NCBI GenBank assembly: GCA_003144275.1 | Contig: NJBF01000001.1 | Coordinates: forward strand, 30,001 to 62,000 | Reading direction: 5' to 3' | DNA from: Candidatus Heimdallarchaeota archaeon B3_Heim | GTDB taxonomy: Archaea > Asgardarchaeota > Heimdallarchaeia > Hodarchaeales > Hodarchaeaceae | Length of the DNA: 32,000 bases | Part shown: piece after piece, positions 1 through 32,000 of the stretch | Layout of the letters: the number at the start of each line of letters is the position of its first letter | Position numbering within the stretch: the stretch's first letter is position 1 | Notes under the pieces: model-generated | The model's input: the letters and a program-made list of their open reading frames with translations, nothing else | Databases searched by the model: none | Told to the model about the DNA's origin: nothing | Program-made: the position numbers and the translations under genes

Positions 1-827
1 ACAATAATTGGATAATCATTTAGGATCTCAAAAGCTCTTTTTATTAAATCTGCTTCATCTTTAAATCGAACAATATCAATTGATTGAGAATCATTATCAA
101 TTTCTTGACCTTTGTCTACCTCTTCTCTCTCCAAAACGAGCGCAAAGGCACCGTTCAAATTATCAGAGAAACAGATGCAGGTGATCCTATGCCTTGGATC
201 AGACGCTTGTGGAATCTGGTTTTCGGCATATTCGGTTTCGATATCACAAGATAAAATTGGGATATTGGGTATTTCTTGTGTGAAGTCGAAAACAAAATTA
301 TTCAAGAGTCCTTCATATTTGTCTAGGTGAGTCATTACAGTTGTTGGAAGCGTTAGATCAGAATTTTGAGTATCAGGAATGAAAAATTTCTTTTTTTCTG
401 CATTCCATCTGTATTTCCTACCTGGAACTAGTTGTTGGTCATAGAGCCAGTTACGATGATATTTTATTCTTGATTCCCAAGTTTCTCCTAATATCTCTCT
501 TACTTTCGGAACTTCACTGGGAGTAGGCGTGAATATTTGTGTAAACGTAGAATCTACATTGTGCAGTAAATCACGTTTTTCAATAGTAGCAAGTCGCTTA
601 ATGGTTCGTGAAGATATATTCCTTGCCTTAATATCCTGAATTGATTCCCTACTTAAACAATACGGTTCATGGTCAAATGGATCTGTAATATACACTATCT
701 TACCTTTCTTAATATCAAGAAACTTTATTCCTGCTCCGTTGCTCTTTGCATCATAGACTGTGCTTAATAACAAATAATCTTTATTCGCTTCCAGACCAAA
801 ATTATTTCCAGGTTCGATTTTACTCAT
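1..827 (-). CDS. polB1: Family B DNA polymerase, PolB1 type (N-terminal part; runs off the left edge)
   Basis: Not in ORF track because it has no stop in the window. Manual translation from ATG at 827 (AGGAG RBS at 836-840): MSKIEPGNNFGLEANKDYLLLSTVYDAKSNGAGIKFLD...DPFDHEPY...WESRIKYHRNWLYDQQLVPG...ILSCDIETEY...DEADLIKRAFEILNDYPIIV. Resembles the crenarchaeal PolB1 N-terminus and has the ExoI DIE motif. Confidence 0.9.
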   Translation of the reverse strand, partial: MSKIEPGNNFGLEANKDYLLLSTVYDAKSNGAGIKFLDIKKGKIVYITDPFDHEPYCLSRESIQDIKARNISSRTIKRLATIEKRDLLHNVDSTFTQIFTPTPSEVPKVREILGETWESRIKYHRNWLYDQQLVPGRKYRWNAEKKKFFIPDTQNSDLTLPTTVMTHLDKYEGLLNNFVFDFTQEIPNIPILSCDIETEYAENQIPQASDPRHRITCICFSDNLNGAFALVLEREEVDKGQEIDNDSQSIDIVRFKDEADLIKRAFEILNDYPII

Positions 828-1051
828 CTAGGAAACTCCTAGGTACTCTAAGACGCTATTGAATGACTGTTAACCTAATAGTTTATACTGAGATTACATA
901 ACTTTTATGTTTTTATCCTGAAACACCATTTCATTTTTCACTTAAAAAATAATTAAAAGGAAATTTTTTAATTCCTTCATATATATTCCAATCTAACACT
1001 CATAAATCAGTTTGAGGAAGCAAATATTGGTCAAGATGGAAGTGAACACAT

Positions 1052-1396
1052 TTGTCTCAAGGGGAATTAAATGCTAAAAAAATTGAAACTTTGACCAAAG
1101 TAGCTAGACTTCTAGGTGATCAGATTCAGGCTCAGAGTAGAGCAATAAATAAGATTCAAAATGAAATTGATTGGATAAAAGAATCTCTTAAAAGAATCAT
1201 TAATGAAGAATTACCTGTAAAAGCTGAAGTGTTCCAAACAGAAGATGAAATCACCCCTGAAACCCTACAAGCTCAGGAACCTAGCGTAATTTCTTTTTCA
1301 GAAGAAGAAGGAGATAAGACTGCATCAAAAACTAAAAAATTACCTTCTGAAAAAGAAGAACTTAGACAGGCATTAAAGATCATTGATAATCTTTAA
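1052..1396 (+). CDS. Hypothetical protein: N-terminal coiled coil, acidic linker, C-terminal amphipathic helix
   Basis: 114-aa ORF with TTG start, divergent from polB1; heptad pattern in LGDQIQAQSRAINKIQNEIDWIKESLKRII; ends EKEELRQALKIIDNL. Confidence 0.7.
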   Translation: MSQGELNAKKIETLTKVARLLGDQIQAQSRAINKIQNEIDWIKESLKRIINEELPVKAEVFQTEDEITPETLQAQEPSVISFSEEEGDKTASKTKKLPSEKEELRQALKIIDNL

Positions 1397-1437
1397 AAAT
1401 AACTCAGTGAACTCTTGAAGAGTCTCGAGAGTAAAAT

Positions 1438-3111
1438 CTAGCGTAGAATATAGCGTACAAGTTGCTTAATATCTAAGGGAATCCCTTCTTTATTCCCTAA
1501 TATGGTATTAGTGTAAGATCCGATTAGATCGGACCATTCCCATCTATCCAATTGGTATAGTTCTTCTTCTGGGGATTCTATCACTTTAATGATCCGTCTA
1601 TCAACATAATCATTCAATCGTCTTTGCAAATCCAATCTCTTTTCTGCAGGAATCCCTAGGATTTGGCTAATCTTTTCCTTTGATAGTGGTTGGTTGGTTC
1701 CCAGAAGAAAGAGGATCCAATTATCAGGAGACGCTAACAACGCTTTTACCACAGGACGGAGATCTATATCCATCCCAACTGAAACACCACCTGCTTTCAT
1801 CGTGATTTCTTTGGTAACTTTGTAGCTTAGCTCTTTACCCCCATCACCTTGCTCTTTTAAATTCACAAGGCGTTCTTTTAATAGATTAACTTCCTCACGA
1901 AGATTTGCAATGTCAGATGTTATTACCATACTGTCAGAGCTTTCTTCTAAAATTTCAGGTGAAACTGTTCCCCCTTCTCTCAATAGATTCTTTAATTCTT
2001 CATTTTCCTGCCTTGTATCGATTAATATTCTTTCAAATTCTAATAATTTCTCAGATAAGTCTTCAGCGAGTCGTTCATCAATTGCCCTAGACCAAGAAAG
2101 TTTTTCGTGAGTACTTTGTGTTGTCCCTACAAGCTCTACTTCCAAATCCTCCTTGATTGCTTCTAATTCCTTTATACGCGCTTCTTGGCTCAATATTTTG
2201 TCTTTCAGCCTGTTTACTATCGATGCAGTATTTAAAATGACCTTGTTATCATCCACATTTGGAATTCGATAAACGGGTACTACACTTCCCCTATCCCAAA
2301 TTGATGCGGTTTCATACCTAACCCCCAACTTCTCAATCAACTTAGCAATTTCACGAGTTTCATCATTATATCTGAACATGAATAAATTTTCCTCGTCACC
2401 CTCAAACCTGTATAATCGAGAGAACTTCAGCCATATTGTGACAAAATCCAAAATATCCTGTTCATCTTTACATTTGGAGACAGAAAGGATTATTTGGGGA
2501 AAGCTGGCTTGGAATTCTCCAGTAAACGCTTTAACAACCGCAGAGCAAAGCTGTACAGGAATTTTAACATAAAAACCTCTTTGATTCTGTGCAAGTTCGC
2601 CATCAGGACATAAGTTCACATCAAAAACAGAATCAAATGTTTCAATAAAACTCTCAATTTTTCCTCTTTGATCAGTTTGGTAGGTACCAGTCTGAAATAC
2701 ATTCTTGGATAGTGTAAATAAGCCGAGAAGCTTAGCTAAAGAATTGCTCTTAGTTTTTACTGGAAGTTTTATTGGAAGCTGGCTCTTTTTATTCCCTATA
2801 CTAGTGACTGTGAAGGAGGTCATAAAAAGTTCTCGTTCATTTTCAACTAATATGCGAAGTGTTGACAGAGGGATGGTCATTTTTGGATTTGAACGATATC
2901 GTGACCATTGTGTTCGACTTACAACTGGACCCAACGCTTTTTGCATTCTACTATTTTGGAATACGAATCGACGTCCAGCTAATGAAAGATTTACTCGGGC
3001 CTCGTCTGGAAAGTTCTTTAATGACAACCATTCCTCGATTTCATGATCCATATCAAGTCTTGATCGTCTCTTAAAGACTTCTTCATGTAATTCTAATTTT
3101 TCGGACTCCAA
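1438..3111 (-). CDS. HTH + degenerate LAGLIDADG-like domain + coiled coil + C-terminal winged helix protein
   Basis: 557-aa ORF. VSRTQWSRYR..IPLSTLRIL (HTH-like); SLAKLLGLFTLSK and ILDFVTIWLKFS at the positions of the two LAGLIDADG helices; REIAKLIEKLGV; heptads about aa 297-420; LSKEKISQILGI...LNDYVDRRIIKV (winged helix). The CDS is secure, the domain call is by eye. Confidence 0.65.
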   Translation of the reverse strand: MESEKLELHEEVFKRRSRLDMDHEIEEWLSLKNFPDEARVNLSLAGRRFVFQNSRMQKALGPVVSRTQWSRYRSNPKMTIPLSTLRILVENERELFMTSFTVTSIGNKKSQLPIKLPVKTKSNSLAKLLGLFTLSKNVFQTGTYQTDQRGKIESFIETFDSVFDVNLCPDGELAQNQRGFYVKIPVQLCSAVVKAFTGEFQASFPQIILSVSKCKDEQDILDFVTIWLKFSRLYRFEGDEENLFMFRYNDETREIAKLIEKLGVRYETASIWDRGSVVPVYRIPNVDDNKVILNTASIVNRLKDKILSQEARIKELEAIKEDLEVELVGTTQSTHEKLSWSRAIDERLAEDLSEKLLEFERILIDTRQENEELKNLLREGGTVSPEILEESSDSMVITSDIANLREEVNLLKERLVNLKEQGDGGKELSYKVTKEITMKAGGVSVGMDIDLRPVVKALLASPDNWILFLLGTNQPLSKEKISQILGIPAEKRLDLQRRLNDYVDRRIIKVIESPEEELYQLDRWEWSDLIGSYTNTILGNKEGIPLDIKQLVRYILR

Positions 3112-3297
3112 ATTTTGACCTCACCCTGAAGGTGATCACGGTACTATTATGATCTTCTAATCTTATTTATTAAGCTAACAAATTCTTACTTGAATGATAA
3201 ATGTTTCTTTTCTGATGTGTTTATAATAACTAACTAAGACTGCACCAGTGGCACAGTCATAATTTTTATGGCTGAAGAAATTCATTTGAGGTAGTTT

Positions 3298-4074
3298 ATG
3301 ATGATTAGTCTTTACTTGGCATTATTAGATCCCATTTTTGACCTATTCCTGCTCATTTGGACATCATTAAATGATATCCTCATAGATCTTGTTGAGACTT
3401 TTGGAGTTTGGGGGCTTATATTCGCCATGGTTTTTCAATCCATTGTTGCTCCAATTATATCTGAAGCAGTATTGACTGCAGCAGGATTTGGGTTTTATAA
3501 TGCCTATGGGAACGAAGGTTTATTTTTAGCTTTTATTGGAGGGTTTATTGGTTCTCTCCTTGGAGCAGTAATCGCATTTTATATTGCACGGGGAGTACAA
3601 TCATTATTGAGAAAGAAGATAGTTGATGTTTACGGAACTAAAAAAGAGGACTCAGATTCTGAACTTAATCAAAGGAATCCACGTTTAACACGATTAGCCA
3701 ATTTCCTTGCTCGGTTTATTGATGAAGATTCCGAATATTTTTTAGATTTAATTGAAAATCATGGTTTTCTGTTCGTATTAATTGGACGCCTAGCTCCATT
3801 TATCCCCTTTGATGCTGTTTCTTACGGGGCTGGTTTTACTCGGATAAGTTTCTGGAATTATTTTATCCCAACAATTATTGGAACGATTCCTAGGGTCTTA
3901 TTTTATATTTATTTGGGTGCAGAGTTAGTTTCATGGGCTGAAGAAGATTTAAATATTTTCTTTCTAATCCTCTTAGCCTTTTCCCTAATAATATTCAGTT
4001 TATATATGATAAGTATGCGTTTCCTAAAAAATAGGATCGGAAGAAAACAGGATATCGATAAATCTCGTAACTAA
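3298..4074 (+). CDS. VTT domain (TVP38/TMEM64, DedA-like) membrane protein
   Basis: Hydrophobic 258 aa with QSIVAPIISE, GSLLGAVIAFYIAR, LIGRLAPFIPFDAVSYGAG and GTIPR motifs. Confidence 0.9.
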   Translation: MMISLYLALLDPIFDLFLLIWTSLNDILIDLVETFGVWGLIFAMVFQSIVAPIISEAVLTAAGFGFYNAYGNEGLFLAFIGGFIGSLLGAVIAFYIARGVQSLLRKKIVDVYGTKKEDSDSELNQRNPRLTRLANFLARFIDEDSEYFLDLIENHGFLFVLIGRLAPFIPFDAVSYGAGFTRISFWNYFIPTIIGTIPRVLFYIYLGAELVSWAEEDLNIFFLILLAFSLIIFSLYMISMRFLKNRIGRKQDIDKSRN

Positions 4075-4180
4075 TTAAATTAGTGGAAAAAACGTCTTAA
4101 AAATAAACATCAGGGAGTTTGTGAACCCCCTCCCTTGCCTGAAAATCATATCGGCTATAAGTGAATATTTATAGACCTTA

Positions 4181-4558
4181 TCACATTAGAATAGCGTCTA
4201 CGGTCCCACTTTGTCCAGGACGAGAAGTTACACGAGCTTTTCCTTTATCAGTTTGAATAATAGCTCCCTTGGTAATGATTTTTCGTCTAGCAAAGTCTCT
4301 ATTTGCGGGATTAGCTTCTACATCTAGTATTTCTACTTTTTCAGATGTTTTTTTATCTGGACGAGAGAGATTTGCGTATTTATGAGCTAACAGACGAATT
4401 TTTCGATTTCCTCCACGTGTTCTTATCATCTTACTTCTTTGATCGCTAAGAACTGTGAGCGCGGGTGGGCGGGATAGATCCCGTTTTTTCTTTTTAATCG
4501 CTGTGTGATAACGTCCACCGCTGGGTTTACGAACGGACCGTTTTTGTGATCGTGCCAT
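4181..4558 (-). CDS. rps8e: 30S ribosomal protein S8e
   Basis: KPSGGR, RTRGGNRKIR, ANPANRDFARRKIITKGAII, VTSRPGQSGTVDAIL. Confidence 0.97.
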   Translation of the reverse strand: MARSQKRSVRKPSGGRYHTAIKKKKRDLSRPPALTVLSDQRSKMIRTRGGNRKIRLLAHKYANLSRPDKKTSEKVEILDVEANPANRDFARRKIITKGAIIQTDKGKARVTSRPGQSGTVDAILM

Positions 4559-4636
4559 TAATATCTCCTCTGATTGTTATACGCAAGAGTATATTAGAAA
4601 GCCATTTATGTGGGCTTCTTCAATATTTGGGCAATC

Positions 4637-4963
4637 TTAACTTCGCTTATATCTTTCCTCTCTTTGTCTCTTCTTCCTGTCTAGATATTTTTTCGACTTC
4701 TTACGCTTTATTTTCTCATGGGTGACTATTTCATCATTTATCTGAACACGTTCGTAAGCCGCTTTACTTGCAGATATAACAATCCATGGACTTTGAGTTG
4801 AGCCAATCGCTTCGACTACCTCTCCAAGGGATTTTGATTTCCCTTCTATATCAACAAATGCTTTGGATCCTATTTTAGGTAAATTTATTCCTTTCAATTG
4901 AACAAGTACTTTTCCTTGTGTCTTAACAGTGCATTTACCGATTCGCATGGATGAGGGTGTCAT
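4637..4963 (-). CDS. gar1: H/ACA RNP component Gar1/Naf1 family
   Basis: PKIGSKAFVD...LGEVVEAIGSTQSPWIVI pattern with basic tail; upstream of rps8e. Confidence 0.8.
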   Translation of the reverse strand: MTPSSMRIGKCTVKTQGKVLVQLKGINLPKIGSKAFVDIEGKSKSLGEVVEAIGSTQSPWIVISASKAAYERVQINDEIVTHEKIKRKKSKKYLDRKKRQREERYKRS

Positions 4964-5100
4964 AAGATTTCCCGGTTAACGTGAAATTGTGAATCATCTT
5001 TCAATATTTGCCTTGCATTTGTTAATAATCTCTTGTTGGTTTTTTTGCAGCAAGTAAGAAAGAAGAAAAACTAAATTTATTGGTTTGTGCTTCCTAAGTA

Positions 5101-6345
5101 ATGTGGAGAAAACAAAGTATGAATTCTTTTGATGTCATTATTATTGGAGGAGGGCCAACAGGTCTTTCTACTGCCATTACAATCGCAAAAAAAAGTGATC
5201 TCAAAGTCTTAGTCTTAGAAGAGCATTCTGAAATTGGAAACCCCCTAGCTTGTGGTGAGGGAATTTCCACAAAGAAGTTATTAACATTAGAAAATATGCC
5301 TCGGGTTTCCCAAGAAATTGACGGTTCGATATTAAAATTTCAGAAAGAAGGATCCTTTATCGAGCGTGAAATTATTTCACAGCGCTTTTTTTTTGATACA
5401 GCGGGTGTAGCTACCTCAAATCTAAATACAGTAACAATTAATCGTCCTTTATTTGATAAGCTCCTCGCAAAAGAAGCTGAAGAGCACGCAGCAACAATTC
5501 AATTAAAATCCCAAGTCTTAGGAATCACGAAGAAAGACCAAAAGTTGGAAGTTAAAACTCAAGAAAAAACTTTTTCGGCTCCACTGGTAATTGGATGTGA
5601 TGGCCCATCAGCCCACAGTGTACAGATGATGAATTTGTCACCACCAACTGAGTATGTACAAGGGATAGAATATAAGATTGAGGGTGTACATACTGATGCA
5701 TTAGATTTCTATTTTAATTTTAGAGAGTTCCCTAAAATGCATTATGGGTGGGTTTTTCCTAAAAAATCACATACAAACGTTGGGATTGTCACTGATACAG
5801 CTTCAAAACCGAAAAAAATGCTAGTAAAATTCGTAGATTATTTAAATAATTCAAATATGAAAAAAAGCGAAATTCTAAAAGAAATTGCTGGAATTATACC
5901 TGCTAGTGGCCCTATTCCTAAAAAATATTGCGATAATTACATGGTAGCAGGAGATGCAGCAGGAATGACAAATTCTATTTTTTATGGGGGAATTGCTATT
6001 GGTATTCATACAGGAATGCTTGCAGGAGAAACTGCAATCAAGGCGCATGAATCTCAAAGATTTGATGATGAGTTCCTCTCGAAATATCAAATACGATTGG
6101 ATTCTTGTCCATATTCGGATCCAGTGATTCAAAAAGCTCATGAACTATTATATAACAAATTTTCACCAGAAGATATTGAAACATTTGGGTCTTTTTTAGA
6201 TGGCTGGGACATAACAATGATTTCTAAGTTTCAAAAAATAATTTTACTGTTAAAAGCGTTGAAAAAACCTTCCACGCTTAGACGCATCAATGAGATTCGT
6301 ACAGTTGCACATGGCTTTAGTAAAAGCCGAGACTGGGGATTCTAA
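5101..6345 (+). CDS. Geranylgeranyl reductase family FAD-dependent oxidoreductase
   Basis: GGGPTG FAD motif, LACGEGIS, INRPLFDK, YGWVFPK, AGDAAG...YGGI. Confidence 0.92.
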   Translation: MWRKQSMNSFDVIIIGGGPTGLSTAITIAKKSDLKVLVLEEHSEIGNPLACGEGISTKKLLTLENMPRVSQEIDGSILKFQKEGSFIEREIISQRFFFDTAGVATSNLNTVTINRPLFDKLLAKEAEEHAATIQLKSQVLGITKKDQKLEVKTQEKTFSAPLVIGCDGPSAHSVQMMNLSPPTEYVQGIEYKIEGVHTDALDFYFNFREFPKMHYGWVFPKKSHTNVGIVTDTASKPKKMLVKFVDYLNNSNMKKSEILKEIAGIIPASGPIPKKYCDNYMVAGDAAGMTNSIFYGGIAIGIHTGMLAGETAIKAHESQRFDDEFLSKYQIRLDSCPYSDPVIQKAHELLYNKFSPEDIETFGSFLDGWDITMISKFQKIILLLKALKKPSTLRRINEIRTVAHGFSKSRDWGF

Positions 6346-6375
6346 CTAGGATTATGACCAGAATAGCACCTTTAC

Positions 6376-6399
6376 ATTGTTAAGTCAAGACTTAATAAT
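6376..6399. promoter_or_regulatory. Inverted repeat, candidate transcription factor site
   Basis: ATTG-TTAAGTC-AA-GACTTAA-TAAT: perfect 7-bp arms, 11-bp arms with one mismatch, about 85 bp upstream of the 48-aa ORF. Confidence 0.4.
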
Positions 6400-6483
6400 C
6401 CCATGTCGGTCAGTGGAAAAATGTCAGAACTCGTCAGAAAAAGCCAGTAATAACTCAAATAATACATACGAGGAATCTTAGAA

Positions 6484-6630
6484 ATGAAAAGTAATGCAAA
6501 AGCCTTCATTGCCTTTAGTATGGGAATAATTCTCCTTGCAACGGCAATATCAGAGGGTCAATTTGGAGACATTGCTGATTTGATAGTAGAAATCACTTCA
6601 AGTGCAATTGCAGGTATTCCAACACCATAG
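6484..6630 (+). CDS. Small membrane protein (48 aa), CD1871A-like but without CxxC
   Basis: Not in ORF track. MKSNAKAFIAFSMGIILLATAISEGQFGDIADLIVEITSSAIAGIPTP*; GAGGA upstream; one hydrophobic helix; ends 9 nt before the 4Fe-4S gene. Confidence 0.7.
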   Translation: MKSNAKAFIAFSMGIILLATAISEGQFGDIADLIVEITSSAIAGIPTP

Positions 6631-6639
6631 GCGATCAAA

Positions 6640-7551
6640 ATGACATGGCACAAGAAAGGCAAAGCAAATTTGACAAAACTCCGTCTTCTGAGGACTTTTG
6701 TCCAATTTATTATGTTTTTACTAATGAATTTATCCTTTTTTTTAATTGGTGCAACTTGGCTAGTTTTACCAGTAGTAATGCCCAAATCAATATTCACCAC
6801 TTCAGAAGGGGCATTTGATCTCCTTCAGCGTATGCTTACTACCGCTATTATTCCATTAATTCCACTGGCGTCTTTTTTCTTGATTGGAGCCGTTTTTGGA
6901 AGGATGTTTTGCTCTTGGGGATGCCCATTCGGTTTATTTCAGGATATAATTGGTTTCTTAACCTCTAGATTCAACAAATATGAACCTACAAAAGATACAA
7001 ATGATAGTTATAGACAGATAGGGGAATTTATTGTTGGAGGATCTGTTTTAGTATCAGTTGTGATTGGCATTGGAATAGGATTGGGTGATGCAGAACAGGT
7101 AAAAGCATCTTTTGGGGTTTTTTCTGAGCAACCTTGGACTGCTTTAAGCCCCGCGACTTTCTTGTTTACGGTGATTCCTTTACTCTTCTACTGGGGAACT
7201 ATTGATACCTTTTTTAGTTGGGAAACGTTTGTTCAAATAGATATATTTTTCTGGATCCGCTTTTTAATCTTCGCAGGCGGGTTAATACTTATCATCTACG
7301 TTCCCCGAGGTTGGTGCCGATGGTTTTGTCCTGTAGGAATTATCATGGGCCAATTAGGCAAGAATTCTATGATAGGCGTTGGTAGAAACATCTCAAAATG
7401 TACCCATTGTGGTATATGTGAAGATGTTTGTCCAATGGGTGTTCGAATTTTATCTCATCCTCCAGAGAAAGTTCGAAGTGAGCATTGTACAAATTGTCTA
7501 GATTGTGTAGCAGCGTGCCCTGAAGATGCTATGGAAATTAAATTCCTCTAA
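6640..7551 (+). CDS. NapH/MauN-like membrane 4Fe-4S binding protein
   Basis: GRMFCSWGCPFG and RGWCRWFCPVG motifs, two CxxCxxCxxxCP clusters (CTHCGICEDVCP, CTNCLDCVAACP), several TM segments. Confidence 0.92.
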   Translation: MTWHKKGKANLTKLRLLRTFVQFIMFLLMNLSFFLIGATWLVLPVVMPKSIFTTSEGAFDLLQRMLTTAIIPLIPLASFFLIGAVFGRMFCSWGCPFGLFQDIIGFLTSRFNKYEPTKDTNDSYRQIGEFIVGGSVLVSVVIGIGIGLGDAEQVKASFGVFSEQPWTALSPATFLFTVIPLLFYWGTIDTFFSWETFVQIDIFFWIRFLIFAGGLILIIYVPRGWCRWFCPVGIIMGQLGKNSMIGVGRNISKCTHCGICEDVCPMGVRILSHPPEKVRSEHCTNCLDCVAACPEDAMEIKFL

Positions 7552-7592
7552 ATCAGGACACAAATGCTTTCTTTAAACGGAAAAGATTCTTC

Positions 7593-7841
7593 TTAACCCC
7601 AACGAAGGCGATCTATTTCACGATCTTTCTTCAACTTCTTCTTTATCTTTCTGTAGTGATCGCTGCATAAATGTGCTTTCGTTACTTTATCTTTAACTGA
7701 TAAATTCAGTCCAGCTTCTTTAATTGCAGCACCAGCTTTTTCTTTGGAAACAGTTTTCTTGCTCTCATTTGAGCAACCTTCTACATTGCAATTTTTCTTT
7801 CCTGGAATTTTTCTCACATCGCTCTCAAAATTCTTTATCAT
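7593..7841 (-). CDS. Small basic putative zinc-binding protein (CxxxxC...CxxH)
   Basis: CNVEGC...HLCSDHYRKIKK; resembles a small conserved archaeal hypothetical family; start overlaps the upstream stop as ATGA (7838-7841). Confidence 0.75.
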   Translation of the reverse strand: MIKNFESDVRKIPGKKNCNVEGCSNESKKTVSKEKAGAAIKEAGLNLSVKDKVTKAHLCSDHYRKIKKKLKKDREIDRLRWG

Positions 7842-8599
7842 AAATAAGGGGCAAGTTCAATATGACCAGGACTAGGTTGAAAAGAGAATTTGGCATATTC
7901 TAACTCTGATAGTGACATTCCAGGAACCTTTATTATCTGAAGAATGTCTGTTGGAGAAGGTTCTTTGCCATCAGAAGTCTCTTTTGTTAACCTAAGCACT
8001 CCATCACAATAATGTTCCACAGCTTGTATTATACGAGGAGAATGAACATCTCTGTGAAGTGTAAGAATGCTTACAATTCCCATTTCCTTATCAGTGGCTA
8101 TCTTATGTTGTAAAAACGCCATTGGCGCTTTAAGACTTTCTGATACAAGTAGGATTGTTGTTAATGAATCAAGAACACCTCGAACAGGTTGGGAACGAAC
8201 GTGCAGTAATGCTCTTCTAATTTGATCAGTTACTTCTCTAGGTTGTGTAATATCACGAATAACATTTTCTCCTGCAGTGCTCGGTCTTCCTTCAGAATAA
8301 CCAAAAGGATTTGAAAAAGCGTCCAAGAAAACAAGTCGTTTTGTTTCAAATGTAACTTCAGAAATATTATAGGGAACAAATAGAGGGGAATAATGCGAGA
8401 ATAGATGCTCTGTTGATAAAATATATCCATATTCACCTGTTCTTAATCCTTCAGACAAAAACTGTACAAGAATATGTTCTGTATTTATACCTACTTCATC
8501 TTCCACCAATATTATGGATCCACGAGGAACCCCTCCACCTAAAGCGTCATCTAAGAGCGGAATTCCAAATTTAGCACGATCTTCCATTGACATTTTCAA
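7838..8599 (-). CDS. KaiC/RAD55-like RecA-fold protein with degenerate Walker A
   Basis: FGIPLLDDALGGGVPRGSIILV, GEYGYILSTE, LVFLDAF, GVLDSLT, VEHYCDGVLRL. The P-loop position reads EDEVGINT rather than GxxGxGKT. Confidence 0.85.
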   Translation of the reverse strand: MKMSMEDRAKFGIPLLDDALGGGVPRGSIILVEDEVGINTEHILVQFLSEGLRTGEYGYILSTEHLFSHYSPLFVPYNISEVTFETKRLVFLDAFSNPFGYSEGRPSTAGENVIRDITQPREVTDQIRRALLHVRSQPVRGVLDSLTTILLVSESLKAPMAFLQHKIATDKEMGIVSILTLHRDVHSPRIIQAVEHYCDGVLRLTKETSDGKEPSPTDILQIIKVPGMSLSELEYAKFSFQPSPGHIELAPYL

Positions 8600-8914
8600 A
8601 TCTCCACACTATTCTTTGCTGATCAAGTAATTTAAAAATCTGTAAATATCTGATAGTATGTACTTTTTTCTTTGTTTGATGCTCAGTCTTTTTCATTTTC
8701 GATGATTTAAGAACTACCTATATCGTGACCTTAAAAGACTGTCTGTTTTATTTACCAGAATGTTGAATATATTTGGCTTAACAAGAGGTAGATTAATTAT
8801 CTGGCAATTTATAAATAAATTTACCCAATTGCTTACTTGAGGTTTGGAGTAGACTCTCTGAATCACTAAAATAAGGAATGATGCGAACTTAACAATTGTC
8901 GGAGTCAAATAAGA

Positions 8915-9703
8915 ATGAAGATTGAATTTATTGGAATACAAACGAAAATCATTACTACAAATGATAGAGATATTGTCCAGTTTGTTAGAAACGCACTGAG
9001 GGAAAATGAATGTGAACTTCAGGATAATGATTTTGTAATTATAGCTAGTAAAATTATTTCAACAGCAGAAGGGTGTCAATACAAAATTTCTGATATTAAG
9101 GACATTAGACAAGAAACTTATGAACTAGCACAAAAATCTCGACTCGACCCCCGATTTGTGGAACTAGTTTTTCGTGAATCAGATGAAATAATTGGTGCAG
9201 TACCAGGTGCAGTGCTTGCATTAAAAAATGGTATTCTTCAAGCAAATGCAGGGGTTGATCAGAGTAATTCGGGTGGTAAGGAATATTACATAACTTTACC
9301 TAGAGATCCTGCTGAAACTGCTAATAAAATTCATTTACAACTTGAAATCGAGTTGTCTGTCTCAATTGGAGTTATCATCGCTGATTCGAAGACCCATCCT
9401 TTACGTAGAGGTACATCTGGTTTTGCCCTAGGTGTCGCAGGATTTTCACCTATAATTGATGACCGAGGAACAATAGACCTTTTCAATCGAAAAATGAACA
9501 TAACTACAAGAGCTTTGGCTGATAACCTTGTTTGTGGAGCAGAAATATTAATGGGGGAATCAAATGAGCAGATCCCAATAGTTATCGCAAGAGGATATGA
9601 AAAGATGCCAGTACAAACAATAATAGATGTTTATGAGAATAATGAACAGATGAAAATGGATCCTGTTCAATGTATCTATATGGGCCCGCTCTGGAAGAAA
9701 TAA
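8915..9703 (+). CDS. cofE: Coenzyme F420-0:L-glutamate ligase family (CofE/FolC2-like)
   Basis: IASKIISTAEG, ANAGVDQSN, IIADSKTHPLRRG, DLFNRKMNIT, LMGESNEQIP. Confidence 0.9.
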   Translation: MKIEFIGIQTKIITTNDRDIVQFVRNALRENECELQDNDFVIIASKIISTAEGCQYKISDIKDIRQETYELAQKSRLDPRFVELVFRESDEIIGAVPGAVLALKNGILQANAGVDQSNSGGKEYYITLPRDPAETANKIHLQLEIELSVSIGVIIADSKTHPLRRGTSGFALGVAGFSPIIDDRGTIDLFNRKMNITTRALADNLVCGAEILMGESNEQIPIVIARGYEKMPVQTIIDVYENNEQMKMDPVQCIYMGPLWKK

Positions 9704-9710
9704 TTATTGA

Positions 9711-10592
9711 ATGGGATTAGAAATGCAAATAGTTGGTGAAATTGGAGGTATCTGTTTTGGAGATGGATATAAGACAATAGTCATGGGGGTCATGAATCTT
9801 TCACCTTCTTCTTTTTACAAAGGAAGTATTAAAAAAACTCCAAACGACATTCAGGAGAAAATTCTTGAGTTTGAAAACGAAGGGGTTGATATAATTGATG
9901 TGGGAGCAATTTCTAGTGCGCCCTCATTTATCTATAATTCTGTTGAGGATGAATCGGAATCTGTGGAATTAGAAAGATTAAAGGTATTTTTTGATGTAAT
10001 AGATGAAATAGGTTGCAATATTCCCATTTCTGTTGATACTCAATCCCATAAAACAGCCAAATTTGTGTTAAAATCCGGTGCATCCATGATTAATGATATT
10101 TCAGGTTTAAAATCCGATTCAATGATGGCAGATACAGTTTCTGATTATAACGCTTCCTTATCTGTAATGGCTTGCCAATTTCAACCAGGAGATGTATTTA
10201 AAATCCCTGATATAATAAATGAGTTGGAAAAAAGCAAAGAATTAGCAGTAAACGCTGGTATTTCACGAAAAAAGATAATAATAGATCCTGGATTAGGAGC
10301 TTGGGTACCAGAAAGAAATACAAAAAATGATTATATGATAATTAAACATTTAGAGAAAATGAGAGTTATAGACCAGCCTATATTGGTCGGTATTTCGCGA
10401 AAATCGTTTATTGGGGCTGTAATAGGGAAAACTTCCGAAGAACGATTGTGGGGATCCTTAAGTGCTACCTCCATTGCTATTTCAAATGGAGCTCACATTG
10501 TTCGAACACATGATGTTAGAGAAACCAAAGATGCATGTTTAGTAGCTGATTACCTAAAATTCCTAGATGAAAAAGAAACTTCTTATAAATGA
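9711..10592 (+). CDS. folP: Dihydropteroate synthase
   Basis: MGVMNLSPSSFY, IIDVGAIS, ISVDT, MINDISG, IIDPGLG, GISRKSFIG, IVRTHDV. Confidence 0.93.
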   Translation: MGLEMQIVGEIGGICFGDGYKTIVMGVMNLSPSSFYKGSIKKTPNDIQEKILEFENEGVDIIDVGAISSAPSFIYNSVEDESESVELERLKVFFDVIDEIGCNIPISVDTQSHKTAKFVLKSGASMINDISGLKSDSMMADTVSDYNASLSVMACQFQPGDVFKIPDIINELEKSKELAVNAGISRKKIIIDPGLGAWVPERNTKNDYMIIKHLEKMRVIDQPILVGISRKSFIGAVIGKTSEERLWGSLSATSIAISNGAHIVRTHDVRETKDACLVADYLKFLDEKETSYK

Positions 10593-10647
10593 TTCAGAGA
10601 TTGAATATATGATACATAATCTTAAAACTTCAACGTAGGTTTACACT

Positions 10648-11253
10648 TTGACCAATCTAGATGAATTCTTTGGGGATAATCAATCCCAAAATGTTGATGC
10701 GCTAATCGCAGTAACCAAAAAATTCTTTGTGTTTGTTTCACAATTGGCAGAAATTGTCGATGATCTGGAAAGAAAGTATGCTGAACTGGGTAGTAGAATT
10801 AGTCAGATTTCCCAACAACCTTCGGCTCCACCTCAGCTTTCTGCTCCAGGATTAACCCCTTCACCCCCTGTTTCTCAACCAATTGCTCCATCAGTTACTC
10901 CCTCCCCACCAACCGCGCCTCCACCAAGCTTACCTACTCCACCAGCGTTTCCAACTCCTCCATCGCCAGTACAAGCTCAACCATCAGAAGTACCTACACC
11001 TATTTCCGCAAACGCTCCCCCACAACCTGCTACACCCATGTCATCACCATCTAGTCTTCCACCCTTACCTGGACAATCACCTGGCCCTCCATCACCTGGT
11101 TTAGCCCCACCCGCTGTAGGTGGACAAATGGGAGGCGCACGGCCGCCTGCACCTCAGGCTCACCCATCCCCAATGAGTTTGAAAGCTCAAATGAATATGG
11201 AATTAAAGGAAGCCTTTTCTCGAATACGTAAGGGGTGGGATGAAGAGAAATAG
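10648..11253 (+). CDS. Coiled-coil / proline-rich protein with C-terminal amphipathic helix and WDEE tail
   Basis: 201 aa, TTG start; helical N-terminus, P/S/A-rich about aa 57-175, C-terminus SLKAQMNMELKEAFSRIRKGWDEEK. Confidence 0.8.
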   Translation: MTNLDEFFGDNQSQNVDALIAVTKKFFVFVSQLAEIVDDLERKYAELGSRISQISQQPSAPPQLSAPGLTPSPPVSQPIAPSVTPSPPTAPPPSLPTPPAFPTPPSPVQAQPSEVPTPISANAPPQPATPMSSPSSLPPLPGQSPGPPSPGLAPPAVGGQMGGARPPAPQAHPSPMSLKAQMNMELKEAFSRIRKGWDEEK

Positions 11254-11269
11254 ACAATAATGTTTGTTA

Positions 11270-12220
11270 TTACGTTCGTACACCATACAGCAAATTTGCT
11301 AACTCTCTTAGGTGTACTATCCCTCTTATTTCATATTCAAAAGAAGGAATTTCCTGTAAATCGAATTCATCATATAAATCTTTAATTTTGCCTAAATTTT
11401 TGAGCTGATCAGTATATCTATTCATGCAGTAAGTACAGTCAGGATTATCAGGTTGAAGTTGGTTAATGTATATTCGTTTAATAGGAAAAGCAACCTCAAA
11501 TAATGTACGAATTAATCTTTCAGTTTCCCAGATTGCCATGACGGTAGGAATTGTAACTGCGACAAACTCTGTCTCTTCATTGTTGCTAAGATGAGTTCTC
11601 GCAATCTCAACCTGATCTCTCAATTCCTCTAATTTATCAAAAGCATCCTGTTCATCAAGATCTGTTCCACCACCAATAAGAGATTTAAATCCACTCATCA
11701 GTCCCCCAATACGACGGCGCATTTTTATCAATCGAAATAACCAATTTTGGGTCAATTCTGGTAATTGTAGAAGTTTTAATGTGTGTCCAGTTGGCGCGGT
11801 ATCGAAAACAACAATATCATACTCGGGGTTCTGAATAAATTCTAACAACTGGATAAATGCGACTGTTTCGTCAGTACCTGGAGGGGAGAGAGAATTAGCA
11901 TCTCCATCTCCTAATAATTCGTTGAAAGCGCCTGTTGGATCTTGCTGGCTTATCATTTCTGAATATGTACTCATTGCCTTATCAGTACTCAGTTCAATCG
12001 CCCATAAATTATCAACATTATTTACCTTTACATAATCGTCTCCACCTATCTGTTGATCTAAACTATCAGATACAGAATGAGCTGGGTCAGTTGAAACTAA
12101 TAATGTATTGTGACCTAAATCTGCAGCTCGGATAGCTGTTGCTGCGGCCATTGTGGTCTTTCCAACACCCCCTTTCCCTCCAAAAAATAAAAAATGTTTG
12201 CTAAATATTGAATTTGACAT
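11270..12220 (-). CDS. arsA: Get3/TRC40/ArsA family ATPase (single-domain, Get3-like)
   Basis: GGKGGVGKTT, STDPAHS, PPGTDE, FDTAPTGHT, Met/Gly-rich helical insert, C-terminal CTYC (CxxC). Confidence 0.93.
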   Translation of the reverse strand: MSNSIFSKHFLFFGGKGGVGKTTMAAATAIRAADLGHNTLLVSTDPAHSVSDSLDQQIGGDDYVKVNNVDNLWAIELSTDKAMSTYSEMISQQDPTGAFNELLGDGDANSLSPPGTDETVAFIQLLEFIQNPEYDIVVFDTAPTGHTLKLLQLPELTQNWLFRLIKMRRRIGGLMSGFKSLIGGGTDLDEQDAFDKLEELRDQVEIARTHLSNNEETEFVAVTIPTVMAIWETERLIRTLFEVAFPIKRIYINQLQPDNPDCTYCMNRYTDQLKNLGKIKDLYDEFDLQEIPSFEYEIRGIVHLRELANLLYGVRT

Positions 12221-12468
12221 AAAAGGGGAGGTTAGGGAACTAAAACAAGAATCTTTTGTTGAGAACTAATTTCGAATGAGTCCTCTAGAGCTTGATCTCA
12301 GACAGGGTTTTACATCAGGGGGTGTTTCTTTTGTCTTTCAAAATGAATTTATCTTTTCTGATCGGTCATGTGAACACAAATGACAACATTTGATATCATT
12401 TGTAATAACCCTAAGATTTAACAAGACTTTCAAATTGGGAATAATTATACCTATTTTAGGCGATATTT

Positions 12469-13074
12469 ATGTGGGCTGTACCTAAAAGGTCTCAACTTGC
12501 TAGAAAGATAATTATAAGCTTTGTTTTTGCTATCCTCTGCTTTAATTTTTTATCAGTGCAGGTTCAGGCATCTCCATCAAAAACAATAAATGTTTCTAAC
12601 ACATATCCTAGCATATTTGTTACCAAAGTTGTTGATCTTACAGAAGTTACATTAAATGATTCATTTGTTGTAACGATTACGATTAGGAATATAGGTAATA
12701 GCACAGCATATAATGTTACCTTTATTGATACTTTAAACGCTCCTTGGGTTTTTGACGTGGTTGGTTTGACAAAAATTTCTTACAGCTGGATTGAACCTAA
12801 TCAAACACGTATATTTAGTTATATAGTTACTGCCCTATCCTTAGGAGAGTTTCAACTTCATTCTGCACGAGTTTACTACCGTATATCCGATCTAGCAGAT
12901 ACTGAGTTCCTAGCTTTTAGTAATTCATTGGATATTGCTGTAACTAAGGCAGAAGAAGATCTTTCGTTGGCAGACCTCAATTCTGCTATAACCTTCTTAC
13001 TCATTCTATTTATTCTCAACACAATTCTTACATTACGATTTGTAGCACCGAAGTTAAATCGAAAGAAACCTTGA
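12469..13074 (+). CDS. Single-pass Ig-fold membrane protein, TRAP-beta (SSR2)/DUF11/BatD-like
   Basis: Signal peptide ending VQA; IFVTK...TITIRNIGNSTAYNVTFID...IEPNQTRIFSYIV...GEFQLHSARVYY; C-terminal TM helix and basic tail. Confidence 0.7.
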   Translation: MWAVPKRSQLARKIIISFVFAILCFNFLSVQVQASPSKTINVSNTYPSIFVTKVVDLTEVTLNDSFVVTITIRNIGNSTAYNVTFIDTLNAPWVFDVVGLTKISYSWIEPNQTRIFSYIVTALSLGEFQLHSARVYYRISDLADTEFLAFSNSLDIAVTKAEEDLSLADLNSAITFLLILFILNTILTLRFVAPKLNRKKP

Positions 13075-13110
13075 TTTTACTTTTAGGGTTGCTAAATCGG
13101 AGAAAGAAAA

Positions 13111-13659
13111 ATGGATACTCCCGTCCCAGCTCTATTAGTGGATAAGCATGTTATTGTTTGGAATCATGAGCTTGGAAGTTATATCTATCAATTAGGTTAT
13201 TTTGGATCACCAGTTGGGATAAGAAAACCAAAATCTCCGAGATTTGAACGGCCTCTTGAACTAACTTTACTGGAAGCTGCGTTTCTTTTAAAAAAAAATA
13301 TAATTCGAATCTCCGAGAATGATCAAGAGATCTCTCATGATCAGTTCCTAACGATCTGTAAAGAACGTTTTGCTAAATTTGAGGATTTATACGCGGTTTA
13401 TAAGAATCTGCGGGACAAGAGATACATCGTACGCCCTGGACTTAAATTTGGAACTGATTTTTCCGTATACCGCAGGGGTCCAGGAATTGATCATGCGCCA
13501 TTTCTCGTCTCTATCTTTCCAAAAGAATCGACTATCGAACCTATAGATTTAGTCAGAGCTGGAAGATTAGCCACGTCAGTTCGCAAACGCTATGTTATAG
13601 CCACCGTCTTATCAGATCAACAAATTAGATATTATGTATTTCAGTGGAATAGACCATAA
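13111..13659 (+). CDS. endA: tRNA-intron lyase (splicing endonuclease), catalytic subunit
   Basis: PLELTLLEAAFL, VYKNLRDKRYIVRPGLKFGTDFSVY, DHAPFLV, ATSVRK; Tyr/His/Lys triad present. Confidence 0.95.
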   Translation: MDTPVPALLVDKHVIVWNHELGSYIYQLGYFGSPVGIRKPKSPRFERPLELTLLEAAFLLKKNIIRISENDQEISHDQFLTICKERFAKFEDLYAVYKNLRDKRYIVRPGLKFGTDFSVYRRGPGIDHAPFLVSIFPKESTIEPIDLVRAGRLATSVRKRYVIATVLSDQQIRYYVFQWNRP

Positions 13660-13668
13660 ACCAGCAAA

Positions 13669-14358
13669 TTACTCAAACGCGATTGAATAAATGCCGACTT
13701 GAGGTTCAAAGAATTCACCAGACTCCAATAATTCTGTAATTGCATCATAAATTTGCGCCTCATCAATATTTGGTAGTTTTACAACAATGTTGTCCATTGT
13801 AACACCATTTCCTTGGTCTAATTGTTTGACAAGCGTTTTTAGTTTATTTTTTAAATCTTCTAGTGATGCAACACCAAGATCAATTCCTTCAACGACCGCA
13901 GATTTTACTTTGATCTCTGTATCAATGTGTTGGCGCTGTTGAACAATTTTTAATTTGTGATATGTAAACCAATTATCATCCTTGATATTTTCTACAATAT
14001 CAGGAGTAATAAAAACATCTACTGTATCGTCTCGTTCAGAAATTTGAATTTGCCCAAGTATTTCGACTTTATCCCACTGAGAAATAGATTCGATACTACC
14101 ATCCCAAGCTTTTACCATTGTAGCTCCACTCCCGTCTTCAGTTTTTAATCCAACATAATTATTTTCTCCCTCGTATTTCTCAGTTACAACACCAACTATC
14201 CATATCCGGAACAGAGTTGATCCATCAGCAGTGATTAAACGCCAACGTTCTTCACTATCCTTTGTAACTTCTGCACTATTTATGTTCTGAATTTTGACTC
14301 GTTTATAGGGAGATCGTCTTTTCATCTGTATTCTCTCATATATTCTGAGTTTATTCAA
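13669..14358 (-). CDS. RPA32/RPA2-like OB-fold + winged helix single-stranded DNA binding subunit
   Basis: Likely start ATG at 14325 (MKRRSPYKRVKI); RIWIVGVV...EDGSG...VEILGQI OB fold; C-terminal winged helix (IYDAITELLESGEFFEP). Confidence 0.85.
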   Translation of the reverse strand: MNKLRIYERIQMKRRSPYKRVKIQNINSAEVTKDSEERWRLITADGSTLFRIWIVGVVTEKYEGENNYVGLKTEDGSGATMVKAWDGSIESISQWDKVEILGQIQISERDDTVDVFITPDIVENIKDDNWFTYHKLKIVQQRQHIDTEIKVKSAVVEGIDLGVASLEDLKNKLKTLVKQLDQGNGVTMDNIVVKLPNIDEAQIYDAITELLESGEFFEPQVGIYSIAFE

Positions 14359-14836
14359 CCCAAGACTTGTTAATTAGATCAAATGATACGTAGTCTTCAT
14401 TTTCAAATAGTACACCTAACTCATATAGTGCCCTTTCAGGTTTATCTGACGAATGAACAATATTTTTTGTTAAATCAATACCCAAATCACCACGGATAGT
14501 TCCAGGTTCAGCTTCAGGTGAGTTAGTCGCTCCCGCTAATTTTCTTACGATCTTAACGCAATTTTTTCCTTGAATTGAGATAGTAACTAAAGGACCTGAA
14601 AGAATAAAAGATTTCAGTAGTGGATAAAAACCTTTTTCAACATGAATGTCATATAATTTATCTACATCATCCTCTGTCAATTTAATCATTTTTAAAGCAT
14701 TTATCTTTAAACCCTTTCTTTCAATGCGGGAAATAATTTCTCCTATTAAACCTCTCTGCACTGCGTCTGGTTTAATTACCAATAATGTATTTTCTGTCAT
14801 TTTTTCACACGATTCCTCAGTCACTTCGAGATTCAT
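14351..14836 (-). CDS. ndk: Nucleoside diphosphate kinase
   Basis: TLLVIKPDAVQRGLIGEIISR, SGPLV, GATN, PGTIRGD, NIVHSSD; likely start ATG at 14800. Confidence 0.97.
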   Translation of the reverse strand: MNLEVTEESCEKMTENTLLVIKPDAVQRGLIGEIISRIERKGLKINALKMIKLTEDDVDKLYDIHVEKGFYPLLKSFILSGPLVTISIQGKNCVKIVRKLAGATNSPEAEPGTIRGDLGIDLTKNIVHSSDKPERALYELGVLFENEDYVSFDLINKSWVE

Positions 14837-15042
14837 TTGAAATCTTATTGAATGGGAAGAAATGATACTGGTCTTATGAAGATACTGTAAAGGAGAAGAT
14901 GTTATCTTTTTACTGGTTATTGTCTTAAATCAAATTAAAGGTCGAACTAATTAAATAGGGTACTTGTTTTCAACTATAATAACAAATTGGCTTTTTTTGA
15001 TAAATTAAATCACATATCACTTCTCGATTTAAAATCTAGAAA

Positions 15043-15102
15043 AATAATAGTATCACGTAAAAAATGGAAATCAATAATAATATCACGTAAAAAATGGAAA
15101 TC
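15043..15102 (+). repeat. Two tandem copies of a 30-bp unit
   Basis: AATAATAGTATCACGTAAAAAATGGAAATC then AATAATAATATCACGTAAAAAATGGAAATC, one mismatch, no spacer. Confidence 0.9.
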
Positions 15103-15178
15103 ACTTCGATAAGACTTAATTCTCAATACAGGTCAAAGGAATTTCTAATATTTGAATTTTCGTTATTTAAAATGAAAG

Positions 15179-17611
15179 GTGGAAATAATGTTCACAACTT
15201 TTTTGGATTTAGAGCTCATTGAACAGCTTACCCTACTTGTCGTAATTGGTGTTGCCATTATTGCGTTTATCTACTCATGGTGGCTACGTAAAGATGTTCT
15301 CAGCCATGATAAAGGGTCTGAAGAAATGCAACAGGTATGGGAAGCTATCAATGAAGGAGCAAATGCTTATCTGAAACGACAACTCAAAACAATTCTTCCT
15401 ATAGTGCTAATTCTTACGATAGCGCTGTTTTTCAGTGTGTACCTAGTTGAACCCACTGAAGCAGCGAGAGATGAATTTGTTGGACTCGATCCAGTACTAA
15501 TGGTTGCAATAGGACGTACTATAGCATTCATAATGGGAGCATCGTTCTCAATGATGGTAGGTCAATTTGGTATGCGTATTGCAGTTCAAGGAAATCTAAG
15601 AGTAGCTGCTACAGCATCACAGACTACCGATGAATATGGTAACCCAATAGATGTAGGACAGAGATATAGTAAAGCTCTTTCTGTTGCTTATCATGCTGGA
15701 ACTGTTACAGGGATGCTAACCGATGGTTTTGGACTATTGGGTGGTACTCTCATATTTATTATCTTTGGACAGGCAGCACCTGATGCGTTACTTGGTTTTG
15801 GGTTCGGTGGAACCATTCTAGCTCTATTCATGAGAGTTGGAGGAGGTATTTACACTAAAGCTGCTGATGTAGGAGCAGATCTCGTTGGCAAGGTCGAAAA
15901 AGATATTCCAGAAGATGATCCTCGAAATGCTGGGGTCATTGCTGATTTAGTTGGAGATAATGTAGGCGACTGCGCTGGTATGGCTGCAGATATTTTTGAG
16001 TCGTACGAAGTAACCATTGTTTCTTCCTTAATATTAGGACTAGTGCTTTTTCATATAGATGGACGAATCGTTTGGATTATGTTTCCATTAATAGTCCGAG
16101 CTGTGGGCGTAATCAGTTCGATTGTAGGTACTTATGCAGTCGCATTATGGAAAACACCTGATGCAGAAAAAGCTATGTTCCAATCCTATGAGATTTCTAG
16201 CGCTATCACGATTATTACTTCGATGTTCATAGCTACATTTTATGCTGGTGACTGGAGACTCGGCTTCCTAATAGCTGTAGGAGTCTTACTTGCAGTCTCT
16301 TTCAATCCAATTACAGCTCGTTTCACTGCAAAAGCTGGAGGACCAGTTGTAGAGGTATTTGAATCAACTGAAGGAGGGCCAGCAACTACTATTCTAAGCG
16401 GTTTAGCATTAGGTTATGAAAGCAGTGTATGGGCGGTTGTTGCTATCTCTATATCTTTCATTTTTGCGATCATAACTTATGCGATTTTCCCTGATAATAC
16501 AGGATTGCCCCTTATTGATGGATTATCTAATAATCTGACTGTTTTGCCAGAACATGTAGGGGAAGCTATTCTTTACGGAATTGCATTAATAGGCATTGGT
16601 ATGCTCTCTCATACAGGGAATAACGTTGCAATGGATTCCTTTGGACCAATTAGCGACAATGCTCAAGGTATCGCTGAAATGACTGGTATGGACGAAGAAT
16701 CGAGACATGTCTTAGAAGAATTAGATGCAGTTGGAAATACTACGAAAGCGATTACAAAAGGTGTCGCAATCGCGTCTGCAGTTATTGCTTCGGTAAGCCT
16801 TTTTGCATCTTTTGTAGTAGACGTTGGACGCGTTGCCACTAATTTGGGAATTCCCAGTCCGCTCGCAAATGGATTACGTATCAACATACCCGCAGTATTT
16901 GTAGGTCTTCTTATTGGAGCTGCACTTCCATGGCTTTTTTCAGCTTTCAATATCAGAGCCGTAAATCGGGCAGCTGGTCAAACAATCCGAGAAGTTCGTC
17001 GACAATTTAAAATTCCAGGGATTATGGAAGGTACTAAGAAACCTAATTATGGAAAAGTTGTGAATATTGTAACGGCGGCAGCTCAAAAGGAACTGATCAG
17101 CTTAACAATAATTGCAGTCAGTGTACCTATTTTCATGGCAATATTCTTTTCAATCGCCCTTGGACAAGTAAACAATCCTGGTTTAATCGGGTCTGGTGTT
17201 GAAGTACTAGGTGGTTTTCAAGCAGGAATAATTGTTAGTGGACAATTATTAGCAGTTTACATGTCTAATGCTGGTGGAGCATGGGATAACGCCAAGAAAG
17301 CTATCGAAGACGAGCCTAGAGACTTAGAAAAGAATACAGGTAAGGGATCAGAACGTCACAAGGCTGGTGTCGTTGGAGACACAGTCGGTGACCCATTGAA
17401 AGATACAGCTGGTCCAGCGTTGAATCCTATGATAAAAGTAATTAACCTGATTAGTCTTATTATTGCTCCGCTGTTAGTTCAATCTTCTCAGGATTCTACA
17501 CTACAGATGATTTTAGCAGCTGTCGGTGCATTACTTTTCGTGGCTTTTGTCTGGGCTTATTTGAAAAGTTCCCGAAAATCGGCAATAGTTTTTGACACTG
17601 AAGATGAATAA
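15179..17611 (+). CDS. hppA: Membrane-bound H+-translocating pyrophosphatase, K+-independent type
   Basis: GGGIYTKAADVGADLVGKVE, EDDPRN, DNVGD, DSFGPISDNA, DAVGNTTKA, GGAWDNAKK, GDTVGDPLKDTAGP; likely start ATG at 15188. Confidence 0.96.
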   Translation: MEIMFTTFLDLELIEQLTLLVVIGVAIIAFIYSWWLRKDVLSHDKGSEEMQQVWEAINEGANAYLKRQLKTILPIVLILTIALFFSVYLVEPTEAARDEFVGLDPVLMVAIGRTIAFIMGASFSMMVGQFGMRIAVQGNLRVAATASQTTDEYGNPIDVGQRYSKALSVAYHAGTVTGMLTDGFGLLGGTLIFIIFGQAAPDALLGFGFGGTILALFMRVGGGIYTKAADVGADLVGKVEKDIPEDDPRNAGVIADLVGDNVGDCAGMAADIFESYEVTIVSSLILGLVLFHIDGRIVWIMFPLIVRAVGVISSIVGTYAVALWKTPDAEKAMFQSYEISSAITIITSMFIATFYAGDWRLGFLIAVGVLLAVSFNPITARFTAKAGGPVVEVFESTEGGPATTILSGLALGYESSVWAVVAISISFIFAIITYAIFPDNTGLPLIDGLSNNLTVLPEHVGEAILYGIALIGIGMLSHTGNNVAMDSFGPISDNAQGIAEMTGMDEESRHVLEELDAVGNTTKAITKGVAIASAVIASVSLFASFVVDVGRVATNLGIPSPLANGLRINIPAVFVGLLIGAALPWLFSAFNIRAVNRAAGQTIREVRRQFKIPGIMEGTKKPNYGKVVNIVTAAAQKELISLTIIAVSVPIFMAIFFSIALGQVNNPGLIGSGVEVLGGFQAGIIVSGQLLAVYMSNAGGAWDNAKKAIEDEPRDLEKNTGKGSERHKAGVVGDTVGDPLKDTAGPALNPMIKVINLISLIIAPLLVQSSQDSTLQMILAAVGALLFVAFVWAYLKSSRKSAIVFDTEDE

Positions 17612-17632
17612 ACTTCAAACTCCCCTGAAGTA

Positions 17633-17662
17633 TTCATCCTCCCTTTTTTTTCCTTTTTTTAT
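17633..17662 (+). terminator. Oligo-T terminator after hppA
   Basis: Two runs of 8 T separated by CC about 30 nt after the hppA stop. Confidence 0.6.
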
Positions 17663-17787
17663 TGCTTTAGTCAATTCTCGAAACATACTCTCACTTGGAA
17701 AGACTCAATAGTCTAATAAACAAAGCCTTTAATGATTCTATTTTCGGTATAGCTGAACTAAGGTCAGTGGAAAGAGGTACTGGATAA

Positions 17788-18333
17788 ATGTATTATTTGA
17801 CTCAAATCCGTGAAACTATTCGAATTCCCCCCAATAGATTTGGACAACCTCTAGAGGAGGTAATTCTGGATATCTCAAGAACGAAGAATGAAACTACAAT
17901 TGGAGGAGATGTGGGAATGATTGTCGCGATTTTGTCGGTAAATGAGATTTCACCTGGTAGGATTGTACCTGGTGATGGAGCAACTTTTCACGATGTAGAA
18001 TATCAGGCGATTTCTTTTCGTCCTTTAGACGATGAAGTAACTGAAGGTGAAGTAGTTGAAACAACTAAATTTGGATTCTTCATGCGAATAGGGTGTACTG
18101 ATGCTTTAGCACATATCAGTCAAATCGCTGATGAATATTTTCAAATGTCATCCCGTTCTTCAGGTGTTTTAGTAGGAAGAGAATCAGGTAGAACTATCAG
18201 GCCTGGAGATTTGGTCCGAGGGAAAATTATTACTGCTACTGTAGACCATGTAAGTATGAAGATCGCAGTAACCATGAAAGGCGAGGGTTTAGGTTTGAAA
18301 ACCTGGATTGACGAAAAAAAAGAGGCGGTTTAA
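17788..18333 (+). CDS. rpoE1: DNA-directed RNA polymerase subunit E' (Rpo7)
   Basis: IRIPPNRFG, IVPGDGATF, GEVVETTKFGFF, LAHISQI, IAVTMKGEGLG. Confidence 0.96.
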   Translation: MYYLTQIRETIRIPPNRFGQPLEEVILDISRTKNETTIGGDVGMIVAILSVNEISPGRIVPGDGATFHDVEYQAISFRPLDDEVTEGEVVETTKFGFFMRIGCTDALAHISQIADEYFQMSSRSSGVLVGRESGRTIRPGDLVRGKIITATVDHVSMKIAVTMKGEGLGLKTWIDEKKEAV

Positions 18334-18528
18334 TTGGTAAAAATCAAAGCTTGTAAGAAATGTAATAGCATAGTTCATGGAGAGGAAGTTTGTCCAATTT
18401 GTAAAACGCATAATCATTTATCAAAAAGCTTCGTAGGTATGGTCATTATCCGATCACCCCAAGGTAGTAAGATCGCGCGAAGATTGAATATAAATCGTCC
18501 TGGAAAATATGCAATTAAAGTTCGTTGA
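18334..18528 (+). CDS. spt4: Transcription elongation factor Spt4 (RpoE'')
   Basis: KACKKC...CPIC...GMVII...SKIARRLNINRPGKYAIKVR; TTG start directly after rpoE1. Confidence 0.95.
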   Translation: MVKIKACKKCNSIVHGEEVCPICKTHNHLSKSFVGMVIIRSPQGSKIARRLNINRPGKYAIKVR

Positions 18529-19121
18529 GGGAACTTATTGTGGGATATAAACTCCCAGTTACACTTCGAAAATCATTTCGAGCCCCCATTGGAGAATTAT
18601 TCATTGGAGATCATTCTATATCTGCTAAAAATGCAATAGAATATATAAAAAAGATCAATAGGGGACTTACTATTGCTATTGGGGATGTCTGTGCAAAATC
18701 TCTCCTTAACCAAGGGTTCCATCCCAATATCATTGTTTTTGATGAAAAAACACAACGTACTAAGAAAATTTCACTTGATCTTAAACACTATTCACTAAAA
18801 GATGTATACAATCCAAAAGAATGGATCTTGGAAAGCGCAATTCATGAAATAAAAAATGCAATAGCTTTTTGTACTTCCAACAAATGCCGCATAGCAGTTA
18901 GGATTGACGGTGAAGAGGATCTATTAATCATCCCAGCGATAATTTCTCTACCTCTTGGAAGTGTAGTGATTTATGGACAACCTCCTGTTACCACTGAAGA
19001 AGGCATTGTGGTAGCGTTAATAACTTCTTCCCTGAAGAACATAATCCAAGATATATTGAGAAAATTCGAATTTCATGAGGAATACATAGATGGAAATCAC
19101 CATTACAGAAGAAAAACATAA
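18525..19121 (+). CDS. GTP-dependent dephospho-CoA kinase (DUF359)
   Basis: FRAPIGEL, IGDVC, IVFDEKTQR, IDGEEDLLIIP, VIYGQP; conserved position after spt4. Confidence 0.92.
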   Translation: MRELIVGYKLPVTLRKSFRAPIGELFIGDHSISAKNAIEYIKKINRGLTIAIGDVCAKSLLNQGFHPNIIVFDEKTQRTKKISLDLKHYSLKDVYNPKEWILESAIHEIKNAIAFCTSNKCRIAVRIDGEEDLLIIPAIISLPLGSVVIYGQPPVTTEEGIVVALITSSLKNIIQDILRKFEFHEEYIDGNHHYRRKT

Positions 19122-19392
19122 TCCCCTCATTGGCCGAAATGAAATTAAGGCACTAATTACTCATCTTGGTGAGATCACACCAACCAGAGAGGCAGTACGT
19201 TCCAAAATTGCAGCACAATTAAACTTTGATCTCGATCGTGTGGTAATTCAGAATATAATTGGTCATTTTGGTGAACCAAAATCTCAACTAATTGCTCATT
19301 GTTATGATAATTCTGATGATGTTTATGTTTTCGAACCTAAATTCCGTCTTAAGAGAAATAAAATCATCTCAAATGATCAAAAAGAGGGTTAA
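19090..19392 (+). CDS. rps24e: 30S ribosomal protein S24e
   Basis: HNPLIGRNE, TPTREAVR, GHFG, FEPKFRLKRN; conserved gene order. Confidence 0.93.
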   Translation: MEITITEEKHNPLIGRNEIKALITHLGEITPTREAVRSKIAAQLNFDLDRVVIQNIIGHFGEPKSQLIAHCYDNSDDVYVFEPKFRLKRNKIISNDQKEG

Positions 19393-19396
19393 CTAA

Positions 19397-19558
19397 ATGC
19401 CAGTTCGTAGAAATCCAGTCCAATCATATTACAAAGTTGATTATAAGAAAGGTACAATTAAGAGAACCAACAAGTTTTGCCCAAGATGCAAGGGATCTTT
19501 TTTGGCTAAACATAAGAATAGAGCATCTTGTGGACTGTGTGGTTATACAGAATTTTAA
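19397..19558 (+). CDS. rps27ae: 30S ribosomal protein S27ae
   Basis: Not in ORF track (53 aa): [53 protein letters not shown]; C4 zinc ribbon; GAGG RBS; no ubiquitin fusion. Confidence 0.96.
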
Positions 19559-19579
19559 TCTTTAGATCATGAAGCTAGT

Positions 19580-20572
19580 ATGGCATCTACTGAACCCATC
19601 ATTTTAGGGCTTGAAGGGACAGCTCATACAGCTGGGGTAGCTGTGATTCAAGGAACTCAAATCCTTGCAAATGAATCCGCAACATATTTTCCACCTCAAG
19701 GTGGAATTCATCCACGAGAAGCTGCTACCTACCTTGCTAAGCAATTTCCCATCCTTCTTAAAAAAATATTTCAAAAATTACAATTCAAACCTGATAAAAT
19801 TGATGGAATTGCATTTTCTCAGGGTCCTGGCTTAGGTCCATGTCTTAGAACTACAGCTACTGTTGCTAGAGCAATTTCCTTAAAACTCAATAAACCACTT
19901 TTAGGAGTAAATCATTGCATTGCTCATGTGGAATTAGGAAGAACCATTACTCCAGCAAACGATCCGCTTGTTCTCTATGTAAGTGGAGGAAACACGCAAC
20001 TAATTACTTTCTTAAATGGGAGATATCGTGTCTTAGGAGAAACTCTAGACATTGCTATTGGAAATGCATTAGATTCATTGGGAAGAGAAATGAATTTACC
20101 CCATCCTGGGGGTCCCCACATTGAGAAACAAGCTCAACAAGGGAAGAATCTTCTATTACTCCCTTATACGATAAAGGGAATGTCGTTCTCCTTCTCAGGT
20201 ATGGTAACTGCAGCAAAGAAATTGATTGCCAATCACTCAACTTCTGACATCTGTTACTCCTTTCAGGAGTATACATTTGCTATACTGGCCGAAGCAACGG
20301 AAAGAGCCCTTTCTTGTACAAAGAAAGGTTCAGTATTATTGACAGGAGGAGTTGCTGCTAATGTCCATTTGCAAAACATCATAAAACTAGTTGCGAAAGA
20401 GCAAGAATCCTTATTTTATGTCGTACCAAGAAATTTAGCAGGAGACAATGGGGTTATGATTGCATTCGCAGGTACTCATCTATTAAAGACAGGAGAAATT
20501 ATCCCTATCAAGAAAAGTCAAGTTAAACCTCGTTGGAGAACTGATCAAGTTCAAGTAGGATGGATCTCATGA
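19580..20572 (+). CDS. kae1: KEOPS tRNA N6-threonylcarbamoyltransferase Kae1
   Basis: LEGTAHT, GGIHPREAA, GPGLGPCL, NHCIAH, LYVSGGNTQ, GGVAAN, DNGVMIA. Confidence 0.97.
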   Translation: MASTEPIILGLEGTAHTAGVAVIQGTQILANESATYFPPQGGIHPREAATYLAKQFPILLKKIFQKLQFKPDKIDGIAFSQGPGLGPCLRTTATVARAISLKLNKPLLGVNHCIAHVELGRTITPANDPLVLYVSGGNTQLITFLNGRYRVLGETLDIAIGNALDSLGREMNLPHPGGPHIEKQAQQGKNLLLLPYTIKGMSFSFSGMVTAAKKLIANHSTSDICYSFQEYTFAILAEATERALSCTKKGSVLLTGGVAANVHLQNIIKLVAKEQESLFYVVPRNLAGDNGVMIAFAGTHLLKTGEIIPIKKSQVKPRWRTDQVQVGWIS

Positions 20573-21222
20573 AATTAATACAAGCAGAAAAGATTGCGAA
20601 AGGTGCAGAAGCAGTTATATTTAAGGGAACATTTCTTCAAAGTCCTATTGCTATCAAACATCGCTTACCAAAATCTTATCGCCATCCAGATATTGATAAT
20701 CGTATAAGACTTCACAGGTTAAGATCAGAAGCGAAAGTTATGACTAACGCGCGAAAAATTGGAGTTAGTGTACCTAGTTTATTCGGGGTCGATATTGAGG
20801 ATCATATTCTAATTATTGAATCGCTAAAAGGTAAATTGCTATTCGAGGAGATGAATTCATTACCGATAGACAAACTAGACCCAATTTTCGTCAATCTTGG
20901 GCACCAAATTGGCCTTTTACATAGTAACGATATAATTCATGGTGACTTGACTGTATTTAATGTTCTTATTCAATTAGAAGATAAACCATCTATAATAGAC
21001 TTTGGGCTAGGCAAAATTTCTAATGAATTAGAAGCAAAAGCGGATGATCTGCTTACTTTTTATTCAACTTTAAAAGCAATTCAACCAGCTTCAAATATTC
21101 TCTTCAATACATTTTTAGAAGGGTATCTAAGTGTGTATCCCGAGGGGAAGAACACTTATGAACAAATGAAAAAAATTCGAAGTCGTGCACGATATATCGC
21201 AAGGGAAGATCGCCTTGAATAA
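20560..21222 (+). CDS. bud32: KEOPS kinase/ATPase Bud32
   Basis: KGAEA, KHRLPKSYRHP, IIHGDLT, IDFGLG, RSRARY; directly after kae1. Confidence 0.95.
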   Translation: MDLMKLIQAEKIAKGAEAVIFKGTFLQSPIAIKHRLPKSYRHPDIDNRIRLHRLRSEAKVMTNARKIGVSVPSLFGVDIEDHILIIESLKGKLLFEEMNSLPIDKLDPIFVNLGHQIGLLHSNDIIHGDLTVFNVLIQLEDKPSIIDFGLGKISNELEAKADDLLTFYSTLKAIQPASNILFNTFLEGYLSVYPEGKNTYEQMKKIRSRARYIAREDRLE

Positions 21223-21246
21223 TCATATAAAATTGGTGGAAAACGG

Positions 21247-22002
21247 ATGAAATTCAAGATTTTTCATGAAGATCAAAAAATATTAAATCAATGTGAGAGA
21301 TTTATAGCGGGATGGCATGGATTAGGGGAAATAGGATATATTACTGTTTCTCATATAATTGAAAATCTCAAGTTAAAACGAATAGCCACTATCATGTCAA
21401 GTGGAGCTCCTCCATTTATTTCTGTTCAAAACAGTCAATTGAGGCTTCCTTTCGAAATATATGGAAAAGAAGAATACGATTTTGCAATTTTCATTCCTCA
21501 TCTACAGCCGTATCGTCATGTACAAATTGAATTTTCTGAAAAAATGTCTGAATGGATCCTAAAACAAAAAAATTTGTCTGAAGCATATTTCATAGGCGGG
21601 GTGGATGCTCGTTTAAAATCATCAGAGAACGAAATTCAATATATTCCGACAAGAGCTTTTTTAAATTCATCAAAGCTAAATTCAAATTTCATTGAAGAAG
21701 TACAGACGAATTTACTTGATCCAGGGCTATTTGTTGCAGGACCTCTAGCTATTATGCTCGGATATCTTGACATGAGTATGTTTCCTGCAGTAGGACTTTT
21801 GGCCTATGCACAGAGAGAGCGCCCCGATCCATTAGGTGCTGTTGCTACAATTAAGAAACTTAATTATATTTTAAACATTGACATTGATACAAATGAATTA
21901 GTGCAAAATGCTCAAACAATAGAAGAGGAAATTAAACGACAATTAGCCCCTATCGAAGAAAACGAACCTGACAAACTTGCTACAAAACGGATGTATACCT
22001 AG
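21247..22002 (+). CDS. PAC2 family proteasome assembly chaperone
   Basis: AGWHGLGEIGYIT, RLPFEIY, FIGG, GPLAIML, RPDPLGA, IDTNELVQNA. Confidence 0.88.
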   Translation: MKFKIFHEDQKILNQCERFIAGWHGLGEIGYITVSHIIENLKLKRIATIMSSGAPPFISVQNSQLRLPFEIYGKEEYDFAIFIPHLQPYRHVQIEFSEKMSEWILKQKNLSEAYFIGGVDARLKSSENEIQYIPTRAFLNSSKLNSNFIEEVQTNLLDPGLFVAGPLAIMLGYLDMSMFPAVGLLAYAQRERPDPLGAVATIKKLNYILNIDIDTNELVQNAQTIEEEIKRQLAPIEENEPDKLATKRMYT

Positions 22003-22021
22003 AATATCTCAATTTGAGCAA

Positions 22022-22813
22022 TTAACGTCCGTGACGTCGTTTTCGAGATTGATAAGTACGAATAGCTCGCCATAAGTCGATTTTTCTAAACCCTGGAAAA
22101 TACACATCTGCAAAATAAAGCTCACTATATACAGATTGCCAAGTTAGAAAGCCTGACAAACGTTCTTCACCTGATGTTCGAATAATAAGGTCAGGGTCAG
22201 GTATCCCATTGGTGTATAGATGTCGTTCAACTACTAATTCATTAATATCTTCTATGGCCATTTCATTTTTAGCTATTTTTTCTGCTATGGATTTCATTGC
22301 ATCGATCATCTCTGCTCGACCCCCATAACCAATAGCAATGATAAGTGTTGGACCAGGTTTATCGGTTTGAGAACTTTTTTCTGCCCTTTCTATTGCTTGT
22401 TGAACATTCGTCGGTAATGAATGGGTTCGTCCAATAACTTTAATTCTCACATTCCTTTTCTTGAACTCAGGATGATCAATAAGTTCCTTAAAGGTGGATT
22501 CAAATAGATCCATTAACTCATTAACTTCATCCTCTGACCTCTCGAAATTTTCTGTTGAAAAGGCATAGAGAGTGACATATTGAATTTCTAGATCCCAAAA
22601 CCACTCTAAAATTTGTTTGAGCTTGTCACGTCCAAGGCGGTGACCAAAAGTACTCGGGAGCCGTTTCGCACGCGCATAACGCCGATTCCCATCCATGATT
22701 AAAGCAACATGTGTAGGGTGAATGCCTTCTTCAATGCCGCCTTTAATTTGATTCCACAATCTACGTTCATAGAGCTTATATAAAAGTGAATCAAATCGTA
22801 AATTAACTTTCAA
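22022..22813 (-). CDS. uppS: Cis-prenyltransferase (polyprenyl diphosphate synthase)
   Basis: HVALIMDGNRRYA, YAFSTENFER, YGGRAE, PDLIIRTSGEERLSGF, RRHGR. Confidence 0.96.
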   Translation of the reverse strand: MKVNLRFDSLLYKLYERRLWNQIKGGIEEGIHPTHVALIMDGNRRYARAKRLPSTFGHRLGRDKLKQILEWFWDLEIQYVTLYAFSTENFERSEDEVNELMDLFESTFKELIDHPEFKKRNVRIKVIGRTHSLPTNVQQAIERAEKSSQTDKPGPTLIIAIGYGGRAEMIDAMKSIAEKIAKNEMAIEDINELVVERHLYTNGIPDPDLIIRTSGEERLSGFLTWQSVYSELYFADVYFPGFRKIDLWRAIRTYQSRKRRHGR

Positions 22814-22976
22814 AATTAAAATCCAGCTATTTAATGTATGAGGATTTCATTTCTTAAAACATTCATTCAATAATATATATTTCTTGGATCCAAAGTTCCG
22901 CAAGTTTATCAATGGATCCAGTTTCTTTCATTTTTGATATTTGAAAAATTAAGTAATCAAAAGAGAACATCATAAA

Positions 22977-23064
22977 TGGTGCGGGGGGTGAGATTTGAAC
23001 TCACGAACGCCTACACGACTAGGACCTCAACCTAGCTCCTTTGACCTGGCTGGGAAACCCCCGC
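22977..23064 (-). tRNA. tRNA-Leu(GAG), intronless, CCA encoded
   Basis: Reverse complement GCGGGGGTTTCCCAGCCAGGTCAAAGGAG-CTAGG-TTGAGGT-CCTAG-TCGTGTAGGCGTTCGTGAGTTCAAATCTCACCCCCCGCACCA: acceptor stem, anticodon GAG, long variable arm, TTCAAAT T-loop. Confidence 0.96.
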
Positions 23065-23076
23065 GTGTTTGCTATA

Positions 23077-23442
23077 TTACCGTACAATGATCATATACTC
23101 TTTAAAGGGTAATTTGAATTCTGGCAGAACTTTTCCCGAGAATAAACGAAATGTTAGCCCACCAGAGGAAAAGGAATAGATCTTTTCTTTTCCAACTGGC
23201 TTTGTCCTATAGCTAGTGGCATTTAAAGCTACTTTAGCATCTTTAAATGATGGTTTCTTTTTCTTAGCTGCGGAAATAACTTCGATCTGGAGATTCTTTG
23301 CATCGTGTAAATCGGCTATTTTTGAAGGAATTTCAATTTTTCCTCTGAGACCCAACTTCTCATCTCTAAAATCTATTAGCCACAGATTATTATCTAAATC
23401 TTCCTCTAGCTGAAATACTTCCGCATTTATTATCATGTTCAT
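23077..23442 (-). CDS. rpoG: RNA polymerase subunit Rpo8/RpoG (Rpb8-like)
   Basis: C-terminal YSFSSGGLTFRL resembles the Rpb8 motif SYGGLLMRL; OB-fold size; follows an SmAP3-type lsm gene as in Crenarchaeota. Confidence 0.78.
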   Translation of the reverse strand: MNMIINAEVFQLEEDLDNNLWLIDFRDEKLGLRGKIEIPSKIADLHDAKNLQIEVISAAKKKKPSFKDAKVALNATSYRTKPVGKEKIYSFSSGGLTFRLFSGKVLPEFKLPFKEYMIIVR

Positions 23443-23444
23443 TC

Positions 23445-23888
23445 CTACTCTTCTGAAGCTTGATCGCTTGCATATCGGTTAAAAATTGCCCGAACTCGGT
23501 CTGCAACTGGTCCTGTTCCTTCAACACCTGTTTCAGAAACTTTCACTCTTTCAAGAACTACTATTAATCCGGCTTCATCATAGACTTTCACGTCCCCAGG
23601 ACGACGAAAGATCTGTTCCAGTTCATCTTTCAACCCTGAAAGATCAAATGGGGCTTCTTCTAAATAAATCTCTGCTATTTGGTCACCATTTAAGCAAATA
23701 CGATGAATTTCGTTACTATCATCATCACGCTTGGCTTTTATTAGTACACAGGTTAGAGTTTCTGGTGATAATCCCTTAAGTTCTCCAACGAATTTTTTCC
23801 CATTCTTGAGAATAACTGCTACTCTTTTGTTGTTAAATGCAGTGATTTCTTTTTGAAAAGTTCTTTTGGCTTGACCGACCATGGACAT
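23445..23888 (-). CDS. Lsm family RNA-binding protein, SmAP3 type
   Basis: NKRVAVILKNGKKFVGELKGL Sm fold, LNGDQIAEI, C-terminal domain VKVYDEAGLIVVLERVKVSETGVEG; AAGGAGG RBS at 23896-23902. Confidence 0.9.
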   Translation of the reverse strand: MSMVGQAKRTFQKEITAFNNKRVAVILKNGKKFVGELKGLSPETLTCVLIKAKRDDDSNEIHRICLNGDQIAEIYLEEAPFDLSGLKDELEQIFRRPGDVKVYDEAGLIVVLERVKVSETGVEGTGPVADRVRAIFNRYASDQASEE

Positions 23889-24142
23889 GTAAAAGCCTCC
23901 TTACAAAACAAGCAGACATCGTTATTAGTAAATCCTTTAGATATTCATCCAAAATTTGCTTTGTAACGGTAATCTGGCTGGTTAAATGTGCAATTATCTT
24001 GTATATATATTTTTTCTGAAGTCCTGTTGAGAATATATGGAGTATAAGAATTCATTTTAAGGAAAACCAACATTTTTAATTGATAAACGCCTTTCTGAGT
24101 CTAAAAAGTAAGTATCAAGATCTTTGCCAACGAACAAGCTAC

Positions 24143-24451
24143 TTACATCTGTTCAACAGTTCTAGCCTCTATAAGAAGGGACCAATCAAGATTTAGTTTG
24201 ATAAGTTTTTCTAATTTCAGATCTAGTTCATCCTTTTGTCCAAAAGCTAAGGCTATATCTCCCGTCTTTATATCTACAAAAGTATCCTCATTGAAAGTAA
24301 ACTTATATTCAGAATTATCATCAGATAGGATTACATAAGCATCTACTTTCTCTTTTACCTTGCAAAAGAATTGAAATTTTGTTGTAGCAGCAATATTGGC
24401 AAGAGACAAAATAGTTATCTCCTCATAGGGTCTAATTGAAGTTCTTTTCAT
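24143..24451 (-). CDS. RPA14/RPA3-like small OB-fold subunit
   Basis: FQFFCKV...VILSDDNS...IKTGDIALAFG...LDWSLLIEARTVE parallels my recollection of the Thermococcales RPA14 layout. Confidence 0.62.
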   Translation of the reverse strand: MKRTSIRPYEEITILSLANIAATTKFQFFCKVKEKVDAYVILSDDNSEYKFTFNEDTFVDIKTGDIALAFGQKDELDLKLEKLIKLNLDWSLLIEARTVEQM

Positions 24452-24627
24452 CGTAATCCTCTCTTGTTAGCTGATTCCAGTTTTATGATTGAAATAATTA
24501 ATATTCCTCATTCCTAACAAATCAATCTTTTGGGGGTCATCCTTTCTTAACTGAAAAAACTCAGCTTCTTTAAAACTTTAGGAGAGTTCTGCTTACACTG
24601 AGCCCAAAATGACTGGAGTTAATTTTA

Positions 24628-24972
24628 ATGGAATTTTGTGAATGTGGAGCCCTTCTTGTCCCTGATAAGAAGACGGATGGAACCATCGTAATGAAATGCA
24701 ATTCATGTGGGAAAACGATAGGTGCTGACTCTAAGTCTAATTCAAAAGCTTTCGAGATTAAACAAACCATAAGACACTCAGATTTAGAAAAAACAGTCAT
24801 TATTGATGATGAAAATGAAGTACAAACTATGCCCACAGCAACTGCAAGCTGTGAAAAATGTGGACATCATGAAGCTGTATACTGGCAGCTTCAAACACGG
24901 AGTGCTGATGAAGCTTCCACTACATTTTATCGGTGTACGAAATGCAAATTTACATGGCGTGATTATGGCTAA
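24628..24972 (+). CDS. tfs: Transcription factor S (TFS/RpoM)
   Basis: Two zinc ribbons; QTRSADEASTTFYRCTKC with the catalytic DE pair. Confidence 0.95.
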   Translation: MEFCECGALLVPDKKTDGTIVMKCNSCGKTIGADSKSNSKAFEIKQTIRHSDLEKTVIIDDENEVQTMPTATASCEKCGHHEAVYWQLQTRSADEASTTFYRCTKCKFTWRDYG

Positions 24973-24987
24973 AAGTAATAAATGAGG

Positions 24988-25668
24988 TTATGCTTTTTTT
25001 ATGATCATAACCGCATGCTTCTTCTCAAAAGCGTCAATAGTTGAACTTTCGAGTACTTGTAACCCAAAATCGTCTTCTAATACTTTCATCTGATTGGAAA
25101 ACACCTCTTCTGGTTCAAGAGAAACATCAATACTTTGAGATTTTATGGCTATAACACCTACTCCCCCTGGCTTCAGGTACTCTTGTGCATTTCTACCAAA
25201 AATTGTTGCTTGCTCAGGCTGGGAAACATCTTGATATATAAGATCGACATCAAAAACATAGGAGGAATACTCTTCTGGCCTTCTAGCATCAGCAAGAATT
25301 GGAATCATATTTGAACGTTCTTCTGCAAGGCGATAAAACTTTCTCATGACTTTTGGAGAGAATTCGACTCCATATATAAACCCGTCATCTAAAATATCAG
25401 AGAAATGAGAAGGAGTTGTGCCTGTAGAGACCCCCAAGTAAAGGATATTTTTTCCTTTCAGTTGTGGAAGAAGTTTCATTCCCGATAAGTAAGCTGCAGC
25501 AAATTTTGATCGAAACGGATCCCAAAGTCTATACTCCTCGTTGTCAACCTTGATTAATCTCTCGCCGTACACAGAAGTCCCAGGAACTTTGTTTTGAGTG
25601 GCGAGACGATTTTTTTGATCAATTTTTAACTGGTACATTCCCCGAATCATTGTTTCTTTTACTTGCAT
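24988..25668 (-). CDS. flpA: Fibrillarin rRNA/tRNA 2'-O-methyltransferase
   Basis: VYGERL, WDPFRSK, LYLGVSTGTTPSH, YGVEFS, DARRP, YQDVSQP, IKSQSID. Confidence 0.97.
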   Translation of the reverse strand: MQVKETMIRGMYQLKIDQKNRLATQNKVPGTSVYGERLIKVDNEEYRLWDPFRSKFAAAYLSGMKLLPQLKGKNILYLGVSTGTTPSHFSDILDDGFIYGVEFSPKVMRKFYRLAEERSNMIPILADARRPEEYSSYVFDVDLIYQDVSQPEQATIFGRNAQEYLKPGGVGVIAIKSQSIDVSLEPEEVFSNQMKVLEDDFGLQVLESSTIDAFEKKHAVMIIKKA

Positions 25669-25695
25669 TTTTTCACCTTGAGATTACTATAATTA

Positions 25696-27009
25696 TCAAT
25701 CTTTCTTCGTATACCGTCGTTTTTTATGTTTTGAGTCTTTTCTTGGCCCAGATTTCTTTGATCCTTTTTGATACGGTTTTCCGCGCTTTCCTCTAGGCTT
25801 ATAGTCTTTTTTCTTCTGCTTTCTTGTTCTCTGCTTCTCTGAAGGCTCGGGGAAGGATTCCTTTATCTCGTCTATTCTTTTCTCAAGATCTTTTAATAAC
25901 GTTGGAGCAATAAACTCGCCACTGAAAAAGTCAACTCGTGCAGCAATACTCAATTTTCCCGCTAATGCCCTAGCAATTTTCCCTCTCTGGTGCATTTTTG
26001 CAGAATGAATGAATTGAGATTGAAAGATGACACCATGTTTCGGAGGATCTTCTCCTGATCTTAAATGCCTGAATAATGCTTTTTCTGCACCTAGGACTTG
26101 AATTGTTCCTGAAGATCTTTTTGCTAGATTCTCCAAACTCCCTACAAGGGAGATGAGACGAGCTCCAAGCAAACTTCCTACAAGTAATTGTAAGTTAGGA
26201 GCTACTTCCTTCATGCTTTCTTCAATGTATTTTTCTAAGGTTTCTTTGGTGTTAAGGATTTCCACTCCAAAGGATGCCAAATTGGATATCGGATTCATAT
26301 CATATGTTGAAATTTCAGCACCAAGAGATTTTTCTGCAGCTTCGTGAATTAGTTCTTGTCTTCGTTCAGATAGTGAAACAATTTCATCGGTTGCTATTTC
26401 TGACCGAAGCTTTCCCTGCATTTTTGATACAAGTCTTATGTATTGATTATTATCTCTCACCAATTCCTGTAATTCTGGAAAATGAATCCCATACCATTCC
26501 GATAAGCGAGCAAAAATCAAGTTTAAAATTGAATTAATATCATCAATACTATTAATTGCTTGAGCAAGATATTTATCCCTAGCTTCTACGTTCTCCCGTA
26601 AGAGAGTCTGAGTATGAACAAGAGATTTCTTGCGCATTAAAGAGATAAGATCTGTTGGACTTGCTAGATTTAATTTTTCAACAAGATATGCATTTATATT
26701 AGTTCTAAATGTGGAAAATTCTCCTGTACTTGCAAAACGAACCTGGTCATATCCAATCTCCCGTAAATGGTCAACTATCATTGCATTATCAGAAACAATT
26801 TCTTCTGTTATGTCTGGTAAGGCCTTTCGTATTTCTTCCTCATGCTCGTGAAGAAAAACTTTGAACTGATGAGTTAAAATTGTTTCAATGTTTGTAAACA
26901 TAACGGAATCAAATATCTTTGTCGATTCAGAAGTCATCTCTCCAAAGATAACCCCTGCTGCTGATACTAGTACGCCTTTCAATTTTACACACCCGATTAT
27001 ATAATTCAT
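25696..27009 (-). CDS. nop5: C/D box RNP component Nop5 (Nop56/58)
   Basis: EWYGIHFPEL, APNL, LGARLISLVGSL, TIQVLGAEKALF, PPKHGVIF, RGKIARALA, basic tail; true start may be slightly downstream. Confidence 0.96.
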   Translation of the reverse strand: MNYIIGCVKLKGVLVSAAGVIFGEMTSESTKIFDSVMFTNIETILTHQFKVFLHEHEEEIRKALPDITEEIVSDNAMIVDHLREIGYDQVRFASTGEFSTFRTNINAYLVEKLNLASPTDLISLMRKKSLVHTQTLLRENVEARDKYLAQAINSIDDINSILNLIFARLSEWYGIHFPELQELVRDNNQYIRLVSKMQGKLRSEIATDEIVSLSERRQELIHEAAEKSLGAEISTYDMNPISNLASFGVEILNTKETLEKYIEESMKEVAPNLQLLVGSLLGARLISLVGSLENLAKRSSGTIQVLGAEKALFRHLRSGEDPPKHGVIFQSQFIHSAKMHQRGKIARALAGKLSIAARVDFFSGEFIAPTLLKDLEKRIDEIKESFPEPSEKQRTRKQKKKDYKPRGKRGKPYQKGSKKSGPRKDSKHKKRRYTKKD

Positions 27010-27185
27010 GCAAACCTATTCCCAGATATAATTCTTTCTTTCAAAATCATTAGTTACTGTAAATCAATCTGAGGAGGAAGAACTATCTCTACTCTGTTCT
27101 AATGTAAACTTTGGGTTAGAAGATACTTATTTTATCATGAGTAAAACCTATATTGAAATGCTTAAAGCGAATACTGGAATAGAAA

Positions 27186-27371
27186 ATGATGCGACAAAAA
27201 CCCATAAGTATCAAAATTCCTGATCAAATACTCATTCTCATCGATAACTTCGTACGCCTTGGCCAATATGAATCAAGATCCCATTTTTTGCGTACGGCTA
27301 TTGAGGAGTTGCTTAAACAGGAAAGGGAAACTTGGGATAAATTAGTGGATCAGATTTCACAGAAAGAATAA
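27186..27371 (+). CDS. Ribbon-helix-helix (CopG-like) DNA-binding protein
   Basis: ISIKIP...LIDNFVRLGQYESRSHFLRTAIEELL. Confidence 0.88.
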   Translation: MMRQKPISIKIPDQILILIDNFVRLGQYESRSHFLRTAIEELLKQERETWDKLVDQISQKE

Positions 27372-27383
27372 CTTGGATGAATT

Positions 27384-28019
27384 ATGTATTCATTTTCTCA
27401 GGAAGAAAAGCGGCAACTTTTTTTTGCGAGTATTATTTTTGTAATAGTCGAATTGTCAATACTTGTCAATCCAATGAACCTTTTGGATCTTATAATTACA
27501 GGCACAAATGATACATCTAATCTCATTGAATTAATATTCATTCTTTGTATTTCAGGAATTTTAATTCTCCCATTATTCGTATTGCACGAATTAGCCCATA
27601 AATATACAGCTTTAAGATATGGATTTCCTGCAAAATTTCATTTGGATCAAAATATGGCCGCATTTTCACTAATTACAGCTCTTTTTCCTTTTAAGATAAT
27701 CGCACCTGGTGCAGTTATTTGGTATGGTAATCCTTCTGACAGAATTAGAGCCAATGTATCCATAATGGGACCTATAGTGAATATCTTTTTAGGAGGATGT
27801 TTAATAATTATTTCAACACTTATCCCCCCTTTGTGGGATTCTATCCTAGTTTTCATCAGTAAAGCTTCATTTGATATCGCCCTCTTCAATCTTCTACCAT
27901 TCTCTATCTTAGATGGAGCAAAGGTCTATAGATGGAATCAGGAGGTTTATTACGTTTTATTCGGTTTTACAGCTTTTATTTGGCTTTTTCATCCTCTGGG
28001 TATATTGAGTGGTATTTAA
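27384..28019 (+). CDS. M50 family (site-2) membrane zinc metalloprotease
   Basis: HELAHK, APGAV, GPIVN, NLLPFSILDG. Confidence 0.92.
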   Translation: MYSFSQEEKRQLFFASIIFVIVELSILVNPMNLLDLIITGTNDTSNLIELIFILCISGILILPLFVLHELAHKYTALRYGFPAKFHLDQNMAAFSLITALFPFKIIAPGAVIWYGNPSDRIRANVSIMGPIVNIFLGGCLIIISTLIPPLWDSILVFISKASFDIALFNLLPFSILDGAKVYRWNQEVYYVLFGFTAFIWLFHPLGILSGI

Positions 28020-28021
28020 CG

Positions 28022-28438
28022 ATGAATTCATTAACTTTACGAGAACAAAGTTCTCTAGGGATAGCATTCGGACTTATTCTGTCCTTATTACTCTCATTTC
28101 TCTTATTTTCTGGAAGTAATGAAGCACTGCTCCTGATATTGTGGGGGATAATTGCAGTAGCATTCTCAGTAATATTCGCGTATTCGTTTGTTTTTCAATC
28201 AACACCCTCCCATTCTGAGATAAGGGATTCATTCCATTCATCTTCAGGAATGGATTCATTTAGTCCGAGAATAATTCCTCCTTCCAAAATGAGGAAAAAA
28301 ACACAAATTGAGGGGCAATGCAGTCAGTGTGGATCACCTACTTTGCTTGGATTTACTTGTTCTTATTGTGGAAGATATTTTTGTCCAGATCATCGTCTTC
28401 CAGAAAAACATGAATGCACTGGGCTTTATCACAAATAA
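28022..28438 (+). CDS. Membrane protein with C-terminal AN1-type zinc finger
   Basis: Likely start ATG at 28022, 2 nt after the M50 stop (track start 27932 overlaps the protease); two TM helices, then CSQC...FTCSYCGRYFCPDHRLPEKHEC. Confidence 0.85.
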   Translation: MNSLTLREQSSLGIAFGLILSLLLSFLLFSGSNEALLLILWGIIAVAFSVIFAYSFVFQSTPSHSEIRDSFHSSSGMDSFSPRIIPPSKMRKKTQIEGQCSQCGSPTLLGFTCSYCGRYFCPDHRLPEKHECTGLYHK

Positions 28439-28446
28439 AAACAGAT

Positions 28447-29913
28447 TTAAGAAGAAAAGGCATGTACAAGTTCTGATATAAGAAGATTGAGCATACCTAA
28501 ACAAAGAAACAAGAAGTAAAAGGCATTGAACAGATAAAAACCTCCAAGGGTACAATACTTAACGAAACCAAGAACGAGAATGAGCATATAGATCAATTCC
28601 ACTATTGTGAGTTTATCTAATGGAATATGATCATGGATTTTTTGGCGAGACGAATCAGCTATTCCTGATAAGTTATATTTTGGTGTTCTTACAAATTCTC
28701 CTCCTTTCTTTACAAACCCCGTGAGCGTTCCCACTGCCATTCGTACAACTAAACCTCCTCCCCAAAAGAGGAAAAGAGGGATAAGGAATAAATCCCACCT
28801 TGCTCTTTCTGCACGAATAATTGCTGATGCATAGGCCACAATTCCACAAACTATGGCAACTGTAAAAAGGAGTCCAAAAATAGAAAAAATCTCTGTGTTG
28901 AACGAAGGGCTGAATATCAACAAAGTGCTAGTGATTGTATTAATTACTATCATAAAAGGAATGAAATATTGGGCTAGATGAAATATGCCTTGTATTTTAC
29001 ATACAAATGAGCAATTAGGAGATAGAAACAAAAATAAAAGAAAATTTTTCCTAATATTTTGTGAAAACCCCTTAGACCATCTACTCTGTTGGATAATCCA
29101 TGTCCGAAGAGTTGGGGGGATTTCTTGATTATTAACTACACCAGTTAAATAAACAAGTTCATAACCCTTCATTTGAGCTCTATAGGCAAGATCTAAATCT
29201 TCAGCTAAGGTATCTGAGGACCATCCTCCGCTTGCATCTATCGCTGCTCGTCTCCAAATACCACCCGTTCCATTAAAGGATATATAAGCACTTAAACACT
29301 TCCGTCCGATTTTTTCAACCCAAAAATGACCATCTAATCCAATGGACATCGCGCGTGTGAATAATGAATAATTGAGATTGGAGTACCCCCACCTTGCCTG
29401 TACGGCTCCAATATCATTTCTATCCTTGAAATAATGGATACAATTATGTAAAAAATTCGGATTAATTACAAAATCTGAATCAAACATTGCAACAAATTCA
29501 GAATTATCTTTACTTAATCCATTTCTTAAAGCACCTGCTTTAAATCCATCTCGTGTAGATCTTCGAATGATATTTACATTAAATCCTTTTTCTTTTAAGC
29601 GTTTGATATTTAATTCAATCAATCTTGAAGTATCATCTGTGGAATCATCAAGAATTTGAAATTTTAAACGATCTAATGGATAAATAATATTCTCTAAATT
29701 TACTAGTGTTTTCTCTATTATTTTTGATTCATTATAAATAGGTAACTGAATAGTAACAGAAGGAAGCTCCAATTCACTATATTTCTCTTTAGGAATGGGA
29801 TCCTTCCAATTAACAGACGTAGTTGCAAGGAAAAAAAAATTAACAGGATATGGGATAATGATAAGAGCAGATATTAAATTTAAACTTAATATTATCAAGA
29901 GAATTATATCCAT
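28447..29913 (-). CDS. Processive GT2 glycosyltransferase (cellulose synthase-like, CslA/C type)
   Basis: IQLPIYNE, QILDDS, GFKAGAL, FDSDF, AEDLD, QQSRWSKG (QxxRW), flanking TM helices. Confidence 0.92.
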   Translation of the reverse strand: MDIILLIILSLNLISALIIIPYPVNFFFLATTSVNWKDPIPKEKYSELELPSVTIQLPIYNESKIIEKTLVNLENIIYPLDRLKFQILDDSTDDTSRLIELNIKRLKEKGFNVNIIRRSTRDGFKAGALRNGLSKDNSEFVAMFDSDFVINPNFLHNCIHYFKDRNDIGAVQARWGYSNLNYSLFTRAMSIGLDGHFWVEKIGRKCLSAYISFNGTGGIWRRAAIDASGGWSSDTLAEDLDLAYRAQMKGYELVYLTGVVNNQEIPPTLRTWIIQQSRWSKGFSQNIRKNFLLFLFLSPNCSFVCKIQGIFHLAQYFIPFMIVINTITSTLLIFSPSFNTEIFSIFGLLFTVAIVCGIVAYASAIIRAERARWDLFLIPLFLFWGGGLVVRMAVGTLTGFVKKGGEFVRTPKYNLSGIADSSRQKIHDHIPLDKLTIVELIYMLILVLGFVKYCTLGGFYLFNAFYFLFLCLGMLNLLISELVHAFSS

Positions 29914-30491
29914 CTTTCAATTATCCTATATAATACTTAGGTTATCATTTTTTTAGAATTAAATTTTTCCTTATTTTATCGTTCCATTAAATTCAGATTT
30001 AATCGAATATATTTTATTAAACGAAATTTGATGTCTTTTAGCCAAAATATTCTGTAAAGCTAGTTGTCCCATCTAGCATATTTTCTTTGCTTCCCGATAC
30101 TGGTTCAATCATTTTTTGCAACTATATATTTTCTAGCAATTTTTTTTGCCAAAAAATACATTCACAATGGAGTTAATAATTATGCCTATAATAGAATATT
30201 TTAGGCATTCTTGAAATATATTAACAAATATTGAATGACTGATCTTTATTATATAACTGAAAGCTTCTAAGGCTTTGTTTCTAATATAGCTATAACATAT
30301 TTTTTTAGGCATATATTCTCAGATTTTCTGGAGATTGAATTTAAACAGAAATTTTTTCAAAGATCTTTAGTTACTTAAGTCTCGATATGAATTTAGTCAC
30401 CAACATTGGTTATTACACTTCTATAATTTTTTTCAAATTTTCACTGAAAAAAAGATCTAGTGCAGATGAGGCGTACGCCTTTTAATGTCTG

Positions 30492-30695
30492 TTATATAAA
30501 AAAAGATTCATCACCTATTCTCATCAATTTCTTATAACGTGAATCTTTCTTTATATTATTTAAGTCAGGATCATCCTTTGCTTCGTCTTTTACTTTATGA
30601 TTTAATTCAATTGCCTTAGTTAGACAATCGATACTTTCCTCAATTTTCTTCTGCAATGCAGTGCAACATGCAAGATTATACCAACTCATATACAC
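30492..30695 (-). pseudogene. C-terminal TPR fragment, probably a truncated TPR protein
   Basis: WYNLACCTALQKKIEESIDCLTKAIELN...AKDDPDLNNIKKDSRYKKL is a terminal TPR cap; the frame continues upstream as SLYDKAI (part of another repeat) into the 3' end of the Nmad3-like gene. Confidence 0.55.
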
Positions 30696-30745
30696 TACAT
30701 CCTTAAAGATTGCTTTATCATATAGGGAAATTAATGAAGAATGAT

Positions 30746-31459
30746 CTACGTGATGTTTAAAAGTCTCTTTAAGTTTGTAATGTTCTTTTCATCCTTAATT
30801 AAACGTGGTGGAATACTTCTTTGAATTGATCCAGAAATACCCAATAATGTCTCCATATCTGGTGAAACTGTATGATATATTCTACCTATCTTATTCAATT
30901 TGGGTTTGCTGATAAGAACAGCTTCTTCTAGTAGTCGACTGTTCCCTTTTTTACCTATCACGATAATAAGATCTTTGGAATGATGGCTTCTCTTGATATG
31001 GGCATTATTAGAAAAAAGTTTGTGATGACTCTTAGCAACACTTCTATTTGTTTGACTAAAATCAATGACTTTATCAACTGTGAAATAACCAATTATATAC
31101 AGCGCTTCTTTGTACTTGTTGGTCTTGTAAGGTGTTAAACCTGCATAAAAAACGAGTAAATCATTCTCAATTAGATTCACTAAATAATTCCTTTTAGAAG
31201 TTGGATCACCATAAGTGAATGTTTCGAATTCTGGATCAAAATGGAATTTTCTAGATGCAACTTTTTTGGGAAGATAATCTGACAGAAATTTACCAGACCT
31301 TCCTATAGTGGTTATAAAAGTTCGATTTTCAGCTGATTCTTTTTTTTCAGAAATTGGAATGTATTCAAATGATCCATCATTAAAAATTGGGGCTAAAGCT
31401 CCATCAGTACCCTTGTCAATCCCGATTCTAAGGAGCATAGCCTTCACGGAGTAATCCAC
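30746..31459 (-). CDS. Nmad3-like (nucleotide modification associated domain 3) protein
   Basis: LLRIGIDKG...APIFNDGSFEYIPI...HFDPEFETFTYGD...DLLVFYAGL...YIIGYF...NAH matches my recollection of the Nmad3 pattern. Confidence 0.72.
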   Translation of the reverse strand: MDYSVKAMLLRIGIDKGTDGALAPIFNDGSFEYIPISEKKESAENRTFITTIGRSGKFLSDYLPKKVASRKFHFDPEFETFTYGDPTSKRNYLVNLIENDLLVFYAGLTPYKTNKYKEALYIIGYFTVDKVIDFSQTNRSVAKSHHKLFSNNAHIKRSHHSKDLIIVIGKKGNSRLLEEAVLISKPKLNKIGRIYHTVSPDMETLLGISGSIQRSIPPRLIKDEKNITNLKRLLNIT

Positions 31460-32000
31460 CTTTTACAATCTTTCTTCTGAAAAACACAGGTGTTTCCTCG
31501 TAAAACCTTGCATGTCTTTCGTTTTTTTGGATTTTGCTTGTCAAGTCTTTTTATATTGCTTATGCATTCATCAATAATGTTTTCATGTCCCTTGAAATGA
31601 GTTAAAATCTTATCAGAAACAGAAGACGATATTTTCTTGTGACGGACGCGTTTATATGTATCTGTTACCATTTCCAGAGGTAGAGAATCTTCAAAAGAGA
31701 ACAAGTAAGTCTTTCCCTTCAAAGCATAATGAGAAGAACAGTTAATAAAATCTTCTTTCACTATATATCCGACAATGTACCTATTTTTGTAGTAATTCTT
31801 TAGATTTTTGTTCCTACACATTGTAAAAAGGAATAAGTACTTCTCATTGCTTCTTAAAAGTGGAAGAATGTTTTTATCCTGATAACAGGGATAAATATAG
31901 TTTTCAGCTCCAATCTCGATATGTGGTTCGGTTTTATGACCTTCTCCCTGTTCATTCAATACATCTCTAACAGGTAAATCCGAGGAAGGAGAATGATAGA
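31444..32000 (-). CDS. Uncharacterised protein, possibly a distant Nmad-like domain; 5' end outside the window
   Basis: The frame stays open upstream of the track start 31959 to the edge (YHSPSSDLPVRDVLNEQGEGHKTEPH...); KYLFLFT...RYIVGYIVK; Cys-rich basic tail; overlaps the Nmad3-like gene by 16 nt. Confidence 0.75.
   Translation of the reverse strand, partial: YHSPSSDLPVRDVLNEQGEGHKTEPHIEIGAENYIYPCYQDKNILPLLRSNEKYLFLFTMCRNKNLKNYYKNRYIVGYIVKEDFINCSSHYALKGKTYLFSFEDSLPLEMVTDTYKRVRHKKISSSVSDKILTHFKGHENIIDECISNIKRLDKQNPKKRKTCKVLRGNTCVFQKKDCKRWITP

Follow-up and report, generated by a model that had tools for sequence, protein, structure and literature searches.

The window considered here is a stretch of 32,000 nucleotides from Candidatus Heimdallarchaeota archaeon B3_Heim (contig NJBF01000001.1, positions 30,001 to 62,000), and all coordinates given below are those of this stretch. 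Near its beginning lies a minus-strand gene for a 557-aa protein, together with a small convergent gene, orf114, and the B-family DNA polymerase gene polB. The domain layout of the protein was read from AlphaFold2 models of the full chain and, separately, of aa 20–297. The locus comprises the following features.

3..827, minus strand: N-terminus of the B-family DNA polymerase polB (whole gene 852 aa, intein-free; context only)
1052..1396, plus strand: orf114, a convergent small coiled-coil protein with a conserved C-terminal motif (conserved neighbour, candidate partner at most)
1438..3111, minus strand: whole gene, protein P0001 plus stop codon (557 aa, TTG start at 3111–3109)
1441..1761, minus strand: predicted C-terminal ArsR/MarR-like winged helix-turn-helix, aa 451–557 (Foldseek and family profile; predicted dimer interface)
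1762..1851, minus strand: low-confidence variable linker, aa 421–450 (pLDDT 29–41; alignment gappy)
1852..2220, minus strand: predicted coiled-coil region, aa 298–420 (model; weak matches to coiled-coil families)
2221..2472, minus strand: predicted LAGLIDADG-fold lobe 2, aa 214–297 (model and fold searches)
2416..2463, minus strand: putative degenerate motif helix 2, aa 217–232, ending F230-S231-R232 (model and alignment)
2473..2757, minus strand: predicted LAGLIDADG-fold lobe 1, aa 119–213 (model and fold searches)
2686..2739, minus strand: putative degenerate motif helix 1, aa 125–142 (LAKLL...TG), ending T141-G142 (model and alignment)
2758..3054, minus strand: predicted N-terminal helical accessory domain, aa 20–118 (model, pLDDT 71–94 per block)
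3119..3126, minus strand: Shine-Dalgarno-like GGGTGAGG, 8 nt upstream of the TTG start (read from the sequence)

The open reading frame at 1438–3111 is a real gene. A chance origin is ruled out because 63 homologues were found, every one labelled 'hypothetical', and because the dN/dS ratio of 0.027, obtained against an orthologue of 91% identity, reflects strong purifying selection. Constraint is strongest in the LAGLIDADG part (dN 0.029), and orthologues share both the start position and a GGAG box at the same distance before it. This box is the only element common to 12 upstream regions, which hold no shared operator-like motif; an autoregulatory operator was rejected on these grounds. Short metatranscriptome contigs, drawn from two runs of one study and one doubtful run, span only 2400–3076 of the gene and were not counted as evidence because they may represent DNA carry-over. 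Searches of Pfam, NCBIfam, PHROG and PADLOC with the whole protein and with single domains returned nothing meaningful, and neither the protein nor the N-terminal family profile found a relevant sequence in the PDB. These results align with the preliminary description, which had recognised the architecture from no named family. The family is without database annotation, consists of only 20 clusters among 1.84 billion representatives, and defines three unrecognised domain families.

The gene occurs as a single copy in the genome and is present in 22 of the 23 genomes of its order, called Hodarchaeales here from the NCBI names of the homologues. The carriers include 20 of 21 genomes of its own genus and both genomes of the sister family. 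Outside the order, among 400 genomes of the phylum, the gene was not found, and only 14 weak matches appeared, confined to the coiled-coil and C-terminal region. Throughout the genus it occupies a collinear block, NMD3-RsmB-polB-orf114-X-VTT-S8e, where X is the gene for the 557-aa protein, and polB, S8e or NMD3 remains nearby in three of five distant relatives. The gene is vertically inherited, single-copy, strongly constrained and confined to one Asgard order. Neither the protein nor any of 24 family members matches the Hint or Intein_splicing Pfam models. The protein begins about 20 aa before the endonuclease-like module, the coiled coil follows directly after it, and the gene lies outside any intein or intron. 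The absence of intein splicing motifs and of a mobile context had been noted beforehand; both observations hold, the distribution being order-wide rather than patchy. Because the gene is single-copy, syntenic, order-wide and under strong purifying selection, we regard it as domesticated and not mobile.

Proximity to polB1 had also been pointed out. The polymerase gene is indeed adjacent within the conserved block, but the 557-aa protein gene is a member of a housekeeping block and not an operon partner of polB. An operon was rejected because orf114, itself conserved, lies on the opposite strand between the 557-aa protein gene and polB, and because the block as a whole keeps its collinear order throughout the genus. 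Escape of the module from a polB intein was likewise considered and rejected: the adjacent polB has no intein or LAGLIDADG match, and adjacency was the sole support.

The AlphaFold model of aa 20–297 reached a pLDDT of 89.1 and a pTM of 0.87. It contains two repeats, the first helices of which, LAKLLGLFTLSK (125–141) and FVTIWLKFS (217–230), lie about 92 aa apart. This is the two-repeat layout with homing-endonuclease spacing that had been proposed from the sequence, and the coiled coil of about 120 aa, followed by a winged helix, is present in the AlphaFold2 model as well. When the aa 20–297 model was compared with 48,161 PDB chains by VIA-align, the best 13 were all LAGLIDADG proteins (Z 12.4 to 5.6, model residues ~100–278), and the first different fold followed at Z 5.3. 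The top match was the TliVMA intein endonuclease 7qsu (Z 12.4, 177 residues aligned, rmsd 3.5). Further matches included WhiA 8dy9_I (Z 10.2), PI-PfuI (10.1), PI-PkoII (9.7), I-DmoI (9.5), WhiA 3hyi (9.0) and I-Tsp061I (8.8). Nine LAGLIDADG entries match aa 119–297 at Z 8.3–12.4, and Foldseek against the PDB agrees on the fold of this region. In the predicted structure, aa 119–297 is a two-lobed LAGLIDADG fold, a fold of two pseudo-symmetric alpha/beta lobes that pack against each other by their first helices, as had been suspected for aa ~110–295, and WhiA is among the proteins returned by the fold searches.

No corresponding signal was found in sequence comparisons. Pfam LAGLIDADG_1, _2, _3 and LAGLIDADG_WhiA gave no match at E ≤10 for the protein or the domain, and LAGLIDADG Pfam models gave none at E ≤0.1 in any of 24 family members; the same models do match the true intein endonucleases of this genome. 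An hhalign comparison of the N-terminal family alignment with six LAGLIDADG domains of the genome's own inteins returned a probability of 0.9%. Because a sequence-level link is missing, homology to LAGLIDADG proteins is drawn from predicted structure only. In addition, DSSP assigns to each lobe of the model one strand instead of the canonical beta1-beta2 hairpin, leaving a sheet of three strands. The DNA-binding saddle of the module is reduced, and DNA binding by it may be lost. The missing similarity in sequence and profile, the absent strand in each lobe, and alignments only 22–24 sequences deep from a single order could also reflect convergence or a modelling artefact, with the domain being an unrelated alpha/beta fold. 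This explanation is highly improbable, given that three independent search methods, run on four libraries, match the domain along its full length to LAGLIDADG proteins alone, well apart from other folds, and that model confidence is high.

In active LAGLIDADG enzymes, each motif helix terminates on its C-terminal side in an acid-Gly pair that supplies metal ligands. In I-DmoI, variants of which are named in PDB titles, the active-site residues are D21 and E117. In the family, catalytic positions were assigned by helix register (secondary structure and aligned ranges against I-DmoI D21-G22, not residue-level superposition), and on this register, across 24 relatives with identities as low as 31%, motif 1 ends in T/S/N-G and motif 2 in F/Y/H-S-R. 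G142 never varies, 23 of the 24 have T, S or N at position 141 and one (P0071) has D there, and the end of motif helix 2 has neither an acid nor Gly in all 24 sequences. A conserved acidic residue was found at neither motif-helix end among these relatives. The preliminary description had seen no catalytic acid or DG turn in this one protein; both positions prove to be lost throughout the family. On the modelled register, the LAGLIDADG module is catalytically inactivated.

Continued cleavage through a non-canonical active site, in the manner of the domesticated but active HO, would be a conceivable alternative. Four residues, D147, E217, D250 and E251, are acidic in 83–92%, and the aspartate of P0071 sits at position 141. 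However, all four lie away from the C-terminal end of either motif helix, the place that both metal ligands have to occupy, the end of motif 2 is altered without exception, and the single-copy, syntenic, order-wide inheritance shows no target-plus-element pattern. Nuclease activity is, on this evidence, extremely unlikely.

The N-terminal domain is modelled as five helices and short strands, and it carries the conserved basic residues R39, R47, R71, R73, R86, K109 and K115. By itself, its sole match in VIA-align is a weak Xre-type HTH (2ef8_B, Z 3.4). The HTH-like segment described earlier thus has a counterpart in the model, a helical HTH-like domain at aa ~25–118, but it is not an addition to the LAGLIDADG core, because it superposes together with this core on intein-resident endonucleases. 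The whole module, N-terminal domain included, matches intein-bearing archaeal proteins and DOD endonucleases at a TM by query of 0.55–0.66 in one search and 0.61–0.62 in another, and a Nanobdellota LAGLIDADG_3 cluster at TM 0.73, with 266 of 278 residues aligned.

Archaeal intein endonucleases (7qsu, PI-PfuI 1dq3, PI-PkoII 2cw7/2cw8) and free-standing DPANN DOD endonucleases rank first among the structural matches, and their alignments extend over both lobes and the accessory N-terminal domain (TM by query 0.55–0.73 over 256–266 residues in the Atlas rows). In contrast to them, the 557-aa protein lacks a Hint or splicing domain as well as a host protein, is not mobile, has lost the acid-Gly ends, and has gained a coiled coil and a winged helix. 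The archaeal intron-encoded monomeric double-motif proteins I-DmoI and I-Tsp061I share the two-lobed core with ~90–100 aa between the motif helices, but these are active enzymes in which each lobe has a complete sheet of four strands, and they lack additional domains. Among atlas feature neighbours, proteins combining LAGLIDADG_3 with HTH_5 or HTH_26 in DPANN archaea scored 0.76–0.80, below the reliable level, and count as a lead at most.

Following the module, coiled-coil helices are predicted at aa 298–334, 339–379 and 398–420. The C-terminal 107 aa match 3cuo, SmtB and MarR-family chains in Foldseek (probability 1.0, TM by target 0.55–0.59), and the family profile weakly matches the MarR regulator 3nrv (E 2.8e-4). 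P0001 aa 445–557 gave no Pfam match, and weak Pfam matches, below the family thresholds, occur in 4 of 24 members (HTH_20 in three, best E 0.0035; HTH_Crp_2 in one). According to the model, this region is an ArsR/MarR-like winged helix-turn-helix. It shares the fold with ArsR/SmtB and MarR repressors, but here the winged helix is appended to the C-terminus of a multidomain protein of 557 aa, and it shows no recognisable metal- or ligand-site motif. Matches of the full model to MukF/kleisin and TFIIIC were dismissed (probability 0.3–0.5, rmsd >30).

A dimer model of two copies of aa 290–557 scored 0.56, whereas the highest value among three controls was 0.00. Of proteins solved as one-chain pairs, 20 of 30 attain the mark for this score, as does 1 of 23 proteins solved as single chains; the value may reflect likeness to solved structures, since ArsR/MarR dimers are among these. 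At least 33% of contacts are common to the runs, and the partner pLDDT is 58 or more. In the model, self-contacts are heptad-spaced at aa 298–330, and the winged helices meet through their first and last helices, as in the ArsR/SmtB and MarR families. The coiled-coil/winged-helix half is therefore predicted to homodimerise.

Bacterial WhiA is a documented case of a selfish homing endonuclease that became a DNA-binding protein of its host, and yeast HO is another, in which nuclease activity was preserved. WhiA has a degenerate LAGLIDADG scaffold, to which a C-terminal three-helix HTH is joined by a short linker. The 557-aa protein resembles WhiA (DUF199; 3hyi, 8dy9), a transcription factor of bacterial sporulation and cell division, in joining a two-lobed LAGLIDADG fold to a C-terminal HTH-type DNA-binding domain, in its structural match over ~150–165 residues, and in being encoded by a chromosomal, non-mobile housekeeping gene. 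Several features set it apart from WhiA. WhiA_N, LAGLIDADG_WhiA and HTH_WhiA are all unmatched in the protein and in 24 members, and the WhiA match covers only the core (model residues 100–277, TM 0.34–0.47), leaving the N-terminal domain uncovered. Instead of a short linker, ~150 aa of coiled coil and linker stand between the scaffold and the winged helix; the 120-aa coiled coil and the ArsR/MarR-type winged helix form a predicted dimer. The family is confined to one archaeal order, and its module is closer to archaeal intein-type endonucleases than to WhiA (TM 0.61–0.73 vs 0.34–0.47). Its origin appears independent of WhiA, as had been proposed, and the protein looks like an archaeal parallel to this bacterial regulator.

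HO itself is intein-derived, retains nuclease activity and Hint remnants, and carries zinc fingers. The 557-aa protein differs in having neither an active site nor a Hint remnant. According to PMC7282813, HO is a free-standing chromosomal gene, related to a homing-element family, that was taken over for a host function; the likeness lies in a chromosomal gene of homing-element kin with a host role. A literature search returned no description of an archaeal case in which a homing endonuclease became a host DNA-binding protein. The present family shows an independent domestication, which started from an intein-type endonuclease including its accessory domain and became fixed across a whole Asgard order. 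Hodarchaeales are of interest for the origin of eukaryotes, as relatives of these organisms.

Our preferred reading, to which we assign a probability of roughly 0.62, is that a domesticated, inactive LAGLIDADG module of the archaeal intein or free-standing 'DOD' type was fused to a coiled coil and a winged helix, and that the product acts as a homodimeric, non-cleaving DNA-binding regulator or organiser. Dimerisation would occur through a parallel coiled coil and through winged helices that pair as in ArsR. This pair of winged helices would read a dyad DNA site, and the two endonuclease-derived modules would either attach to DNA with no cleavage or provide docking sites for partner proteins. 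As a whole, the protein would regulate transcription in a sequence-specific manner or bridge DNA, WhiA-like in its working and independent in origin. From the winged-helix matches and the basic residues conserved in 24 relatives (R39, R47, R71, R73, K109, R178, K183, R232 and R247), we infer that the protein binds DNA; its probable role would be that of a regulator or organiser. The analysis yielded no binding site, regulon or partner. As a possible lineage-specific regulator or chromosome organiser, the protein is a concrete candidate open to biochemical testing.

An unlikely alternative is that DNA is bound by the winged helix alone, and that the dead LAGLIDADG module acts as a scaffold on which proteins dock, RNA polymerase, a basal factor or orf114 for instance. 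Sequence recognition in WhiA is achieved by its C-terminal HTH. The reduction of each sheet to three strands and the persistence of orf114 near the gene across the order fit such a scaffold, and the pronounced constraint on the LAGLIDADG domain is also compatible with a protein interface. On the other hand, the strands carry invariant polar and basic residues (Q145, N176, R178, Y181, K183, R247 and Y281), as on DNA-contacting saddles, and the N-terminal accessory domain, an aid to DNA binding in such endonucleases, is retained and highly conserved. It is distinctly unlikely that the endonuclease-derived module has kept its recognition of a long DNA site that is nearly unique, possibly the ancestral homing site, and that modules paired through the coiled-coil and winged-helix dimer form a non-cutting, site-specific chromosomal anchor. 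If so, the anchor would bridge or mark chromosomal loci in Hodarchaeales, with replication or chromosome organisation as possible purposes; no such way of marking chromosomes has been described in archaea.

The neighbourhood bears on one further explanation, namely an RNA-binding, maturase-like or ribonucleoprotein-associated factor whose dead LAGLIDADG domain binds structured RNA. LAGLIDADG maturases are established, and nuclease-deficient intron maturases bind structured RNA. Such a role is improbable here, as the gene lies outside any intron, and a dimeric ArsR/MarR-type winged helix and an endonuclease accessory domain are typical of double-stranded DNA binders. The many nearby translation and RNA genes would favour an RNA factor, yet they belong to a general housekeeping block that includes polB. 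Neighbours are mostly genes of translation and RNA processing, and no role is indicated by them: S8e, NMD3 and RsmB at this locus, NMD3 directly downstream of the gene in relative L038, tRNA-splicing endonuclease, eIF2-gamma and S6e in L039, and S19 and Cbf5 in L040.

The dead-LAGLIDADG gene, here gene X, encodes a protein, P0001, for which Pfam, NCBIfam, PADLOC, PHROGs and the PDB sequences gave no significant hit, at full length or domain by domain. Its start codon is TTG, with GGGTGAGG ahead; orthologues share the identical start position and carry a GGAG box before it, and the GC content of the gene is close to that of the surrounding DNA. Contigs from RNA libraries cover the gene in part and are no proof of its transcription. 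P0001 is not an orphan: among 5.8 billion proteins, searched through a word index, 63 homologues were found, all labelled 'hypothetical', whose named sources are Hodarchaeales or Heimdall-type Asgard archaea. Only 20 related clusters emerged when 1.84 billion cluster representatives were scanned exhaustively with phmmer; the longest member has 631 aa, and there were no fused forms. Full-text literature searches found no paper on an Asgard protein of this kind.

Modelled at full length by AlphaFold2 (pLDDT 72), P0001 displays four parts, among them the coiled coil and winged helix already suggested by the preliminary description.

Gene X and the modelled layout of P0001
Window 1438-3111 (-): gene X, open frame of 557 codons
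P0001, ahead of aa 119: helical N-terminal domain
P0001 aa 119-297: compact alpha/beta region, two repeats of the same topology
P0001 aa 298-334, 339-379 and 398-420: three long helices
P0001 aa 451-557: winged helix, preceded by a disordered linker

Refolding of aa 20-297 from an alignment of 24 sequences, reaching down to 31% identity, gave a model with pLDDT 89.1 and pTM 0.87. Comparison of this model with 48,161 PDB representatives by VIA-align placed LAGLIDADG proteins exclusively in the first 13 rows.

VIA-align matches of the aa 20-297 model
TliVMA intein endonuclease: Z 12.4 (177 aligned, rmsd 3.5)
WhiA, Streptomyces: Z 10.2
PI-PfuI: Z 10.1
PI-PkoII: Z 9.7
I-DmoI: Z 9.5
WhiA, Thermotoga: Z 9.0
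I-Tsp061I: Z 8.8
PI-SceI: Z 8.4
First unrelated fold: Z 5.3

Foldseek against the PDB returned the same assignment. LAGLIDADG Pfam models match none of the 24 family members, and profile-profile comparison of the family with the intein endonucleases of the source genome found nothing. An erroneous fold call is judged much less likely than the main alternative readings given below. The two motif helices noticed earlier are the first helix of each lobe (aa 125-141 and aa 217-230), with a spacing of about 92 residues. Each lobe carries a single strand in place of the hairpin of canonical enzymes, and the DNA saddle is therefore reduced.

The motif helices of LAGLIDADG enzymes each terminate in an acidic residue and then Gly, and the six true intein endonuclease domains of the source genome read D/E-G and DG at these ends. 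With positions set by helix register and aligned ranges rather than by residue-level superposition, the P0001 family reads T/S/N-G at the end of helix 1 (G142 invariant; position 141 is D in one of 24 sequences) and F/Y/H-S-R at the end of helix 2. No conserved acidic residue occurs at either end in the 24-sequence alignment, which bears out the proposed loss of the catalytic acid; retention of a non-canonical nuclease activity is ranked well below the main alternatives. Elsewhere the source genome encodes canonical LAGLIDADG_3 domains whose D/E-G motifs are intact (C8:74108-76198, C91:31246-31521, C61:40664-41122, C74:14266-14715 and C87:101789-102292), and active-type endonucleases thus exist alongside the domesticated P0001. 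They sit in one 286-aa ORF and in very long ORFs (1558, 1344, 668 and 566 aa), the latter probably inteins.

Predicted-structure libraries gave matches beyond the core, spanning nearly all of the 278-residue model. The matching clusters of AlphaFold DB were intein-bearing helicases, IF-2, RFC, MCM, PolD and gyrase together with proteins named 'DOD-type homing endonuclease', aligned over query residues ~5-275 (TM by query 0.55-0.66). Swiss-Prot matches (TM up to 0.62) were archaeal intein hosts, including MJ0832, the PolD large subunit, A-ATPase subunit B, IF-2 and reverse gyrase, while the ESM Atlas returned a Nanobdellota LAGLIDADG_3 cluster (TM 0.73, 266 residues aligned) and V-ATPase inteins (TM 0.68-0.69). 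WhiA entries, in contrast, cover model residues 100-277 alone (TM 0.34-0.47) and leave the N-terminal domain uncovered. Archaeal intein-type enzymes, not WhiA, are the closest structural relatives of the module. The HTH-like N-terminal segment of the preliminary description is upheld as a modelled helical domain, whose sole match by itself is weak and of Xre type (VIA-align, Z 3.4). Because intein-type and DOD alignments span the whole module and those of WhiA the core only, this domain was most likely acquired together with the endonuclease, as its accessory domain.

Gene X is single-copy in the source genome. A family HMM run against 400 genomes of the phylum detected the family in 20 of 21 own-genus genomes (the remaining one is 74% complete) and in both sister-family genomes; outside the order, weak matches alone were obtained, confined to the coiled-coil and C-terminal region. 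Eleven genus genomes share the collinear block polB-orf114-X-VTT-S8e-orf108-GGR-Fer4-KaiC-CofE, except that polB is relocated in one. Relatives at 31-37% identity have different flanks, yet polB, S8e or NMD3 still lies near the homologue in three of five. No transposase, integrase or intein was found near gene X. The gene is not mobile, and the patchy pattern of mobile endonucleases is absent. Against a 91%-identical orthologue, dN/dS is 0.027, an approximate value since dS is near saturation, and dN is lowest in the LAGLIDADG part.

The winged helix resembles ArsR/SmtB and MarR structures (Foldseek probability 1.0, TM by target 0.55-0.59). The C-terminal-half family profile matches the MarR regulator 3nrv (E 2.8e-4), and a few members weakly match HTH_20 or HTH_Crp_2. 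Complex prediction paired two copies of aa 290-557 with a score of 0.56 (best of three controls: 0.00), a score that may partly reflect likeness to solved dimers, as the predicted pairing of the winged helices follows the ArsR/MarR dimerisation mode. Of 30 proteins solved as one-chain pairs, 20 reached the dimer-score mark, as did 1 of 23 proteins with a single-chain structure. Runs showed at least 33% contact agreement and partner pLDDT of at least 58. Contacts are heptad-spaced over aa 298-330; others are made by the winged-helix domain through its first and last helices (451-474, 521-557).

Conserved basic residues lie in the N-terminal domain, linker and strands. Together with an architecture of endonuclease accessory domain, dead LAGLIDADG core, putative parallel coiled coil and predicted dimeric winged helix, they suggest a dimeric DNA-binding protein that would not cleave. 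P0001 would serve as a regulator or DNA-bridging factor, WhiA-like in action and separate in origin. No operator was identified among 12 upstream regions compared, nor was a regulon or partner. The main alternatives are that the dead module is a protein-docking scaffold only, or that it binds RNA, a reading favored by neighbours that are largely translation and RNA genes. The observation on gene X is confirmed and its domestication, the proposed function apart, is supported. WhiA-like dead LAGLIDADG DNA-binding proteins are already known; P0001, from an unannotated family confined to one order, would be a new, independently domesticated relative in kind.

The adjacent B-family polymerase gene polB (window 3-827, -; locus L043, G000:C57:25000-31000) encodes an intein-free 852-aa protein, with NMD3-family and RsmB/F-type methyltransferase genes beyond it; in L038, a distant relative, the gene immediately after the dead-LAGLIDADG gene is NMD3.

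Occurrences of orf114
Window 1052-1396 (+)
L042:6035-6322 (-)
L039:1388-1810 (+)
L038:4360-4899 (+)

This small conserved protein has a coiled-coil helix at its N-terminus and an invariant motif, K..L..AL..I (roughly EKEELxxALKxIDxL), at its C-terminus; the linker joining them is variable and either acidic or PQ-rich. Its gene is convergent to gene X across the whole genus, and in relatives at 31-34% identity it adjoins the homologue, adjoins polB or lies one gene off. It may be a partner of P0001, or a short peptide that docks onto another machine. The gene orf108 (window 4637-4963, -), flanked by S8e and the geranylgeranyl-reductase-like gene, has no Pfam match and keeps its position and sequence in all 11 genus genomes checked (45-82% identity). 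The VTT/DedA-family membrane protein gene (window 3298-4074, +), divergent from gene X, occupies a variable slot in the otherwise collinear block: its product is well conserved, at 67-75% identity over 232 aa, in only 2 of the 11 genus genomes compared, and the match in the others is limited to a 75-190-aa stretch, sometimes on the opposite strand. The homologue in one distant relative is followed 180 nt downstream, on its own strand, by a gene for a 63-aa ribbon-helix-helix protein (RHH_1; L040:3119-3310, +).

Follow-up and report, generated by a model that had tools for sequence, protein, structure and literature searches.

The gene at positions 10648-11253 (+) of the window, as the whole 32,000-nucleotide stretch of DNA analysed here is called, raises the question of what its small protein binds and whether that partner is actin. 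The first-pass annotation had proposed a minimal archaeal factor recruiting profilin and actin, built from a coiled coil, a proline-rich linker, a terminal helix like those of VASP and WASP, and an acidic end with a Trp. The open reading frame and all of the motifs listed there are present as described, including the C-terminal string SLKAQMNMELKEAFSRIRK (aa 177-195) and the GWDEEK that follows it; the observation is confirmed, and its interpretation is partly supported. The frame encodes a protein of 201 aa plus stop (P0001) and corresponds to a real gene, since it is conserved in 21 of 21 genomes of its genus. The TTG start is right, because the orthologues open, in the genus alignment, with an equivalent MTNLDEFF at ATG. 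About 21-26 nt upstream of the TTG, a TATA-box-like hexamer, TTAAAA (10622-10627, +), can be read from the sequence, and its placement would suit an archaeal mRNA that is leaderless or has a short leader. Searches of the protein against Pfam and NCBIfam gave zero matches. The gene is surrounded by those for a CofE-like ligase, dihydropteroate synthase, a Get3/TRC40 ATPase, a TRAP-beta-like protein and a tRNA-intron endonuclease. The Get3/TRC40-type ATPase gene is convergent with that of P0001, with the two stops 16 bp apart, and is followed by the TRAP-beta-like membrane protein (together 11270-13074 of the window), an order that is kept in the genus (G001) and not in other Asgard classes.

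An AlphaFold2 monomer model of P0001, built on an alignment of 32 sequences, predicts a protein of three parts. At the N-terminus, a short helix (aa 3-7) coincides with an acidic-aromatic motif, NLDEFF (aa 3-8; 10654-10671, +), which in the alignments follows the family-wide pattern [DE][DE][FY]xx[FWL][LA]. A long helix is then predicted over aa 12-56 (10681-10815, +), with pLDDT about 95, and heptads read from its sequence form a hydrophobic stripe with seven-residue spacing (L19, F26, L33, L40, L47, I54). This region is presumed to be a coiled-coil oligomerisation domain, and the model is consistent with the coiled coil that had been placed at about aa 15-56; Pfam matches within the family, in 32 members, are only weak ones to coiled-coil families. 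Residues 57-174 (10816-11169, +) are modelled without structure and form a disordered arm rich in Pro, Ser and Ala, in agreement with the linker of about 120 aa described before, whose quoted strings were all found: APPPSLPTPP (aa 90-99), SLPPLPG (aa 136-142) and PGPPSPG. The peptides of the arm also include APPPSLPTPPAFPTPP and SSLPPLPG. Its Pro content is 37%, with PPP as the longest run, and its GC content 56.7%, compared with about 4% Pro in the proteome and 36% GC in the window. A Pro content of at least 25% over 100 aa is reached by only four ORFs of the genome and, since such ORFs are so few, the composition of the arm is selected and not the result of drift. The arm differs in length and sequence between orthologues, S.LPPLPG (aa 135-142; 11050-11073, +) being its sole invariant island within the genus; the sister family f2 has two or three copies of GLPPPPG in its place. 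Finally, a C-terminal helix (aa 175-199, PMSLKAQMNMELKEAFSRIRKGWDE; 11170-11244, +), nearly invariant in the genus, is predicted with pLDDT 77-89.

The family to which P0001 belongs is unnamed and Asgard-wide, and P0001 represents its short form in Hodarchaeales, the group in which the names of homologues place the genome. Outside the genus, the family is also present, more weakly, in 2 of 2 genomes of the sister family f2. A profile for the whole of the Asgard archaea, which included the f2 members and counted ORFs of 130-210 aa with separate matches to the N-terminal helix and to the tail, was positive in 174 of 400 genomes and in 45 of 85 genera. A database search recovered 372 family proteins from Hod-, Heimdall-, Odin-, Thor- and Loki-type MAGs, and their source names are either 'hypothetical' or plainly automatic labels (Lpp, eIF-1/SUI1). 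All the named organisms are Asgard archaea except for one 'Bathyarchaeota' MAG entry, itself a Thor-type sequence and, as far as seen, the family is confined to Asgard archaea. In addition, the ESM Atlas matches only the family's own unnamed Asgard clusters, a profile search of PDB sequences with the family found nothing beyond coiled-coil noise, and a search of all ORFs of the genome of P0001 with the C-terminal tail profile revealed no paralogue. One match to a longer fused form was rejected as a gene-call fusion, in which a phosphoglucomutase is merged with the Thor-type gene just downstream. No gene neighbourhood shared across the Asgard classes was found; neighbourhoods are conserved within lineages only and consist of housekeeping genes, namely dihydropteroate synthase and Get3 in Hod, eRF1-like, radical SAM and Elf1 genes in Loki, and PGM, PIG-L and GT4 genes in Thor.

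Conservation is distributed unevenly along the protein, with mean pairwise identities within the genus of 66% in the N-terminal helix, 47% in the arm and 93% in the tail. In the phylum-wide alignment, the invariant residues are E185 and L186 only, and the tail consensus reads P.SLR....ELK.LF.R.R. The end of P0001, GWDEEK (aa 196-201; 11233-11250, +), reads GW[DS]EE in the genus (g1), the only one in which the Trp and the acidic tail are kept; it is absent from f2, Loki, Thor, Odin and the long forms described below. Thus, family members of f2 end in ...ALKKVRQNIEAAEES and ...MLKKFRDRAEASE (in longer form, ...SELRDALKKVRQNIEAAEES and ...SELHGMLKKFRDRAEASE), those of Loki in ...GELKQLFAKRK and those of Thor in ELKSLLAARRRK or ...GELKSLLAARRRK, the last two groups and Odin being without Trp. 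A lack of conservation of the terminal helix and its Trp had been named beforehand as an argument against the actin reading; only half of this objection applies, because the helix is conserved but the Trp and WDEE are not, being found in a single genus. Proline tracts also vary by lineage, with GPPPPPG-type runs in Loki and f2 and none in Thor and Odin.

Whatever its partner, P0001 is very probably an oligomeric tether with a docking helix. In the proposed mechanism, it would act as a multivalent tether whose N-terminal heptad helix pairs several chains, while the proline-rich arm would serve as a long flexible spacer and may also hold weak profilin sites. The conservation and taxonomic range of the C-terminal helix suggest that it would dock on one very conserved, Asgard-specific partner, for which the best single guess would be actin. 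Asgard actin is 72-99% identical across the phylum and a partner that is likewise very conserved would fit, since the family is found only in Asgard archaea and its tail is almost frozen. P0001 could then bundle or tether filaments, or hand profilin-actin to them, like the EVH2 half of Ena/VASP. Direct actin binding by P0001 is a tentative and rather doubtful proposal. The fuller version, in which the family is an Asgard actin-assembly factor whose proline arm gathers profilin-actin while the end helix binds actin, and whose long form is a pre-eukaryotic relative of V-C-A and EVH2, seems unlikely. The family is, in any case, a reasonable candidate for an actin-linked tether.

The host does possess the components required by the actin reading, as had been supposed: its genome encodes one actin-family gene (P0041), a heimProfilin-like profilin (P0040) and several gelsolin-domain proteins. 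P0040 matches heimProfilin 6yrr at E=4e-36 and keeps G49, Y52, W53, F147 and Q148, the residues named in the polyproline contact of profilin (PMC8410842). The VASP peptide PPPAPPLP binds heimProfilin with a Kd of 0.3 mM in the form without the N-terminal extension (PMC8410842), and P0040 is likewise without that extension. At the level of sequence, APPPSLPTPP and SLPPLPG of P0001 resemble this profilin-binding peptide. Loki profilins are reported as non-binders of polyproline (PMC8410842). Actin nucleation and elongation machinery has not been found in Asgard archaea, according to papers up to 2026 (PMC9433394, PMC13716822), and the main text on the Lokiactin co-immunoprecipitation in L. ossiferum, whose own homologue lies at about 2,628,799-2,629,254 of its genome, names profilins, gelsolins, an ARF GTPase and BAR proteins, and no P0001-like protein. 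Moreover, no linkage of the family gene to actin, profilin or gelsolin genes was observed in the neighbourhoods examined. In five genomes, that of P0001 among them, the ORFs with gelsolin domains carry neither the tail nor the head of the family. The contig of the window also carries an ARPC4-like ORF (G000 contig C57:134343-134630 (-)), which exceeds the PF05856 cut-off with 32.6 bits. As regards the actin family and ARPC4, the Arp2/3 complex, to which the acidic Trp motif of WASP normally binds, is not evident, since this ORF and a single actin-family gene are what the genome shows. Next to the profilin gene L069:1501-1869 (+), on G000 contig C30, and divergent from it, L069:589-1206 (-) encodes a 205-aa coiled-coil protein with a weak match to the profile of the family N-terminal helix (E=0.013), probably a generic coiled-coil likeness.

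The build of the family recalls the EVH2 region of Ena/VASP: in both, an oligomerising coiled coil is combined with a proline-rich region and with a short basic helix that follows a stretch rich in Gly and Pro, and Thor-type tails (GGLMGELKSLLAARRKK) resemble the VASP FAB by eye. However, the order in P0001 is reversed with respect to Ena/VASP, the coiled coil being N-terminal in P0001 and the tetramerising coiled coil of human VASP lying at 343-380, after the GAB (223-239) and the FAB (259-278) (PMC10340426). In contrast to the GPPPPP-type tracts of Ena/VASP, the proline runs of P0001 do not exceed three. Nor does P0001 contain an EVH1 (WH1) domain, as it has no Pfam family and its N-terminus is a single long helix, and the short form is without an LRKV-type GAB: the GAB-type motif L[KR][KR][VT] is absent from P0001, and only f2 relatives read ALKKV or MLKKF. 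When the human VASP FAB and GAB (PMC10340426) were scored against a profile built from 98 different tails of the family, the FAB reached 4.1 bits, a score equalled by 363 of 192,498 20-residue windows of the genome's ORFs and by 86 of 2,000 FAB shuffles, and the GAB reached 0.2 bits. A protein of the size of VASP would reach such a level by chance, and the VASP-FAB likeness claimed for the terminal helix stands at chance level.

The WASP-family VCA and tandem-WH2 nucleators (N-WASP, WAVE, WASH, Spire, Cobl) share with P0001 an N-terminal helix, a proline-rich region and an amphipathic helix, and in the genus of P0001 the Trp-containing acidic end is also VCA-like. The comparison of this end with that of WASP does not hold, as GW[DS]EE is limited to the one genus. 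Moreover, none of the 32 family members is matched by Pfam WH2 (PF02205), even at E=10. In the Heimdall family f3, 27 of 31 genomes encode a homologous long form, of 270-440 aa. With the queries used, neither the short nor the long form was found in families f4 and f7, and in f5 one genome only was positive; most f4, f5 and f7 genomes carry actin. The long form has the family N-terminal helix, then two or three repeats of a helix followed by an LKKV-type motif (L[KQT]K[VA]), conserved examples being SASAILEAKAKLKKVDPDAHKKE, GPSASAILEAKAKLKKVDPDAHKKE and GVSANDIQDVRSGLTKVDPDEHRKE, and then has a basic helix (LNLEVKDALAKRKSR), an acidic-aromatic stretch (DEDDDAEFEP) and, lastly, the family tail. 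By eye, this order looks V-V-C-A-like. The VCA-like repeats and the acidic-aromatic stretch that the Heimdall long forms add are, however, not recognised by Pfam WH2 or PDB profiles: up to E=10, Pfam WH2 matched none of 8 long forms and none of 21 repeats taken in isolation, and no WH2 chain was returned when the repeats were searched as a profile against the PDB. Long forms occur at L054:3013-3825, L176:308-1243, L181 and other loci (Heimdall f3, f5, f6), with repeated APNLS units.

A further likeness concerns CCDC53/WASHC3 (PF10152), a small coiled-coil subunit of the WASH complex, which is like the family in being small and in opening with a helix of coiled-coil type. One Heimdall long form exceeds the CCDC53 cut-off of Pfam with its N-terminus (25.5 vs 24.6 bits, E=2.1e-5); only this one and its close relative, the two g7 long forms, match at E<=5e-4, and 3 of 32 short forms do so at E>=0.025; P0001 and the other long forms have no match to this Pfam family. 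This lead was treated as noise, being not general and since the PDB profile of the region returns coiled-coil noise of the haemagglutinin type.

The docking helix may instead recognise another conserved hub, such as a small GTPase/roadblock-longin module, Cdc48 or another Asgard protein, with the arm acting as a spacer and the actin-like build being convergent low complexity. This is a real possibility that is held with some reserve. It is favoured by the fact that the likenesses to FAB, WH2 and MIM1 are all statistically empty and that a proline arm with a terminal helix recurs on unrelated heads in the same genome, as the other three proline-rich ORFs all end in a helix, like P0001. One of these, some 25 kb past the end of the window (G000 C57:86949-88625 (-), L183:950-2626), encodes a multipass membrane protein of 559 aa whose proline-rich arm is variable. 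Its 16 genus-level copies, often present as two tandem paralogues, are 39-93% identical to it overall, and their tail (SPLDLIADARSTSIAELRGEMLKELRRLREIFKEE, the last 34-35 residues) is identical bar one terminal Glu/Asp change. The two others, on G000 contigs C70 and C8, encode proteins of 257 and 272 aa (L184:348-1118 (-) and L185:978-1793 (-)), each combining a head domain with a proline-rich arm and a terminal helix (..GIAILRKQMLTELKKIRSVVAEQDQ and ..MLSLSLREALKILRDEDED). Pfam contains no family for any of the three. All of them have a loose L[KR]xxMxxEL[KR] core in common with P0001. However, the Hod tail profile ranks the membrane protein 354 and the other two 22 and 715 of 8,093 ORF tails, so that these tails are not detectably the motif of P0001 and need not share its hub; what can be claimed for the proline-arm proteins is the same design and not the same motif. 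A further protein of 589 aa (G000 C4:4840-6606 (+), L186:841-2607), with a weak DUF7130 match, combines VPPPPPPG, a SLFARMRR-type helix and C-terminal zinc ribbons.

Some gene neighbourhoods may also point to small GTPases as the hub. A longin-domain plus Arf/Roc-like small GTPase gene lies within about 1.5-2.5 kb of the family gene at five loci (L055, L058, L062, L063 and L066) of Thor, f26 and Odin. However, GTPase neighbours are expected by chance because Asgard genomes hold very many small GTPases, and the proximity in these five loci of three families may be due to chance. In the sister genome G018, a PAC2-family protein encoded at L158 (contig C162, 752-1444 (+)) ends in ...KEMKNAFSRIRKGWDEEKE, the family tail, and a 48-aa ORF of the same locus (2763-2909 (-)) consists of the family N-terminal helix alone; these two halves sit among a Gtr1/RagA-like gene and two Ras-family GTPase genes. 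Either a second copy that was rearranged or a genuine shuffling of domains could account for this arrangement. As for Cdc48, a pan-archaeal hub of this kind would not explain a family that is found only in Asgard archaea.

A place for P0001 in the ESCRT system seems improbable. According to this alternative, the tail would be MIM1-like and LPPLPG MIM2-like, and the protein would be an ESCRT accessory acting on the MIT domain of Vps4, as IST1 and CHMP proteins do with a proline-rich linker and a MIM end. ESCRT-III genes and a Vps4 with an MIT domain do occur in the genome. P0001 shares with the MIM1/MIM2 proteins ESCRT-III and IST1 the proline-rich linker and a terminal helix with L-x3-Φ-x2-Φ-[KR] spacing, and its tail fits the MIM1 hydrophobic register with L186, F190, I193 and R194. 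Moreover, the tail resembles that of ESCRT-IIIB of the same genome (...GLPSPDIRSQELQKELEKIKKS vs ...HPSPMSLKAQMNMELKEAFSRIRKG), both having a PSP start. However, P0001 is without the Snf7 core of ESCRT-III, and its tail does not track the putative partner as would be expected of a MIM1, (D/E)xxLxxRLxxL(K/R). In Loki, ESCRT-IIIB ends in ELEKELNRLK and the family in ELKQLFAKRK and, in Thor, ESCRT-IIIB ends in LEEDIKxLERELGV and the family in the ELKSLLAARRRK given above, so that the tails do not co-vary across lineages. Furthermore, the family tails of Loki and Thor have Arg at the buried MIM1 position 11, whereas their ESCRT-IIIB tails keep Leu. When 8,093 ORF tails are ranked with the Hod tail profile, that of ESCRT-IIIB comes 946th, which corresponds to chance, and the family gene is not linked to the ESCRT operon.

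It is very improbable that the tail binds the family's own N-terminal coiled coil, in a head-to-tail self-assembly or an autoinhibited state that would make the protein a scaffold of its own. Both ends are the conserved parts of P0001, and the first half of the N-terminal helix has additional hydrophobic residues that do not belong to the a/d stripe (F27, V30, V37). However, the two helices are not packed together in the AlphaFold2 monomer (pTM 0.27), the two halves are on separate genes in G018, and nothing argues positively for self-assembly. Least probable of all is a membrane-anchored coiled coil with a membrane-binding amphipathic terminal helix: the helix is basic (net +3 to +4), hydrophobic and placed right at the C-terminal end, after a flexible linker, as in the targeting sequences of MinD and FtsA, but the tails have a low Eisenberg hydrophobic moment (0.04-0.35), and Glu185 is invariant with the other residues nearly so, which is unusual for lipid-binding helices, and the Hod forms finish in an acidic run. 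The low moment and the invariant Glu favour a protein partner over a membrane.

Thus, judging from the sequences compared here, the resemblances to the VASP FAB, WH2 and the WASP Trp end fail testing, and the build and its conservation are real. Asgard archaea have actin, profilins and gelsolins, and a protein that is small, Asgard-wide and strongly conserved, and is laid out like a eukaryotic actin-assembly factor, offers a candidate that can be tested cheaply and directly. If the partner is other than actin, the finding still matters, since a variable proline arm followed by an invariant helix is present on several unrelated proteins of the genome, and this points to a docking system, as yet undescribed, in the archaea most closely related to eukaryotes.

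Follow-up and report, generated by a model that had tools for sequence, protein, structure and literature searches.

Within the 32,000 nt of DNA analysed here (the window), a Get3 (TRC40/ArsA-family) ATPase gene and a gene for a TRAP-beta (SSR2)-like membrane protein are immediate neighbours, and the same adjacency is found in 68 of 79 decidable Asgard genomes, under nine family codes. The likeliest reading of the pair is co-regulation in membrane-protein biogenesis. The two genes would then form a conserved neighbour pair that is kept together for coordinated expression in one process, a reading that is given a probability of roughly 0.6. Both gene families are already catalogued in Asgard archaea, and the linkage itself lies beyond the searched literature, in which no paper describing the TRAP-beta and Get3 pair was found. 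The novelty is thus not in the genes themselves, but in a linkage that is kept while all other neighbours turn over.

Hodarchaeales belong to the archaea with the closest known kinship to eukaryotes, and they bear on the question of how the ER translocon and its targeting routes arose. We know of no direct connection between TRAP and GET in the textbook picture of eukaryotes. The pair provides a concrete hypothesis that is cheap to test, and it is one in which both genes are masked by their public labels, “BatD family protein” and “arsenical pump-driving ATPase”.

Both genes are real, ordinary and intact. The list of open reading frames places them exactly at the coordinates given in an earlier note on this DNA, and its description of head-to-head genes that are 248 bp apart agrees with these coordinates (Table 1). 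The spacer is presumed to be the seat of both promoters. An Rfam scan of the whole window, with the spacer included, produced no RNA family matches. Elsewhere in the genus the spacer mostly measures about 84-280 bp, with 869 bp in one genome; three shorter values within the genus are an artefact of over-extended ORF calls. In one metatranscriptome, short 151-nt contigs with 97-98% identity map to the TRAP-beta gene and to the upstream proline-rich gene, but the contigs reveal neither strand nor transcript ends, and DNA carry-over is possible. No contigs were found on Get3 in the sole RNA library that covers the region, an absence that proves nothing.

Table 1. Positions in the window of the two genes, their spacer and the motifs and domains of their products.
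Feature	Position	Strand	Remarks
Get3 (TRC40/ArsA-family) ATPase gene	11270..12220	-	316 aa, single domain
DLYDEF, residues 281-286	11363..11380	-	HMMER alignments to 2woo, 7ru9, 3ug6, 3zq6
CxxC (CTYC), residues 262-265	11426..11437	-	aligns with CxxC of 3ug6, 3zq6, 2woo
Helical groove insert, residues 148-185	11666..11779	-	aligns with client-binding helices of M. jannaschii Get3 (3ug6)
Switch II DTAPTGHT, residues 140-147	11780..11803	-	invariant among aligned TRAP-beta-linked Get3 proteins
Switch I DPAHS, residues 45-49	12074..12088	-	invariant among aligned TRAP-beta-linked Get3 proteins
Deviant Walker A / P-loop GGKGGVGKT, residues 14-22	12155..12181	-	invariant among aligned TRAP-beta-linked Get3 proteins
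Spacer separating both divergent start codons	12221..12468		248 bp
TRAP-beta (SSR2)-like type I membrane protein gene	12469..13074	+	201 aa
Signal peptide (predicted), residues 1-34	12469..12570	+	basic n-region, hydrophobic core, VQA then S
Ig-like beta-sandwich, DUF11/BatD/TRAP-beta class	12607..12948	+	strands at residues 49-159 (AF2 model)
Conserved NxGNxTAYNxT motif inside Ig-like domain	12688..12720	+	alignments of genus and of diverse relatives
C-terminal TM helix (167-193) and short basic cytosolic tail PKLNRKKP (194-201)	12967..13071	+	model helix 167-196

The membrane protein and its relation to TRAP-beta

The protein had been described as one with a signal peptide, an Ig-fold and a TM segment, and this architecture is borne out by its hydrophobic N-terminus and by the beta-sandwich and C-terminal helix of a confident AF2 model (pLDDT 89.4). 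The same layout of signal peptide, Ig-like domain, TM helix and tail is common to 37 relatives. The strongest hydrophobic window of the predicted signal peptide begins at residue 14, and the genus alignment shows no variation at A34 and S35. The Ig-like domain bears five N-x-S/T sequons. The TM helix has its hydrophobic peak at residues 173-176, and VIA-align matches it to the corresponding helix of TRAP-beta in 8rjc, 8btk and 8b5l.

Among Pfam models, TRAP_beta (PF05753) gives 49 bits (cut-off 22.4), compared with 30.3 bits for BatD and 26 for DUF11, both of which are barely above their cut-offs. A family profile compared with the PDB finds TRAP-beta at E 5e-8, with the runner-up at 1.5e-4. 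The five best Foldseek matches are TRAP-beta without exception (E 1e-10 to 6e-9, TM 0.67-0.70 on the target), and the best other match lies at 4e-6; in VIA-align, TRAP-beta has Z 16.3-17.1 over 146-156 residues and the next match 11.7 over 103. The top matches in both structural comparisons are TRAP-beta chains in ribosome-Sec61-TRAP structures. Thus the best match is not the generic S-layer or DUF11 domain that the earlier note had weighed against its own reading, in the Pfam, PDB profile, Foldseek or VIA-align comparison. The three motif parallels with human SSR2 that it had drawn are also found in the columns that HMMER aligns to TRAP-beta chains 8bf9_B and 8b5l_v. In 37 diverse family members, PF05753 matches 35, DUF11 21 and BatD 18, although it should be noted that the PF05753 model also matches DUF11 repeat proteins, bacterial ones included, and gives matches in Methanosarcina. 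Sequence and model comparisons therefore support the product of 12469-13074 (+) as an Asgard relative of TRAP-beta and a member of a wider DUF11/BatD/Ig superfamily. A DUF11 or BatD match reflects this common superfamily and is compatible with an assignment to TRAP-beta.

It could be argued that the protein is a small surface DUF11/BatD Ig protein with no role at the translocon, and that its place beside Get3 is a meaningless inherited order. This is considered unlikely. The names given by NCBI to relatives, “BatD family protein” or “hypothetical protein”, are in its favour, as are the BatD and DUF11 scores above cut-off, the PF05753 matches in Methanosarcina and bacterial DUF11 proteins, and the TRAP-alpha and TRAP-gamma subunits not found in the genome by Pfam. 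In addition, the family profile matches thousands of giant DUF11 repeat proteins via the NxGNxTAYN half. When 1.8 billion representatives were searched exhaustively with the TRAP-beta alignment as a profile, such giant proteins made up the best 150 matches, which left no eukaryotic sequences for a joint tree. However, three independent methods rank TRAP-beta first with a clear margin over generic domains, and the TRAP-beta match spans Ig domain, linker and TM helix alike. The family occurs as a single copy with a fixed architecture across Asgard lineages, and all three subunits, alpha, beta and gamma, are reported from Asgard genomes by remote-homology studies (PMC10307638, PMC11417166). The second half of the argument, a meaningless gene order, is countered by the neighbourhoods described below.

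TRAP-alpha, TRAP-beta and TRAP-gamma homologues in Asgard archaea were presented by Eme et al. 2023 (PMC10307638), and Carilo et al. 2024 (PMC11417166) examined Asgard TRAP in Prometheoarchaeum MK-D1. According to these papers, TRAP subunits are widespread in Asgard archaea, and models of them can be fitted to the translocon of eukaryotes (PMC10307638, PMC11417166); the statement in the earlier note that TRAP homologues are reported in Asgard archaea is thus a published one. A term search for Get3 in these two papers found no occurrence. A six-frame search of the genome, which is 94% complete, revealed no credible match to TRAP-alpha (PF03896) or TRAP-gamma (PF07074), subunits that are detected in the literature only by remote homology (PMC10307638). 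Two weak PF03896 matches on contig C98 were rejected, as they are multi-pass membrane ORFs that resemble transporters.

Gene neighbourhoods in Asgard genomes

The earlier note had allowed that the adjacency might be unique to this genome, but synteny extends it to about 68 genomes. In this genus the pair is present in 20 of 20 genomes and is divergent in all. It is co-directional with TRAP-beta first in families f4 (29/29), f5 (3/3) and f6 (6/6), and this order prevails in most families of the Heimdall group. Family f7 has five convergent pairs and one co-directional pair, f2 has one that is convergent, and f29, f32 and f33 have one each, all co-directional. The linkage spans divergence down to about 25% identity for TRAP-beta and 40% for Get3. 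Get3 is the sole neighbour common to the families; the remaining flanks carry housekeeping genes that are specific to each family, such as EndA, DegV, HAD, GNAT and a lyase. That Get3 alone is retained while the others turn over argues against a meaningless inherited order. Gene pairs that persist to this extent in archaea usually mark a common process or complex.

A tree of Get3 recovers the family groups with strong support, and the pair therefore appears to be inherited within lineages and not to be a recently moved cassette. The backbone of the tree lacks resolution, and a single origin of the linkage is neither supported nor ruled out by it. Varied orientation alone is no proof of selection, since one gene flipped in place stays adjacent without it. 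The order TRAP-beta then Get3, with a gap of about 60 bp, is the commonest and is probably the older one; in the genus described here, one gene would have been inverted, such that both are read outward from the common 248-bp spacer.

Viewed from the Get3 side, among 80 listed loci from Bacteria and Archaea a TRAP-beta neighbour is found at 3, all Heimdall/Hod-labelled, and is absent at the other 77. In families f23-f25, which include one genome labelled Njordarchaeales, TRAP-beta adjoins the gene for ribosomal protein eS26 and not Get3, and Get3 was found in 3 of the 5 genomes searched, on a different contig from TRAP-beta.

The Get3 ATPase and the proposed function of the pair

The ATPase scores 279 bits with PF02374 and 278 bits with TIGR00345 (cut-off 135). 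Its top solved single-domain relatives are archaeal Get3 proteins, 3ug6 from M. jannaschii (E 2e-69) and 3zq6 (E 2e-68), followed by S. pombe Get3, 2woo (E 2e-56). With such scores the term “divergent”, used in the earlier note, does not apply to the protein; its identification as a single-domain Get3-type ATPase with a CxxC motif stands. The CTYC cysteines are the only two in the ATPase and represent its predicted zinc-bridged dimer motif, and the CxxC is kept in all full-length TRAP-beta-linked Get3 proteins examined. Archaeal Get3 proteins bind tail-anchored clients, and the client groove of Get3, which holds the tail-anchor helices, is typically hydrophobic and Met-rich. The groove insert found here is hydrophobic, but with 2 Met per 38 residues it is not the Met-rich insert that had been claimed. 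Two other ArsA-like genes of the genome are without CxxC and have degenerate motifs. Thus the gene at 11270-12220 (-) encodes, as judged by sequence, a canonical single-domain archaeal Get3, the sole one in the genome.

From homology with characterised archaeal and eukaryotic Get3 proteins, the ATPase would act in the cytosol as a zinc-bridged homodimer that shields the C-terminal anchors of tail-anchored proteins and passes these clients to a membrane insertase. A DUF106/EMC3_TMCO1 insertase candidate is encoded elsewhere in the genome (G000:C88:97055-97525). The Pfam CHD5/Get1 model gave no match on the genome, and it is also silent in 14 of 14 prokaryotic control genomes and hence is uninformative. 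The TRAP-beta-like protein, read as the Asgard orthologue of TRAP-beta, would lose its signal peptide and display a single Ig-like domain, probably glycosylated, on the outside of the cell. Its one helix, with a short basic cytosolic tail, would serve as the anchor, as it does in the accessory complex of the eukaryotic translocon. The process common to the pair may be one that builds and supplies the membrane region around the Sec translocon.

It is also conceivable that the two proteins bind each other directly, but this appears doubtful. The basic tail that the TRAP-beta-like protein exposes to the cytosol would then hold the Get3 dimer at the membrane beside the translocon, in the manner of the Get2/CAML tethers of eukaryotes. 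We know of no Get1/Get2-type receptor in archaea. The two proteins would constitute one physical module, an archaeal docking site for Get3 with tail-anchor insertion at the Sec/OST/TRAP translocon, but this too is improbable; if true, it was only later that eukaryotes separated a co-translational TRAP accessory from a GET receptor. Consistent with contact are the conserved gene pair and the juxtamembrane tail, which is basic and conserved in the genus, with R190 and P194 invariant and N197 and R198 nearly so; TRAP-beta tails in other families are Lys/Arg-rich and up to about 50 residues long. In Get3, DLYDEF is aligned with the eukaryotic ELYEDF, at a site where euryarchaeal Get3 proteins have EKFGDK or EKFSDK, and which we take to be the acidic patch that binds Get1/Get2 in yeast. 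However, the patch is missing from the TRAP-beta-linked Get3 proteins of f4-f7, and alignments of the linked families show no pattern of co-variation, in that the type of TRAP-beta tail does not follow the acidic patch of Get3. No TRAP-beta-Get3 fusions were found, the longer proteins detected being DUF11 multi-domain proteins only, although this is weak evidence. In addition, the expected receptor, a DUF106/EMC3-type insertase, is present in the genome, and basic tails adjacent to the membrane are common under the positive-inside rule, with rRNA binding equally possible.

A role of the ATPase as an ArsA-like metalloid pump subunit, or as a mere (redox-switched) holdase, would make the pairing uninformative on membrane insertion and is highly improbable: many records do label the family “arsenical pump-driving ATPase”, and a second, chaperone role of yeast Get3 (PMC3613179) counts for the holdase, but the closest solved single-domain relatives are archaeal Get3 proteins, and an ArsA identity was rejected because the single domain, with no Cys beyond the CxxC, is without the ArsA-type metalloid-binding cysteine set, the NCBIfam ArsA equivalog models reach 142-155 bits against cut-offs of 650-800, and no arsenic-resistance genes are found among the ORFs at 9000-16000 (2 kb on each side). 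Coordinated expression of two genes for membrane-protein biogenesis is the preferred reading.

Comparison with known systems

A close known counterpart of the membrane protein is the Asgard TRAP of Eme 2023 and Carilo 2024, which is of the same family and the same phylum. Compared with those homologues, the protein described here is from a different class (Hodarchaeales) and carries the public annotation of a BatD family protein. With eukaryotic TRAP-beta/SSR2 (PF05753; 8B5L chain v, 8B6L chain F, 8BTK, 8RJC) it shares a signal peptide, one non-cytosolic Ig-like sandwich, one TM helix, a short cytosolic tail and a length of about 185-200 aa. The identity is just 15-19%, however, and the protein would occupy the cell membrane instead of the ER. 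It also has the DUF11-type NxGNxTAYNxT motif with two conserved glycosylation sequons, and the alpha and gamma partners of the eukaryotic complex are undetected here by Pfam models.

The DUF11/BatD/CARDB Ig-like domains (PF01345, PF13584, PF07705; 3IDU, 9FLP) are similar in superfamily and in the N-terminal half (NxGNxTAYN). These are usually found in large multi-repeat proteins, or in proteins without a C-terminal anchor, unlike the protein here. Their scores are 26-30 bits vs 49, their Foldseek E is 4e-5 vs 1e-10, and they leave the TM helix uncovered.

The ATPase resembles Get3 both of archaea (M. jannaschii 3UG6/3UG7, M. thermautotrophicus 3ZQ6) and, as Get3/TRC40, of eukaryotes (2WOO, 2WOJ, 6SO5) in its nucleotide-binding motifs, CxxC, helical insert and single-domain length, with E from 2e-69 to 3e-44. 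It differs from known Get3 proteins in an insert that is not Met-rich, and from the euryarchaeal structures 3UG6 and 3ZQ6 in its eukaryote-like DLYDEF patch, which is absent from both. The adjoining TRAP-beta gene sets it apart from Get3 at the 77 sampled non-Heimdall/Hod loci.

Protein families encoded at the locus

The start codons of the Get3 ATPase gene and the TRAP-beta-like gene face each other across 248 bp. This two-gene layout had been proposed in an earlier note, and its coordinates and head-to-head spacing match the ORF listing exactly. The window spans positions 30001-62000 of contig C57 (G000:C57:30001-62000). The source genome (3.95 Mb, 94% complete) encodes proteins whose close relatives carry the label Candidatus Hodarchaeales. 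Across the genus and in one sister-family genome, but not beyond, EndA is retained beside the TRAP-beta-like gene (ORF cluster 6). The 229-aa ORF adjoins EndA in 21/21 genomes of the genus (cluster 7) and has no match in Pfam or NCBIfam; by eye it resembles an OB-fold joined to a C-terminal segment of winged-helix-like appearance, and recalls RPA32/Stn1-type proteins. The two genes beyond it look like ordinary housekeeping genes at the locus flanks.

Features of the locus, with further genes from other contigs of the genome
Feature	Position	Strand	Remarks
Get3 ATPase	11270-12220	(-)	316 aa; ORF listing
TRAP-beta-like membrane protein	12469-13074	(+)	201 aa; ORF listing
EndA, tRNA-intron endonuclease	13111-13659	(+)	36 bp downstream of TRAP-beta-like gene
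Uncharacterized ORF	13669-14358	(-)	229 aa
Nucleoside-diphosphate-kinase-like gene	14351-14836	(-)	judged by eye from translation
Membrane pyrophosphatase-like gene	15179-17611	(+)	810 aa; judged by eye from translation
Tandem ArsA-like genes	G000:C84:33899-35868 (fetched locus L005, 1435-3479)		341 and 332 aa, full length
DUF106/EMC3_TMCO1 gene	C88:97055-97525		insertase candidate

The ATPase matches PF02374 with 279 bits and TIGR00345, the TRC40/GET3/ArsA subfamily model, with 278 bits (cut-off 135). Its best solved single-domain relatives are the Get3 proteins of M. jannaschii (3ug6, E 2e-69) and M. thermautotrophicus (3zq6, E 2e-68), with eukaryotic Get3/TRC40 structures next (E 2e-56 to 5e-43). 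The P-loop, switch I and switch II are all intact, and the only two cysteines form the CxxC at residues 262-265; thus the protein is a canonical Get3. The earlier note was correct as to a Get3-type ATPase with a CxxC, but not in calling it divergent, nor in describing a Met-rich insert: the helical insert, which aligns to the groove helices of M. jannaschii Get3, has just 2 Met among its 38 residues (148-185). ArsA was rejected as an identity, as the ArsA equivalog models score far under their cut-offs. In the tandem ArsA-like genes the CxxC is missing and the switch motifs are degenerate (STDPQAS / FDMPPFGH and SLNPVHS / FDTAAVAN), and therefore the gene described here is the only canonical Get3 of the genome. 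The tandem may itself encode a heterodimeric Get3-like pair.

Residues 281-286 of Get3, DLYDEF, align to ELYEDF in S. pombe Get3 and another eukaryotic Get3, whereas the two euryarchaeal structures have EKFGDK or EKFSDK at this position. The acidic patch is presumably the binding site of yeast Get1 and Get2. In the Get3 tree the protein is sister to Candidatus Hodarchaeum mangrovi Get3.

The second protein scores 49 bits with the Pfam TRAP_beta model (cut-off 22.4), 30 with BatD and 26 with DUF11. A single-sequence PDB search places three TRAP-beta chains on top, weakly (E 0.3-0.7), and the aligned columns are those of the three motif parallels to human SSR2 named in the earlier note. When a profile built on 37 diverse relatives is used, the leading chains are TRAP-beta 8b6l_F, 8b5l_v and 8bf9_B at E 5e-8, and a DUF11-like domain follows at 1.5e-4. 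PF05753 matches 35/37 of these relatives, DUF11 21/37 and BatD 18/37. An AlphaFold2 model built from the alignment of these relatives (pLDDT 89.4, confident) shows an N-terminal helix (signal peptide), a beta-sandwich (49-159) and a C-terminal helix (167-196). In a Foldseek search of the PDB, ranks 1-5 are TRAP-beta from five ribosome-Sec61-TRAP structures (E 1e-10 to 6e-9), with a four-log gap to generic Ig-like domains; VIA-align gives TRAP-beta Z 16.3-17.1 over 146-156 residues, and the next entry Z 11.7 over 103. The best match is TRAP-beta, and generic DUF11/BatD domains score lower. The Ig domain has five N-x-S/T sequons.

However, TRAP-beta is itself a member of the DUF11/BatD/CARDB superfamily. 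PF05753 also matches DUF11 proteins elsewhere. Giant DUF11 repeat proteins, aligned over the half-domain with the NxGNxTAYN motif, dominate an exhaustive profile search with the family. Four supports together therefore carry the assignment: the best score, a match that reaches the anchor helix, a constant layout with one domain, and orthologues in single copy across Asgard genomes. One 172-aa family member (L087:3141-3659, from G284, a genome of about 0.9 Mb) scores near-equally on the BatD, TRAP_beta, DUF11 and TRAP_alpha models (27-35 bits), so alpha and beta subunits and DUF11 domains grade into each other at this distance. In family f4 a Lys/Arg-rich cytosolic tail extends about 40-60 residues past the TM helix (L039:1300-2091, L046:4886-5620, L058:4929-5690) and recalls ribosome- or RNA-binding tails; the tail of the protein described here has 8 residues only.

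Conservation of the gene pair

The family was recovered from 205 of 400 genomes of the phylum in a profile scan; many weaker matches are long multi-domain proteins that are not TRAP-beta-like. The surroundings of the TRAP-beta-like gene were fetched from 86 genomes and searched for Get3, and in 79 the flanks were of sufficient length for a decision. Get3 is the immediate neighbour in 68 of these, and the adjacency is thus not limited to this genome.

Arrangement of the pair by genome family
Family	Genomes with pair	Orientation	Gap
f1 (genus of this genome)	20/20	divergent	mostly about 84-280 bp, 869 bp once; three shorter values stem from over-extended ORF calls
f2 (same order)	1	convergent	271 bp
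f4	29/29	co-directional, TRAP-beta first	typically 46-115 bp
f5	3/3	co-directional, TRAP-beta first	mostly short, up to 402 bp
f6	6/6	co-directional, TRAP-beta first	short
f7	6	five convergent, one co-directional	about 420-550 bp (convergent)
f29, f32, f33 (outside class)	1 each	co-directional	16-161 bp

The Get3-adjacent gene of f7 encodes a form of roughly 500 aa (L079:4918-6453, L062:3975-5459), with an extra N-terminal BatD-like Ig domain ahead of the TRAP-beta-like domain and anchor. All 11 genomes that lack the pair come from f23-f25, a group in which one protein bears the label Njordarchaeales. There the ribosomal protein eS26 gene directly follows the TRAP-beta-like gene (e.g., L035:2086-2409 and relatives in f24 and f25), and Get3 was found on another contig in three of five genomes searched.

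Clustering of ORFs over all loci shows Get3 as the only neighbour common to more than a few families; EndA, DegV, HAD hydrolase, GNAT and beta-eliminating lyase genes are family-specific. Among 80 Get3 loci listed across Bacteria and Archaea, a TRAP-beta-like neighbour is present in three only, labelled Hodarchaeum or Heimdallarchaeota. Family groups are strongly supported in the Get3 tree (f1+f2 98, f4 100, f7 100), and thus the pair was inherited within lineages and is not a cassette of recent spread. The tree's backbone is poorly supported, so the linkage may or may not have a single origin.

Possible role of the pair

The pair has been retained over a long time amid complete turnover of other neighbours, which is taken as a sign that the two genes are expressed in coordination, as parts of a single process (probability about 0.6). 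It is rather unlikely that the membrane protein is a generic DUF11 surface protein whose adjacency was inherited without meaning, although in-place inversion of one gene would keep the adjacency without any selection, and Pfam models found neither TRAP alpha nor TRAP gamma in the genome. That the two proteins touch, the basic tail serving as a dock for Get3, is attractive but improbable, as tail type shows no pattern with the acidic Get3 patch, no TRAP-beta-Get3 fusion protein was found (weak evidence), and the genome has a conventional insertase candidate. The earlier reading of co-regulated membrane protein biogenesis genes is supported to the reach of sequence analysis, and the observation behind it is confirmed.

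The two-gene unit with TRAP-beta followed by Get3 is the commonest and probably the older layout; in the genus of this genome one gene would have been inverted, so that both share the 248-bp presumed control region.

Homologues of the three TRAP subunits are widespread in Asgard archaea (Eme et al. 2023, PMC10307638). TRAP alpha, beta and gamma are listed in Prometheoarchaeum MK-D1 by Carilo et al. 2024 (PMC11417166), where a Sec61/OST/TRAP assembly is modelled and ER targeting of the proteins is shown in human cells. Two preprints mention a Get3 in Heimdallarchaeota, one from 2019 (10.1101/810531) and the other, on structural clustering, from 2026. A full-text literature search found no paper describing the Get3 and TRAP-beta gene pair. 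The two genes add members to known families, and their conserved pairing, apparently unpublished, is a modest lead from comparative genomics, to which this locus adds the derived, divergent form of the Hodarchaeum-like genus and a eukaryote-like DLYDEF patch on its Get3.

With both identities and the conserved pairing established, we infer the following working steps. The TRAP-beta-like protein would be exported via its signal peptide and anchored with the Ig domain and its sequons turned outward and the short basic tail in the cytosol, the same orientation as that of TRAP-beta at the ER translocon. Get3 would take up tail-anchored proteins in the cytosol and pass them to an Oxa1-superfamily insertase. 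In eukaryotes, small translocon subunits of the SecE and Sec-beta type are tail-anchored Get3 clients, which would readily explain why the two genes are coupled.
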